A DNA stretch of 63,514 nt, filler included, from Chiloscyllium plagiosum (Eukaryota): assembly GCF_004010195.1 (NCBI RefSeq). It is 12 parts of 12 records of this genome, joined end to end, with 100 filler letters (N's around TTAATTAATTAA, not from the genome) between each part and the next. Parts side by side here need not be neighbours in the genome. Positions count along the whole stretch, not along the records: positions 62,463 to 63,514 come from NW_025120907.1; 11 more parts are not named here. The stretch is one strand, 5' to 3'. Shown here piece after piece: positions 1 through 63,514 of the stretch. Below the pieces are notes generated by a model. The model did no database searches. It had not been told where the DNA came from and was given only the letters and a program-made list of their open reading frames with translations. Both the position numbers and the translations under genes were made by a program. The first letter of the stretch is position 1, and each line of letters begins with the position of its first letter.

Positions 1-3000
1 TTTGATGAAGTAGATCCTGAGAAAAACACTTCCGCTTTGGGGAAAAGAAATATAAGAGGATGTCAATATTCCCTAATCACCAAGGTATCTGACAGGGAAT
101 TCCTCACCCAGATAGTGGCAGGAATAAGGAACTCCCTTCCACAGGGAGTAGTTGCAGCACAGATGCACTGAGCAGGAAGTTAAAAGACAATTGAAAGAAG
201 AAGCGAATAGAGGGCTATATTGACCAAAAATGATGAGAAGGGATCTCCAGACAGACTCAAGTGGAGCACAAATACTGGTCTGAACTCGCTGCATTCACTG
301 GGCTGTTCATGTGCTGTATGCCCGAGGTAATTCTACAATATCCCTGCATGGGATATCCCACCACATGCTATTCTCACGGATTGTCAGTCCCATTTATCAT
401 CAGAGTTATAACTTTACAACTGTTTGGGACTGTGTGTTTAAGGTATGACAAAGTTAAGGTGAAACTGAGACCTGTCTGACATCTGTCTGACAACAAACCT
501 GGGGGTTTTCTTTCTTAGAGATTAAAGAGGGTCTGGGCTGTTCCACTGGGAAGAGAGCACACGGTCTTCGAACACAGAAACAATGATGAAAGCAGCTGTG
601 ATGACCATGGGCACACGAATCATCTTCCAAACCCCAGAAAGATGCTGAAAATGTGATGTAGTAAATAGTTATACTTCCAACTGTCCATTCATTTTGGGGT
701 CTCTCCAATCGGTAATCAGCATTACGACCTGGATAGTAATGTTTTTAGCCTGTTTTTGGAGATACTGGTGAAGTGCTAATATCATTGGACTAATTGCTCA
801 GAAGCCCAGGGTACTTCTCTGGGATATAGACTAAAAACTGACAGGATTTAACTGATGGAATTTAAATTGGTATCAGAATGGTGACAAATTACTGCGAATG
901 CCAATTGTGGGAAAAAGATATCTTCAATCTTTACTGTTCTTTGAGGAATGAAATCTGCCATCCTCACCCAGCCTGTCGTGTATGCGATTACAGATACACA
1001 CAGATATGGTTGACTCTGAACTGTCCTCTGAAATGGTCACTCAATTAAGATCAGTTATGATGAACAATAAATACATACTTTGCCCATGACATCCACATCC
1101 TTGAATCACTAAATAGTCTCATGAGTAAGGTCAAAACTTATCAAAGTGTAAAATAAGGAAGGAAATTGATTGCCCAGCATCGCCAAAGGCATTGGAGGCA
1201 GCAGCTAATGTGCTGGCCTCCCCCAGCATTGACAATGGGATATTTGTGCAGTCTCCTCCGCCAGTGAGTTGCTGAATTAGTCACTGCCATCAGGACTGGA
1301 TATGGCAGCTTAGATCTAATCTGTTGGTTGTGGATTTTTTGAGCTCTATATATTGCTTGCTGCATATATGCTTGCCTTACAAGTAGTTCTGTTTAGTTTC
1401 ACCAGCACCATACAGAATGGGTTAGATTACACAGATTTAGAATCTCAAGTCCGGGCACCCCGAGGTGCTGTAAGCCAATAGCAGCAGCAGAATCACACTC
1501 CATAGCAATCTGCAATTTTGTGGCCTAAAATATATCACACTCTACCAATGCCACCAAACCAGATCATCAACCCGGGTTCAATGAGGCTTGCAGGAGAACA
1601 TGCCTAGAGCAGCATCAGAACATCTTCAAATAAGGAGTCAAGCAGATGTTGATAGATTCTTGTTCAGCAAGAGGGTGAAATGTTGTCAGGGTGAGCAGGA
1701 ATATGTATTCAAGGTTCCATTCTGATCAGTCATGGTCTTATTAAATGGTGGAACAGGTTCGAGGGACAAATGACTTCCTCCTGCTCATTTCCAATTATCT
1801 GGAGTTCCAAACTGACAGCTTTCCGCTCCCAGGCTTGCAATGGGCACAGCCTTGCTCCTGATGGTGTCAATGAGAGCTGGACGTCATGTGCCACTGGTGA
1901 AAAGCTCATTAATTATGTACATATTCTCATTGAATATGTCAATGTACAAAGGCAGACCACACTTTTTTGGAAATAGTGATGTGGACTTACAATGTGCTGA
2001 ATTGGGATGTGAACAAAGTGATATGAAATGAAAGCACAGTAACCCCTTTAATGCTTTTGGTGAGACAGTGCCCTGTAACTGCACATGTTCCTATGAAGCT
2101 GCTTCTCCCCCTATAATGTGCAACAGAGTAGCTGCAGGCAGGTTGCTCACCTCCCGTGCTGTAAGGGATTGAGGAACAGGGTGGCTGGCATCATCCTGCA
2201 GGGACCGAGAGGGCACCTACCTCAGACTGGAGTCTCTGCATTGTGTCGGAACAGCCACTGTCACTGGAAAAGACAGCACTGGAAGGGTTCTGGCAGAGGG
2301 GCTGGGGAGTGGTGCTGAGATGTTCTCAGAACTGTGCCCTTTTTCACTAAACCCCACAACCCTCGGTTATATTCCGGTGGGTGTGCTGGGCCTGGCTGCT
2401 GGTGGGCAGCAGCTGTCCATTCCACCAACTCTTGTGGTACCAGTCACAGAGAATGCCCTGTCAAGGGAATGCAGATGCTCGGGTATCCCACAGATATCAG
2501 TGCACACACTGTGAGGCGACTGCTGCAGGACACTGAATGAGCCTTATACCCACTGCACAGTCCCCTGGTGTGATTTCACATTGAAAGAGGAGAAACATGA
2601 GGATGATTAGGAGCTTGCAGTGTGACACTGAGGTCAGGCAAGTACTGCCCAGTGTCACAGCCACTTGCGCGCACTCAGCACAGAAACAGCTTTTTCCTTT
2701 GTCTTCATGAAAATATTCACTTTGCCCCTCAGTTTGTGAAATCACACCAGCCTCGTCCTCCCACTGTGGAGGAGTCATTTCTCTTCATAAAAGTACATTA
2801 ACTCACTGAACTCTGATTCCAAGGCTTTTGGCAACTCTTTAAACTGATGGCTGTTTAAATGTCCACTTTTAATAAGGTTAAAGCTTAATGCTGCTTTTGA
2901 CATGATGGTGCTCAGCAGTAGGGTCTGTGTGGACAGAGCCTCTTGATGAATAAAGCAGTGAACTGCAATCAGCTCACATGGAGGTAGTTTGAGATGATTC

Positions 3001-3089
3001 ATTTCTCATCCATTAACACCCCAAGACTGGCCTCTCTGTATGACCGACTCTATTAACCCCTAGACTGGGCTCTGTACACAACCATTAAC

Positions 3090-3955
3090 TCCCATGAACA
3101 TTAAATGAAAGGTTTGCGATATAGACTTGATGGAGAAATATCAAAATAATAAATAAGTGGACAAAAGAATTACAACGTGGGAATACGTGAACGTATTCAT
3201 TTTGGAAGGGGGACAAAATATCAGAATATCAGTTAAATGGAGAAAAACTGCAGAATGCTTAGGGATCCTTGTGCATGAAACACAGAAAGCGAGCACACAG
3301 GAACAGCAGGTAATCAGGAAGGTAATGGAACACTGGCCAATGTTTCAAGGGGCTTGGAGTCGAAGAGTTGAGAGGTCTAAATGCATCTGTACATAGTGCT
3401 GTGGGACCACTGAAGCAGGGTAAGCAGTTTCGGATCCATATTTAAGGAAAGATATCACTGATTTGGAGGCAGGTCAGGATTTGGACCCATTGCTAGGATG
3501 ATCCCTGGTATGGAAGGATTGTTTTATGAGAAAAGCTTAACCAGGTTGGGACTCTTCTCCATGCAGTTTCGAGGAATGAGAGGTGATCTCATGGTCACAT
3601 GTACCATTCTTAACGAGCTTCACATCATAAATGCTGAAAGAAAGTTTCCCTCAAGAGAGAGCTGAGGACTCAAAAGGCATTGTCTCAGAATGAAAGGGGT
3701 TCCAATCTAAATTAAGGAGACAGTTCTTTTCTCAGAGGGTTGGGCGTGTTTGAAACTCCTTGCTACAGACAGCTGTGGGGCAGAATCCTTGTGGATTTTT
3801 CAGGCTGAGATAGTTTCTTGATCAGGATGAGATTGAGGGTTATGTGAAAAAGACAACAAATTTAACGCGAAGATTGTCAGACCAGCCATGTTCCTATTGA
3901 ATGGAGAAGGAACCAAATGACCTCCTTCTGATCCTATTTTGGCTGATCTTAAGAT
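3090..3955 (+). mobile_element. Degraded CR1-type LINE, 3' part of ORF2 and tail
   Basis: Decayed CR1 RT C-terminal motifs (LGILVHETQKAS; GGAATGAGAGGTGATCTC; TTCTTTTCTCAGAGGGTT) with many stops. Boundaries approximate. Confidence 0.65.
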
Positions 3956-6170
3956 CGAACCAACACCATTAACCCCCACACTGGGCTCCCTGTACATGAC
4001 CCACTCCATTAACCCTCACACTGGGCTCTCTGTACATGACCCGCTCCATTAACCCCCACACTGGGCTCTCAGTACATGATCCACTCCATTAACCCTCACA
4101 CTGGGCTCTCAGTACATGACCCGCTCCATTAACCCTTACACTGGGCTCTCTGTACATGACCCACTCCATTAACCCCCACACTGGGCTCTCTGTACATGAC
4201 CCACTCCATTAACCCCCACACTGGGCTCTCAGTACATGACCCGCTCCATTAACCCCCACACTAGGCTCTCAGGACATGACCCGCTCCATTAACCCCCACA
4301 CTGGGCTCTCAGTACATGACCCGCTCCATTAACTCCCACACTGGGCTCTCTGTACATGACCAACTCCATTAACCCCCACACTGGGCTCTCTGTACATGAC
4401 CCACTCCATTAAACCACACACTGGGCTCTCGTACATGACTCACTCCATTAACACCCCACACTGGGCTCTCTGTACATGACACAGTCCATTAACCCCCACA
4501 CTGGGCTCCCTGTACATGACCCACGCCATTAACCCCAACACTGGGCTCCCTGTACATGACCCAGTCCATTAACCCCCACACTGGGCTCTCTCTACATGAC
4601 CCACCCCATTAACCCTCACACTGGGCTCTCTGCACATGACCCAGTCCATTAACACCCACACTGGGCTCTCTGTACATGACCCACTCCATTAACCCCCACT
4701 CTGGGCTCTCTGTACATGACCCACTCCATTAGCCCCCACACTGGGTTCCTTGTACATGACCCACTCCATTAGCCCCCACACTGGGCTATCTGTACATGAC
4801 CCATTCCATTAACCCCCACACTGGGCTCCCTGTACATGACCCACTCCATTAACCCCCAGTCTGGGCTCTCTGTACATGACCCACTCCATTAACCCCCACA
4901 CTGGGTTCCTTGTACATGACCCACTCCATTAACCCCCACACTGGGCTCACTGTACATGACCCGCTCCATTCACCCCCACACTGGGCTCTCTGTACATGAC
5001 CCACTCCATTAACCCTCACACTGGGTTCCCTGTACATGACTCACTCCATTAACCCCACACTGGGCTCTCTTTACATGACCCACTCCATTAACCCTCACAC
5101 TGGGTTCCCTGTACATGACCCACTCCATTAACCCCCACACTGGGCTCTCTGTACATGACCCACTTCATTAACCCCCACACTGGGTTCCCTGTACATGACC
5201 CACTCCATTAACCCTCACACTGGGCTCCCTCTACATGACCCACTCCACTAACTCCCACACTGGGCTCCCTGTACATGACTCACTCCATTAACCCTCACAC
5301 TGGGCTCTCTGTACATGACCCAATCCATTAACCCCGACACTGGGCTCTCGTACATGACCCACTCCATTAACCCCCACACTGGGCTCTCTGTACATGACCC
5401 ACTTCATTAACCCCCACACTGGGCTCTCTGGACATGACCCACTCCATTAAACCCCATACTGGGTTCCCTGTATATGACTCGCTCCATTAATACCCATACT
5501 GGGCTGTCTGTACATGACCAACTCCATTAACCCACACACTGGGCTTCATGCACATGACCCAATCCAGGGACCCCCACACTGGGCTCTGTATATGGGACCA
5601 ACTCCATTAGCCCCCACACTGGACTCCCTGTACATGACACACTCCATTAACCCCCACACTGGGCTCCCTGTATATGACCCATTGTATTAACACCCACATG
5701 GGGCACTCTGTACATGACCCACTCCATGAACGCCCACACTGGGCTCCCTCTACATGACCCACTCCATCAACCTACACGCTGGCTCCCTGTACATGACCCA
5801 CCCCATTAACCCCCACACTGGGTTCCTGTACATGACCCACTCCATGAACCCTCACACTGGGCTCCCTCTACATGACCCACTCCACTAACTCCCACACTGG
5901 GCTCCCTGTACATGACTCACTCCATTAACCCCCACACTGGGCTCTCGTACATGACCCACTCCATTAACCCCCACACTGGGCTCCCTGTACATGACCCACT
6001 CCATTAACCCCCATACTGGGCTCCTAGTACATGACCCATCCCATTAACCTCCACACTGGGCTCCCTGTACATGACCCACTCCATTAACCCCCACACTGGG
6101 CTCTCGTACATGACCCACTCCATTAACCCCCACACTGGGCTCCCTGTACATGACCCACTCCATTAACCCC

Positions 6171-9100
6171 ACACTGGGCTCTCGTACATGACCCACTCCA
6201 TTAACCCCCACACTGGGCTCTCGTACATGACCCACTCCATTAACCCCCACACTGGGCTCTCGTACATGACCCACTCCATTAACCCCCACACTGGGCTCTC
6301 GTACATGACCCACTCCATTAACCCCCACACTGGGCTCTCGTACATGACCCACTCCATTAACCCCCACACTGGGCTCTCGTACATGACCCACTCCATTAAC
6401 CCCCACACTGGGCTCTCGTACATGACCCACTCCATTAACCCCCACACTGGGCTCTCGTACATGACCCACTCCATTAACCCCCACACTGGGCTCTCGTACA
6501 TGACCCACTCCATTAACCCCCACACTGGGCTCTCGTACATGACCCACTCCATTAACCCCCACACTGGGCTCTCGTACATGACCCACTCCATTAACCCCCA
6601 CACTGGGCTCTCGTACATGACCCACTCCATTAACCCCCACACTGGGCTCTCGTACATGACCCACTCCATTAACCCCCACACTGGGCTCTCGTACATGACC
6701 CACTCCATTAACCCCCACACTGGGCTCTCGTACATGACCCACTCCATTAACCCCCACACTGGGCTCTCGTACATGACCCACTCCATTAACCCCCACACTG
6801 GGCTCTCGTACATGACCCACTCCATTAACCCCCACACTGGGCTCTCGTACATGACCCACTCCATTAACCCCCACACTGGGCTCTCGTACATGACCCACTC
6901 CATTAACCCCCACACTGGGCTCTCGTACATGACCCACTCCATTAACCCCCACACTGGGCTCTCGTACATGACCCACTCCATTAACCCCCACACTGGGCTC
7001 TCGTACATGACCCACTCCATTAACCCCCACACTGGGCTCTCGTACATGACCCACTCCATTAACCCCCACACTGGGCTCTCGTACATGACCCACTCCATTA
7101 ACCCCCACACTGGGCTCTCGTACATGACCCACTCCATTAACCCCCACACTGGGCTCTCGTACATGACCCACTCCATTAACCCCCACACTGGGCTCTCGTA
7201 CATGACCCACTCCATTAACCCCCACACTGGGCTCTCGTACATGACCCACTCCATTAACCCCCACACTGGGCTCTCGTACATGACCCACTCCATTAACCCC
7301 CACACTGGGCTCTCGTACATGACCCACTCCATTAACCCCCACACTGGGCTCTCGTACATGACCCACTCCATTAACCCCCACACTGGGCTCTCGTACATGA
7401 CCCACTCCATTAACCCCCACACTGGGCTCTCGTACATGACCCACTCCATTAACCCCCACACTGGGCTCTCGTACATGACCCACTCCATTAACCCCCACAC
7501 TGGGCTCTCGTACATGACCCACTCCATTAACCCCCACACTGGGCTCTCGTACATGACCCACTCCATTAACCCCCACACTGGGCTCTCGTACATGACCCAC
7601 TCCATTAACCCCCACACTGGGCTCTCGTACATGACCCACTCCATTAACCCCCACACTGGGCTCTCGTACATGACCCACTCCATTAACCCCCACACTGGGC
7701 TCTCGTACATGACCCACTCCATTAACCCCCACACTGGGCTCTCGTACATGACCCACTCCATTAACCCCCACACTGGGCTCTCGTACATGACCCACTCCAT
7801 TAACCCCCACACTGGGCTCTCGTACATGACCCACTCCATTAACCCCCACACTGGGCTCTCGTACATGACCCACTCCATTAACCCCCACACTGGGCTCTCG
7901 TACATGACCCACTCCATTAACCCCCACACTGGGCTCTCGTACATGACCCACTCCATTAACCCCCACACTGGGCTCTCGTACATGACCCACTCCATTAACC
8001 CCCACACTGGGCTCTCGTACATGACCCACTCCATTAACCCCCACACTGGGCTCTCGTACATGACCCACTCCATTAACCCCCACACTGGGCTCTCGTACAT
8101 GACCCACTCCATTAACCCCCACACTGGGCTCTCGTACATGACCCACTCCATTAACCCCCACACTGGGCTCTCGTACATGACCCACTCCATTAACCCCCAC
8201 ACTGGGCTCTCGTACATGACCCACTCCATTAACCCCCACACTGGGCTCTCGTACATGACCCACTCCATTAACCCCCACACTGGGCTCTCGTACATGACCC
8301 ACTCCATTAACCCCCACACTGGGCTCTCGTACATGACCCACTCCATTAACCCCCACACTGGGCTCTCGTACATGACCCACTCCATTAACCCCCACACTGG
8401 GCTCTCGTACATGACCCACTCCATTAACCCCCACACTGGGCTCTCGTACATGACCCACTCCATTAACCCCCACACTGGGCTCTCGTACATGACCCACTCC
8501 ATTAACCCCCACACTGGGCTCTCGTACATGACCCACTCCATTAACCCCCACACTGGGCTCTCGTACATGACCCACTCCATTAACCCCCACACTGGGCTCT
8601 CGTACATGACCCACTCCATTAACCCCCACACTGGGCTCTCGTACATGACCCACTCCATTAACCCCCACACTGGGCTCTCGTACATGACCCACTCCATTAA
8701 CCCCCACACTGGGCTCTCGTACATGACCCACTCCATTAACCCCCACACTGGGCTCTCGTACATGACCCACTCCATTAACCCCCACACTGGGCTCTCGTAC
8801 ATGACCCACTCCATTAACCCCCACACTGGGCTCTCGTACATGACCCACTCCATTAACCCCCACACTGGGCTCTCGTACATGACCCACTCCATTAACCCCC
8901 ACACTGGGCTCTCGTACATGACCCACTCCATTAACCCCCACACTGGGCTCTCGTACATGACCCACTCCATTAACCCCCACACTGGGCTCTCGTACATGAC
9001 CCACTCCATTAACCCCCACACTGGGCTCTCGTACATGACCCACTCCATTAACCCCCACACTGGGCTCTCGTACATGACCCACTCCATTAACCCCCACACT

Positions 9101-9997
9101 GGGCTCTCGTACATGACCCACTCCATTAACCCCCACACTGGGCTCTCGTACATGACCCACTCCATTAACCCCCACACTGGGCTCTCGTACATGACCCACT
9201 CCATTAACCCCCACACTGGGCTCTCGTACATGACCCACTCCATTAACCCCCACACTGGGCTCTCGTACATGACCCACTCCATTAACCCCCACACTGGGCT
9301 CTCGTACATGACCCACTCCATTAACCCCCACACTGGGCTCTCGTACATGACCCACTCCATTAACCCCCACACTGGGCTCTCGTACATGACCCACTCCATT
9401 AACCCCCACACTGGGCTCTCGTACATGACCCACTCCATTAACCCCCACACTGGGCTCTCGTACATGACCCACTCCATTAACCCCCACACTGGGCTCTCGT
9501 ACATGACCCACTCCATTAACCCCCACACTGGGCTCTCGTACATGACCCACTCCATTAACCCCCACACTGGGCTCTCGTACATGACCCACTCCATTAACCC
9601 CCACACTGGGCTCTCGTACATGACCCACTCCATTAACCCCCACACTGGGCTCTCGTACATGACCCACTCCATTAACCCCCACACTGGGCTCTCGTACATG
9701 ACCCACTCCATTAACCCCCACACTGGGCTCTCGTACATGACCCACTCCATTAACCCCCACACTGGGCTCTCGTACATGACCCACTCCATTAACCCCCACA
9801 CTGGGCTCTCGTACATGACCCACTCCATTAACCCCCACACTGGGCTCTCGTACATGACCCACTCCATTAACCCCCACACTGGGCTCTCGTACATGACCCA
9901 CTCCATTAACCCCCACACTGGGCTCTCGTACATGACCCACTCCATTAACCCCCACACTGGGCTCTCGTACATGACCCACTCCATTAACCCCCACACT
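6171..9997. repeat. Perfect 39-bp tandem core (~98 copies) CACACTGGGCTCTCGTACATGACCCACTCCATTAACCCC
   Basis: The 13-aa periodic ORFs in three frames reflect a 39-bp unit, the 1-nt deletion variant (CTCTCGTA vs CTCTCTGTA) of the 40-bp unit. Confidence 0.97.
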
Positions 9998-11482
9998 GTA
10001 CGCTCCCTGCACATGACCCACCACATTAACCCCCACAATGGGCTCCCTGTACATGACTCACTCCATTAACCCTCACACTGGGCTCCCTTTACATGACCAA
10101 CTCCATTAACACCAACACTGGGCTCCCTGTACATGACCCACTCAATTAACCCTCACATGGGCTCTGTGTCCATGACCAACTCCATTAACCCCACAATTGG
10201 CTGTCTATACATGACCCACTCCATTAACCTCCATACTGGGCTCCCAGTACATGACCCATCCCATTAACCCCCACACTGTGCTCACTGTACATGACCCACT
10301 CCATAAACTCCACACTGTGCTCTCTGTACGTGACCCACTCTATTAACCCTCACACTGGAGTCTCTGTTCATGACCCACTCCAATAGCCCCCACACTGGGC
10401 TCTCTGTTTGTGACCCACTCCATTAGCCCTCACACTGGCCTCCCAGTACATGACTCACCCCATTAACCCCCACAATTGGCCCTGTATACATGACCCACTC
10501 CATTAACCCCCACACTGGGCTCTCTGTACGTGACCCACTCTATTAACCCTCACACTGGGCTCTCTGTACATGACCCACTCCATTAGCCCTCACACTGGCC
10601 TCCCAGTGCATGACCCACTCCATTAACCCTCACACTGGGCTCTCTGTACATGACCCACTCCATTAACCACTACACTGGGCTCTCTGTACATGACCCACTC
10701 CATTAACCCCCACACTGGGCTCTCTGTACATGACCCACTCCATTAACCCCTACACTGGGCTCTCTGTACATGACCCACTCCATTAACCCCCACACTGGGC
10801 TCTCTGTACATGACCAACTCCATTAACCCCCACACTGTGCCCCCTATACATGATCCATCCCATTAACCCCCACACAGGGCTCCCTTTCCATGACTCACCA
10901 CATTAACCCCCCCACACAGGGCTCCCTTTCCATGACTCACCACATTAACCCCCACACTGGGCTCTCTGTACATGACCTACTCCATTAACCCCTACACTGG
11001 GCTCTCTGTACATGACCCACTCCATTAACCCTCACACTGGGCTCTCTGTACGTGACCCACTCTATTAACCCTCACACTGGGCTCTCTGTACATGACCCAC
11101 TCCATTAGCCCTCACACTGGCCTCCCAGTGCATGACCCACTCGATTAACCCCCACACTGGGTTCTCTGTATATGACACAGTCCATTAACCCTCACACTGG
11201 GCTCTCTGTACATGACCCACTCCATTAACCCCCATACTGGGCTCCCAGTACATGACCCACTCCATTAACCCTCACACTGGGCTCTCTGTACATGACCCAC
11301 TCCATTAACCCCCACACTGGGCTCTCGTACATGACCCCATCCCATTAACCCGCACACTGGGCTCTCTGTACATGACCCACTCCATTAACCCCCACACTGG
11401 GCTCTCTGTACATGACCCACTCCATTAGCCCTCACACTGGCCTCCCAGTGCATGCACTGGGCTCTCTGTACATGACCCCTCC

Positions 11483-11608
11483 ATTCCTGAAGAATGGCTC
11501 ATGCCCAAAGCGACGATTCTCCTGTTCCTTGGATGCTGCCTGACCTGCTGCGCTTTTCCAGCAACACATTTTCAGCTCTGATCTCCAGCATCTGCAGTCC
11601 TCACTTTC
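11483..11608 (+). mobile_element. Penelope-like terminal repeat fragment (degenerate hammerhead motif) inserted in minisatellite
   Basis: ATTCCTGAAGAATGGCTCATGCCCAAAGCGACGATTCTCC...CAGTCCTCACTTTC; CTCCATT present on both sides; near-identical to copies at 12810 and 13299. Confidence 0.65.
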
Positions 11609-12809
11609 CACTCCATTAACCCTCACACTGGGCTCCCTGCACATGACCCACCCCATTAACCCTCATACTGGGCTCCCTGTACATGACTCACTCCATTAAC
11701 CCTCACACTGGGCTCCCTGTACATAACCCATCACATTAACTCTCACACTGGGCAACACATTTTTAAGCTCACCCCATTAACCCCCACACTGGGCTCCCTT
11801 TACATGACCAACTCCATTAACACCAATGCTGGGCTCCCTGTACATGACCCACTCAATTAACCCTCACATGGGCTCTGTGTACATGACCAACTCCATTAAC
11901 CCCACAATTGGCTGTCTATACATGACCCACTCCATTAACCTCCACACTGGGCTCCCTGTACATGACTCACCACAATAAACCCCCATACTGGGCTCCCAGT
12001 ACATGACCCATCCCTTTAACCCCCACACTGTGCTCTCTGTATATGACCCACTCCATATACTCCACACTGTGCTCTCTGTACGTGACCCACTCTATTAACC
12101 CTCACACTGGGCTCTCTGTACATGACCTACTCCATTAACCCCCACACTGGGCTCTCTGTACGTGACCCACTCTATTAACCCTCACACTGGGCTCTCTGTA
12201 CATGACCCACTCCATTAGCCCTCACACTGGCCTCCCAGTGCATGACCTACTCCATTAACCTCACACTGGTCTCCCTCTACATGACCCACTCGATTAACCC
12301 CCACACTGGGTTCTCTGTACATGACACAGTCAATTAACCCTCACTGGGCTCTCTGTACATGACCTACTCCATTAACCCCCACACTGGGCTCTCTGTACAT
12401 GACCCACTCCTTTAACCCCCATACTGGGCTCCCAGTACATGACCCATCCCATTAACCCCCACACTGGGCTCTCTGTACATGACCTACTCCATTAACCCCC
12501 ACACTGGGCTCTCTGTACATGACCCACTCCTTTAACCCCCATACTGGGCTCCCAGTACATGACCCATCCCATTAACCCCCACACAGTGCTCTCTGTACAT
12601 GACCCACTCCATTAACCCTCACACTGGGCTCCCTGTACATGACCCACTCCAGTGATCCCCACGCTGGGCTCCCTGTACATGACTCACCCCATTAACCCTC
12701 ACACTGGGCGTTGTGTACATGACCCACTCCATTAACCCTCACACTGGGCTCCCTGTACATAACCCATCACATTAACTCTCACACTGGGCTCTCTGTACAT
12801 GACCCCTCC

Positions 12810-12935
12810 ATTCCTGAAGAATGGCTCATGCCCAAAACGTCGATTCTCCTGTTCCTTGGATGCTGCCTGACCTGCTGCGCTTTTCCAGCAACACATTTTC
12901 AGCTCTGATCTCCTGCATCTGCAGTCCTCACTTTC
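12810..12935 (+). mobile_element. Penelope-like terminal repeat fragment in minisatellite (copy 2)
   Basis: Same element and same junctions as 11483-11608. Confidence 0.65.
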
Positions 12936-13298
12936 CACTCCATTAACCCTCACACTACGCTCCCTGCACATGACCCACCCCATTAACCCCCACAATGGGC
13001 TCCCTGCACATGACCCACCCCATTAACCCCACAATGGGCTCCCTGAACATGACCCACCCCATTAACCCTCACACTGGGCCCTCTGTACATGACCAACTCC
13101 ATTAACACCAACGCTGGGCTCTCTGTACATGACCCACTCCATTAACCCCCACACTGGGCACCCTGCACATGACCCACCCCATTAACCCCACAATGGGCTC
13201 CCTGAACATGACCCACCCCATTAACCCTCACACTGGGCTCCCTGTACATAACCCATCACATTAACTCTCACACTGGGCTCTCTGTACATGACCCCTCC

Positions 13299-13424
13299 AT
13301 TCCTGAAGAATGGCTCATGCCCAAAACGTCGATTCTCCTGTTCCTTGGATGCTGCCTGACCTGCTGCGCTTTTCCAGCAACACATTTTCAGCTCTGATCT
13401 CCTGCATCTGCAGTCCTCACTTTC
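13299..13424 (+). mobile_element. Penelope-like terminal repeat fragment in minisatellite (copy 3)
   Basis: Matches copy 2, 489 bp downstream (identical 87-aa ORFs at 12732 and 13221). Confidence 0.65.
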
Positions 13425-14834
13425 CACTCCATTAACCCTCACACTACGCTCCCTGCACATGACCCACCCCATTAACCCCCACAATGGGCTCCCTGCACAT
13501 GACCCACCCCATTAACCCCCACGCTGGGCTCCCTGAACATGACCCACCCCATTAACCCTCACACTGGGCCCTCTGTACATGACCAACTCCATTAACACCA
13601 ACGCTGGGCTCTCTGTACATGACCCACTCCATTAACCCCCACACTGGGCACCCTGCACATGACCCACCCCATTAACCCCCACAATGGGCTCCCTGAACAT
13701 GACCCACCCCATTAACCCTCACACTGGGCTCCCTGTACATGACTCACTCCATTAACCCTCACACTGGGCTCCCTTTACATGACCAATTCCATTAACACCA
13801 ACGCTGGGCTCCCTGTACATGACTCACTCCATTAACCCTCACACTGGGATTCCTCTACATGACCCACTCCATTAACCCCCACATTGGGCTCCCTGTACAT
13901 GACTCTCCCCAATAAACCCCCATACTGGGCTCCCAGTACATGACCCATCCCATTAACCCCCACACTGTGCTCTCTGTACATGACCCACTCCATAAACTCC
14001 ACACTGTGCTCTCTGTATGTGACCCACTCTATTAACCCTCACACTGGACTCTCTGTTCATGACCCACTCCAATAGCCCCCACACGGGGCTCTCTGTTTGT
14101 GACCCACTCCATTAGCCCTCACACTGGCCTCCCAGCACATGACTCACCCCATTAACCCCCACAATGGGCCCTGTGTACATGACCCACTCCATTAACCCCC
14201 ACACTGGGCTCTCCATAAATGACCCACTCCATTAACCACCACAGTGTACTCTCTGTACATGACCCACTCCATTAACCCTCAAACTGGGCTCCCTGTACAT
14301 GTCCAACTCCATTAACCCCCACATTGGGCTCCCTGTAGATGACCCACTCCATGAACCCCTACACTGGGCTCTCTGTACATGACCCACCCCATTAACCCCC
14401 ACACTGGCCTCTCTGTACATGACCCACTCCATTAACCCCCACACTGGACTCTCTGTACATGAGCCACTCAATTAACCCCCACACTGGCTCCCTGTACATG
14501 ACCCACTCCATTTACCGTCACACTGGGCTTCCTTTACATGACTCACTCCATTAACCCTCACACTGGGCTCCCTCTACATGACCCACTCCATTAACCCCAC
14601 GCTGGGCTCCCTGTACATGACTCACTCCATTAACCCTCACACTGGGATTCCTCTACATGACCCACTCCATTAACCCCACGCTGGGCTCCCTGTACATGAC
14701 TCACTCCATTAACCCTCACACTGGGCCCCCTCTACATGACCCACTCCATTAACCCCCTCCCTGGGCTTTCTGTACATGACCCACTGCATTAACCCTCACA
14801 GTGGGCTCTCTGTACATGACTCACTGCATTAACT

Positions 14835-15044
14835 AGGAGAAAGTGAGGACTGCAGATGCTGGAGATCAGAGCTTAAAAATGTGTCACTGGAAAAACGCAG
14901 CAGGTCAGGCAGCATCCAAGGAGCAGGAGAATCGACGTTTCGGGCATGCGCCTGAAGAAGGGCTTATGCCTGAAACATCGATTCTCCTGCTCCTTTAATG
15001 CTGCCTGATCTGCTGTGCTTTTCCAGCAACACATTTTTAAGCTC
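14835..15044. mobile_element. Inverted (hairpin) pair of Penelope-like terminal repeats with hammerhead-type core
   Basis: Left arm GAGCTTAAAAATGTG...GGAGAATCGACGTTTCGGGCAT is the reverse complement of the right arm; core CTGAAGA-A-GGGC-TTAT-GCCT-GAAAC from 14952. Confidence 0.7.
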
Positions 15045-16589
15045 ACCCCATTAACCCCCACACTGGGCTCTCTGTACATTACCCACCCCATTAACCCCCA
15101 CACTGGGCTCTTTGTACATGACCCACCCCATTAACCCCCACACTGGGCTCTCTGTACATGACCCACCCCATTAACCCCTACACTGCCCTTTCCGTAGTTG
15201 CTCACTTTCTAATATTTGTATAAAATGCTTTGGGATTATCCTAAATCCTGATTGCCAAGGACACCTAATGGCCCCTTTTATTGCTCCGAATTCCTTATTT
15301 AAATACTTTCATACTTCCTTTATCTTCTCAACTGCTTTGTCTGATATCAGTTTCTTAAACATAACGTGCTTTGCTTCTCATTTTTAACTAATCTTTCAAT
15401 ATTTCTTATCATCCAGGATTCCCAAATCTCGTCACCTTATTTTTCATCCTCACAGGAACAGGCTGGTCCTGAATTCTCATTAACTGGCCTTAAAAAGTCT
15501 TCCCACATGTCAGATGTGGATTTACCATCAATCAGTCCCCTGCAATCTAATTTCTCCAATTCCTGCCAAATATGTTTGGGATTATCCTTTCCCCAGTTTA
15601 GCCCTTTCACCTGAGGACCAGCCTTATCCTTCCCAATAACGATGTTAAATCTTTCAGAATTATCATCACTGGAAATGAAGATCAGGAGATTTGCATCTCT
15701 TTAGACATTCTGCATATAAGGCAGCATTTGCTGTCCATCCCTGACTATTCCAACTGGATAGTTTGAGGACCATTAAGAAGGTCAGTCAGGAATTATATTT
15801 TGGCTACTCTGGGTGTGGATGGCCATTTCCTTTCTTAAAAGATAGGTTTTTAAAACAATGACAATTGCTATGGTCACCACAGCCGAGTTTAGCTTCAGAA
15901 TCCAGATTTATTCTTGGAGTTTAAATTCCACCAGCTGCTGTGTTTAAGTTGAACATGTGTCCCCTGAACATTAACCTAAACCTCAGGATTACAAATCTCG
16001 TGACAGTACCATGTTACCACCATGTCCCCTGGGGACAGATTTGAGATTGTGCAAGTAAGAATCCAGTAAGGTGGTTGTGATCCTCCAGGAGAATTGTTGG
16101 GGAATTCTGTCATCTCACGGGGTCTCAGTGTCCATTCATACATAAAGGGGGGAGATCAATATTCTCCAGTATTACAGAATGGACGATATGAATCCAGGAG
16201 GAAATATGAAAAGAGACGGGGATCTCTAAAGTAAATACCTCAGAGATAAGGAAGTGGAGATGATCAAGAACAGGTTATGGGGCTGAAGCTTCTCGTTTTT
16301 AAGCTATGTATAGATTTCAGGAAGTTTCTTGATGAATTTCCCATCATGACCCATGGTGACTTGTGTTACACAATTCTATACTTTGCTGTTCATTAATTAA
16401 CAGTTTGATGGCCTTTTGGGTGTTCGTACCTTACCAGCGATAATTACCACTGCACAGGGGCCTTGAGTTGCTTCGATGCTGGAGTCATGTTTAACATCCA
16501 GTTCCCCAACACTTCTAAAACTCGAAGCCTGAGACTGCCCTCTCACTGTTCTGTTCCAATGAGGATGTGAAGCTTCATTGACAGGGACC

Positions 16590-16797
16590 TGGAGTTATAG
16601 AGTCATAGAGATGTACAGCACAGAAATAGACCCTTCGGTCCAACCCGTCCATGCCGACCAGATAGCCCAACCCAAACTAGTCCCACCTACCAGCACCCGG
16701 CCCATATCCCTCCAAACCCTTCCTATTCATAGACCCATCCAAATGCCTCTTAAATGTTGCAATTGTACCAGCCTCCACCACATCCTCTGGTAGCTAA
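16590..16797 (-). mobile_element. CR1 (HER1-like) LINE 3' end fragment
   Basis: ATAGAGTCATAGAG tail and sequence shared with the CR1 3' end at 22975-23180. Confidence 0.7.
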
Positions 16798-17162
16798 CAG
16801 GTTCCTCCAAGATTAGTTGTGAAATTCACTGTTTGTTAATTTTCCCAGATGCACTCCGATGTCCAGCGAGACATGAATTCAAATACAGCAAAGGCAGTAA
16901 CTGTGCAGGTTCTCTCTCCCTCTCTCTCCTGCACTGTCCTCACCATGTGCTTCCTTTGTCTGTTCTTCTCCCTTTTAAAACTGCTGTTGTTTTGACTTTT
17001 TTTCCCCAAAGTTCCAAAACAATGCAACAGCATATAAAACAGTAATTGCTGCTCCTGGAATTCGAGGAAATCACCTCCAGCACCTAAAATACTTCAAAAA
17101 CAGGGGCAGCTCTTACAGCCAGAAACTTTTCCCGTCCTCCATCTTGGATTACCCAGAATCCT

Positions 17163-17350
17163 TTGCTGGGGGACGAGACAGTAGCGAGGAGGGCAGTGAT
17201 GTATCCTGCTGACTGACAAAGGAGGCCTTGCCCCCAGATCCAGGAAGCCTGGATTAATACAATCGCCCAAGTCAGTTCCACTTTGTGCAATCAGAGAAAG
17301 GCACAGCAGTGCTGGAAGAAAGTTGCTGATACTCTTTACTCTGCTGGTGT
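17163..17350 (+). mobile_element. Myb/SANT-like (trihelix) DNA-binding exon relic, probably from a Harbinger/PIF element
   Basis: Translates LLGDETVARRAVMYPAD*QRRPCPQIQEAWINTIAQVSSTLCNQRKAQQCWKKVADTLYSAG then GTAAGT; fits the AW..IA..VS....R...QC.KK..D pattern; one in-frame stop. Confidence 0.55.
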
Positions 17351-18430
17351 AAGTGTCACCACCTTCACTCTGCTTCTCCATAATCACTCTCACTCTTCCA
17401 CTGCACAGGAAGCTCAAAAGGCTCATGGTTTACAACTGTCACCATTATTCATAGTATCACCTCTCAATGACTCTCACCCACTTCATCCTCCTAAATGACT
17501 AACCCTACCTGCCCTCTGTGTTTCTTACTCCCTCACTGGGGACATTTCACCACCTCTCCTGCTCTTGCATTGTCATGAACTGCTCCTCCATCCATTGTCA
17601 TCTGACTCAATCCCTCCCTTTGCCTCAAACCAAAGCAAAACACTGCAGCTGCTGAAGATCTGAAATAAAAGCAGAAAGTGCTGGAGAAACTCAGCAGGTC
17701 AAGCAACATCTGTGGGGACAGAAACACAGACTGAACATTTTGAGTTCAGTGTGGCTCATCTTTGTAATTCAGTTCCGAATGCTGAGTTCCAAAACAGAGT
17801 CACATCAGATTGGAAATATTAAGTTGGTGTTCCCTCCCTTTGTCACATTGCTGGAGAATTTCTCATACCTTCAGGCTGACTGAACCAAGGTGGGAGAGAC
17901 AGCTCACCACCGTTTTACTCCTTAGTCCCAAAGTGGAGAAGACCCTCGACATTGCTGGAGAGGAGTGTAACCATTCATGTGGAAATACTGATAGCTGCAT
18001 GTCTTGGTGACCCAGTGAGCTACATGAAGCTGGACTGCTCTGTACATCCATTACCACCGCTGTCAACATCTTAATATACACAAACCTATTGGACAATGAA
18101 TGCCCACTCTTCCCTTTTACAGGCAGCAGCCACACAGCCACCACCCAAAGAGGCAAACCCCTCCGTGCGTCAGCTCCTCCTCCACTGCTGGGGAGGCATC
18201 ACTACACCCTCAGAGGGTGCACCAACTGAACCCCCTCTCCCACTGCCCACCAGGTGAGTAACATTCACTGCAGTAGGATCTCTTTCTCCCGTTAACACAG
18301 CCCCACATTCTGGTGAGCACATTTCTGGCACGTTTCTGCAGTGGGTTGTGGAAGAAACAGCCCAGGCCCCTGGCATTTGGAGGATGGTCAGACTGAGAGC
18401 CTGCTCAGTCCCAGGGAGCAGGTGACTGGC

Positions 18431-18689
18431 CAGTCATGATTTCACTAAACTGTACAGGCCTAGTAGCAGCGGCAGGTTTGTTCAGAGACATTGGATTGAA
18501 GGTTAGAAGAGTCCATCGATGTTAGTTTTTCTGGGCTGGCTCTGCATACCGTGTGTCTGCAGTCATGATTTCACTAAACTGTACAGGCCTAGTAGCAGCG
18601 GGCAGGTTTGTTCAGAGACATTGGATTGAAGGTTAGAAGAGTCCATCGATGTTAGTTTTTCTGGGCTGGCTCTGCATACCGTGTGTCTG
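18431..18689. repeat. 129-bp direct tandem duplication
   Basis: CAGTCATGATTTCACTAAAC...GTGTGTCTG occurs twice back to back, differing by about one indel. Confidence 0.9.
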
Positions 18690-19814
18690 ATTGTCTCCAT
18701 GGAGAGTTTAGCAGTTACCATGGAGACTCTGGGCTCGTACATACTCAGTGGCAGCCGATAATATACACAGAGCTGCACTCCATCAGTCTGGCTGATGGTA
18801 CTCTACATCAATGACAAGGCCCGAAGGGGAACAGAGACTTTGACCTGATTTCATGGGAATATGAGAAATTGGAGCAGCAGGAAGCCGTTTTGCCCCTTCT
18901 TAAGCCTGGCCTGTCAGTTACAAGGTCATAGCTGACCTGTCTCAGGTCTCAACTCCTCATCACCCTCAGCTACCTACTTTTCAAAAACCTATCTCCCTCC
19001 ACTTTTTAAATGTTTTCAGTATTCTAGCCTCTGTAAATCTCTGGGATAGGGAATTCCAGACATTCACCATCCTCTGGGAGAAGAAATTCATTTCCACCTC
19101 CATTCGAAATGAGTGTCTCATTTTTCTGTAACTATGTCCCCTTGTTCAAGATTCCCAATTAATGAAAATGCCTTCTGAACATCTACCCACTCTCAAAATC
19201 TTGTATGTTTCAATACTATCACCTCCCATTCTAGTAAACCCGAATGAATACAGGTTGAACCTGTTTAGCCATTCTTGATAGCTGCTCGATGTTATTCTGG
19301 CCTGAGACTCGCTCTTAGCTTTCTAGCACCTGAATTTTTCTGTTCTGTCTTTGGACAAAGCCAAAAAACACTAGTATCTTCCATTGCTGGACCCTTTCTG
19401 GATGGTTGTGATGATTCGATGTGGGAAATATTAGAAATAATACAGCTTCTCAGTCATGTGATGCCTGAATGGCTGCACCAAACAAAAATGAGGTTTGAGC
19501 ACAGACTGCAATACAGTGGTCATGGGGTCTTCCAAGGAGAAGGCTGTGCAATGCGTATACATGCACCTCTGACATATTACACCCAACACAAGTTATGGCA
19601 CTCACAAACATTGGGATATTATAACTATGGAATGAATACTTCCTCCATGTTACAACCCAGCTCCCATACTGAAAGACAGCAGTGAATATCAGTGCACATG
19701 TTGTCACATACTTACAGTTCACTGTGAGAGGGAAACAGCTCAGAGACCTTATGCAGGCATGAGAACTTGGTAATACATTTGAGAATTGGTGACTACAAGC
19801 AACACTGTTTTTTT

Positions 19815-20103
19815 AGATTAGATTCCCTACAATGTGGAAACAGGCCCTTCGACCCAACAAGTCCACACCGACTCTCCGAAGAGTAAACCACCGTCCCATT
19901 TCCCTCTCACTAATGCACCTAACACTCTGCGCAATTCACCTGACCTGCACATCTTTGGACTGTGGGAGGAAACCGGAGCACCCGGAGGAAACCCACACAG
20001 ACACGGGGAGAATGTGCAAACTCCACACAGTCACCCGAGGCTGGAATCGAACCTGGGTTCCTGGTGCTGTGAGGCAGCAGTGCTAACCACTGAGCCACCG
20101 TGT
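19815..20103 (-). mobile_element. tRNA-derived V-SINE (HE1-like)
   Basis: Minus strand: A-box GTGGCTCAGTGG, B-box GGTTCGATTCC, V-domain GTTTCCTCCGGGTGCTCCGGTTTCCTCCCAC, AATCT tail. Confidence 0.85.
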
Positions 20104-20712
20104 CAATATCTGTTCTGCTTCCAAGAAGTGAAATTGTCCTGTTCAATAGAATGGACATGATTGCTCATAGATTCAAAGAATCATACAGTAAACAGACCCT
20201 TCAGACCAACTCATCCATGCTAGCCAGGTTTCCTGTTTGAGGCTGTGTTTTGTCATTTATATTGTTGGTCAAGGGGTGAGCTGTAGGTGAGGAGTAATTT
20301 GATGATGAATGTGTCTCATCATTGACCCTACAATGCCTGACTAATGCATCTACCTCCTGAAGGGCCTCACCTTAGCCACAAGTACGTCTTACCTCCAACG
20401 ACCAAACAGAACAAATGTACTGCACTCACTGTAGGAGAACTGGCACACATTTCTCCTCCTTATTGTGCAGTGGAGACTGGGTACAAGATGGAATGTAAAC
20501 CTGGCTGTGCTTCTTACTGTAAGACCCAGGCTCTGTCTCAATGTCAATCCAACATTATCGGTGTTTTGTGATTATGGTCATTTGCAACAAATCCCCACCA
20601 ACTCCTGGTCTCTTTATTTCAGTCTGATACTGCATCCTCTTTTCTCTCTGATCAGACAGTGGGTGACTATCCATTAATTATTGATGATTGACCCCTGCTT
20701 GGTCACTGACAG

Positions 20713-20903
20713 GAATTCGCACTCTGCAATGGATACATTCTGTTGAGGTCAGCGATGAGGTCAATGCAATTTGGATTTGATGGAAAGGACTACATTAGTT
20801 TAGAACCAGACAGGATGAGATGAATTGAAACCAATCACTTTGCACAAAAGGCAAAGGAGAAATGAGATTCGGATGAATCTTGGAACAAATGCTGGGAAAG
20901 ATA
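20713..20903 (+). pseudogene. MHC class I alpha2 exon remnant
   Basis: After ACAG acceptor: GIRTLQWIHSVEVSDE/(frameshift)SMQFGFDGKDYISLEPDRMR*IETNHFAQKAKEK*DSDESWNKCWER*; matches the class I alpha2 G.HTLQ and Q.G.DG.D.I.L motifs; two TGA stops at expected Trp positions; 3' part missing. Confidence 0.85.
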
Positions 20904-21017
20904 ATGCTGGATTCGTCTGTTCCATGTTCTGATCTAACCTCACTGATCTGTGAAACCATTCTCCCATTCCATTCAGTGTCTGTCTATTATTTGTGTTTTC
21001 ACCCTTTCCCATCACAG

Positions 21018-21296
21018 TTCAGCCTGAAGTGTTCATCTCCAGGAGGGAGCCCAATGGTCAGGACAAGCCGCTCACTCTCTCCTGCCTGGTCACTGGGTTT
21101 TATCCTGTAGACATCGAGGTGACCTGGCTAAGGAATGGAGAGGTCATGTCTGAGACCCAATCCTCGGGGGTACGACCGAACCACGATGGGACCCATCAGA
21201 TCCAGAAAGAGATTGAGATCAATGCTGGGGATGAGGATCAATACTCCTGTCAGATTGAACACAGCAGCCTGGCAGAGGGCAAGCTCTATCAGTGGG
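21018..21296 (+). pseudogene. MHC class I alpha3 (Ig C1-set) exon, open frame, part of a disrupted gene
   Basis: VQPEVFISRREPNGQDKPLTLSCLVTGFYPVDIEVTWLRNGE...RPNHDGTHQ...YSCQIEHSSL...QW; phase-1 AG and GT boundaries; 279 bp. Confidence 0.92.
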
Positions 21297-22468
21297 GTAA
21301 GGGACAGGGCGCAAGGTTTGTGTGTCTGTGTCTGCCCTTGTGGCCGTGTCTGTATGTGGCTGCACTCAGCCCTGGTTAATCACCTGAATGAACTGATATT
21401 TTTCTGATGTAATCAGAGTATTCAGCATTAATAAAAACTGAGTATATTCAATATTAACTACAAGAGGAAATCGGGAAGCAACACATATGATAAGAGTTTA
21501 GAAATAAGATGAAAATTTTAAAAGAAGGTAGATCAACCTCTGAATTGTTCACAAATAATGAAAATTTGAACATCGTGGCCATTGTAGTGTATGTTACAAG
21601 TAAGCGTTAGTTGAGAGTCAATTTTGAGATTCTTGGCTGTGTCGGTTGAATGGAACCCTATCGTCCTGATTTATTTCAGCATTGCCTGACTCCCTCCAAT
21701 TTCATACAATCTTCTTATTGTCAATAATTATCTGGTGTGGAACCTTATCAATGAACTTCTGGAAATCCATATGGACCAGATCCAAAGACAACCTGTTAAA
21801 CACCATGTCAGTCAGCTCCTCAGCAAATTCAGTGAGGTTGGTCAGACATGAGCCCCCCTTCACCAATCCATCTGTTTCATCAGCTGATTGGTCAGTTAGA
21901 ACTGTACCGCACAGGTGTGGAATTAATGATCTTGATTGACCCCTGGCAGTTTGAACAGGAACAGGGAGCCATCCTCTCCAGCAAACACTCAGGCACATTC
22001 ATTTCTGCCGATCGATTCTCCTCACCTTCTCTATCCATGAGGGACTGACTCTGTCCTTGATCATCTCCCATTCTTTATCTCTCAGAAACACTTCCGACAG
22101 AGATTTCTATTCCCTGTTCACACTGCCTCCTGGATCCACACTGCCCATTCCGTAATCCTGGTTAAGATCGATTTCCCATTCCCAGCTTTTCTATATGAAT
22201 AGACACTGAGACCCAGTGGGATGACAGGAGTTGTCCAACAAGCTGCTCATTCCTGGAGAATCTTAACCATCCAACCAGGTGCCCACTTGATCACAAACCT
22301 GACCTTCCTCAGTGCATCACAACTTTCCAAATATCTTCTTCAGGAAAAGGAGAGGGAACAGAAGAACTTGCCCTGTGTCCATAACTCATGGCATTCCAGT
22401 GTGGAGTCTGACTATGGGACTGGGAACACCGGACAGACGAGGGGGAGTTTCTGAATCAATTCTCTGAC

Positions 22469-22729
22469 CACGTGTCTGGTTCATGCTCTTCTTTATTGTA
22501 CACAGATATTTCTTTGTGAAGTTTGAATGATTGTTCCCAAATGCTGTGATTTCCTTCCAGTCTGACTGATTGAAAGATTCTGCCATGAATTGCTGCCTGA
22601 CCAGTGTTTATTGAATATTACTGACATGATAATTAACTCTGACTCCATTCACCATGGCAACCTTTGTTACAACAGGAAAATCTTCAGTGCCTGAAATTGC
22701 TGTGTCGATCACAGTCAATGAGTTAGTGT
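22469..22729 (-). pseudogene. MHC class I alpha1 exon (opposite strand to alpha2/alpha3), one internal stop
   Basis: TTTTCCAG acceptor, 261 bp: DTNSLTVIDTAISGTEDFPVVTKVAMVNGVRVNYHVSNIQ*TLVRQQFMAESFNQSDWKEITAFGNNHSNFTKKYLCTIKKSMNQTRG then GT; terminal NQT matches the conserved class I N86 glycosylation site. Confidence 0.8.
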
Positions 22730-22974
22730 CTGGAAAACAAAAATTAAAGGGACAATTTAACAAACACTCATTCACATTCCTCTCAGTACAAAGTGAAGTC
22801 CCATCCATACCGTGACAGTGACAAGCACCAATAATTCACCACATCATCCCACTGTCAGAGTCCTGTCTGATATTATAAACAGAGCCAGATTCAACTGGGT
22901 CAGAATTAGTTGCAGCAGCCCCTCAGAACAGGGAATAAACAAGGAATCAGAGTCACTTAGACACTTAGAGTCAG

Positions 22975-24045
22975 TCATAGAGTCATAGAGATGTCCAACA
23001 CGGAAACAGACCTGTCAGTCCAACCTGTCCATGCTGACCAGATATCCCAAACTAATCTCATCCCATTTGCCAGCACTTGACCCATATCCCTCTATAAACC
23101 ATTTCTATTCATATACCCATCCAGGTGCCTTTTAAATGTTGCAATTGTACCAGCCTCCACCATATCCTCTGGCAGCTCATTCCATACACGCACCACCCTC
23201 TGTGGGAAAACGTTGCCTCTCAGGTCTCTTTTATATCTTTTCCCTCTCACCTTAAAACTACACCCTTTAGTTCTGGCTCCCCCATCCCAGGGAAAATACT
23301 TTGCCTATTTATCCTATCCATGTCCCACATGATTTTATAAACCTCGATAAGGTCACCCCTCAGCCTCCGACACTCCAGGGAAAACAGCCCCAGCCTGTTC
23401 AGCCTCTCCCTGTAGCTCAAATCCTCCAATCCTGGCAACATCCTTGTAAATCATTCAAGTTTCACAACATCCTTCTGAAAGGAAGGAGACCAGAATTTGC
23501 ACGCAATCTTCCTCTCCCTAAAGCTCAGATCCTCCAACCCTGGCAACATCCTTGTAAATCATTCAAGTTTCACAACATCCTTCTGAAACGAAGGAGACCA
23601 GAATTTGCACGCAATCTTCTGAAAATGGCCGAACCAATGTCCTGTACAGTTGCAACCTGACCTCCCAACTCCTGTGCTCAATACAATAAAGGAAAGCGTA
23701 CCAAACGCCTTCTTCACTATACTATCTACCTGAAACTCCACTTTCAAGAAGTTATGAACCCGCACTCCAAGGTCTCTCTATTCAGCAACACTCCGGAGGA
23801 CCTAACCTTTAAGTCTATAAGTCCTGCTAAGATTTGCTTTCCCAAAATTCAACACCTCAACTTTATCAAAATTAAATTCAATCTGCCACTTCTCAGCCCA
23901 TTGGCCCATCTGGTCAAGAACTTGTTGTAATCTGAGTTAACTTTCTTTACTGTCCACTACACCTCCAATTTTGGTGTCATCTGTAAACTTAGTAAATATA
24001 TCTCCTATGTTCACATCCAAGTCATTTATATAAATGATGAAAAGC
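22975..24045 (-). mobile_element. CR1 (HER1-like) LINE, 5'-truncated, with an internal ~108-bp duplication
   Basis: MLPGLEDLSYRERLNRLGLFSLECRRLRGDLIEVYKIM; decayed KFADDTK motif near 23970-23990; duplicated block ~23403-23618. Confidence 0.9.
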
Positions 24046-24056
24046 TGTGGAAAATC

Positions 24057-24268
24057 CTGTCAGTGTGACTCCCTCCCCACACTCTCCCCCTGTCAGTGTG
24101 ACTCTCTCCCCTCACATTCCCCCTGTCAGTGAGCCTCCCTCCCCACACTCTCCCCCTGTCAGTGTGACTCCCTCCCCTCACTCTCCTCCTGTTCATGTGA
24201 CTCCCTCCCCACACTCTCCCTCTATCAGTGTGACTCCCTCCCCACACTCTCCCCCTGTCAGTGTGACT
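24057..24268. repeat. 33-bp minisatellite CTGTCAGTGTGACTCCCTCCCCACACTCTCCCC running into a gap
   Basis: About six tandem copies visible. Confidence 0.9.
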
Positions 24269-24368
24269 NNNNNNNNNNNNNNNNNNNNNNNNNNNNNNNN
24301 NNNNNNNNNNNNTTAATTAATTAANNNNNNNNNNNNNNNNNNNNNNNNNNNNNNNNNNNNNNNNNNNN
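24269..24368. other. Artificial contig spacer 44N-TTAATTAATTAA-44N (also at 38406, 41006, 44778, 45917, 47074, 48657, 52301, 56072, 57332, 62363)
   Basis: The same 100-bp construct with a six-frame stop linker recurs 11 times. Confidence 0.97.
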
Positions 24369-24402
24369 TTTATGATGGAATTGACAAAATGTACCTTTGA
24401 GC

Positions 24403-24441
24403 TGTTTTTGAACGGTTCCAGCCCTGGTTCCTCTCGCTGTC
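24403..24441 (-). other. Degenerate 23-spacer RSS of VH (GACAGCG-23-TCAAAAACA)
   Basis: Directly follows YYCARD; spacer counted as 23; heptamer lacks the initial C of CAC. Confidence 0.85.
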
Positions 24442-24746
24442 GTCTCTTGCACAGTAATAGATGGCGGTGTCTTCGATCTTCAGGTTCTCCATGTCCAACC
24501 CGAAAATGTTGTTTGAAGTGTCTTTGGACGCAGTAAATCGACCCTTAATCGCTGGTGCATAGTTACTGCTGGATGAACTATAGTGCCAAAGCAGCCACTC
24601 CAGACCCTGTCCGGGAACCTGTCGGACCCAGTGCATGGTGTAGCTGCTAAGATCGAACCCGCTGGTTTTACACGTCAGTTTCAGGCTGCCTGCGGGACGG
24701 CCAGTCTCTGCCTCTGGCTGGGTCAAAACAACCTCCGACTGGACAC
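24442..24746 (-). CDS. IGHV: IgM-type heavy chain V exon, unrearranged, open frame
   Basis: [47 protein letters not shown]...[20 protein letters not shown]...[10 protein letters not shown]; AG acceptor; typical shark IgM VH framework. Confidence 0.95.
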
Positions 24747-24873
24747 CTTTAAAAAGAAAACAAATAAACCATGAGCATTAACGCTGATGAAGTGATGGCT
24801 GAGTCTTTTACATTCCTGCCGTAGACTAACATTGAGACAGTCACAAAGAGAGACTTGAACAACAAACACTCAC

Positions 24874-24922
24874 ATGATAATAAAGTCAGCAACAAACTGA
24901 GAAAAATTGTCGACACAATCAT
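24874..24922 (-). CDS. IGHV: VH leader exon MIVSTIFLSLLLTLLS(C)
   Basis: ATG, hydrophobic peptide, 49 bp, GTGAGT donor, phase 1. Confidence 0.92.
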
Positions 24923-25008
24923 TTTGATAACTTGTGGGAAACGGTTCTGCTAAAATCTTTCTAAACAGAGCCGACCCAGGAGTGTTGAATTACGGTTCAG
25001 TGCCCAGG

Positions 25009-25015
25009 ATTTATA
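25009..25015 (-). promoter_or_regulatory. TATA box of VH promoter
   Basis: TATAAAT about 90 bp upstream of the leader ATG. Confidence 0.6.
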
Positions 25016-26924
25016 TGGCCATCGGAAGGGGCAGGCTTACAGCTTCCGCATGTTGGTTTCCTGCTGGAGGCTGAGACTGGATCCTGGTATCAGCTTGCAC
25101 AGCCCGAACACATGGGATCATGTATTTACATGAGGTTCTGCTTAAACATGGACACATACACATCTTGGGATATTTGTTTTGCTGAATAGCTTCTTTTGGA
25201 TTAAATTTGAGTAGCTTCAGGTCTGTTTCACATGGTAGTTGCATGTATTTTGTTTTAAAAAAAAACAAATTTAACTGGAAGTTAGCTCCCTTTATTTCTA
25301 CATTCATTCACAAGCAGATAAAACTAAAATTAAAGTTCAAACATAATACTAGCTAATAAAACAGTTGAGCTTTTCTTCCCTGGATACAGCAAGTCTCTGT
25401 CGCACTCAAAATAACATGTAATTCATACTAAACATTTCAAAATTCAATTTAGGCAACTGAATACAGAGCGTGTCCAAAGTGATTATATTAAGAATATTCA
25501 ATTAGAAGTTAACTCCCTTTAATCCCACATTCCANNNNNNNNNNNNNNNNNNNNNNNNNNNNNNNNNNNNNNNNNNNNNNNNNNNNNNNNNNNNNNNNNN
25601 NNNNNNNNNNNNNNNNNNNNNNNNNNNNNNNNNNNNNNNNNNNNNNNNNNNNNNNNNNNNNNNNNNNNNNNNNNNNNNNNNNNNNNNNNNNNNNAAATCC
25701 TCAACGTCTAAACCATTGCATGTAACAGTCTGGGTACATCAGGAATGTTTGGTTAAGTTAGAGAGTATTACAGTAATAATTACCACGAATGTAGGTTATA
25801 AACGGTACATTTCTCTGCTCACTGATAGCTCTGACAGGGCAGTTAACTCATAAAAATAAGCAAAAATTCGCTGTTACACTATTTCAGTGTTAACCATGTA
25901 TAAAGGGCCCACTCAGTTTTAATGAGATGCATGAATCAGGGAATGGTGTAACAAGTGATGTGAGTTTGAACCAATTCAATTTTGTTAATTTACTTTGAGA
26001 TGATAACAAATGTTACTGCAATGTGGGATTTTGGATCCATTAACTTCATTTTCAGGAGCTTTAAAGATACTCAATAAACAGACTGAAATAACCAGAACGT
26101 CACTGCATTCAATGTTCTGTTTTCTGATAGTCATACAGTGAATGCTGTATTCAGTGACTTTCCTTTTCAAGGGAGAAATGCCAAGTGAAATGTATCCATT
26201 GTGAGTAAATGGGAAAATATAATTTGTTTGGTAGGACTTTATTTTAGTTGATTCATTTTCCCTTTAATCGGCCGGACACAATAGTTGGCAGCAATTAAGC
26301 TGACTGCAGAAAAGTTCCTTGAGTTCCCAGTTTCATTTACTGGAAGCAGGTTGAGTTTCTGTAGTGGATCAGAGATATTTTGTCTCACTGTTGACCAGTT
26401 GGTGGAAAGCCAACTACAAACCATAACCACCGTCTCCGCAGAAACAAATCGACTCAGCAACAATACTGGAGAAGAGTTTATTTTCAGTTGTGTAACTTGG
26501 AGAACTAGTCACTCCTCTCATTGAAGGAAATATTTGCAAAGTCTCAGACACAACCTTAACATCAACAGTTCATTCAAGGATCACTACAGCACTGTTTAAT
26601 ATTGAGAAAAATTGATAAATAGTCATAGAGTCATGTAGTGGTACAGCATGGTTACAGACCATTCGGTCCAACCAGTCCATGCCAGTCCTAATCCCAAACT
26701 AAACTTATCCCACCTGTGTGTACTTGGCCCATATCCTTCCAAACATTTGATATTAATTTACTGATCCAAATATCTTCTAAAGGTTGTAAATATCCACCAC
26801 CAAATCATCCCACAAACAAACCGTTCTCTGTGTAAAAGGTTGTCTCTGATATCCTTTATAAAATTTTTCTCCTCTCATTGGAAAAACATGTTCCCTATTG
26901 TTGAAATCCCCCACCATAGGAAAA

Positions 26925-29193
26925 ATACACCAATGTCTGGGTCAAAAATTGAAAACAATCCCAGCTCCAAACATTTACAAAATATCCCTATGGATCTTCC
27001 TCGAATCCAAAAAAGATTGTCCCCTTTGATCAATGATTTATAAAATTTACTCGCGTATCTACTGTGATAGACGTTTTCAAACAACTTCTTAAGTGAAAAC
27101 GGTTCACATCAATCAGATTGAAGTAACATTTCGTGCGCTACCACACACAAAAAAAAACAAGTTTGTTGACACGAATTGCTCTGAGGAAATCTACGATGGA
27201 TTCTTTTATCAAACAAAATCATTTCCAATGTTGTGAGCGCTCGTCTATCTTCTGTGCAATGGTCTGAATTTTAAGTTGTGTCTGACTGCAGATGAAACTG
27301 GCTGAAGTGGGTAAAAGTATCGTTTCTGCCTTTCACATTGTGAATGTATATTGCTGACTTTAGTTGAATAAAGTGATGTTGTCCCAGGCATCGTCTGGCA
27401 CCATTAATTAGACCATTAATTTCCACATCGATAGCCGTAGGGTCAGGTGGGGTTTATTGATATTTGATATTTTTGAAACGAAAGCTTCGTACATTTCCAG
27501 TATGAATCATGTCAATTAGAGCCATTCACCATTCCACTCATGGCTTTATAAACTTGTATGAGTTCACCCCCGCCCCCCCCCCTCCCCCAACCGCCCGCCG
27601 ACCTCTCACCCTCCAGTGAAACAAGTTCCAGTCTATCTGGATTTCCAACATGATTCTGTTCCCTCACATTCTGCTGTGAAAGATCCTCCAGCCACCCCAG
27701 GTCCACAAAGAGCGTCCCTTGTTACTAGTTCAAAGAAAAGAAAGGAACTTCTCCAACCATATTGTTCAATTTTCGTTGGCTTCAAACACCATAAAAAATA
27801 AATGTTCATGCCATTGCTGATTTTTGGGAGAATTCCGTGTACATAGTATCTGCTGAAATACCTGCAGTACCATCCTGAATCTGGTTTGCAGGTTCATCTG
27901 TTGCTCACAAACGCAACCGGACATCAGGGAACAATGAACATCGCCCAGCCCCAACCCTCCACCCTTCCCCTCTGCACTTTGCACTTTGTGAAATCCGTGT
28001 TGTCAATAATCAGTTAAAAGAAAGATTTTTTTAAACTTTCTTAATTCATGTTGCTGATCTTGGCTGAATAAAGGTATGTTGCTGTCAGTATTTCTGGGGA
28101 ACATGATTGCATTTTTTCATGTCAGTTGACAGTGATATTAAGTCAAGAATAGTCAGAATGTCCTGAGAAACAACGTTGAGAAATGGGCCTATTAGCTCCT
28201 CAGGGCTGGACCAACTGTTTGAATATTGATACAGTTCTGCCCCTACTTTTTCCCCATACGCCAGGATTTACAGCATTGGAGATCATATCTATGTTGATAA
28301 TGGATTAGACCCCAAACAATATTCCCGAATGTTTACAGTGCTATCACCTGCAGGGTTATTGTCCTCATTCTATAAATGGGGTGTTGGCTGGAAGGCACTG
28401 TCTTCACGTGATACAGGTGCGATGGGCGAAGTGATCTCTCTCTGTGGTGAAAAGTTCCTCCTACTCGAAATTCATCTTTCCTACTTTGTCTCCAGGATGT
28501 TGCCTGGAATGGAGAATAAGTCGTACGAGGATAGGTTGAGAGTACTAGGCCTTTTCTCAGAAGGGCCTGTTCTGTGCTGTATTGTTCTATGTTCTATGTC
28601 TCGTTCAGAGGCTCAAATTCACATGATTCATACCGGAAATATTCCAAGCATTCGTTTCAATGAGATCAAGACACTCCACCTAATAGTCTGGCTACTGATG
28701 TGGAAATTAATGGTCTAATTAATGGTGCCAGACGATGCCTGGGACAACATCACTTTATTCAACTAAAGTCAGCAATATATATTAACAATGTGAAAGGCAC
28801 AAACTGTACTTTTACCCAGATCAGCCAATTTCATCTGCAGTCAGACACAAATTTCAGACCATTGCACAGAAGATAGACGAGCCCTCACAACATTAGAAAT
28901 CATTTTGTTTGATAAAACAGTCCATCATAGACTTGCTGAGAGCAACTCGTGAATATTGCTTGATTTGTTTTTGTATGGGGTAACACATGAAATGTTATTG
29001 TATTCTGACTGGTGTGAATCATTTGCACTTCAAGTTATTTGAAAACGTCCTTCACAACAGATATGTTAGTAAATTTTAGAAATCATTGATCAAAGGGACA
29101 ATGTTTTTTGGATTCAAGGAAGATCCATATTGATATTTTGTAAATATTTGGAGCTGTGTTTGCTTTAAATTTTGAACTAAGACATTGGCGTAT
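26925..29193. repeat. Long inverted repeat, arms ~26925-27435 and ~28690-29193
   Basis: GTCCCAGGCATCGTCTGGCACCATTAATTAGACCATTAATTTCCACATC and its exact reverse complement; homology extends about 500 bp outward. Confidence 0.9.
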
Positions 29194-29419
29194 AGTGCAC
29201 AACTTCACAATTTGCTGTAACATGAAACTCGCAACCACTGTGAACCTGGAAGGATGGTTCAGAATTTAACAAGGACCTCGCAAGGTTCGTGGATGGACCA
29301 ACGAATGATCCATGAAATTTAACAAAGGCATTTCTGAAATGATTAATTTAGCTAGGAAGAATGTCGAGACACAAATTCACATCTCTGTTTGCATGTCAAT
29401 ATACTATAAATTACTTTTC

Positions 29420-30170
29420 TGATGGGGTCTGTTTACAGGTGGTGGCAGCAGCGGAGGATGATATGATATATGCGAGGTTGGTGCGGTGGAAGATGAGGAC
29501 CAGGAGGGCTCCCTGTTGCGATTGGAGGGATGGGGTTCAAGGGCATCGTCGACCACATGGGAGGGGAAATTGCAGTCTTTGAAAAAGGAGGTTATCTGGG
29601 ATGTTTTATGGTGGAACTGGTCCTACTGGGAGCAGGTGCAGTGTAGGCAGAGGAAATGACAATAAGGGATGGCATTTTTACAGGAGGTCGGGTGGGAGGA
29701 GTGTAGCCCAGGTAGCTGTGGGAGTCAGTGGGCTTGTAGTAAATATTTAGTCGGTCACTGGAGATAGAGGTGGAGAGGTCTAGGAAAGGGAGTGAGGTGT
29801 CCGAGATGGTCCCTGTGAAGTTTATGACAGTGTGGAAGGCTTTAGTAAAGTTGATGAGCTGTTCAACCTCCTAGTGGTAGCATGGGGTGGCGTTGATACA
29901 GTCATCAATGTAGCGGTGGTAAAGGTGGGCAATGGTACCAGTGTAGGTGTGGAAGATTGACTGTTCCACATATCTGACGAAGAGGCAGGCATAGCTGGGG
30001 TCCATACAGGTGTCCATGGCTGCCCCTTTGGTTTGGAGGAAGTGGGATGTTTGAAAGGAAATGTAGTTGAGGTTGAGCATGTCCTGCTTGGGTTGGCGTG
30101 ACAGGAAAAAACGGAGGGCTTCGAGGCCTACATCATGGCGTTTGGATGTGTACAGGGCCTGGACATTCTG
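29420..30170 (-). mobile_element. Penelope-like retroelement RT fragment (degraded)
   Basis: HFLQTKGAAMDTCMDPSYACLFVRYVEQSIF...RYIDDCI fits the Penelope-type Q..G.AMG...PSYA.LF...RYIDD motifs. Confidence 0.85.
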
Positions 30171-32099
30171 TTCTCTCTGGGGCTTATCAATAGCTTGCAG
30201 TTATTATGGAACTGCAAGTGCAATGGCTGGGAACTCAGAGAAACCAATGTTTAAGGCTTCTGCTTGAAGCAAATTTTGACCAGAACATTTAAACACCACA
30301 AAGCTCACTGTAGGAAATGCCAGGGCTGCAACTTTTAATAATATTTGAAACTTTGTTAAAAATAGGACATTTTAGTCATTGTTTCTGAAATTATCAAGAA
30401 AATAATTAACCGTTCGAACAAGCTCTATCAAAGAGAGAGGATTTGCAAAGTTTGAAACCATACAGTGCTGTGGTTTATTTGAATTCAATGTCGGTCAGAG
30501 TTAGATACAGCCAAGGTGATCTCTCCATATGTTGATTCTGTTAATCTGACACACCAACATACCTGTCTGTATAAAACTGTATTATTTGTTTAGTTGATCA
30601 AATTTTAGGAAACAGATCAAACATAATGTATTCGGCTGGGAAGGTGAGGGATACAGAAGACAGAATCAAAAACTGGGAACATGAAATCTGAAGAGAGAGT
30701 AACAAGTAGTACAAGATCAAAGACATGACAAGGTGCATGTCGATATGTCCCAGACGTTAGTTGATCGAATGAGCTTGTAAGATGGTCGAGAGACTCGTCC
30801 AATGATGTCCTGGAATCAGACCGCGAAACAGAGATCAAAAGGTCGATTTGCAAATGTCACTTCAATGTGATCGCTTCACACTCTGTGTCATGATATAGGC
30901 CACATTGGCAGATGTTTATGCAAGATTGCATCCCATGGGTTTATTTTCTGATCAGAAGTGAGATGTGTGGCTTGCTGCTGGCACATAGAAACAGGAAGTT
31001 GTGTGCCAGCTGAGAATGATACACCAGGCGCTACTTTCTGTATTATCAGCACAAAGTCTTCCTGCCTCTGAGGGTGAACACACACTGACAGTGTTAAGAA
31101 CACACAGACATTGCTGTTGGTCTCAACATTGTATTCAATTCCATTCCCATTTCCCAGAATGAAACAGAAGAGACACAAGATTATTTCAGATAGAGTAAAT
31201 TATCTGTCAGAGAGATAAGAAGAGTTATCATCGGGTAAAAGGAGCTAAATGACAATGTGTAGTTTCACTCATAAACCTATGTTTAAAAGTACAAAGCTTG
31301 AGGGAAGTGAATAAGTAAATCTAAGAGACAGCATTCATGAAAAGTTGGAATTGTAAGGTTTAAGCAATAAAATTCAGCATGGCTTTGGTGGAAGTGATAT
31401 CATATCGGAAGTGGTTGATTCTGTTTTCCGGAGAGGCAATGAGATGTGACATTGGGTGTAAAAAGTGGATGTAATGCTTCTTGACTTCAATCAGGTTTTT
31501 GAACAGATCTTGCATCTTTAATATGGTAAGGGTTCATGGGATCTGGTGCAGTTTGGCAAATACATCGAAGGTTAATTTGTTGGCGGAAGGTAATGGTCGA
31601 AGGTAGTTATTGTGAAGACATCTTGTGTCCAGTGGCTTACTATGTGACTTGGTGCTGGATCCTTTGATGTTTGCAGCGTATATGAACGATCTAGTCAAGA
31701 ATGTAGCAATTTTGATCAGTAAGTTCAAAGATGAGTTGAAAAACGTTTGGTTTTGCAATTAGTGAGGAGGAGAGCCAGTGTGACATCGATGGCCTTGCCT
31801 GTCGGAGAGAAGAATTGAAACCAGAACATTATATCCTAAAGTCTGTGAAGTAAAGCATTTTCGAGACTAACAATTTAAGCGAATATACGATGCATTGTTG
31901 GAATCTACACAATACAACGGATAAGCTATCTTCTGTTGTGAATATCCACATCATGGCGTGGGGGTTGGAGTTATAGTCTGGAGATATTGTGGCTAGACCA
32001 TTAATTCAGGAAACAGGGGTCTGAGCCCACAGTGCTGCTACATCAAGTCGTAATTAAAGTTGATAATTAAACAACTCATTGAAGGAATAAGCTCCACAG

Positions 32100-33400
32100 A
32101 TATTTTGTGGAAAATAGGCCAGGCACGTCCTGTGCACAGAAAATAGGTCAAACCACCCTGGCGAATTACTGCCCCATCAGTCCATGCTCAATCATGAGTT
32201 AGATGGAGGAAGGTGCTATCAAGCAGCACGAGCTCAGCAATAACCTGCGTAAATGTGGGTTACGCAAGACCTGAATTACAGACTTGATTTAAACATGGAC
32301 AAAGAACTGAATTCCAGAAATCAGGGGAGAGTGACTGCCCTTGACATTAAGGTCACATTCGACAGAGTGTGATATTATGGAGCCTAGAAAAACTGAATTC
32401 AATGGGTATCAGGTGACAACCTCCCTGCTGCCTGCAGTCATACCTCACACATTGAAAGATGGTTCTGCTTGTTAGAGGGCAGTCTTTTCAGCCAAAGCAA
32501 AACTCTGTTGGAGTTCCTGAAGAAAGTGTCCTTGGCACAATCATGTTCAGCAATGACCTTCCCTCCATCAGAAGGTCAGAAGTGAAATCTGCATTAATCT
32601 AGCACTTTTTTGTGACTCCTCAGTCCACATTCAAACGCAACAAAATCTGGACAATTTCCAGACTTGAGCTGACAAGTGGCACATAGCATTCACACCACAA
32701 AACTGAGAGACAATGACCATTGACAATCAGAGACAACCTAACCAAAACCCCTTGACATTCAATAGTGTTACCATCACTGAATCCCTCAGCATCGACACCC
32801 TGGGTTTTATTGTTCATTAGAAATTGAGCTGGACACTCCATATAAATACAATGGTTGTACGAGCAGGCCTGAGGCTAGGAATACTGCAGCGAGTAACTCA
32901 CCCTCCTTACTCACAAAGCCAATTGACTGTCTAAGAGACAGAGGTCAGGAGGCTAATAGTACAGCTCGCCCCTTGACTGGATAGGAACAGCTTCAACTGC
33001 ACTCAAGAAGCTTGGCATTGTCCAGGACAAAGCATCCCACGTGATCAGTAGCACATCCACAAGCGTCGATTGCCTCCAAATCTGATTCTTAGTACCTGCC
33101 ATATGCACTATCTAAAATACTATACTGCAGTAACTTAGCCACTTCCTGAGACAGTACCTTCCCACTACCACTTGCATCTCAAAGGACAGGAGCAGCAGAT
33201 ACAAGGGAACAGCACCACTGTAAGCTCCTCTCTAAAACACTCGGCATCCTGACATGGAAATATTCACCGATCCTTTACTGTAATTGCGTCAAAATCTGGA
33301 ATTCCCTTCCTCAGGCCAAATTGGAACATGTTATTTCAGAAAGGCAGCTTACTGCCATCTGCTGAAGGACATCTATGGACAACTAAAAGCAACCACCATG
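32100..33400 (+). mobile_element. Degraded LINE RT region (CR1-group)
   Basis: Decayed NYRPIS-like and ALDIK.AFDRVW-like motifs (GCCCTTGACATTAAGGTCACATTCGACAGAGTGTG) and a GVP..SVLG-like motif. Confidence 0.6.
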
Positions 33401-33736
33401 TTCCATGAGTCAATAAAAAAATCGTTGAATCTAACATGACAGTTTGATAAAGTGGTTGAGGAGGCATTATGAGTATGTAATACGCAATTAAAAGGTTTGG
33501 AGTAAAGTTCCAGAATCAGTCCCTACCATGGTAGCTTCAATTAATAAAAGAGTATGAAATGAAAATGCTGGAATAATGAACGATAACCACAGACCTACCA
33601 AAGGTTTGAAGCATGTTACATGGTTCAGTATTGTCCTTCAGAGGAGGACGTCTGACCTTCCGACTTGGCCTGCCCTACCCGTTCAACAATAAGGTGATGG
33701 TCCTTTCCTGTGCCGAACCTGACTAAGAAACCCATC

Positions 33737-33958
33737 AGGAGAAAGTGAGGACTGCAGGTGCTGGAGCTCAGAGTTGACAGTGTAGTGCTGGAAAAGCACA
33801 GCAGGTCAGGCAGCATCCGAGGAGCAGGGTAATCAACCTTCCAGGCATAACCCCTTCATCAGGTATCCTAATGAAGGCCTCATGTCCGAAACGTCGATTC
33901 CCCTGCTCCTCGGACGCTGCCTGACCTGCTGTACTTTTCCAGCACTACAGTCTCGACT
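33737..33958. mobile_element. Inverted pair of Penelope-like terminal repeats with hammerhead-type cores
   Basis: Same family and architecture as 14835-15044; CTGATGA on the minus arm, CCGAAACGTCGA on the plus arm. Confidence 0.7.
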
Positions 33959-35611
33959 GAGAAGCCATTTGGTTGCAATAAAGCTTCTTAAGAAAGATCA
34001 ACCATAATTAGCCGAGCAAGATGGCAGGCCTTCACAAAGGTAGCTGATGACCACCTTCTTGGGATATGTGACTAACTTTTTCATAAGTCAGTGAAGAATT
34101 CAAAAAATGCAAATTACAGTGAGTTAGGCTCTTCAGACAGAGTCCAGTACAAATTTAAGATTGATGATTGGATGCAAAGTCTCCTGTGATGTTGCTGCGA
34201 ACAGCAGGAGAGTTCTTGCCACTATTGCACTCCAATATTTGTTCATGATGTAAAGTGTCAGATTTATTGCATTTCTGGTTGTGACCGCTTTCTGTGCATT
34301 TCCAATATTACGATCACAGTGGTGATATCATGACACCAGTATTCCCAAACTCCAGTTTGATGCTGAATGGCCGGGGTTTGGAATACCATCGTTTGCCCAG
34401 GGTGAAATTTGAATTCAAAGAAAGCCTGGGATCAGAAAGAAAGCCAAATGGGTGACCATGTAACCCGAGTCAATGGAAAAATACAAAAACAGCTGTTTCA
34501 TGAAAGACAAGGCATCTGTCACCTTTCCATGGTCTGGCCGACATGAGATTCCAGACCCATTGGGAAGTAATTGACTGTGTTCTGAAGTGGCTTTAGCAAG
34601 CTATTCAATGGGCAATTGGGGATAGGGACTCATTGCTGATCCTAACCAGAAAGTAATACATGTAACAAAACCTCACAACAACTAGATCAATTAAATGTAA
34701 TTTTTGCGGCAGTTCCTGATGTCATTTCAAGTATTTCACGTGAATATTCTAAAACGCACTTTGAGTGATATTGCACCGCCTAAACGGACTACAACATAAC
34801 TCAGTGGGACATACAGAGTAGATCCAGTTCAACATTGAAGTTTAATTGCAGAATTTTCAGCACTGAATTTTTAACCTACATAAGAGTTTTAAATTGTGTT
34901 TTTCATCCAGAAATAAATAAAATCTGTTGCAATTCGTCTTCATAAATTTGTATTCACTTTTGAAAAAAGTCAACATTTTTAAAATAAACTTGTTTCGATT
35001 TGAATCTTACCAATAAATCACTTCCTTCATCTGGCTTTGCTGTCACCATCACTTACTTGAAACCAATTAAGCATTTATGCAAATAAACACAGAAATAGAA
35101 TTCTCAGAATAAATTACAGAACAGCAAAACCCCAATTTATATTTCCCCACAAGCACAGTACACGAATTGTGGAAAAAATGCAAATAACTCAATGGATTCC
35201 AATACTAATTGATGTTAGGACTTTTTAATACATAAGTTGTATGATTGTTGAATGACAGAGGTACCAATTGTCATGTTTAGTAAAAAAAAAACTATAATTA
35301 AGAGATACATAGGCACAGCTAATATTTCTGTCTCTCTTTTTCTCTCTTCCCCTCCTGCCTTCCCCCCTTTTCTCTTTCTATCTGATGCCTTGTTTTGCTT
35401 CTCCACAATCGGACAATGTTTTCCTGAATAACATGAAGCCAACACCTCACCAATATATGCTCTCAGCCAAATTCATCCATTTATTCTGAGAGATTTGAGT
35501 TAATACAGCCAGATTTTCTCAAAAATCTGTCTGAGTATTGAGTGATCTGGAAATGCTTGATCGGAAAGACTTTACTGTGATAGTGTTTTCATTGTAACTC
35601 AGCAGTATTAT

Positions 35612-35751
35612 TCTTGGCTGAGGAATGTTTAATGGTTCAGTGCAATGCATATTTAGTCTATAATTAACTTTTACTGCACATCCTCGGCTGAAGAATGTTT
35701 AATGGTTCAGTGCAATGCATATTTAGTCTATAATTAACTTTTACTGTACAT
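35612..35751. repeat. ~70-bp tandem duplication
   Basis: GGCTGA(G/A)GAATGTTTAATGGTTCAGTGCAATGCATATTTAGTCTATAATTAACTTTTACTG occurs twice. Confidence 0.85.
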
Positions 35752-37089
35752 TTCATGGAATTTTTAATATTGTAGATGGTGATTTATTCTGTGTCGACTC
35801 TGTGTTGTACCTGCTCTGGGAGGGTTTTTTTTAGGGAACCCTGGATGCAGCTCTACACTGTGTCTAAACCAAAATGTATTTGCCATGTTTGCATTGGACA
35901 GCACAATATCGAGGGAGATTTACCCAGCACATTACATGAGCTGTACAATCACAGAAAACATTTGATGTAGCCGTGTAAAGGGGCTTGAACTCCCACCCAC
36001 TGTCTTTCTGAATTTGAAATGCTTGATACCAGAATAAAAAGGGAGCAACACTATGCATCGAAACTTTGTTATACAAGTAGATTATCATCTACAGGCACAG
36101 ACATACATACACACATAAGCAAATCATTTATGAACAACCCTTGCAGTGTTTAATGGATGAGAGCTGAGAGAGCTTTAATATGCAATGTGTGTATTCCATG
36201 CAACACATGCCGACAGTGAGTTTGATATGGTTGGTTAAATGTAGTTTTCATCTGTCTTTAATCTTTTCTGTGACAGTCGTGGTTGTGTTTGACAAATATT
36301 CAACAGAACTGGAGGACTATAAATGTTGTCACTGCATTAGAGGCAGAATGCAATGCCATCAAACAGGGAGAAAGGCGATCCCTGTGTATTTTCATGATGA
36401 GGAGGGATTGAAGCAGCTGTGCTTCAAACATGAAATGAAGGTTAATTTACATGAGGCCGAGATAATTCTGAAAAGACTAACTTCGAGCAAAGGTCAATGA
36501 TAGGGAACAAGAAGCAGCCTGTTCAGCCAATGGGGTTTGGTCTTCCAAACAATGACATCATGGCTGAGCTGATCATCCTCACCTCCACTTTCCAGCGTTG
36601 TAACTGTAAGCACTGATTCAATTACCAAATCAAAATCTGTCCATTTCAGCCTTCAAAATACTGAATGACCCAACCTCGACAGTCTTCTGTGGTAAAGAAT
36701 TCCACAAATTCTCTACATTCTGGGAGACAAAATTCTCTTCTGTCCGAAATTTGTGACCTCTAATTTAGACATTCTACTCCCTGGTCCGAAATTCTCCCAC
36801 AAGGGGAAACAACATTTCTGCATTTACACCATCAAGTTTCCTGAAAATAATAGATGTTTCAGAATGTCAGTACTGAATCTTCTATGTTCCAATGAGTACA
36901 GGCCCAAACGACTCAATCTCTATTCTCAAGACTTTCCCTCCATCTTCAGGATCAGTCGGCTAAACCTCATGTGGATTGTCTCTCTGTCTAGTGTACCTTT
37001 TGTTTGTGATATGAGTCCCAAGAACAGGTCACAGTATTCTAGCTGTGGAAAGAGTAGAGCTTCTTTTCAGTTTTAACAAACATTATAGT

Positions 37090-37870
37090 CATTCAGATAT
37101 CCAGCACTGAAACAGACCTTTCGGCCCAACTGCACTGACCAGATATCCCAATCTGACTAAATACCATTTGCCAAAAATTTGGCCAATCTTCCACTAAATG
37201 TTACCTGGTCATGCACCAATCCAGGTGCCTTATAAATGCAGTAATTGAACCCGCCTCCACCACTACCGCTGGCAGCTTTTTCCATACATACACGTGAAAA
37301 GGTTACCCCTCAGGTTCTTTTAAAACATTTCTCCTCTCACGTTAAAACGCTGTCCTCTCGTTTTGGACTCTCCCGCTCGAGGAAAAAGGCCTTGGCTATT
37401 CACCATATCAATGCCCCGCATGATTTTATAAGTCTTGTTCAGGCTACTCCTTCGCCTCCTTTTCTCTCACTGAAGGGAAAAGAAAAGCCCCAGCCTCTTC
37501 AGCTTCACCTTATACCTTAAACACTCCAGTTCCAGCATCATTCTTGGAAATCTTTTCTACACCCTCTCAAGTTGCACAAAATCCTTCATAGAAATGGTCA
37601 GCCAGATTTGTCTGTAATAATTCTAAATGCGGCCTCACAAATGTTCTGTACAGCTGAGACATGACATCTCGACTCCTACACTTAATGTTATGACCAATGA
37701 ACGAAAGCGTGCCAAATACCTTCTTCCCCACCCTATCTCCCTGCAACTCCACTTTCAAGGAATGATGCATCTGTACCCTTTGGTTTCTTTGCTCAGCAAC
37801 ACTCCCCAAGGCCCAGCCATTAATTGTATAAGTCCTGCCCTGGTTTGCCTTACATAAATGCAACATCTAC
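37090..37870 (-). mobile_element. CR1 LINE 3' fragment
   Basis: LYRTFVRPHLE motif; similar to 22975-24045. Confidence 0.8.
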
Positions 37871-37875
37871 ATTTA

Positions 37876-38405
37876 TTTAATGAAGCATGGGTTCATGAAA
37901 GGCAGGTCATGTTTAACTGATTTATTGGAATTCTTTGAGGTTATAACAAGTGTGGCAGACAATGGGGAAATGGTGACCGTGGTGTATCTGGATTTCCAAA
38001 AGGCATTCAGCAAAGTGCTACACAAAAGGCTGCTGCATAAGATAAAGATGCACAGTATTACGGGCAATGCATTAGCATGGACAGAAGATTGGTTAAGGAA
38101 CAGAACGCAAAGATTGAGGATAAATGGGTGTTTTTCTGGTTGACAATCAGTGGCTAGTCATGTGTCTCAGGGATCAGTGTTAAGACTGCAATTGGTTACA
38201 ATTGTTGGGACTGCAATTGTTTACAATTCAGGTAGATTGCTTCGCGTTAGAGACCCAAGTGTAGTGTGTTGTAGTTCGCAGAACCCACTAAAATGAGTGA
38301 TAGAGCAAAGTGTGCAGAAGGATATAGACAGGTTAAGGGAGTGGGCAAGGGTCTGGCAGATGGAGTACAATGTAAGTAAATGTGAGGTCATCCATTTTGG
38401 TAGGA
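37876..38405 (+). mobile_element. CR1 LINE RT fragment
   Basis: HGFMKGRSCLTDLLEFFE...VYLDFQKAFSKVLHKRLLHKIK...W..DWL.NRTQR. Confidence 0.9.
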
Positions 38406-38589
38406 NNNNNNNNNNNNNNNNNNNNNNNNNNNNNNNNNNNNNNNNNNNNTTAATTAATTAANNNNNNNNNNNNNNNNNNNNNNNNNNNNNNNNNNNNNNN
38501 NNNNNCTCTGTTTCTCACCCAGGGTGTATCTGAGCGGGAACATTAACTGCACAAGATATACTTCCCAGACCTGTTAATAATCCAATTTA

Positions 38590-38835
38590 ACTGTGTGGAG
38601 TTTGCACATTCTCCCCGTGTCTGTGTGGGTTTCCTCCGGGTGCTCCGGTTTCCTCCCACAGTCCAAAGATGTGCAGGTTAGGTGAATCGGCCATGGGAAA
38701 TTGCCCATAGTGTTAGGTGCATTATTCAGGGGGAAATGTAGGGGAATGGGTCTGGATGGGTTGCTCTTCGGAGGCAGGTGTGAACTTGTTGGGCCGAAGG
38801 GCCTGTTTCCACACTTTAGGGAATCTAATCTAATC
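38590..38835 (+). mobile_element. V-SINE (HE1-like), 5'-truncated
   Basis: V-domain and AATCT tail; no A or B box. Confidence 0.85.
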
Positions 38836-38958
38836 TCAACTGCACAGATGGAATTGAAGAGTAGGAGACAATTAATTCAGCGGTTGTGTATTTAACTCAA
38901 AACTGGAGGAAAAAAACTTTATTACTTTTGTTGAATTATTAAATGAAACTTGAGATTT

Positions 38959-39350
38959 TTATTGACATGAATTAACAGTGTCCATCAGTGCAAGCGAAAT
39001 GTTTACAAAACTCGGTTTACCGCTAGATTTATTGACTGTTCTGTTGATGATCTTCAACGGAATCACTTCAAGTCCCACCACACAGGAGTAAGAAGCACTG
39101 CTGGCCCAGTCTTCCGCTGTAATGGATAACAGGCTGGACATGAAGAAGGAGGTGATGTCGCTCTCCGCTATTACCTCGGTGTTCTTGTAGTTACTGGGAT
39201 TTACAGGCTCGCCATTGTTTGTCCACTTGACGAAGATCCCTCGGGAGGAGAAACCTCTCACTAAACAGGTGAGGGAGAGAACCCTTTCAGTGGAGATTTC
39301 TTCTGTTGTTGGCAGGAGCACAGACACTGATGGCTCCCATGGATTGATCA
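38959..39350 (-). CDS. IGHM: IgM Cmu4 plus secretory tail exon
   Basis: [14 protein letters not shown]...[17 protein letters not shown]...YSCVVGLE...[23 protein letters not shown]; tail has NIS glycosylation site and penultimate Cys; AATAAA at 38918-38923. The usual VGHE His is Leu here. Confidence 0.92.
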
Positions 39351-39808
39351 CTGCAAAATATTTGAGACAAATATAAATCAACTATAAAAATCCAGAATCA
39401 ATATCGCGATTTCACTAAATATTAAAATATGCCATTTTTAATTTGGGATTTATTCACTTTCATTTTCTAAAAGGAGCAGAATGGTATCCATGATGTTCAG
39501 TAAAAGATGTTAAAAGTTTAATGTGAAAGTCGCCTCCATGTTTCCAGCCCACAACAAGGACATTCTGGCCATTTGTCATTGCTGATGGTGACTTCACACC
39601 CCAGGCTTCTACCCACCTTATCTGACTTAACCAGAATAGAATATCCTTTGGTCTGTCTCTTTCTGAATCAGCTACTTACCTATCCTGCCATCAGACGCAT
39701 CATTAATGCTCCCAACGGTGTTTGCTCATTACCAATCAAAGCCTGCCATTGGTGTAACTGGATCTGGATCATACATGGGATCCTTTGTGTTTTAATCTCA
39801 CCGCTCAC

Positions 39809-40111
39809 CTTTCTCCTTGTGGATGGAGTCTCTCAGCGGAGTCGGTAGATTCTGTGGTACACATTCAAAAGTAACGCCACTCAGCCAGGCTTCAGTAGAA
39901 ACGTCTAATTTGATGAACACGCTGTCGGGATTCTGTCCAGGCTGGTCAGCAATTTCTAATTTCAGAGGCTTCTTTTCTTCTATCCAGGTGACGCTGACTA
40001 CAGAAGGAAGATTGGACACAATGCAGGTTAACGTCACCATCGCCTCCACTAAGACCTGTTCTCCTGGCGGCGGGAGGATTTTAACTGTGTAATCATGGCA
40101 CACAGTATCTC
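39809..40111 (-). CDS. IGHM: IgM Cmu3 exon with an in-frame 6-nt deletion
   Basis: [27 protein letters not shown]...W...[20 protein letters not shown]; paralogues read FECVVYHQ; AG/GT intact; 458-bp intron to Cmu4. Confidence 0.9.
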
Positions 40112-41105
40112 CTATGAAACAGAAATCAAAATCAATGGAAAATGCCTCTTTAGGATGAAAACACCCACTCTTCAGGTTATTTCCTCACAAGATGAAGTAA
40201 CCACCTTCAAAATGGCAACTTCCAACTATTGCTGAAACGATGCTTACTACTGTTTATGTATTTTGATCTGTGAAAGCATTTGTGATTACCTATAACATAC
40301 CCTGTGTAATTATTCCTAAAGAACACTGGCTTTGTAACAAGTGAAACCTGTGAAAAAAGTAAAATCATTGAAGATACCACAATGTAATCCATGAAGTTAC
40401 CTTTCTTTCAGAGTTGGTCTCTCACTTAAGATCATCTATTGATACTTGGGACAAGAGTCATCTGTATATAATGAGTTCATTTCTATGTGCATGAACGTTC
40501 CGTGCAAATGCTGCTGGTCACGCTGAGTGCCAAATCAGATCCCGAATTTCGGACAAATTTTAATTAATCCTAATTATTGTCTTTGTCTTCATGCATTTGC
40601 AGAGGTTCTAAAGTGTTACAGGAGCAGTGAATGGCCATGGAAATTCTGTTCATTATATTTAATGTGATCAAAAATACTTGGCATTATTGGTGTGAGATCA
40701 TTCTCTAATTTATGACGTTATTCCTCGTGGGCTGAATTTGGAGGAGATCTGAAAACAAGACACTGAGTGCAGCACTGGACATCATGAAGGACACCCATCC
40801 CCTCAAGTCTTTCCCTCCATTCAATGAGGTCATGACTGGTCTGTACATTCACTTTCTTTACCAAGCTGCATTTTTTACTTTCTTCATTGAACACAAAAAA
40901 AACAAGCAGAAGCATCTTAAATTAATCTACAAACTTGATGGAAATGTGCACAGGTTTTATTCAGATGTCTCATACTCACTGTGTAAACATCTCCATCCCA
41001 AATCANNNNNNNNNNNNNNNNNNNNNNNNNNNNNNNNNNNNNNNNNNNNTTAATTAATTAANNNNNNNNNNNNNNNNNNNNNNNNNNNNNNNNNNNNNNN
41101 NNNNN

Positions 41106-41880
41106 GAGGGGGAGTTGAAATGTTGGGCCTGGGTGTCCTGGAGATGTTCCCTAAAGCGCTCTGCTAGGAGGCGTCCAGTCTCCCCAATTTAGAGGACACC
41201 GCATCGGGTGCAACGGATTCAATAAATGATATTGGTGGATGTGCTGGTAAAAATTTGATGGATGTGGAAGGCTCTTTTGGGGCCTCAGATAGAGGTCAGA
41301 GAGGAGGTGTGGGCAGAGGTTTTGCAATTCCTGCGTGGCAGGGGAGGGTGTCAGGATGGGAGGGTAGGTTGTTGGGGGGGCATGGACCCAACGAGGAAGT
41401 CATGGAGGGAACGGTCTTTGCGGAAAGCAGGAATGGTGGGGAGGGAAATATATCCCTGGTGGTGGAGTCCGTTTGGAGGTGGCGGAAATGTCGTCGGATT
41501 ATGTGGTTTATGCGAAGGTTGGTAGGGTGGAAGGTGAGCACCGAGGCGTTCTGTCCTTGTTACGGTTGGAGGGGTGGGGTTTGAGGGCAGAGGGGTGGGA
41601 TGTCAACGAGATGCGTTGGAGGGCATCTTTGACCAAATGGGAAGGGAAATTGCGGTCTCTAAAGAAGGAGGCCATCTGGTGTGTTCTGTGGTGGAACTGG
41701 TCCTCCTGGGAGCAAATATGGCGGAGGCGGAGGAATTGGGAATACGGGATGGCATTTTTGCAAGAGGTAGGCTGGGAAGAGGTGGGTTTGTAAAAAATGT
41801 CAGTGTCAAGTCGGCTATCATTAATGGAGATGGAGTGGTCCAGGAAGGGGAGGGAGGTGTCAGAGATGGTCCAGGTGGTC
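41106..41880 (-). mobile_element. Penelope-like element RT C-terminus plus GIY-YIG endonuclease fragment
   Basis: LPFLD, IFYKPT, AIPYSQFLRLRHICS, LTFHPT, then NIIY*IRCTRCGVL*IGETGRLLAERFREHL. Confidence 0.9.
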
Positions 41881-42598
41881 ATTAATGGAGATCTATTTGG
41901 AATCTTGTAACCTCCAATGATTCCAGATCAAAGGGATCATTTGAAAGTGATTGATGATTGGCTGTCAGTATGCTCTACAACGGATGTGTCATTGATTGAC
42001 AGGCCAAGTAGCCAATTGTGACAACGCCATGCTGAAATGCAGCCAATCAGCTGAATGGAATGGTCAATCTCCAAAGCACACAGAGACAGAGACTGAATCT
42101 TCTTCACCTTTATTCCCTTTTCCAGACTGATATTGACAGAAAACAGACTGCAATGAACAGCCCAGACAGAGGAAGCTGCAAAAATTCACAGCCACATTGG
42201 AGCTTGAGGAAAAGACTTGTGGAGGTTTTCTCAATAACATAAGAATCCTGTCCCTTCAAACAGTGCTAAAACCTTAAATTGGAACTGGCAGCTGAGCAGG
42301 AAGGAGATCTGGTTTACTGAAGCAGAGACTTCTGAGGTTCACATTGTTTTGTACAACGGATAGTCTTCAGCAACTTCAAGAGATTTTACTTGGCATCACA
42401 AGTCAACACTGTCCCCATGAAACACTCCCAGAACAGGGACAGCATGAGGTTTGACACAGCGTAAAGCTCTATCGAGAGTGTCCCAATGAACTTCCATAAC
42501 CCCTGAACCTCAGAAATGTCTCTTCGCCAGTCCTGAGAAGGAAGAGAGTTGAAATTCAGTGCTGACAATGACCTTTGTCCTGCCAGCTCAGCCCTGTT

Positions 42599-42969
42599 CT
42601 ATTTAAAGTTGTGTCTCCTCTGTGGACTGTCTTGAACACTGTACACACATTCTGATCTCCTGATGCTCTTGCTGAGGGTAAAGGGGAGGGTCACGTGGGT
42701 GAGGGCACAGGAGAAGCGAGCGTTGGACTCCCAGTCAGACCCAGAGAGGTTCAGCAGGCTGCTGACACTGTAGGTGCTGTCCGAAGTTCTCAGGTTGTTG
42801 CTGGTCTGAACCCCGTCCGAAATGACTGCACCATCCTTCTTCCACTGCACCTCCAGCTCATCAGGATAGAAGTGATTGGCAAGGCACACCAGGGTGGCAG
42901 TGCCCTTGGCATTGACCTGCTCCGGGGAGGGGGGCAGCAGGGTCAGCTTGGGCTGAGAGTTCTCACGGC
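42599..42969 (-). CDS. IGKC: Ig kappa (NS4/type III) C exon with stop-loss extension
   Basis: RENSQPKLTLLPPSPEQVNAKGTATLVCLANHFYPDELEVQWKKDG...FSCALTH...SECV then TAC instead of TAG, adding YSVQDSPQRRHNFK; AATAAA at 42109-42114. Confidence 0.9.
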
Positions 42970-43539
42970 CTGAAAGACAAGAGAAACAATTTTAATCCCT
43001 GCCTTTCGAAGGGATTTTAACTCTCTGAACATTCACTGGCAAAACAATCCATTTGAACATGTGTAGCCAATAGCTAACAAACCCCATAAATAAACAGACA
43101 TTGTTCAAATTGCTTTTTAGGATGTGGGTGTCACTGATAGGATCAGCATTTATTGCCCATCCCTAATTACCCAGAGGGCAGTTTCGAGTCAACCACATTG
43201 CTGTGGGTCTGGAGTCACATGGTAAGGATGGCAGTTTCCTTCCCTAAAGGACATCAGGGAATCAGATGGCTTTTTCCTGACAATCGACAGTTGTTTCATG
43301 GTCATCATTAGACTCTTAATTACAGATTTTTACAATTGAATTCACATTCCACCATCTAACCCTGGCCCCCAGAACATTAATCTGGATATCTGGATGAACA
43401 GCTCAGCAAGAGTACCATTAAATCATCACCTCCTTTATCTTATTTTTAGCTGAGAGTGAAAGCAAGAAGTTTGTTTCTGAACAGGGTGATTAGAAAAAGC
43501 ACAACTGAAAGACTCCCAGTTCCTCCCAAAAAAGATTGG

Positions 43540-44290
43540 TTCCTTGAAAGTGGAGTTGGAGGTGGGTAGGGGGGGGTGACGAATTCATTTGGCATGCTTT
43601 CCTTTATTGGGCAATGCATTGAGTATTGGAGTTTGGAGCTGTTGCACCTGTATAGGACATTAGTTTGGCCCCTTTTGGAATACTGTGTGGAATTCTGGCC
43701 TCCCTGCTGTAGGAAAAGTGTTGGGAACCTTAAAATGGTTCAGAAAAGGTTTCCAAGGATGTTGCCAAGTTGGAGGGTTTGAGCGATCGGGAGAGGCTGA
43801 ACAGGCTGAGACTATTTTCCCTGGATCGCTGGAGGCTGAGGGATGACCATATCGAGGTTTCTAACATCATGGGGGGCATTGATCAAGTGAAACAAGAAGA
43901 TATTTTGGTCAGAGTGAAGGAGTCCAGAACTAGAGGGCATAGGTGGAAAGTATCAGGAGAACGATTTAAATGGGAACTAAGGCATAACTTATTCCTGCCG
44001 AGGGTGGTACATTTTTGGAATGAGCTGCCAGAGGAAGTGGTGGAGGCTGGTATGATAACATTTAAAAGGCATTTGTATGGGTATATGAATAGGAAGCGTT
44101 TAGAAGGATATGGGCCAAATGCTGACAAATGGGACTAGATTAAATTAGATTATCTGGTCAGCATGGATGAGTTGGACAGAAGGGTCTGTTCCTGGGCTGT
44201 ACATCTCTCTGACTCTATGTCTCTGTGGCTGGCATGGATGAGTCAGATCGAAGAGTCTGTTTCTGTGCTGTACATCTCCATGACTCTAAT
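43540..44290 (+). mobile_element. CR1 LINE 3' fragment
   Basis: LYRTLVWPLLEYCVEFWPP; RERLNRLRLFSLDRWRLRDDHIEV; WNELPEEVVEAG. Confidence 0.9.
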
Positions 44291-45290
44291 TGTGTTTCAA
44301 TCAAGCCCTCAGCACCTCAGGCTCTCCCAAAACATTTACATTTTGTTTGAAAACCAGTCAATTTTGCAATTTCAGGAAAGGGGCAGACAATTTCTACACA
44401 GCAAGATCCCACTGGAAGCAATGAGATCAAAGAGCATTCTTCATGATTTTGGTTCAAGGATAAATATTGTCCTGAACTCAACCCAAAGAGAAAGTAATTT
44501 GGTTCAGTTGGATGGAAAATGAGAAAATGGAGGGTTAAGGAGAAGGTAGGATTACTGGTTAGTGATGGGATTGATTGTGACCAGAAAATAAAAGGAAGGG
44601 ACAGAATTTTTGAATATTAAAGGGATCATAAAATTTCAGGGAAAATCAATAATAGATCAAACGTAAAGACTTTGTGTCTAAATGCACGAAGCAATCCGCG
44701 TGAGGTAGAAAAATGATGTCACAAATCAAGGTAAATTGAGTTTCGAAGGAATTTAAACTAGTTAAAGTGGAGAAGGGNNNNNNNNNNNNNNNNNNNNNNN
44801 NNNNNNNNNNNNNNNNNNNNNTTAATTAATTAANNNNNNNNNNNNNNNNNNNNNNNNNNNNNNNNNNNNNNNNNNNNGGTTTCGAGGGATGTAAGCCAAA
44901 TGCTGGCAAACGGGATGAGTTCAGTGAGATCAGAGACTGGGACAGGGAGCCAGACCTCACATCAAACTCTGCCCGTGTCTGTCACACTGAGACTGGCAGG
45001 AAGCTACTCACTGATTTCACTCCATGCTGCAGGAATGGGACCACCGTCTGCAAATGGACAGAGCTCCTCCACACGGTGAGTAAAACTGACTGACTTATAT
45101 CTTGCTGCTTAAACGGAGCAATGGAACTAAAGAAATACAGCTGGACACCCTGTTGGACACAGTGATCCTCAATTAACCATTTCATTCACTGCAGCTTCTC
45201 ACTAACACCTTCAACAATTCAGCATTTGTGTTTTAGAAATTGTGTTTAGAAATTGAAAGGGTTAATAACGGAGGTTTGAGGTTTACTTAC

Positions 45291-45618
45291 TCAGTCTGAG
45301 CTTGGTTCCTTTATCGAACATAAGAGTAGCTGTTATACTACATACAGTAATAGTCAGCGACATCCTCATTCTGAACGTTGCTGATTGTCAGGGTGAAACT
45401 GGTCCCATATCCTCTGCCAGTGAATCGCTCGGAGACTCCTGTGTTTCGAGTTGTTGCATCATAGATCAGGAGAGAGGGTTTCTGTCCTTCTCGCTGCTGG
45501 TACCAGTTAACCCACTTGCTCACAGATTGACTGGCCGTACAGGTATTGGTTGCGATCTGGCCCAGTTCCACTGACAGCACCGGGGGTGACTGGGTCATGG
45601 TGATGTCCCCACTGATAC
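45291..45618 (-). pseudogene. IGKV: Pre-joined Vk-Jk exon, non-functional
   Basis: [13 protein letters not shown]...[13 protein letters not shown] fused with no RSS to out-of-frame MFDKGTKLRL and a GTAAGT donor. Confidence 0.93.
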
Positions 45619-45804
45619 CTGAGGGGTCAGAGAGAAACACAGTGAAGTCAGAACTGTCACAGAAAGAGCCTGTCAAATGAGAGATTGTTGGAGACACTGA
45701 GCTTTCCTCTGGTTTCAGCATTTTCCCTTCAATCACAAGTCAGTGGAATTGGAGTGAAATGGAGAGCAGCTAAAGATTCAAGGTGGAAGGAGAGAGATTT
45801 GTAC

Positions 45805-45852
45805 CTGCAACACAGAATGCAGGGGCCAGATCAGCTGGATGTGTGAAATCAT
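45805..45852 (-). pseudogene. IGKV: Vk leader exon with 1-nt deletion
   Basis: 48 bp versus 49 bp in the paralogue at 48079-48127 (AATGCAGGGG vs AATGCCAGGGG). Confidence 0.88.
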
Positions 45853-46786
45853 GGTGTGTGCTCCTGTCCCTGTGCCTGGTTCCTGATAAACTCTCCCTTC
45901 ACTGGGCTCTACTTTANNNNNNNNNNNNNNNNNNNNNNNNNNNNNNNNNNNNNNNNNNNNTTAATTAATTAANNNNNNNNNNNNNNNNNNNNNNNNNNNN
46001 NNNNNNNNNNNNNNNNGTGTTTTTCTCCCCTGCTCTACGAAGAAATTTTTAAAAATGCAGCTTGGTAAATAAAGTGAAAGTACAGACCAGTTATGAACTA
46101 ACTGAATGGAGGGAAAGACTTAAGGAGATGGGTGTCCTTTCCGATATCCAATGCTGTGCTCAATGTCTTGTTTTCAGATCTACTCCAAACACAGCCCACG
46201 AGGAACAATGACATAAATTAGAGAATGACATCACACCAATAACGCAAAGTATCTTTGATCACGTTAAATATAATGAACAGAATTTCCATGCCTGTTCACC
46301 ACTCCTGTAACACTTCAGAACTCTGCAAAGAGAATAATTATTATTTATTATAATTTGTCCAAAATTTGGGATGTGATTTGGCAGTCTGTGTGACCAGCAC
46401 AGGGTTATGAACATGGAAATTAACTCATTATATTCAGATTACTCTTGTCACAAGTATCAATAGATGGTCACAAGTGAGAGACAAACTCTGAAAGAAAGGT
46501 AATTCCATGAGTTACATGATGGTATCTTCGATTATTTTACTTCTTTCGCAGGTTTCACTTGTTACAAATCCAGTGTTCTTTCGGAATAATTACACAGGGT
46601 ATGTCATAGGTAATCACAAATGCTTTCACAGATCAAAATACATCAACAATAGTAAGCATCATTTCAGCAATGGTTGGAGTTGCCAATTTGAAGGTGGTGT
46701 CTTCACACTGTGAAGAAGTAATCTGAAGATTGGCTGTTTGTATCAGAAAGAGGCATTTTTCATTGACTTTGAGTTTTGTTTCATAG

Positions 46787-47073
46787 AAGATACCGAGTGC
46801 CATACCAACACCGTTAAAATCCTCCCACCGCCAGTAGAGCACGTCTTACTGGAGGCGACGGTGACGTTAACCTGCGTTCTGCCCAATCTTCCTTCTGGAG
46901 TCAACGTGACCTGGAAACAAGAAAAGAAGCCTCTGAAATCAGAGATTGCTGAGCAGCCTGGACAGAATCCCGACAGCGTGATCAGCAAATTAGACATTTC
47001 GACTGAAGCCTGGCTGAGTGGCGTTACTTTTGAATGTGTGGTGTATCATCAGAATCTACAGACTCCGCTGAGA
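46787..47073 (+). CDS. IGHM: IgM Cmu3 exon, truncated by gap
   Basis: [36 protein letters not shown]...[15 protein letters not shown]. Confidence 0.9.
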
Positions 47074-47567
47074 NNNNNNNNNNNNNNNNNNNNNNNNNNN
47101 NNNNNNNNNNNNNNNNNTTAATTAATTAANNNNNNNNNNNNNNNNNNNNNNNNNNNNNNNNNNNNNNNNNNNNGAGCTTCCAGTGCAGAGGCTGTACAAA
47201 AACCTCAGCTCTGTGCTTCCCTCTGTCATTCTCACCCTCTCCCTATCTCCCAGTCTGTTGATCACTCCCACCCTTTTTTTGTGTCTTTCTGTCTCTGCCT
47301 CTGGGTTGTGAACTTTATTTTTCGTTGTTAAATCTTGCAGCTGTTCTTCCCATGTGGCCATGGAGTGGAAGAGGGAAATTTGAGGCCTTCAGTGAGCGTT
47401 GAGACACCACAGGGACTGAAGTGTGTAGCAGACAGTGACCATCCCAGCATGGGGTAATTTGTTCAGTTTCATTTGTATCTAACTGTGGGATATGTCAGTT
47501 CAGGCGGTGGGACTGTGTGTCCATTATTATGCATTTTATATAACTGTGGATGCGTCAGTACAGGAGG

Positions 47568-47595
47568 TGATTTTGTATTGCTCTGTATCACTGTG
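47568..47595 (-). other. 12-spacer RSS of Vk (CACAGTG-12-ACAAAATCA)
   Basis: Consensus heptamer; counted 12-bp spacer; nonamer 7/9. A V with a 12-RSS is the kappa configuration. Confidence 0.93.
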
Positions 47596-47893
47596 TAGGG
47601 GGAGCTGCTATGCTGCATACAGTAATAGTCAGCGACATCCTCATTCTGAACGTTGCTGATTTTCAGGGTGAAACTGGTCCCTGATCCACTGCCAGTGAAT
47701 CGATTGGAGACTCCTGTGAATCGAGTTGTTGCATCATAGATCAGGAGAGAGGGTTTCTGACCTTCTCGCTGCTGGAACCATTTAACCCACTTGCTAACAG
47801 ATTGACTGGCCGTACAGGTGATGGTTGCGGTCTGGCCCAGTCCGACTGACAGCAACGGGGGAGACTGGGTCATGGTGATGTCCCCACTGATAC
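47596..47893 (-). CDS. IGKV: Ig kappa V exon, unrearranged, intact
   Basis: [53 protein letters not shown]...[35 protein letters not shown]. Confidence 0.95.
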
Positions 47894-48078
47894 CTGAGGG
47901 GTCAGACAGAAACACAGTGAAGTCAGAACTGTCACAGAAAGAGCCTGTCAAATGAGAGATTGTTGGAGACACTTAGCATTCCTCTGGTTTCAGCATTTTC
48001 CCTTCAATCACAAGTCAGTGGAATTGGAGTGAAATGGAGAGCAGCTAAAGATCGAGGTGGAAGGAGAGAGATTTGTAC

Positions 48079-48127
48079 CTGCGACACAGAATGCCAGGGG
48101 CCAGATCAGCTGGATGTGTGAAATCAT
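48079..48127 (-). CDS. IGKV: Vk leader exon MISHIQLIWPLAFCVA(G)
   Basis: ATG, 49 bp, GT donor, phase 1. Confidence 0.92.
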
Positions 48128-48187
48128 GGTGTGTGCTCCTGTCCCTGTGCCTGGTTCCTGATAAACTCTCTCTTCACTGGGCTCTGC

Positions 48188-48241
48188 TTTATAAAGCTGC
48201 AGCCTGTGAGAGTCTGACTGGGTGTTCCTCAGTATGTAAAT
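48188..48241 (-). promoter_or_regulatory. Vk promoter: TATA plus octamer variant ATTTACAT
   Basis: TTTATAAA at ~48189-48196 and ATTTACAT (one mismatch to ATTTGCAT) at 48234-48241 on the gene strand. Confidence 0.65.
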
Positions 48242-50330
48242 GGAATCAGGCAGAGAGAGCCACATCAGCTCCTCACACTTCCTCTTCTCTCTCTCTCTCT
48301 CTTTGTCTCAGAGAGTGATTGATGTGAACAACACTGAATGAGGCCATTTGGCCCATTGTATCTGTGCTGGTAAACAGCGATCTGATGACACTAATCCCAT
48401 CCTCCAGCTCTTGGCCCATTACCCTGGAGGCTACAGCAACACAAGGGAATATCTAAACACTGCTCCAATGTCACAAGAGTTTGTGAGTCAACCAGCCTTT
48501 CAGGCAGTGAGTTCCAGACTCCCACCACCTGAGCGAAAACATTTCTCCTCAATTCTCCTCTCACTCTGCAACTCGACTGGGCCTGAATTCACTCGAGTTT
48601 AGAAGGATGAGAGGGGATCTGACTGAAACATATAAAATTCTAACAGGCCCGGGCAGNNNNNNNNNNNNNNNNNNNNNNNNNNNNNNNNNNNNNNNNNNNN
48701 TTAATTAATTAANNNNNNNNNNNNNNNNNNNNNNNNNNNNNNNNNNNNNNNNNNNNTTGAGAGTCAACATTTCCCTTCCCACAGCCCTTCTTAAAATGTC
48801 TTGTTCCAGGGAATCACTGACGCAGAGAATATTTCACCTTTCCTGGGAAAGTCGGAGAAATATTAAATGTCAAGGAGCTGTTTCTCAACCTTCAGGGTCT
48901 GACAGAAGGATGTGTGTAGTCTGTGGATTCTGGAGACAGATCACTGAGATATTCCTCACTCCCATCAACACCTGACTTTATTCAGACATCAGTTTCTATT
49001 CTTCATTATAAAGTACCCCCACCAGTTTCAGACGGGACATTTCACACCCAGCCACCATTTCCTCACACTGGAATCAAGAACCAAACTTGCCCCATCTCAG
49101 GATTGCCCTCTGAATGTGGTGTCAGTGTGTTAATGCTGTGATTGAATGAAAGAGCCACGGTGGAATCTGGGACTGAGTCCAAGAAGTTTCTGAGCCACCA
49201 GCAGCCTTCCCGCTGTGTGAGGGTCTGTTTGGATAAGATTTCAGCCCCATTGATTCCCACTGATACTAAAGTCCTCGAGTGAGATTATTGGAGTCACATG
49301 TGGACTAAGGGAGGGACTTGGAGGAGGGGCGTTGGACAATGAGCTGCTCTGGAATCCACCCTGAGCCCTGGATGATCCTCACTGAGATGGCCCAGGGGCT
49401 ACAGAATATGGCAGCAGAAAGTGGAACCAGTTTATCATTGTCCTCCCCAGCCGTAACCCCCACACTCCCCCTGGCATGAACATTCTCAATCTGACCCCAG
49501 GGACACACCGGACAATTTCATCTCATTTGAAGAGTAAAGAAAGCCCAGGTCTAATTTATGGAATATTTATTTCCCAAATTGTTATTGTGCAATTGTTATT
49601 CTGAGTAACAAGGTCCTGCTTGTCATATTCATCAAAAAAGGGAGCCAGAGCCACTGGGAACCCGAACAGTTGATTTAAATTTCTTGGCTTGTGATCTTGT
49701 TGTGCCTAAGGGATGGGTGAGCGTTGATGGGGAATTTCCATCAGATTATTGTATTCCCCATTGTCCCCTCCTGCCTTCCTTCTTTTCCCCATTTATTGGG
49801 AAAGATTTCATTGGGGTTGTGCATTCCTGCTGAAAGTGCCCCTTCTGGACACAATGGTAGCATTGCCCTCCTGCTCCGGGGACCGCATTGTCCCCTCTAT
49901 TCTCCCCCTTATTCTCCAGGCCTTGAGGGTGGAGGTTAACACTTCACACAGCTTTCCCTGAGGCTTCAGCTCTGGCCATTTCCAAAGCACACACGAGACA
50001 GAGACTGAATCTTCTTCATCTTTATTCCCTTTCCCAGATTGACATTGACAGAAAACAGACTGCAATTAACAGCCCAGGCAGAGGAAGGTGCACAAATTCA
50101 CAGCCACAATGGAGCTTGAGGAAAACACTTGTGGAGNNNNNNNNNNNNNNNNNNNNNNNNNNNNNNNNNNNNNNNNNNNNNNNNNNNNNNNNNNNNNNNN
50201 NNNNNNNNNNNNNNNNNNNNNNNNNNNNNNNNNNNNNNNNNNNNNNNNNNNNNNNNNNNNNNNNNNNNNNNNNNNNNNNNNNNNNNNNNNNNNNNNNNNN
50301 NNNNNNNNNNNNNNNNNNNNNNNNNNNNCT

Positions 50331-50659
50331 CTACACACATTCTGATTTCCTGATGCTCTTGCTGAGGGGAGAGGTGAGGGTCATGTGGGTGAGGGCACAG
50401 GAGAAGCGAGCGTTGGACTCCCAGTCAGACCCAGAGAGGGTCAGCAGGCTGCTGACACTGTAGGTGCTGTCCGAAGCTCGCAGGTAGTTGCTGGTCTGAA
50501 CCCCGTCCGAAATGACTGCACCGTCCTTCTTCCACTGCACCTCCAGCTCATCGGGATAGAAGTGATTGGCAAGGCACACCAGATTGGCAGTGCCCTTGGC
50601 ATTGACCTGCTCCGGGGAGGGGGGCAGCAGGGTCAGCTTGGGCTGAGTATTCTTACGGC
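50331..50659 (-). CDS. IGKC: Ig kappa C exon, intact
   Basis: RKNTQPKLTLLPPSPEQV...CLANHFYP...W...FSCALTHMTLTSPLSKSIRKSECV*; AG acceptor; AATAAA downstream near 50021. Confidence 0.93.
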
Positions 50660-51891
50660 CTGAAAGACAAGAGAAGCAATTTGAATCCCTGCCTTTTGAA
50701 GGGATTTTAACTCTCTGAACATGAACTGGCAAAACAGTCCATTTTGAACATTTGTATTCAATACCTAACAAACCCCATAAAAGAACAGACATTGTTTAAA
50801 GTGCATCTTGGGATGTGGGTGTCACTGGTAGTGCCAGCATTTATTGCCCATCCCTAATTGCCTCTGAGAAGGTGATGGTGAAAGAGAAGGGACAGTCTTG
50901 GACCATCGTTTATGGAATGAATGTGGGCAGCTGGAAGGGCTATCAATGGGGGAGCATTTCAGTGACAGTGATCAGAACTCAGTGAGATTGAGAGGAGGGA
51001 TGAAAATGGAGAACCATGGGGCAAGTGTAAAAGTTTTCATTTGGGAACAAACCATTTTACTGAACTGGGCAGCGATTGGGTAAAAGTGAGCTGAAAGACA
51101 AAATGCAGGGGTGAAATTAAGCAGAACCTGAGGAAAGCAAAGAGCTGACAGGATGAGATGTGTCCAAACGAAGTGAAGGAAATCCCAGTGATGTTTATAA
51201 TCACAGAAAGAACAAGAAGAGAATGAGGGAATGTAGGAGGCCCATTCGAGAGCAGGAAGGGAACTTGTGTGCGGTGGTGCAAGATGGAGCAATGGTTCCT
51301 CATGAAATCTTTCGGTCGGTTTTCACAAAAGAGAGGGACAAAGCAGAAACTGTAGTTCAGAAGGAGGAGGACTGTGCAACATTGGAACGGCATCTTTCAC
51401 ATCTGAAAGACTCCTAGTTCATCCAAAGAAACGGAAGATTCATGCTGTCCCAAAGACATTTGCAGACAGTGTGGGACTTGTTTGAAATGAGGTCACTGAA
51501 GGAATGCAGGAAATGTGGAAGCCAGATTGTACACAGCAAGATCCCACAAGCAACAATGAACCAAGGAACATTTTGAGTGATGGTTGTTCAGGGAAAAATA
51601 TCAGCCTGAAATACGATTCAAAGAGAAAATAACTGGAACAGTTGGATGAAAAATGAGAAAATGAAAGTTAAAGGAGAAGGGAGGATTGCTGGTTCATGAT
51701 GGGATTGATTGTTATCAGGAAATAAAAGGATGGGACAGAATATTGTGAATGTCATATTGTACTGAGGAAACTTAAAAGTGCAGGGAAGCTCAATTACAGA
51801 CCAAACATAAAGGCTTTGTCTCTTAATGCATGACCCATTCAGAATAATGTAGACAAAGCTTTACCACACAAACCAAGGTAAATCAAGCTTC

Positions 51892-52140
51892 GAGGAACAA
51901 GTAGATGACCTCGAAAATCAAGGTTGGAGAAAAATCTACAGATCTTGGGCTGACCTGAGCATGTAGAAGGTGAAAACCTCGCTGATTTCCTCAAGAGGTG
52001 GCTTCCGGAGTTGCTGGGCCTGGAGATCGAGTTGGGCCGGGTGAGTGTGGAGTGGGCCGACCGCATCGTGATGTGTAGGTCTGGGCCGCCCAGTGCCCCC
52101 GCCCGGTCCTAGTGCAACTCCAGCATCACAAGGAAAAGCA
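51892..52140 (+). mobile_element. L1/Tx1-clade ORF1 (RRM) fragment
   Basis: EEQVDDLENQGWRKNLQILG*PEHVEGENLADFLKRWLPELLGLEIELGRVSVEWADRI...PRPVLVQL fits L1 ORF1p DDLENRSRRNNLRI.G.PE...IERAHR...PRP. Confidence 0.75.
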
Positions 52141-53977
52141 TTTAATAATCGAAACAGCCAGAAGACTGGGAAGGGATCCACAGGCTTTGGCTTATAAAGG
52201 TTTGAAAATAATGTGTTTTCATGAATTTTCTGGGGCCATAATTAAGAAAAGAAAGCTATTCTATTGTTAGCTATTCTATTGTTCTGATTTGCTGGGTGAG
52301 NNNNNNNNNNNNNNNNNNNNNNNNNNNNNNNNNNNNNNNNNNNNTTAATTAATTAANNNNNNNNNNNNNNNNNNNNNNNNNNNNNNNNNNNNNNNNNNNN
52401 CCTCACTCCCATCAAAACCTGACTTTATTCTGAGATCAGTTTCTATTCTTCATTATAAAGTACCCCCACCAGTTTCAGACTAGACATTTCACACCCAGCC
52501 CCCATTTCCTCACACTGGAATCAAGAACCAAATTTGCCCCATCTCAGGATTGCCCTCTGAATGTGGTGTCAGTGTGTTAATGTTGTGTTTGAATGAAAGA
52601 GCCACGGTGGAATCTGGGACTGAATCCAAGGGGTTTCTGAGCCACCAGCAGCCTCCCCGCTGTGTGAGGGTCTGTTTGGATAAGATTTCAGCCCCATGGG
52701 TTCCTACTGATACTGAGTCATGGAGTGAGATTGCTGGAGCCACATGTGGATTGAAGAACACAACAGTCAGGACAATGAGCTGCTCTGGAATCCACCCTGA
52801 GCCCTGGATGGTTGTCACTGAGATGGCCCAGGAGCTACAGAATATGACAGCAGAAAGTGGAACCAGTTCATCACTGACTGTCCTCCCCAGCCGTGACTCC
52901 TAGACTTCCCCGGACTGAACATTCTCAATCTGACCCCAAGGACACACGGGACAATTTCATCTCATTTGAAGAGGAAAGAAAACCCAGATCTAATTTATGG
53001 AATATTTATTTCCCAAACTGTTATTGTGCAATTGTTATTCTGAGTAACAAGGTCCTGCTTGTCATATTCATCAATATAGGGTTCCCAAACAGTTGATTTG
53101 AATTTCTTGGCTTGTGATCTTGCTGTGCCTAAGGGATTGGTGAGCGTTGATGGGGAATTTCCATCACATTATTGTGTTCCCCATTGTCCCCTCCTGCCTT
53201 CCATCTTTTCCCCATTTATTGGGAAAGATTTCCTTGGGGTTGTGCATTCCTGCTGAAAGTGCCCCTTGTGGACACAACGGTAGCATTGCCCTCCTGCTCC
53301 GGGGACCCCATTGCCCCCTCTATTCTCCCCCTCTTTCTCCAGGTCATGATGATGGAGGTTAACACTTCACACAGCTTTCCCTGAGGCTTCAGCTCTGGCC
53401 ATTTCCAAAGCACACACGAGACAGAGACTGAATCATCTTCATCTTTATTCCCTTTTCCAGATTGACATTGACAGAAAACAGACTGCAATTAACAGCCCAG
53501 ACAGAGGAAGCTGCACAAATTCACAGCCACAATGGAGCTTGAGGAAAATACTTGTGGAGATTTTCTCAATAACCTAAGCATCCTGTCCCTTTAAACAGTG
53601 ACAAAACCTTAAATTGGAACTGACGGCTGAGCACGAAGTAGGTCTGTATTACTGAAGCAGAGACTTCTGAGGTTCACATTGATTTTGTACAGCTGACAGT
53701 CTTCAGCATTTTCAACAGGTTTGATTTGGCATTACAGGTCACCACTGCCCCAAACAAACACTCCCAGAACAGGGTCAGCATGGAGTCTGATACAGAGTAA
53801 AGCTTCTTTTTGAAGATCGCAATGACCTGCCTTAACTCTTGAACATCAGAAGTGTCTCTGAGCCAGTTCCAAGAAGGAAGAGAGTTGAAATTCAGTGCTG
53901 ACAACGACCTTTGTCCTGCCAGCTCAGCCCTGTTCTATTTAACGTTGTGTCTCCTCTGTGGACTGTCTCAAACATTC

Positions 53978-54297
53978 TACACATATTCTGATCTCCTGAT
54001 GCTCTTGCTGAGGGGAGAGTCACGTGGGTGAGGGCACAGGAGAAGCGAGCGTTGGACTCCCAGTCAGACCCAGAGAGGGTCAGCAGGCTGCTGACACTGT
54101 AGGTACTGTCCGAAGCTCGCAGGTAGTTGCTGGTCTGAACCCCATTCGAAATGACTGCACCATCCTTCTTCCACTGCACCTCCAGCTCATCGGGATAAAA
54201 GTGATTGGCAAGGCACACTAGGGTGGCAGTGCTCTTGGCATTGACCTGCTCCGGGGAGGGGACAGCAGCTTTAGCTTGGGCTGTGAGTTCTCACGGC
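53978..54297 (-). pseudogene. IGKC: Ig kappa C exon pseudogene
   Basis: 1-nt deletion near LLPPS, 7-nt deletion near TLP..LSK, and terminal Cys TGT>TAT relative to the paralogues. Confidence 0.88.
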
Positions 54298-55633
54298 CTT
54301 AAAGACAAGAGAAGCAATTTTAATCCCTGCCTTTTGAAGGGATTTTAACTCTCTGAACATGAACTGGCAAAACAATCCATTTTGAACATTTGTTGCCAAC
54401 TCCTAACAAACCCCATAAAAGAACAGACATTGTTTAAAGTGCATCTAGGGATGTGGGTGTCACTGGCAGGGCCAGCATTTATTGCCCATCCCTAATTGCC
54501 CCTGAGAGGGTGATGGTGAAAGAGAAGGGACAGTTTTGGACCATTGTTAAGGGAATGAATGTGAACAGCTGGAAGAGCTCTCAATGGGGGAGCATTTCAG
54601 TGACAGTGATCAGAACTCAGTGAGATTGAGAGTCGGGATGGAAATGGAGAACCATGGAGCAAGTGTAAAAGTTTTCATTTGGGAACAAACCATTTTACTG
54701 AATTAGGCCATGATTTGGTAAAAGTGAGCTGAAAGACAAAATGCAGGGGTGAAATTAACCAGGACCTGAAGAAAGCAAAAAGCTGACAGGATGAAATGTG
54801 TCCAAATGAAGTGAAGGAAATCCCAGTGATGTTTATAATCACAGAAAGAACAAGAAGAGAATGAAGGAATGTATGGGGCCCACTCGAGAGCAGGAAGGGA
54901 GCTTGTGTGCGGTGGTGCAAGATGGAGCAATGGTTCCTCATGAAATCTTTTGGTCTGTTTTCACAAAAGAGAGGGACAAAGCAGAAACTGTAGATGACGA
55001 GGAGGACTGTGCAACATTGGAATGACATCTTTCACATCTGAAAGATTCCCAGTTCATCTAAAGAAAAGAAAGATTCATGCTGTCCCCAAGACATTTGCAG
55101 ACAGTGTGCGACTTGTTTGAAATGTGGTCACTGAAGGAATGCAGGAAATGTGGAAGCCAGATTGTACACAGCAAGATCCCATAAGTATCAATGAACCCAG
55201 GAACATTTTGAGAAATGTTTGTTCAGGGGTAAATATCAGCCTGAAATACGATTCAAAGAGAAAATAACTGGAACAGTTGGATGAAAAATGAGAAAATGAA
55301 AGTTAAAGGAGAAGGGAGGATTACTGGTTAGTGATGGGATTGATTGTTATCAGAAAATAAAAGGAAGGGACAGAATATTGTGAATGTCATATTGTACTGA
55401 GGAAACTTAAAGTGCAGGGAAGCTCATTTACAGACCAAACTTAAAGGCTTTGTCTCTTAATGCATGACCTATTCAGAATAGTGTAGACAAAGCTGTACCA
55501 CACAAACCAAGGTAAATCAAGCTTCGAGGAATTTAAGCTAATTAAAGAAGGTAGGGACTCATGAGAAGTTATTAAAGCATCCAGACCAAGTAATAGGATC
55601 GAGAGTATGGAAAGGATCAGGAATCGAACTTGA

Positions 55634-55885
55634 GGCACCGCAGGGTGGAATGGTAGATCAGTGGTTAGCACTGCTGTCTCACAGCTCCGGAGACACAGAC
55701 TCAATTCCAACTGACTGTCTGTGTGGGATTGACACATTCTCCCCGTGTCTACTTGGGTTTCCTCCCATTGTCACAAAGATGTGTAGGTTAGGAGGATTAT
55801 CCATGGGAATTGTAGGGTGGGTGGGATGCTTTTTGGAGGGTCAGTCTGGGCTGAATGGCCTGCTTCCACACTGTAGGGATTCCAT
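55634..55885 (+). mobile_element. Degenerate V-SINE (HE1-like)
   Basis: CAGTGGTTAGCACTGCTG head, partial V-domain, CCACACTGTAGGGATT tail. Confidence 0.75.
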
Positions 55886-56781
55886 GTTTTCTGACGGAGA
55901 TAACTATGAGAAGGAGACAGTCAGTGCATGACTGAGGGTGTTGTACTAGATGCATCGAGTATATGAAACAAGGTAAATGAGCCTGTAGTGCAGGGACATG
56001 GCTGCAAGGGGATCAGGGCTGGGAACTAAATATCGAAGGATGTACATCCTATTGAAAGGAAATGTGAGGGGNNNNNNNNNNNNNNNNNNNNNNNNNNNNN
56101 NNNNNNNNNNNNNNNTTAATTAATTAANNNNNNNNNNNNNNNNNNNNNNNNNNNNNNNNNNNNNNNNNNNNAACACAGCCCACGAGGAACAATGACATAA
56201 ATTGGAGAATGACATTACACCAATAACGCAAAGTATTTTTAATCATGTTAAATATAATGAACAGAATTTCCATGGCTGTTCACTGCTTCTGTCACACTTT
56301 AGAACTCTGCAAAGAGAATAATTATTATTTATTATAATCTGTCCAAAATTTGGGATTTGATTTGGCAGTCAGTGTGACCAGCAGCACTTGCACCTAAAGG
56401 TTATGAACATGGAAATGAACTCATTATATTCAGATTACTCTTGTCACAAGTATCAATGGATGGTCTTAAGTGAGAGACAAACTCTGAAAGAAAGGTCATT
56501 CCATGGGTTACATGATGGTATCTTTGATGATTTTACTTTTTTCACAGGTTTCACTTGTTACAAAGCCAGTGTTCTTTCGGAATAATTGCACAGGGTATGT
56601 TATAGGTAATCACAAATGTTTCACAGATCAAAATACATCAACAATAGTAAGCATCGTTTCAGCATAGTTGGAGTTGCCATTTTGAAGGTGGTGTCTTCAC
56701 CCTGTGAAGGAAGTAATCTGAAGATTGGCTGTTTGTATCAGAAATGGGCATTTTTCATTGACTATGATTTTTGTTTCATAG

Positions 56782-57090
56782 AAGATACCGAGTGCCACCC
56801 TAACACCGTTAAAATCCTCCCACCACCAGTAGAACAAGTCTTACTGGAGGCGACGGTGACGTTAACCTGCGTTGTGTCCAATCTTCCTTCTGGAGTCAAT
56901 GTGACCTGGAAACAAGAAAAGAAGCCTCTGAAATCAGAGATTGCTGAGCAGCCTGGACAGAATCCCGACAGCGTGATCAGCAAATTAGACATTTCTACTG
57001 AAGCCTGGCTGAGTGGCGTTACTTTTGAATGTGTGGTGTACCATCAGAATCTACCGACTCCGCTGAGAGACTCCATCCACAAGGAAAAAG
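56782..57090 (+). CDS. IGHM: IgM Cmu3 exon, intact
   Basis: [43 protein letters not shown]...[22 protein letters not shown]; AG/GT boundaries. Confidence 0.92.
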
Positions 57091-59075
57091 GTGAGCGGTG
57101 AGATTAAAGCACAAAGGATCCCATGTGTAATCCAGATCCAGTAACATCAATGACAGGCTTTGATTGGTAATGAACCAACACCATTGGGGGCATTAATGAT
57201 GCAGCTGAAGGCAGGATAGCTAAGTAGGTGATTCAGAAAATGATGGACCAAATGATATTGTGTTCTGATTAAGTCAGATAAGGTGGGAAGAAGCCTGCGT
57301 TGTGACGTCACCATCAGCAATGACAAATGGANNNNNNNNNNNNNNNNNNNNNNNNNNNNNNNNNNNNNNNNNNNNTTAATTAATTAANNNNNNNNNNNNN
57401 NNNNNNNNNNNNNNNNNNNNNNNNNNNNNNNATTGATACTTGTGACAAGAGTAATCTGAATATAATGAGTTCATTTCCATGTTCATAACCCTTAGGTGCA
57501 AGTGCTGTTGGTCACACTGACTGCCAAATCACATCTCAAATTTTGGACAAATTATAATAAATAATAATTATTCTCTTTGCAGAGTTCTGAAGTGTTACAG
57601 GAGCGGTGAACAGCCATGGAAATTCTGTTCATTATATTTAACGTGATCAAAAATACTTTGCATTATTGGTGTGATGTCATCCTCTAATTTATGTCTTTGT
57701 TCCTCGTGGGCTGTGTTTGGAGTAGATCTGAAAACAAGACATTGAGTACAGCATTGGATATCGTGAAGGACACCCATCTCCTTAAGTCTTTCCCTCCATT
57801 CAGGTAGTTCATAACTGGTCTGTACTTTCACTTTATTTACCAAGCTGCATTTTAAAATTTCTTCATAGAGCAGGGGAGAAATAAAAACAAACAAAAGCGT
57901 CTTAAATTAATCTACAAACGCGATGGAAATGTTCACTAATTTTATAGGCATCCACGACTCAATGTGTAAACATCACCACCCCAAACCAGGCTAAATCAGC
58001 CTGTCTCGAATTCCTAGTTCATTCATTCCTATTGTAGCATTCTTACCAGAATTTATTCTCCTGCCACATCCACTAAATACAGAGAGCATCTTAAAGAAGC
58101 TCAGTGAGATCACGTTTACCCCAGTTCATCAAATATGATACCCACTTGATCTGTGGTCTGATCCCATAAATGAAGTTAAAGAGCTCAGTACCAGATAGAA
58201 ATCGATGTCGTACAGTGTCCAAGGCCAACAGGTCATTCCTGAGCAGGGAATGAAGCATTGAACGCATTTTGATTTATTTTCAAGTAAGGGTCTCTGCATA
58301 TTTTAACCACGTCATTTTGAGACCACAACATCATAAGATAGAGGATCAGAATAAGGCTGTTCGGCCAATCCAGAGTTTAGATCAGAATGATGCTGGAAAA
58401 GCACAGCAGGTCAGGCAGCATCCGACGAGCAGGAAAATCGACCTGCCGGGCTAATGCCATTCTACTGTCTTCTTCCCGTACTAAACAAGAGCCGGTCTAT
58501 CTCTGGCTTGAATACACACAATGGCCTGGCCTCCACAGCCCTCTGCAGCAACATGTTCCACAGACTCATCACCCTCTGGCTGAAGGAATGCCTCCCCATC
58601 TCAGTTCTAAACGGTGCCCCTTTGACCCTGAGACTGTGCCCTTGGGTCCTAGTCTCGCCTACCAGTCAAAACATCTATTCCGTGTTCACTCGACCTCAGT
58701 CTCTCAGTATTTTCTATGTTTCAATCAGATATCTATCCAATATCCCCCTCCACCCCCAAACTTATCCTTGAAGCGACTACCAGGCAAGGATTGAGCACTC
58801 TGAATGCCTCTCCCAGCATGGTCAGGCAACAAACTATTTAACAAAGCTCACTGTCGATATATCTATCTTCAACAGAGAGGAAACATGCTTTTCTGACTTG
58901 CCAAAAAGTTGAATTATGAGCAATACTAATGTAACACTCAAACTGAAATGAGATACGTGGCATGTTGGGAAATGAGAAGCTGCACTGTGCTGTTTACTAC
59001 GCCTGATAAATTAGTGTGTTTGATTCACATCAGAGTTATGAATGATTTGTAGCTCTCTCAGTCTGTGTCTCTTAC

Positions 59076-59385
59076 CCTGGAGTGCGGTGATATTTTTACT
59101 TTGAGTGTTCTCTCCATGAGTGACCTGGCAGGTATAGACCGCACTGTTGTACCATTCACCATAAGGGACCATCAGCCGACTCGTCACCGAGAAGTTCCCG
59201 TTTGCCTCACACACGGGAGACGTGACGAAGCCAGAATCCAAGTGTCGGCCATTTTTCAACCAACTCACGGAGATTGACTTCGGATGGAACTCGATGATTG
59301 AACAGACCACGGTTGCAAACTTGCTGCTTGCGATTTCTTCACTGGAGCTCAGTTAGGAGAAGGGTTGGTTGGAGAGGATCTGTAC
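59076..59385 (-). pseudogene. IGHM: IgM Cmu2 exon with early frameshift
   Basis: [12 protein letters not shown] then frameshift, then [34 protein letters not shown]...[17 protein letters not shown]; the spliced frame hits TGA early; the downstream intron matches the intron 5' of the Cmu3 copies. Confidence 0.85.
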
Positions 59386-59619
59386 CTTTAGGAAACACAT
59401 CGCATAAATTATCTGACGAATTTCATAACAAATACAATCAGTTCTCATATATCAAGGTTTCTCGTGGTTAATGGATACAACAATCATAATTGTGCAGAGT
59501 GCTGGAGAAGCTGGGATCCACACAGAAAGATCAGCAGGACGATGTGAAAGGCTAAAATTATAGGACGCAGCAAGGGAGTCAAGGAGGCATACAAACTATA
59601 GGCCGGTTAAATAAGAAGG

Positions 59620-62362
59620 GAGATAGCAACATTGGATGGTATTCGTTTTAATGACAGAGTCTGATGAACAAGGCAGATGAATTACCGGCATAAATGAGGA
59701 AATGATACGGTTGCTATCATGGAGACATATTGAGAGCCGGGCAGGAGTGGCTATTCAATATTACAGGATTTAGTGCCTTCAGGCGAGACAGGGAAAGATG
59801 GAAAAGGATGGGGGCGTGGGTGTGCGGTACAGAATGTTGCCTCTGTCGCAATTCTGACAAGAGTATTTTAGGCTGGAAAGAGAAATGAAATCATGGATAC
59901 CTCCTTGAACAAAGGCAAATGGACAGTACTTCAAAACCAAAATACAGCAAAAATAACTACTGGGAGAGCATGATAGACCTTACTATAGGTCCAAAAGACC
60001 AAGTGCAAATACATGGGCAAATTTCAGAGACGTGGAAATTAAATAGGGGAATGAAAAAAGAGGTTTTGAACTTCCTCAGCATCGGCTTGGATATTCACTT
60101 TGTCAAAAAGTTAGACGGAACACAATTCTGAAAATTCCCCCAGGAGAATATATTAACAAAGTATGTGTTAATACAGAGAATTTTAATCCAGACCTTGCAA
60201 GAGAGGGGTGAACCTGAACTTAACTTTAGGGAGTGAAGTCGACCCAGTGGGTAAAACATCAATGGTGGAGCACTTTGCAGACAGTGATCGTAAATCAGTT
60301 GGATTTCAGATTGTACTGCAAAGGAAGAGAAATTGGCCCAAAGTTCTGAAAAGGGGAAGGACTATTTTAGTAAGATCAGGTAATGACTTCACCAGAGTGG
60401 ACTGGAAGCTGACACTTATTGGTAAATCCGAGTCAGAGCAGTGTGACACATTTAAAAAAGAGATAGGAAAATCACAGGGAGGTCATTTCCCAGGAAGCCA
60501 CTGCGTGGGACCAAGAATGCCGCGGGCTCTGGACACCAAAGGGCATGGAGGGGGAGATAAAGAAAAACAAGGGAGGCTTCCGGTCTACAATGAAATCTCA
60601 AAACAATAGAAATTAGTATGGAGTACAAGGGGGAGTTTGAAAGACAAAGTAATTAGAAGAACAAAAGGGACCATGAGAAAATAATAGCAGTCAAAATAAA
60701 GGAAAATATTTTTGAAAGTTACAGGCTCATTCATAATAAAAGAATTATTCGGGAAACAGTAATGCCCATTAAGAGTTATTATTGGAGTGGAGCTGGAGGA
60801 TTAGGTTGTGGTCAAAACGAATGTGTTGTGTCAGTGTTCACTAGTAAGACGGACAATGTGGGGACCGAAATCATGGAGGGGTGTTGTGATGTCGTTTTCA
60901 GAAATTCGGACACATGACGTGATGTTCTGTGTTGTCTTGCTGAATGAAAAGTGGTTATATTTCCAGGGCAGATGAAAAGTATACCGAGCGGTTGAGCGAT
61001 GCATAGGATGAAATAGTTGGGTTGCTGACAATAATTTAGAATTCCTGTCTGGCCACAGCAGTTGTGCCAAGTGAGTGTAGATCAGCCAACGTTGCACTGT
61101 TATGCAGGACGAAGGAAGGGATAAATAATGAAAACACAGATCTGTCAAGATAGTCTCAGTGGTAGAGAAACTACTGAGAAGTGAAATTAGTCTTCATTTG
61201 GAAGATAAATCTACAATTTTCAGCAAGGTTTTATAGAGAGGAAGTCATGTGTAACAATTTGATAGTAGTTTTCAGAGAGATAACTCGATGTCCAGATGAT
61301 AGCAATAATCAGAGCCAATGGGATCCGAGTTAATTTGACAGATTGGATCTAGAACTGGCTGAGTGGTGGGAGCAGGGGATAATAGTCATCGGGTGTCTGC
61401 GTGACTGGAAATCTATATTTCCTGGTGTTCTGTAGGGATTAGTGTTGATTTCCTTGCTATTTCTCTTACGTACCAATGACGGAGACTCAAATTTAGGAGG
61501 ATTAACCAGTGAATTCACAGATGAAATGAAAACTGTCATGTGGCTAAGTCATGAGCATAATGGCTTTAGATTGCAGGAGGAGAGAAAAGGGTTGGTTGTA
61601 TGTGAAGAGAAAAGTTGCAAATGGAAATTATTCTGGATAAATGTAAGGTGATGTAATTCGGCAGAGGAATCTGTGAGGTATGATGTTTTGAATGGTGGAA
61701 CCCTGGAAAGGGCTGAGGATCTTTGGCGCATGTACCCACCGATCCCCGATAGTACTGTGTCGTCTGGATAAAGAGGCTAAGATGGTGGGAGGATATTTGC
61801 TTTTATTAGCTTAGACATTGACAATGAAGAGTAGGGAGATGATACTGGAACTTAATAGAACACTGGTTAGGCCACACTGAAGCGTTGTGTGCATGTTATC
61901 GAAGGAATGTGATTACACTGAAGGCAGTGTTGATGAGATTTGCCTGGACCTTGCCTGGGTTGGAGGGTTTTAGTTATGAAACTAAATTAGATAGACAAGG
62001 GTTTTCCTTAGAGCAGAGGAGAATTAGGGAGAAGATTATCATGATGTCTAGAATTATTTTAGGCATAGACTGATGAAACCTTTCCCCTTGATGGAGAGAT
62101 CAATGCCTCAGGGGCACAGGGTGAAGGTAAGGCCTGGACCTTCAAGTGGATCTCAGGAGAAAACAAAATCAAACAGAGGGTGGTGCTAGCCTGGAGCACA
62201 GCACCTATAAGTCATGTAGAGACTGAGCCCCTCATAGTAAGTATGAAGTATTGAGATGTATCCTTGCAAGGGTAAGTCACACAAGGCAAATGGATCCTGT
62301 GCTGGCACATGAGACTGGAATAGTTAGGTGGCTGTTATTGATAGGCGTGAACTGGATGGATC
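59620..62362 (+). mobile_element. Highly degraded CR1 LINE ORF2 (endonuclease to RT and tail)
   Basis: Remnants such as AACAAGGCAGATGAATT, VEHFADSD, SEFTDEMK and LPGLEGFSYETKLDRQGFSLEQRR. Confidence 0.7.
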
Positions 62363-62527
62363 NNNNNNNNNNNNNNNNNNNNNNNNNNNNNNNNNNNNNN
62401 NNNNNNTTAATTAATTAANNNNNNNNNNNNNNNNNNNNNNNNNNNNNNNNNNNNNNNNNNNNTTCAGAAATTAGTCACATGAATGGAAAGTTTTTTTAAA
62501 AGTCACAAAAAAGGTTAAAGTTCTCAC

Positions 62528-62575
62528 CTGAAGTCACTGTCACCATGGTCCCTTGGCCCCAGTCATCAAGATAGA
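62528..62575 (-). CDS. IGHJ: IgH J segment YLDDWGQGTMVTVTS
   Basis: WGxG motif; GTGAGA donor; preceded by a 23-RSS. Confidence 0.95.
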
Positions 62576-62614
62576 CACAATGTTACGTTATCTACACTGG
62601 GCCACACAATAAGT
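62576..62614 (-). other. 23-spacer RSS of JH (ACTTATTGT-23-CATTGTG)
   Basis: Counted 23-bp spacer; heptamer 6/7, nonamer 6/9. Confidence 0.85.
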
Positions 62615-62924
62615 AGCTCTGCATAAAACAAACCAAAAATCTACCATTAAAATTTCGGAGCCACAGGCAAAATAAAGTCACGATAAATCTTCATCACATG
62701 TGCGAGTGAATTCTGAACATTCTTGATAAATTGAAGTGTATTGTTTTATACTTCACAGAGTTACACTTGAGCTGATTCTCAAAATCACCAATTGGTGTAT
62801 CAATAATTATCACCACTTTTACAAATTAAACATGCACAAAAACCCACAGAACTAATACTGCACTGCAAGTTAAGACGGTTTGTAGAATTAATCACTGACT
62901 TGTTTCAAACAATAGGGGCTGAAA

Positions 62925-62952
62925 GGTTTTTGTATCGATCATAATTGCAGTG
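62925..62952 (-). other. 12-spacer RSS 3' of fused V-D-D (CACTGCA-12-ACAAAAACC)
   Basis: Perfect nonamer; counted 12-bp spacer; CAC retained. Confidence 0.88.
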
Positions 62953-63274
62953 TGAATCCAGCTCCCCACTGCTCTTGCACAGTAATAGATTGCGGTGTCT
63001 TTGATCTTCAGGTTTTTCATGTTCAACGCAAAAATGTTGCTTGAAATCTCTTTGGACGCAGTAAATCGGCCCATAATCGCTGGTGCATAGCTATTGTCGG
63101 ATGAACGATAGTAGTACAGCAGCCATTCCAGGCCCTTGCCGGGAACTTGTCGGACCCAGTGCATGTAGTTGCTGCCAAGATTGAACCCGCTGGTTTTACA
63201 GGTCAGTCGCAGACTGCCAGCGGGACGTCCAGTCTCTGCTTCTGGCTGAGTCAAAACAACCTCCGACTGGACAC
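62953..63274 (-). CDS. IGHV: IgM-type VH exon already fused to D sequence (V-D-D), open frame
   Basis: [39 protein letters not shown]...[15 protein letters not shown]; no V 23-RSS; ends in a 12-RSS. Confidence 0.93.
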
Positions 63275-63401
63275 CTTTAAAAAGAAAACAAATAAACATT
63301 GAGCATTAATGCTGATGAAATGATCGCCGAGTATTTGACATTTCTGTGGTAGACGAACGTTGAGACAGTAACAAAGAAAGACTTGAACAAAAAACACTCA
63401 C

Positions 63402-63450
63402 ATGATAAGAAAGTCAGTAACAAACTGAGAAAAATTGTCGATACAATCAT
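63402..63450 (-). CDS. IGHV: VH leader exon MIVSTIFLSLLLTFLS(C)
   Basis: 49 bp, GTGAGT donor, nearly identical to 24874-24922. Confidence 0.92.
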
Positions 63451-63514
63451 TCTGATAACTTTTGGGAAAAGATTCTGTCACGATATTTCTAAACAAAGCC
63501 GATCTAGGAGTGTT

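Follow-up and report, generated by a model that had tools for sequence, protein, structure and literature searches.

The locus at positions 62528..63450 of the window (the whole stretch analyzed, 63,514 nucleotides) has a heavy-chain V segment already fused to D sequence and a J segment still apart from it, and raises the question of whether this configuration is inherited or somatic, and whether it is put to use. Clusters of this VDD-J kind have been known for about 35 years, and the primary report of germline partly joined IgM clusters, in horn shark and little skate, is reportedly that of Kokubu et al. (1988). The case bears on the old question of whether such clusters ever go on to be completed and put to use, or whether they are accidents of germ-cell RAG activity that have been inherited. 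According to PMC2193153 and PMC2193156, germline VDD-J, VDJ, and related clusters are a significant fraction of the horn shark and little skate IgH miniloci, and germline-joined IgH clusters also appear in the reviews PMC4279169 and PMC5192425 (papers given by PMC number are represented here by parts of their text, except for PMC7677710, represented by its main text). The first-pass annotation had noted germline VDD-J genes in some elasmobranchs, and the descriptions from horn shark and skate bear this out. We consider that the window gene is probably an IgM-type gene with V, D1, and D2 joined and J unjoined, very likely inherited, likely the product of RAG acting in a germ cell, with one join left and likely little used; it would add a bamboo shark case to the known germline VDD-J IgM clusters.

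Organization of the partly joined locus

The locus lies on the minus strand and runs from a leader exon through an intron, VH, a 19-nt junction, a 12-RSS, 310 bp, and a 23-RSS to JH. Comparisons were made with proteins, among them P0001 (Chiloscyllium punctatum chiPu_0018910, GCC20352.1; 91% identical to the window gene), and with reads, the evidence coming from 4 of 24 runs (X1, X11, X19, and X21), for which tissues are not on record and in which the DNA evidence is that of organism B. The features are as follows.

63402..63450, minus: leader exon with its ATG at 63450, from sequence; matches elasmobranch IgM leaders in P0002, P0006, and P0007
63275..63401, minus: leader intron, 127 nt, GT-AG, from sequence
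62972..63274, minus: IgM-type VH exon with an open frame, its 3' end 2 nt shorter than unjoined V ends through trimming; Pfam V-set
62965..62971, minus: D1-like core CAGTGGG, abutting V with no added bases, from sequence; assignment to D1 putative
62962..62964, minus: GAG, three bases separating the D1-like part from the D2-like part, from sequence; N addition or later substitutions
62953..62961, minus: 3' part of D2, CTGGATTCA, adjoining the RSS; assigned by position against the 12-RSS, with an ACTGG core in 3 of 7 listed X1 inserts
62925..62952, minus: 12-RSS, CACTGCA, 12 nt, ACAAAAACC; from scan and pattern search, read-through peptide the same in P0001
62615..62924, minus: D2-J interval, 310 bp, nonamer to nonamer; related intervals in X1 and X11 contigs
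62576..62614, minus: J 23-RSS, nonamer ACTTATTGT, 23 nt, heptamer CATTGTG, from sequence
62528..62575, minus: JH encoding YLDDWGQGTMVTVTS, GT donor at 62527, from sequence; Asp in place of the Tyr of other clusters (place 62564)

The arrangement described in the first-pass annotation, a VH running straight into a 12-RSS about 310 bp from a JH with a 23-RSS, is confirmed at these positions. Its statement that leader, frame, and splice sites are intact around a CDR3 core of CARAVGSWI also holds: leader and V form an open reading frame up to the junction, the junction translates as CARAVGSWI, and the GT-AG intron and the GT donor are in place. Contigs of X1 and X19 and one X21 read skip 127 nt at the leader intron, though they may derive from other clusters. 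Only 64 bp of the window lie upstream of the ATG and only 65 bp of the locus contig follow J, and the promoter and constant region are therefore out of reach.

The VH domain matches Pfam V-set (E=4e-16) and is 69-72% identical to named shark IgM/IgH V sequences. The nearest named proteins (20 matches among 50 candidates) are C. punctatum V genes, followed by catshark, horn shark, and whale shark IgH V; a PDB search gave generic antibody VH matches only. Both V and J are of IgM type by sequence comparison, and the genome appears to be bamboo-shark-like. The designation of the locus as an IgM cluster stands as far as V and J carry it, the locus contig having no C-mu exon before its end. A related J in X19 splices to a C-mu1-like exon, as judged by eye from a loose contig end.

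The 12-RSS has a perfect nonamer and a heptamer, CACTGCA, that departs from the consensus at three of seven positions. It was missed by a strict RSS scan, which limits total mismatches, and was found by a looser scan and by pattern search: CAC-N16-ACAAAAACC has a single match in the whole window, with 0.03 expected and matches in 3 of 100 shuffles. The J heptamer is CATTGTG, and nearly all read contigs compared, organism B's included, have the consensus G at 62580; several further private changes are present in the J region. Some mammalian J segments have CATTGTG as a functional heptamer, and literature motif searches for heptamer variants returned nothing on sharks. Both the D2 12-RSS and the J 23-RSS are kept, in deletional orientation and with non-consensus bases in each, and are predicted to be able to join. 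The 12/23 rule (PMC2193153) is the basis for predicting one remaining join, in which RAG would pair the 12-RSS and 23-RSS in a B cell and delete the ~377 bp between coding ends. The resulting CDR3 would open with an invariant AVGS(W), and all of its variation would come from the D2-J joint; among trimmed D2-J joins without added bases, 39 of 117 are open and in frame.

Usage of the locus

The RNA-like run X1 is the sole deep one of its kind and acts as lymphoid RNA, with the leader intron skipped at a depth of 6254 and at least 7 V-J joints bearing different inserts; its library and tissue are not on record. The window junction is in none of the 7 listed X1 V-J joints, all of which leave V at 62972-62974, and the Asp codon of the window J is in none of the 12 listed X1 contigs at 62564, all of which read Tyr; contigs drop rare forms. 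X1 also contains a 154-bp piece that matches the window V exactly (depth 216) and, at a depth of 92, a D-J piece differing at 2 of 171 letters, and the locus may accordingly be transcribed, or these pieces may be unspliced transcripts, sterile transcripts, or DNA. Single-cell RNA run X21, of which about 2/100 was covered (31 reads), is too shallow to bear on expression. Its one read over 62954 has another letter and, judged from bin depths, seems to span 62924-62961, which would make it the D2 and RSS of another cluster.

Taken together with other features of the locus, it is quite probable that the cluster has little or no use today. The drifted J heptamer and the frameshift in the nearest C-mu2 would count toward this, and joined H-chain genes of the horn shark were not found expressed in the work described in the available part of PMC2193156. 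The same germline VDD-J gene could instead be a working, selected locus for a semi-invariant IgM heavy chain, probably of early life, for which a single RAG join in place of three would be the advantage; we regard this as unlikely. The intact frame, splice sites, and both signals would count against little use, as would an excess of changes in CDR1 and CDR2, where 5 of the 10 V differences from P0001 fall within 16 of 97 positions (P=0.01, post hoc), a pattern like that of V genes under diversifying selection. Against a working locus stand the X1 results, with none of the 7 listed joints and none of the 12 listed contigs at the J marker coming from the window gene, and the fact that no intact C-mu is linked. 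The open frame has a rough chance of 0.47 under neutrality and is therefore no sign of selection at this distance, and V has diverged from X11 (16/247) no less than the piece covering D-J and the junction (11/204).

A more specific form, in which a bamboo-shark lineage has kept AVGSW fixed across a species split, diversified CDR2, and left one RAG join to produce an early-life semi-invariant IgM, is slightly less probable still. If this were the true reading, no earlier partly joined IgM gene would have been shown both to undergo somatic completion and to be maintained by selection, and the gene would be in a shark bred in the laboratory. The usage question has good handles, in that the junction is a unique tag present in at least two organisms and the J carries a private Asp. 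On the preferred reading of an inherited, little-used gene, the cluster would add little or nothing to the present repertoire, which is the less supported part of that reading.

Composition and probable inheritance of the junction

Positions 62984-62953 read, on the minus strand, TACTGTGCAAGAG-CAGTGGG-GAG-CTGGATTCA. The V segment can be aligned with an unjoined paralogue (24442-24922) as far as 62972, which leaves it 2 nt shorter than the unjoined V end as taken from that paralogue and from loose ends of read contigs. Unjoined V segments end in GCA AGA GAC and the joined V retains AGAG, so that 2 nt have been trimmed. The V coding end is fused to D sequence, the V 23-RSS and the V-D and D-D intervals are gone, and no heptamer or nonamer remnant is found within the 19-nt junction. 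End trimming and clean loss of the RSS are described in PMC2193156 as RAG hallmarks of germline-joined nurse shark light chains.

CAGTGGG follows directly after V, with zero bases added at the V-D1 joint; the rough chance of this 7-nt D1 match is 0.002. Among the 7 listed X1 V-J inserts, compared by eye, ACTGG is present in three, GTGGG preceded by A or G in two, and TACTACAGT in one; these motifs fit D2 and D1 cores, and similar D motifs are counted in the horn shark IgH paper PMC2191167, as represented in a search listing. CTGGATTCA is attributed to D2 because of its place against the 12-RSS, and it shares only CTGG with the D2 cores of the X1 inserts. The intervening GAG could be TdT additions or two substitutions in the D1 and D2 ends, and two substitutions are plausible because V is 13% diverged from the unjoined paralogue and about that many are expected. 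The resemblance to D1 and D2 cores proposed at first pass is thus backed by like motifs in the somatic joints of X1 and, for D2, by position, with D1 putative. The proposal of a RAG/TdT-type junction is supported for RAG by the trimming and the absence of RSS remnants, and weakened for TdT, with no base added at V-D1 and GAG explicable by two substitutions.

It is very unlikely that V was joined in the germline to D2 alone (VD-J), or that a non-RAG deletion made the junction, with the likeness to D1 arising by chance. The 12/23 rule would allow a direct join of the V 23-RSS to the D2 12-RSS, the D1 match is only 7 nt long, the D2 part has only CTGG in common with the D2 cores of X1 inserts, and the comparison uses somatic inserts, not germline D sequences; set against these are a break 2 nt inside the V end, a D2 flush with its RSS, and the absence of RSS remnants, features that RAG coding joints share (PMC2193156), and the low rough chance of the 7-mer. 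Under the preferred VDD-J reading, two deletional RAG joins (V 23-RSS to D1 12-RSS, and D1 23-RSS to D2 12-RSS) would have taken place in the germline of an ancestor before the lineages split, and the product would have been inherited since.

The window gene and P0001 differ at none of the six junction residues AVGSWI and at 12 of 127 residues overall. The peptide read through the 12-RSS is common to the window gene and this C. punctatum gene model, and the tree places their V domains as sisters (94/86, not starred). Junction or read-through words occur, among 80 proteins, only in P0001, and a region search of proteins gave P0001 as its one candidate; the protein sets are poor in shark cDNAs. 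In organism B, record 11 of X11 (putatively DNA) spans 204 bp (62803-63006) at a depth of 16.1, similar to other X11 single pieces (16-24), with 11 other letters and 0 gaps, its comparison with the junction being by span, mismatch count, and gap count. X11 record 12 also crosses the junction, with ~15 letters on the V side, and is excluded from the counts. The unusual Asp in the J of the window gene is retained in X11 record 9, and organism A has a piece 100% identical to the window V. X11 and P0001 may represent one species.

Recurrence in a second organism is not expected of a clonal junction, and we therefore hold a germline origin to be very likely; from the sequences compared, the junction is very likely older than a species split. 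The first-pass proposal of a junction fixed in the genome with one 12/23 join left is supported, through the peptide shared with P0001 and the ungapped DNA contig of organism B. A somatic two-step (2R) intermediate, brought into the assembly with lymphocyte DNA, has next to no probability: nurse shark thymocytes commonly carry VDD-J intermediates, which are also present in B cells (PMC2435157), the contig is a short one in a fragmented stretch, and 0 of 24 listed runs contain half of its words (20 contain a part), but clonal junctions are private, yet the same six residues are in P0001 and, in the other organism's DNA, the site is spanned by a contig with no gaps and an unremarkable depth. Somatic B-cell origin, which the first-pass annotation had named as the case that would overturn it, is already largely refuted by the P0001 junction and X11 record 11.

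Like the VDD-J and VD-J clusters of horn shark and skate, the window gene has V and both D segments fused in the germline, keeps the D2 12-RSS and the J 23-RSS, and occurs beside unjoined clusters; unlike them, it is from a different shark order and has a junction traceable in two lineages, which provides a relative age. Nurse shark and bamboo sharks belong to the same order. For nurse shark, canonical germline-joined IgM is absent according to the available part of the review PMC5192425. Nurse shark IgM1gj (P0066, PMC4279169) is likewise a germline-joined heavy-chain V of IgM type, but it is a complete VDJ, lacks C-mu2, is a major neonatal product, and has another CDR3, whereas the window J is unjoined. 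Its V is 53% identical to the window V, and P0066 is not grouped with the window V in the tree, where deep branches are weak. The germline-joined NS4 light-chain genes of nurse shark resemble the window gene in having a RAG-type coding joint with trimming and clean RSS loss, and differ in being light-chain genes with complete VJ; their joints are stable once established, the youngest being less than 7 Myr old (PMC2193156). In nurse shark lymphocytes, somatic 2R VDD-J intermediates (PMC2435157) have a DNA layout identical to that of the window gene, but are clonal and limited to tissues, whereas the window junction is common to organisms.

Partial germline joining in Chiloscyllium immunoglobulins is also described for the bamboo shark IgNAR2, 5, and 6, whose pre-joined D segments differ from the window gene in being IgNAR and in being joined D to D only (PMC8692893). 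In the available part of that paper, 37 IgM clusters are counted in bamboo shark, with no description of whether these are joined, and pre-joined D segments are reported for IgNAR alone. The main text of PMC7677710 has no occurrence of IgM or joined, and the part of PMC12227049 available adds nothing on joined IgM. No description of joined IgM in bamboo sharks was found in the literature searched, and subscription papers or supplements may have one.

Paralogue, constant exons, and neighboring sequences

The paralogue at 24442-24922 shares 87% identity with the window gene across 543 bp and parts from it precisely at the V end, where its V signal reads GACAGCG-23-TCAAAAACA. It was first described as a close paralogue ending in a V 23-RSS; the closeness is one of sequence, the two V genes being on different contigs, and the signal is 23-spaced with a heptamer that has lost its first C.

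24403-24442, minus: V 23-RSS of the paralogue, heptamer GACAGCG instead of CACAGCG; the V itself is open

Related unjoined V ends in read contigs and reads have CACAGCG, and P0002 reads through its V end as RDHSE. An RSS heptamer requires CAC, and with its first C lost the paralogue's signal is therefore probably dead; by sequence, the paralogue is probably unable to rearrange. Its D and J segments lie beyond a linker.

The window contains 11 artificial 100-bp linkers and two plain gaps. The region 38400-62460 consists of short contigs separated by 100-bp linkers and is rich in immunoglobulin pieces, whose order and orientation are untrustworthy. Searches with shark IgM chains (tblastn) identified a C-mu2, three C-mu3, and one C-mu4 exon in the window, and no C-mu1. 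Three C1-set exons at 46.8, 56.8, and 40 kb had been considered as IgNAR, which was ruled out, as tblastn identifies them as C-mu3.

59385-59076, minus: C-mu2 exon, frameshifted close to the 5' end, 62% identical to Triakis IgM (tblastn)
56781-57086, plus: C-mu3 (tblastn)
46798-47073, plus: C-mu3 (tblastn)
39774-40100, minus: C-mu3 (tblastn)
38962-39345, minus: C-mu4
45341-45739, minus: light-chain V
47472-47972, minus: light-chain V, with a 12-RSS at 47595
42602-42991, 50334-50795, and 53895-54290, minus: light-chain C

The nearest C-mu2 is 3.1 kb from J, across a linker, and is a candidate member of the cluster. The C. punctatum model P0047 has a frameshift in C-mu2 too, at a different place. 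Elsewhere in the window, a Pfam C1-set exon at 20954-21376 (plus strand) resembles, by eye, an MHC class I alpha-3 domain, and an 11-kb tandem satellite at 3959-14833, with a period near 39-40 bp, contains several RSS-like matches.

Other joined or shortened arrangements were encountered among the reads and proteins. X11 record 10, on 62603-63283, contains a distant V (47 differences in 308) with 66 letters from the D2-J interval, in organism B DNA at a depth of 24, and is possibly another germline-joined or D-deleted cluster. X19 record 16, on 62539-63076 at a depth of 167, has V, 80 letters, and then a J RSS and J, and would be either a germline cluster lacking D or a sterile transcript that has undergone splicing. 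In P0005 (whale shark) and P0053 (C. punctatum), V runs straight into J with D-like residues between, P0005 also continuing past the J donor, and these may represent genes with a complete VDJ join or artefacts of the gene models.
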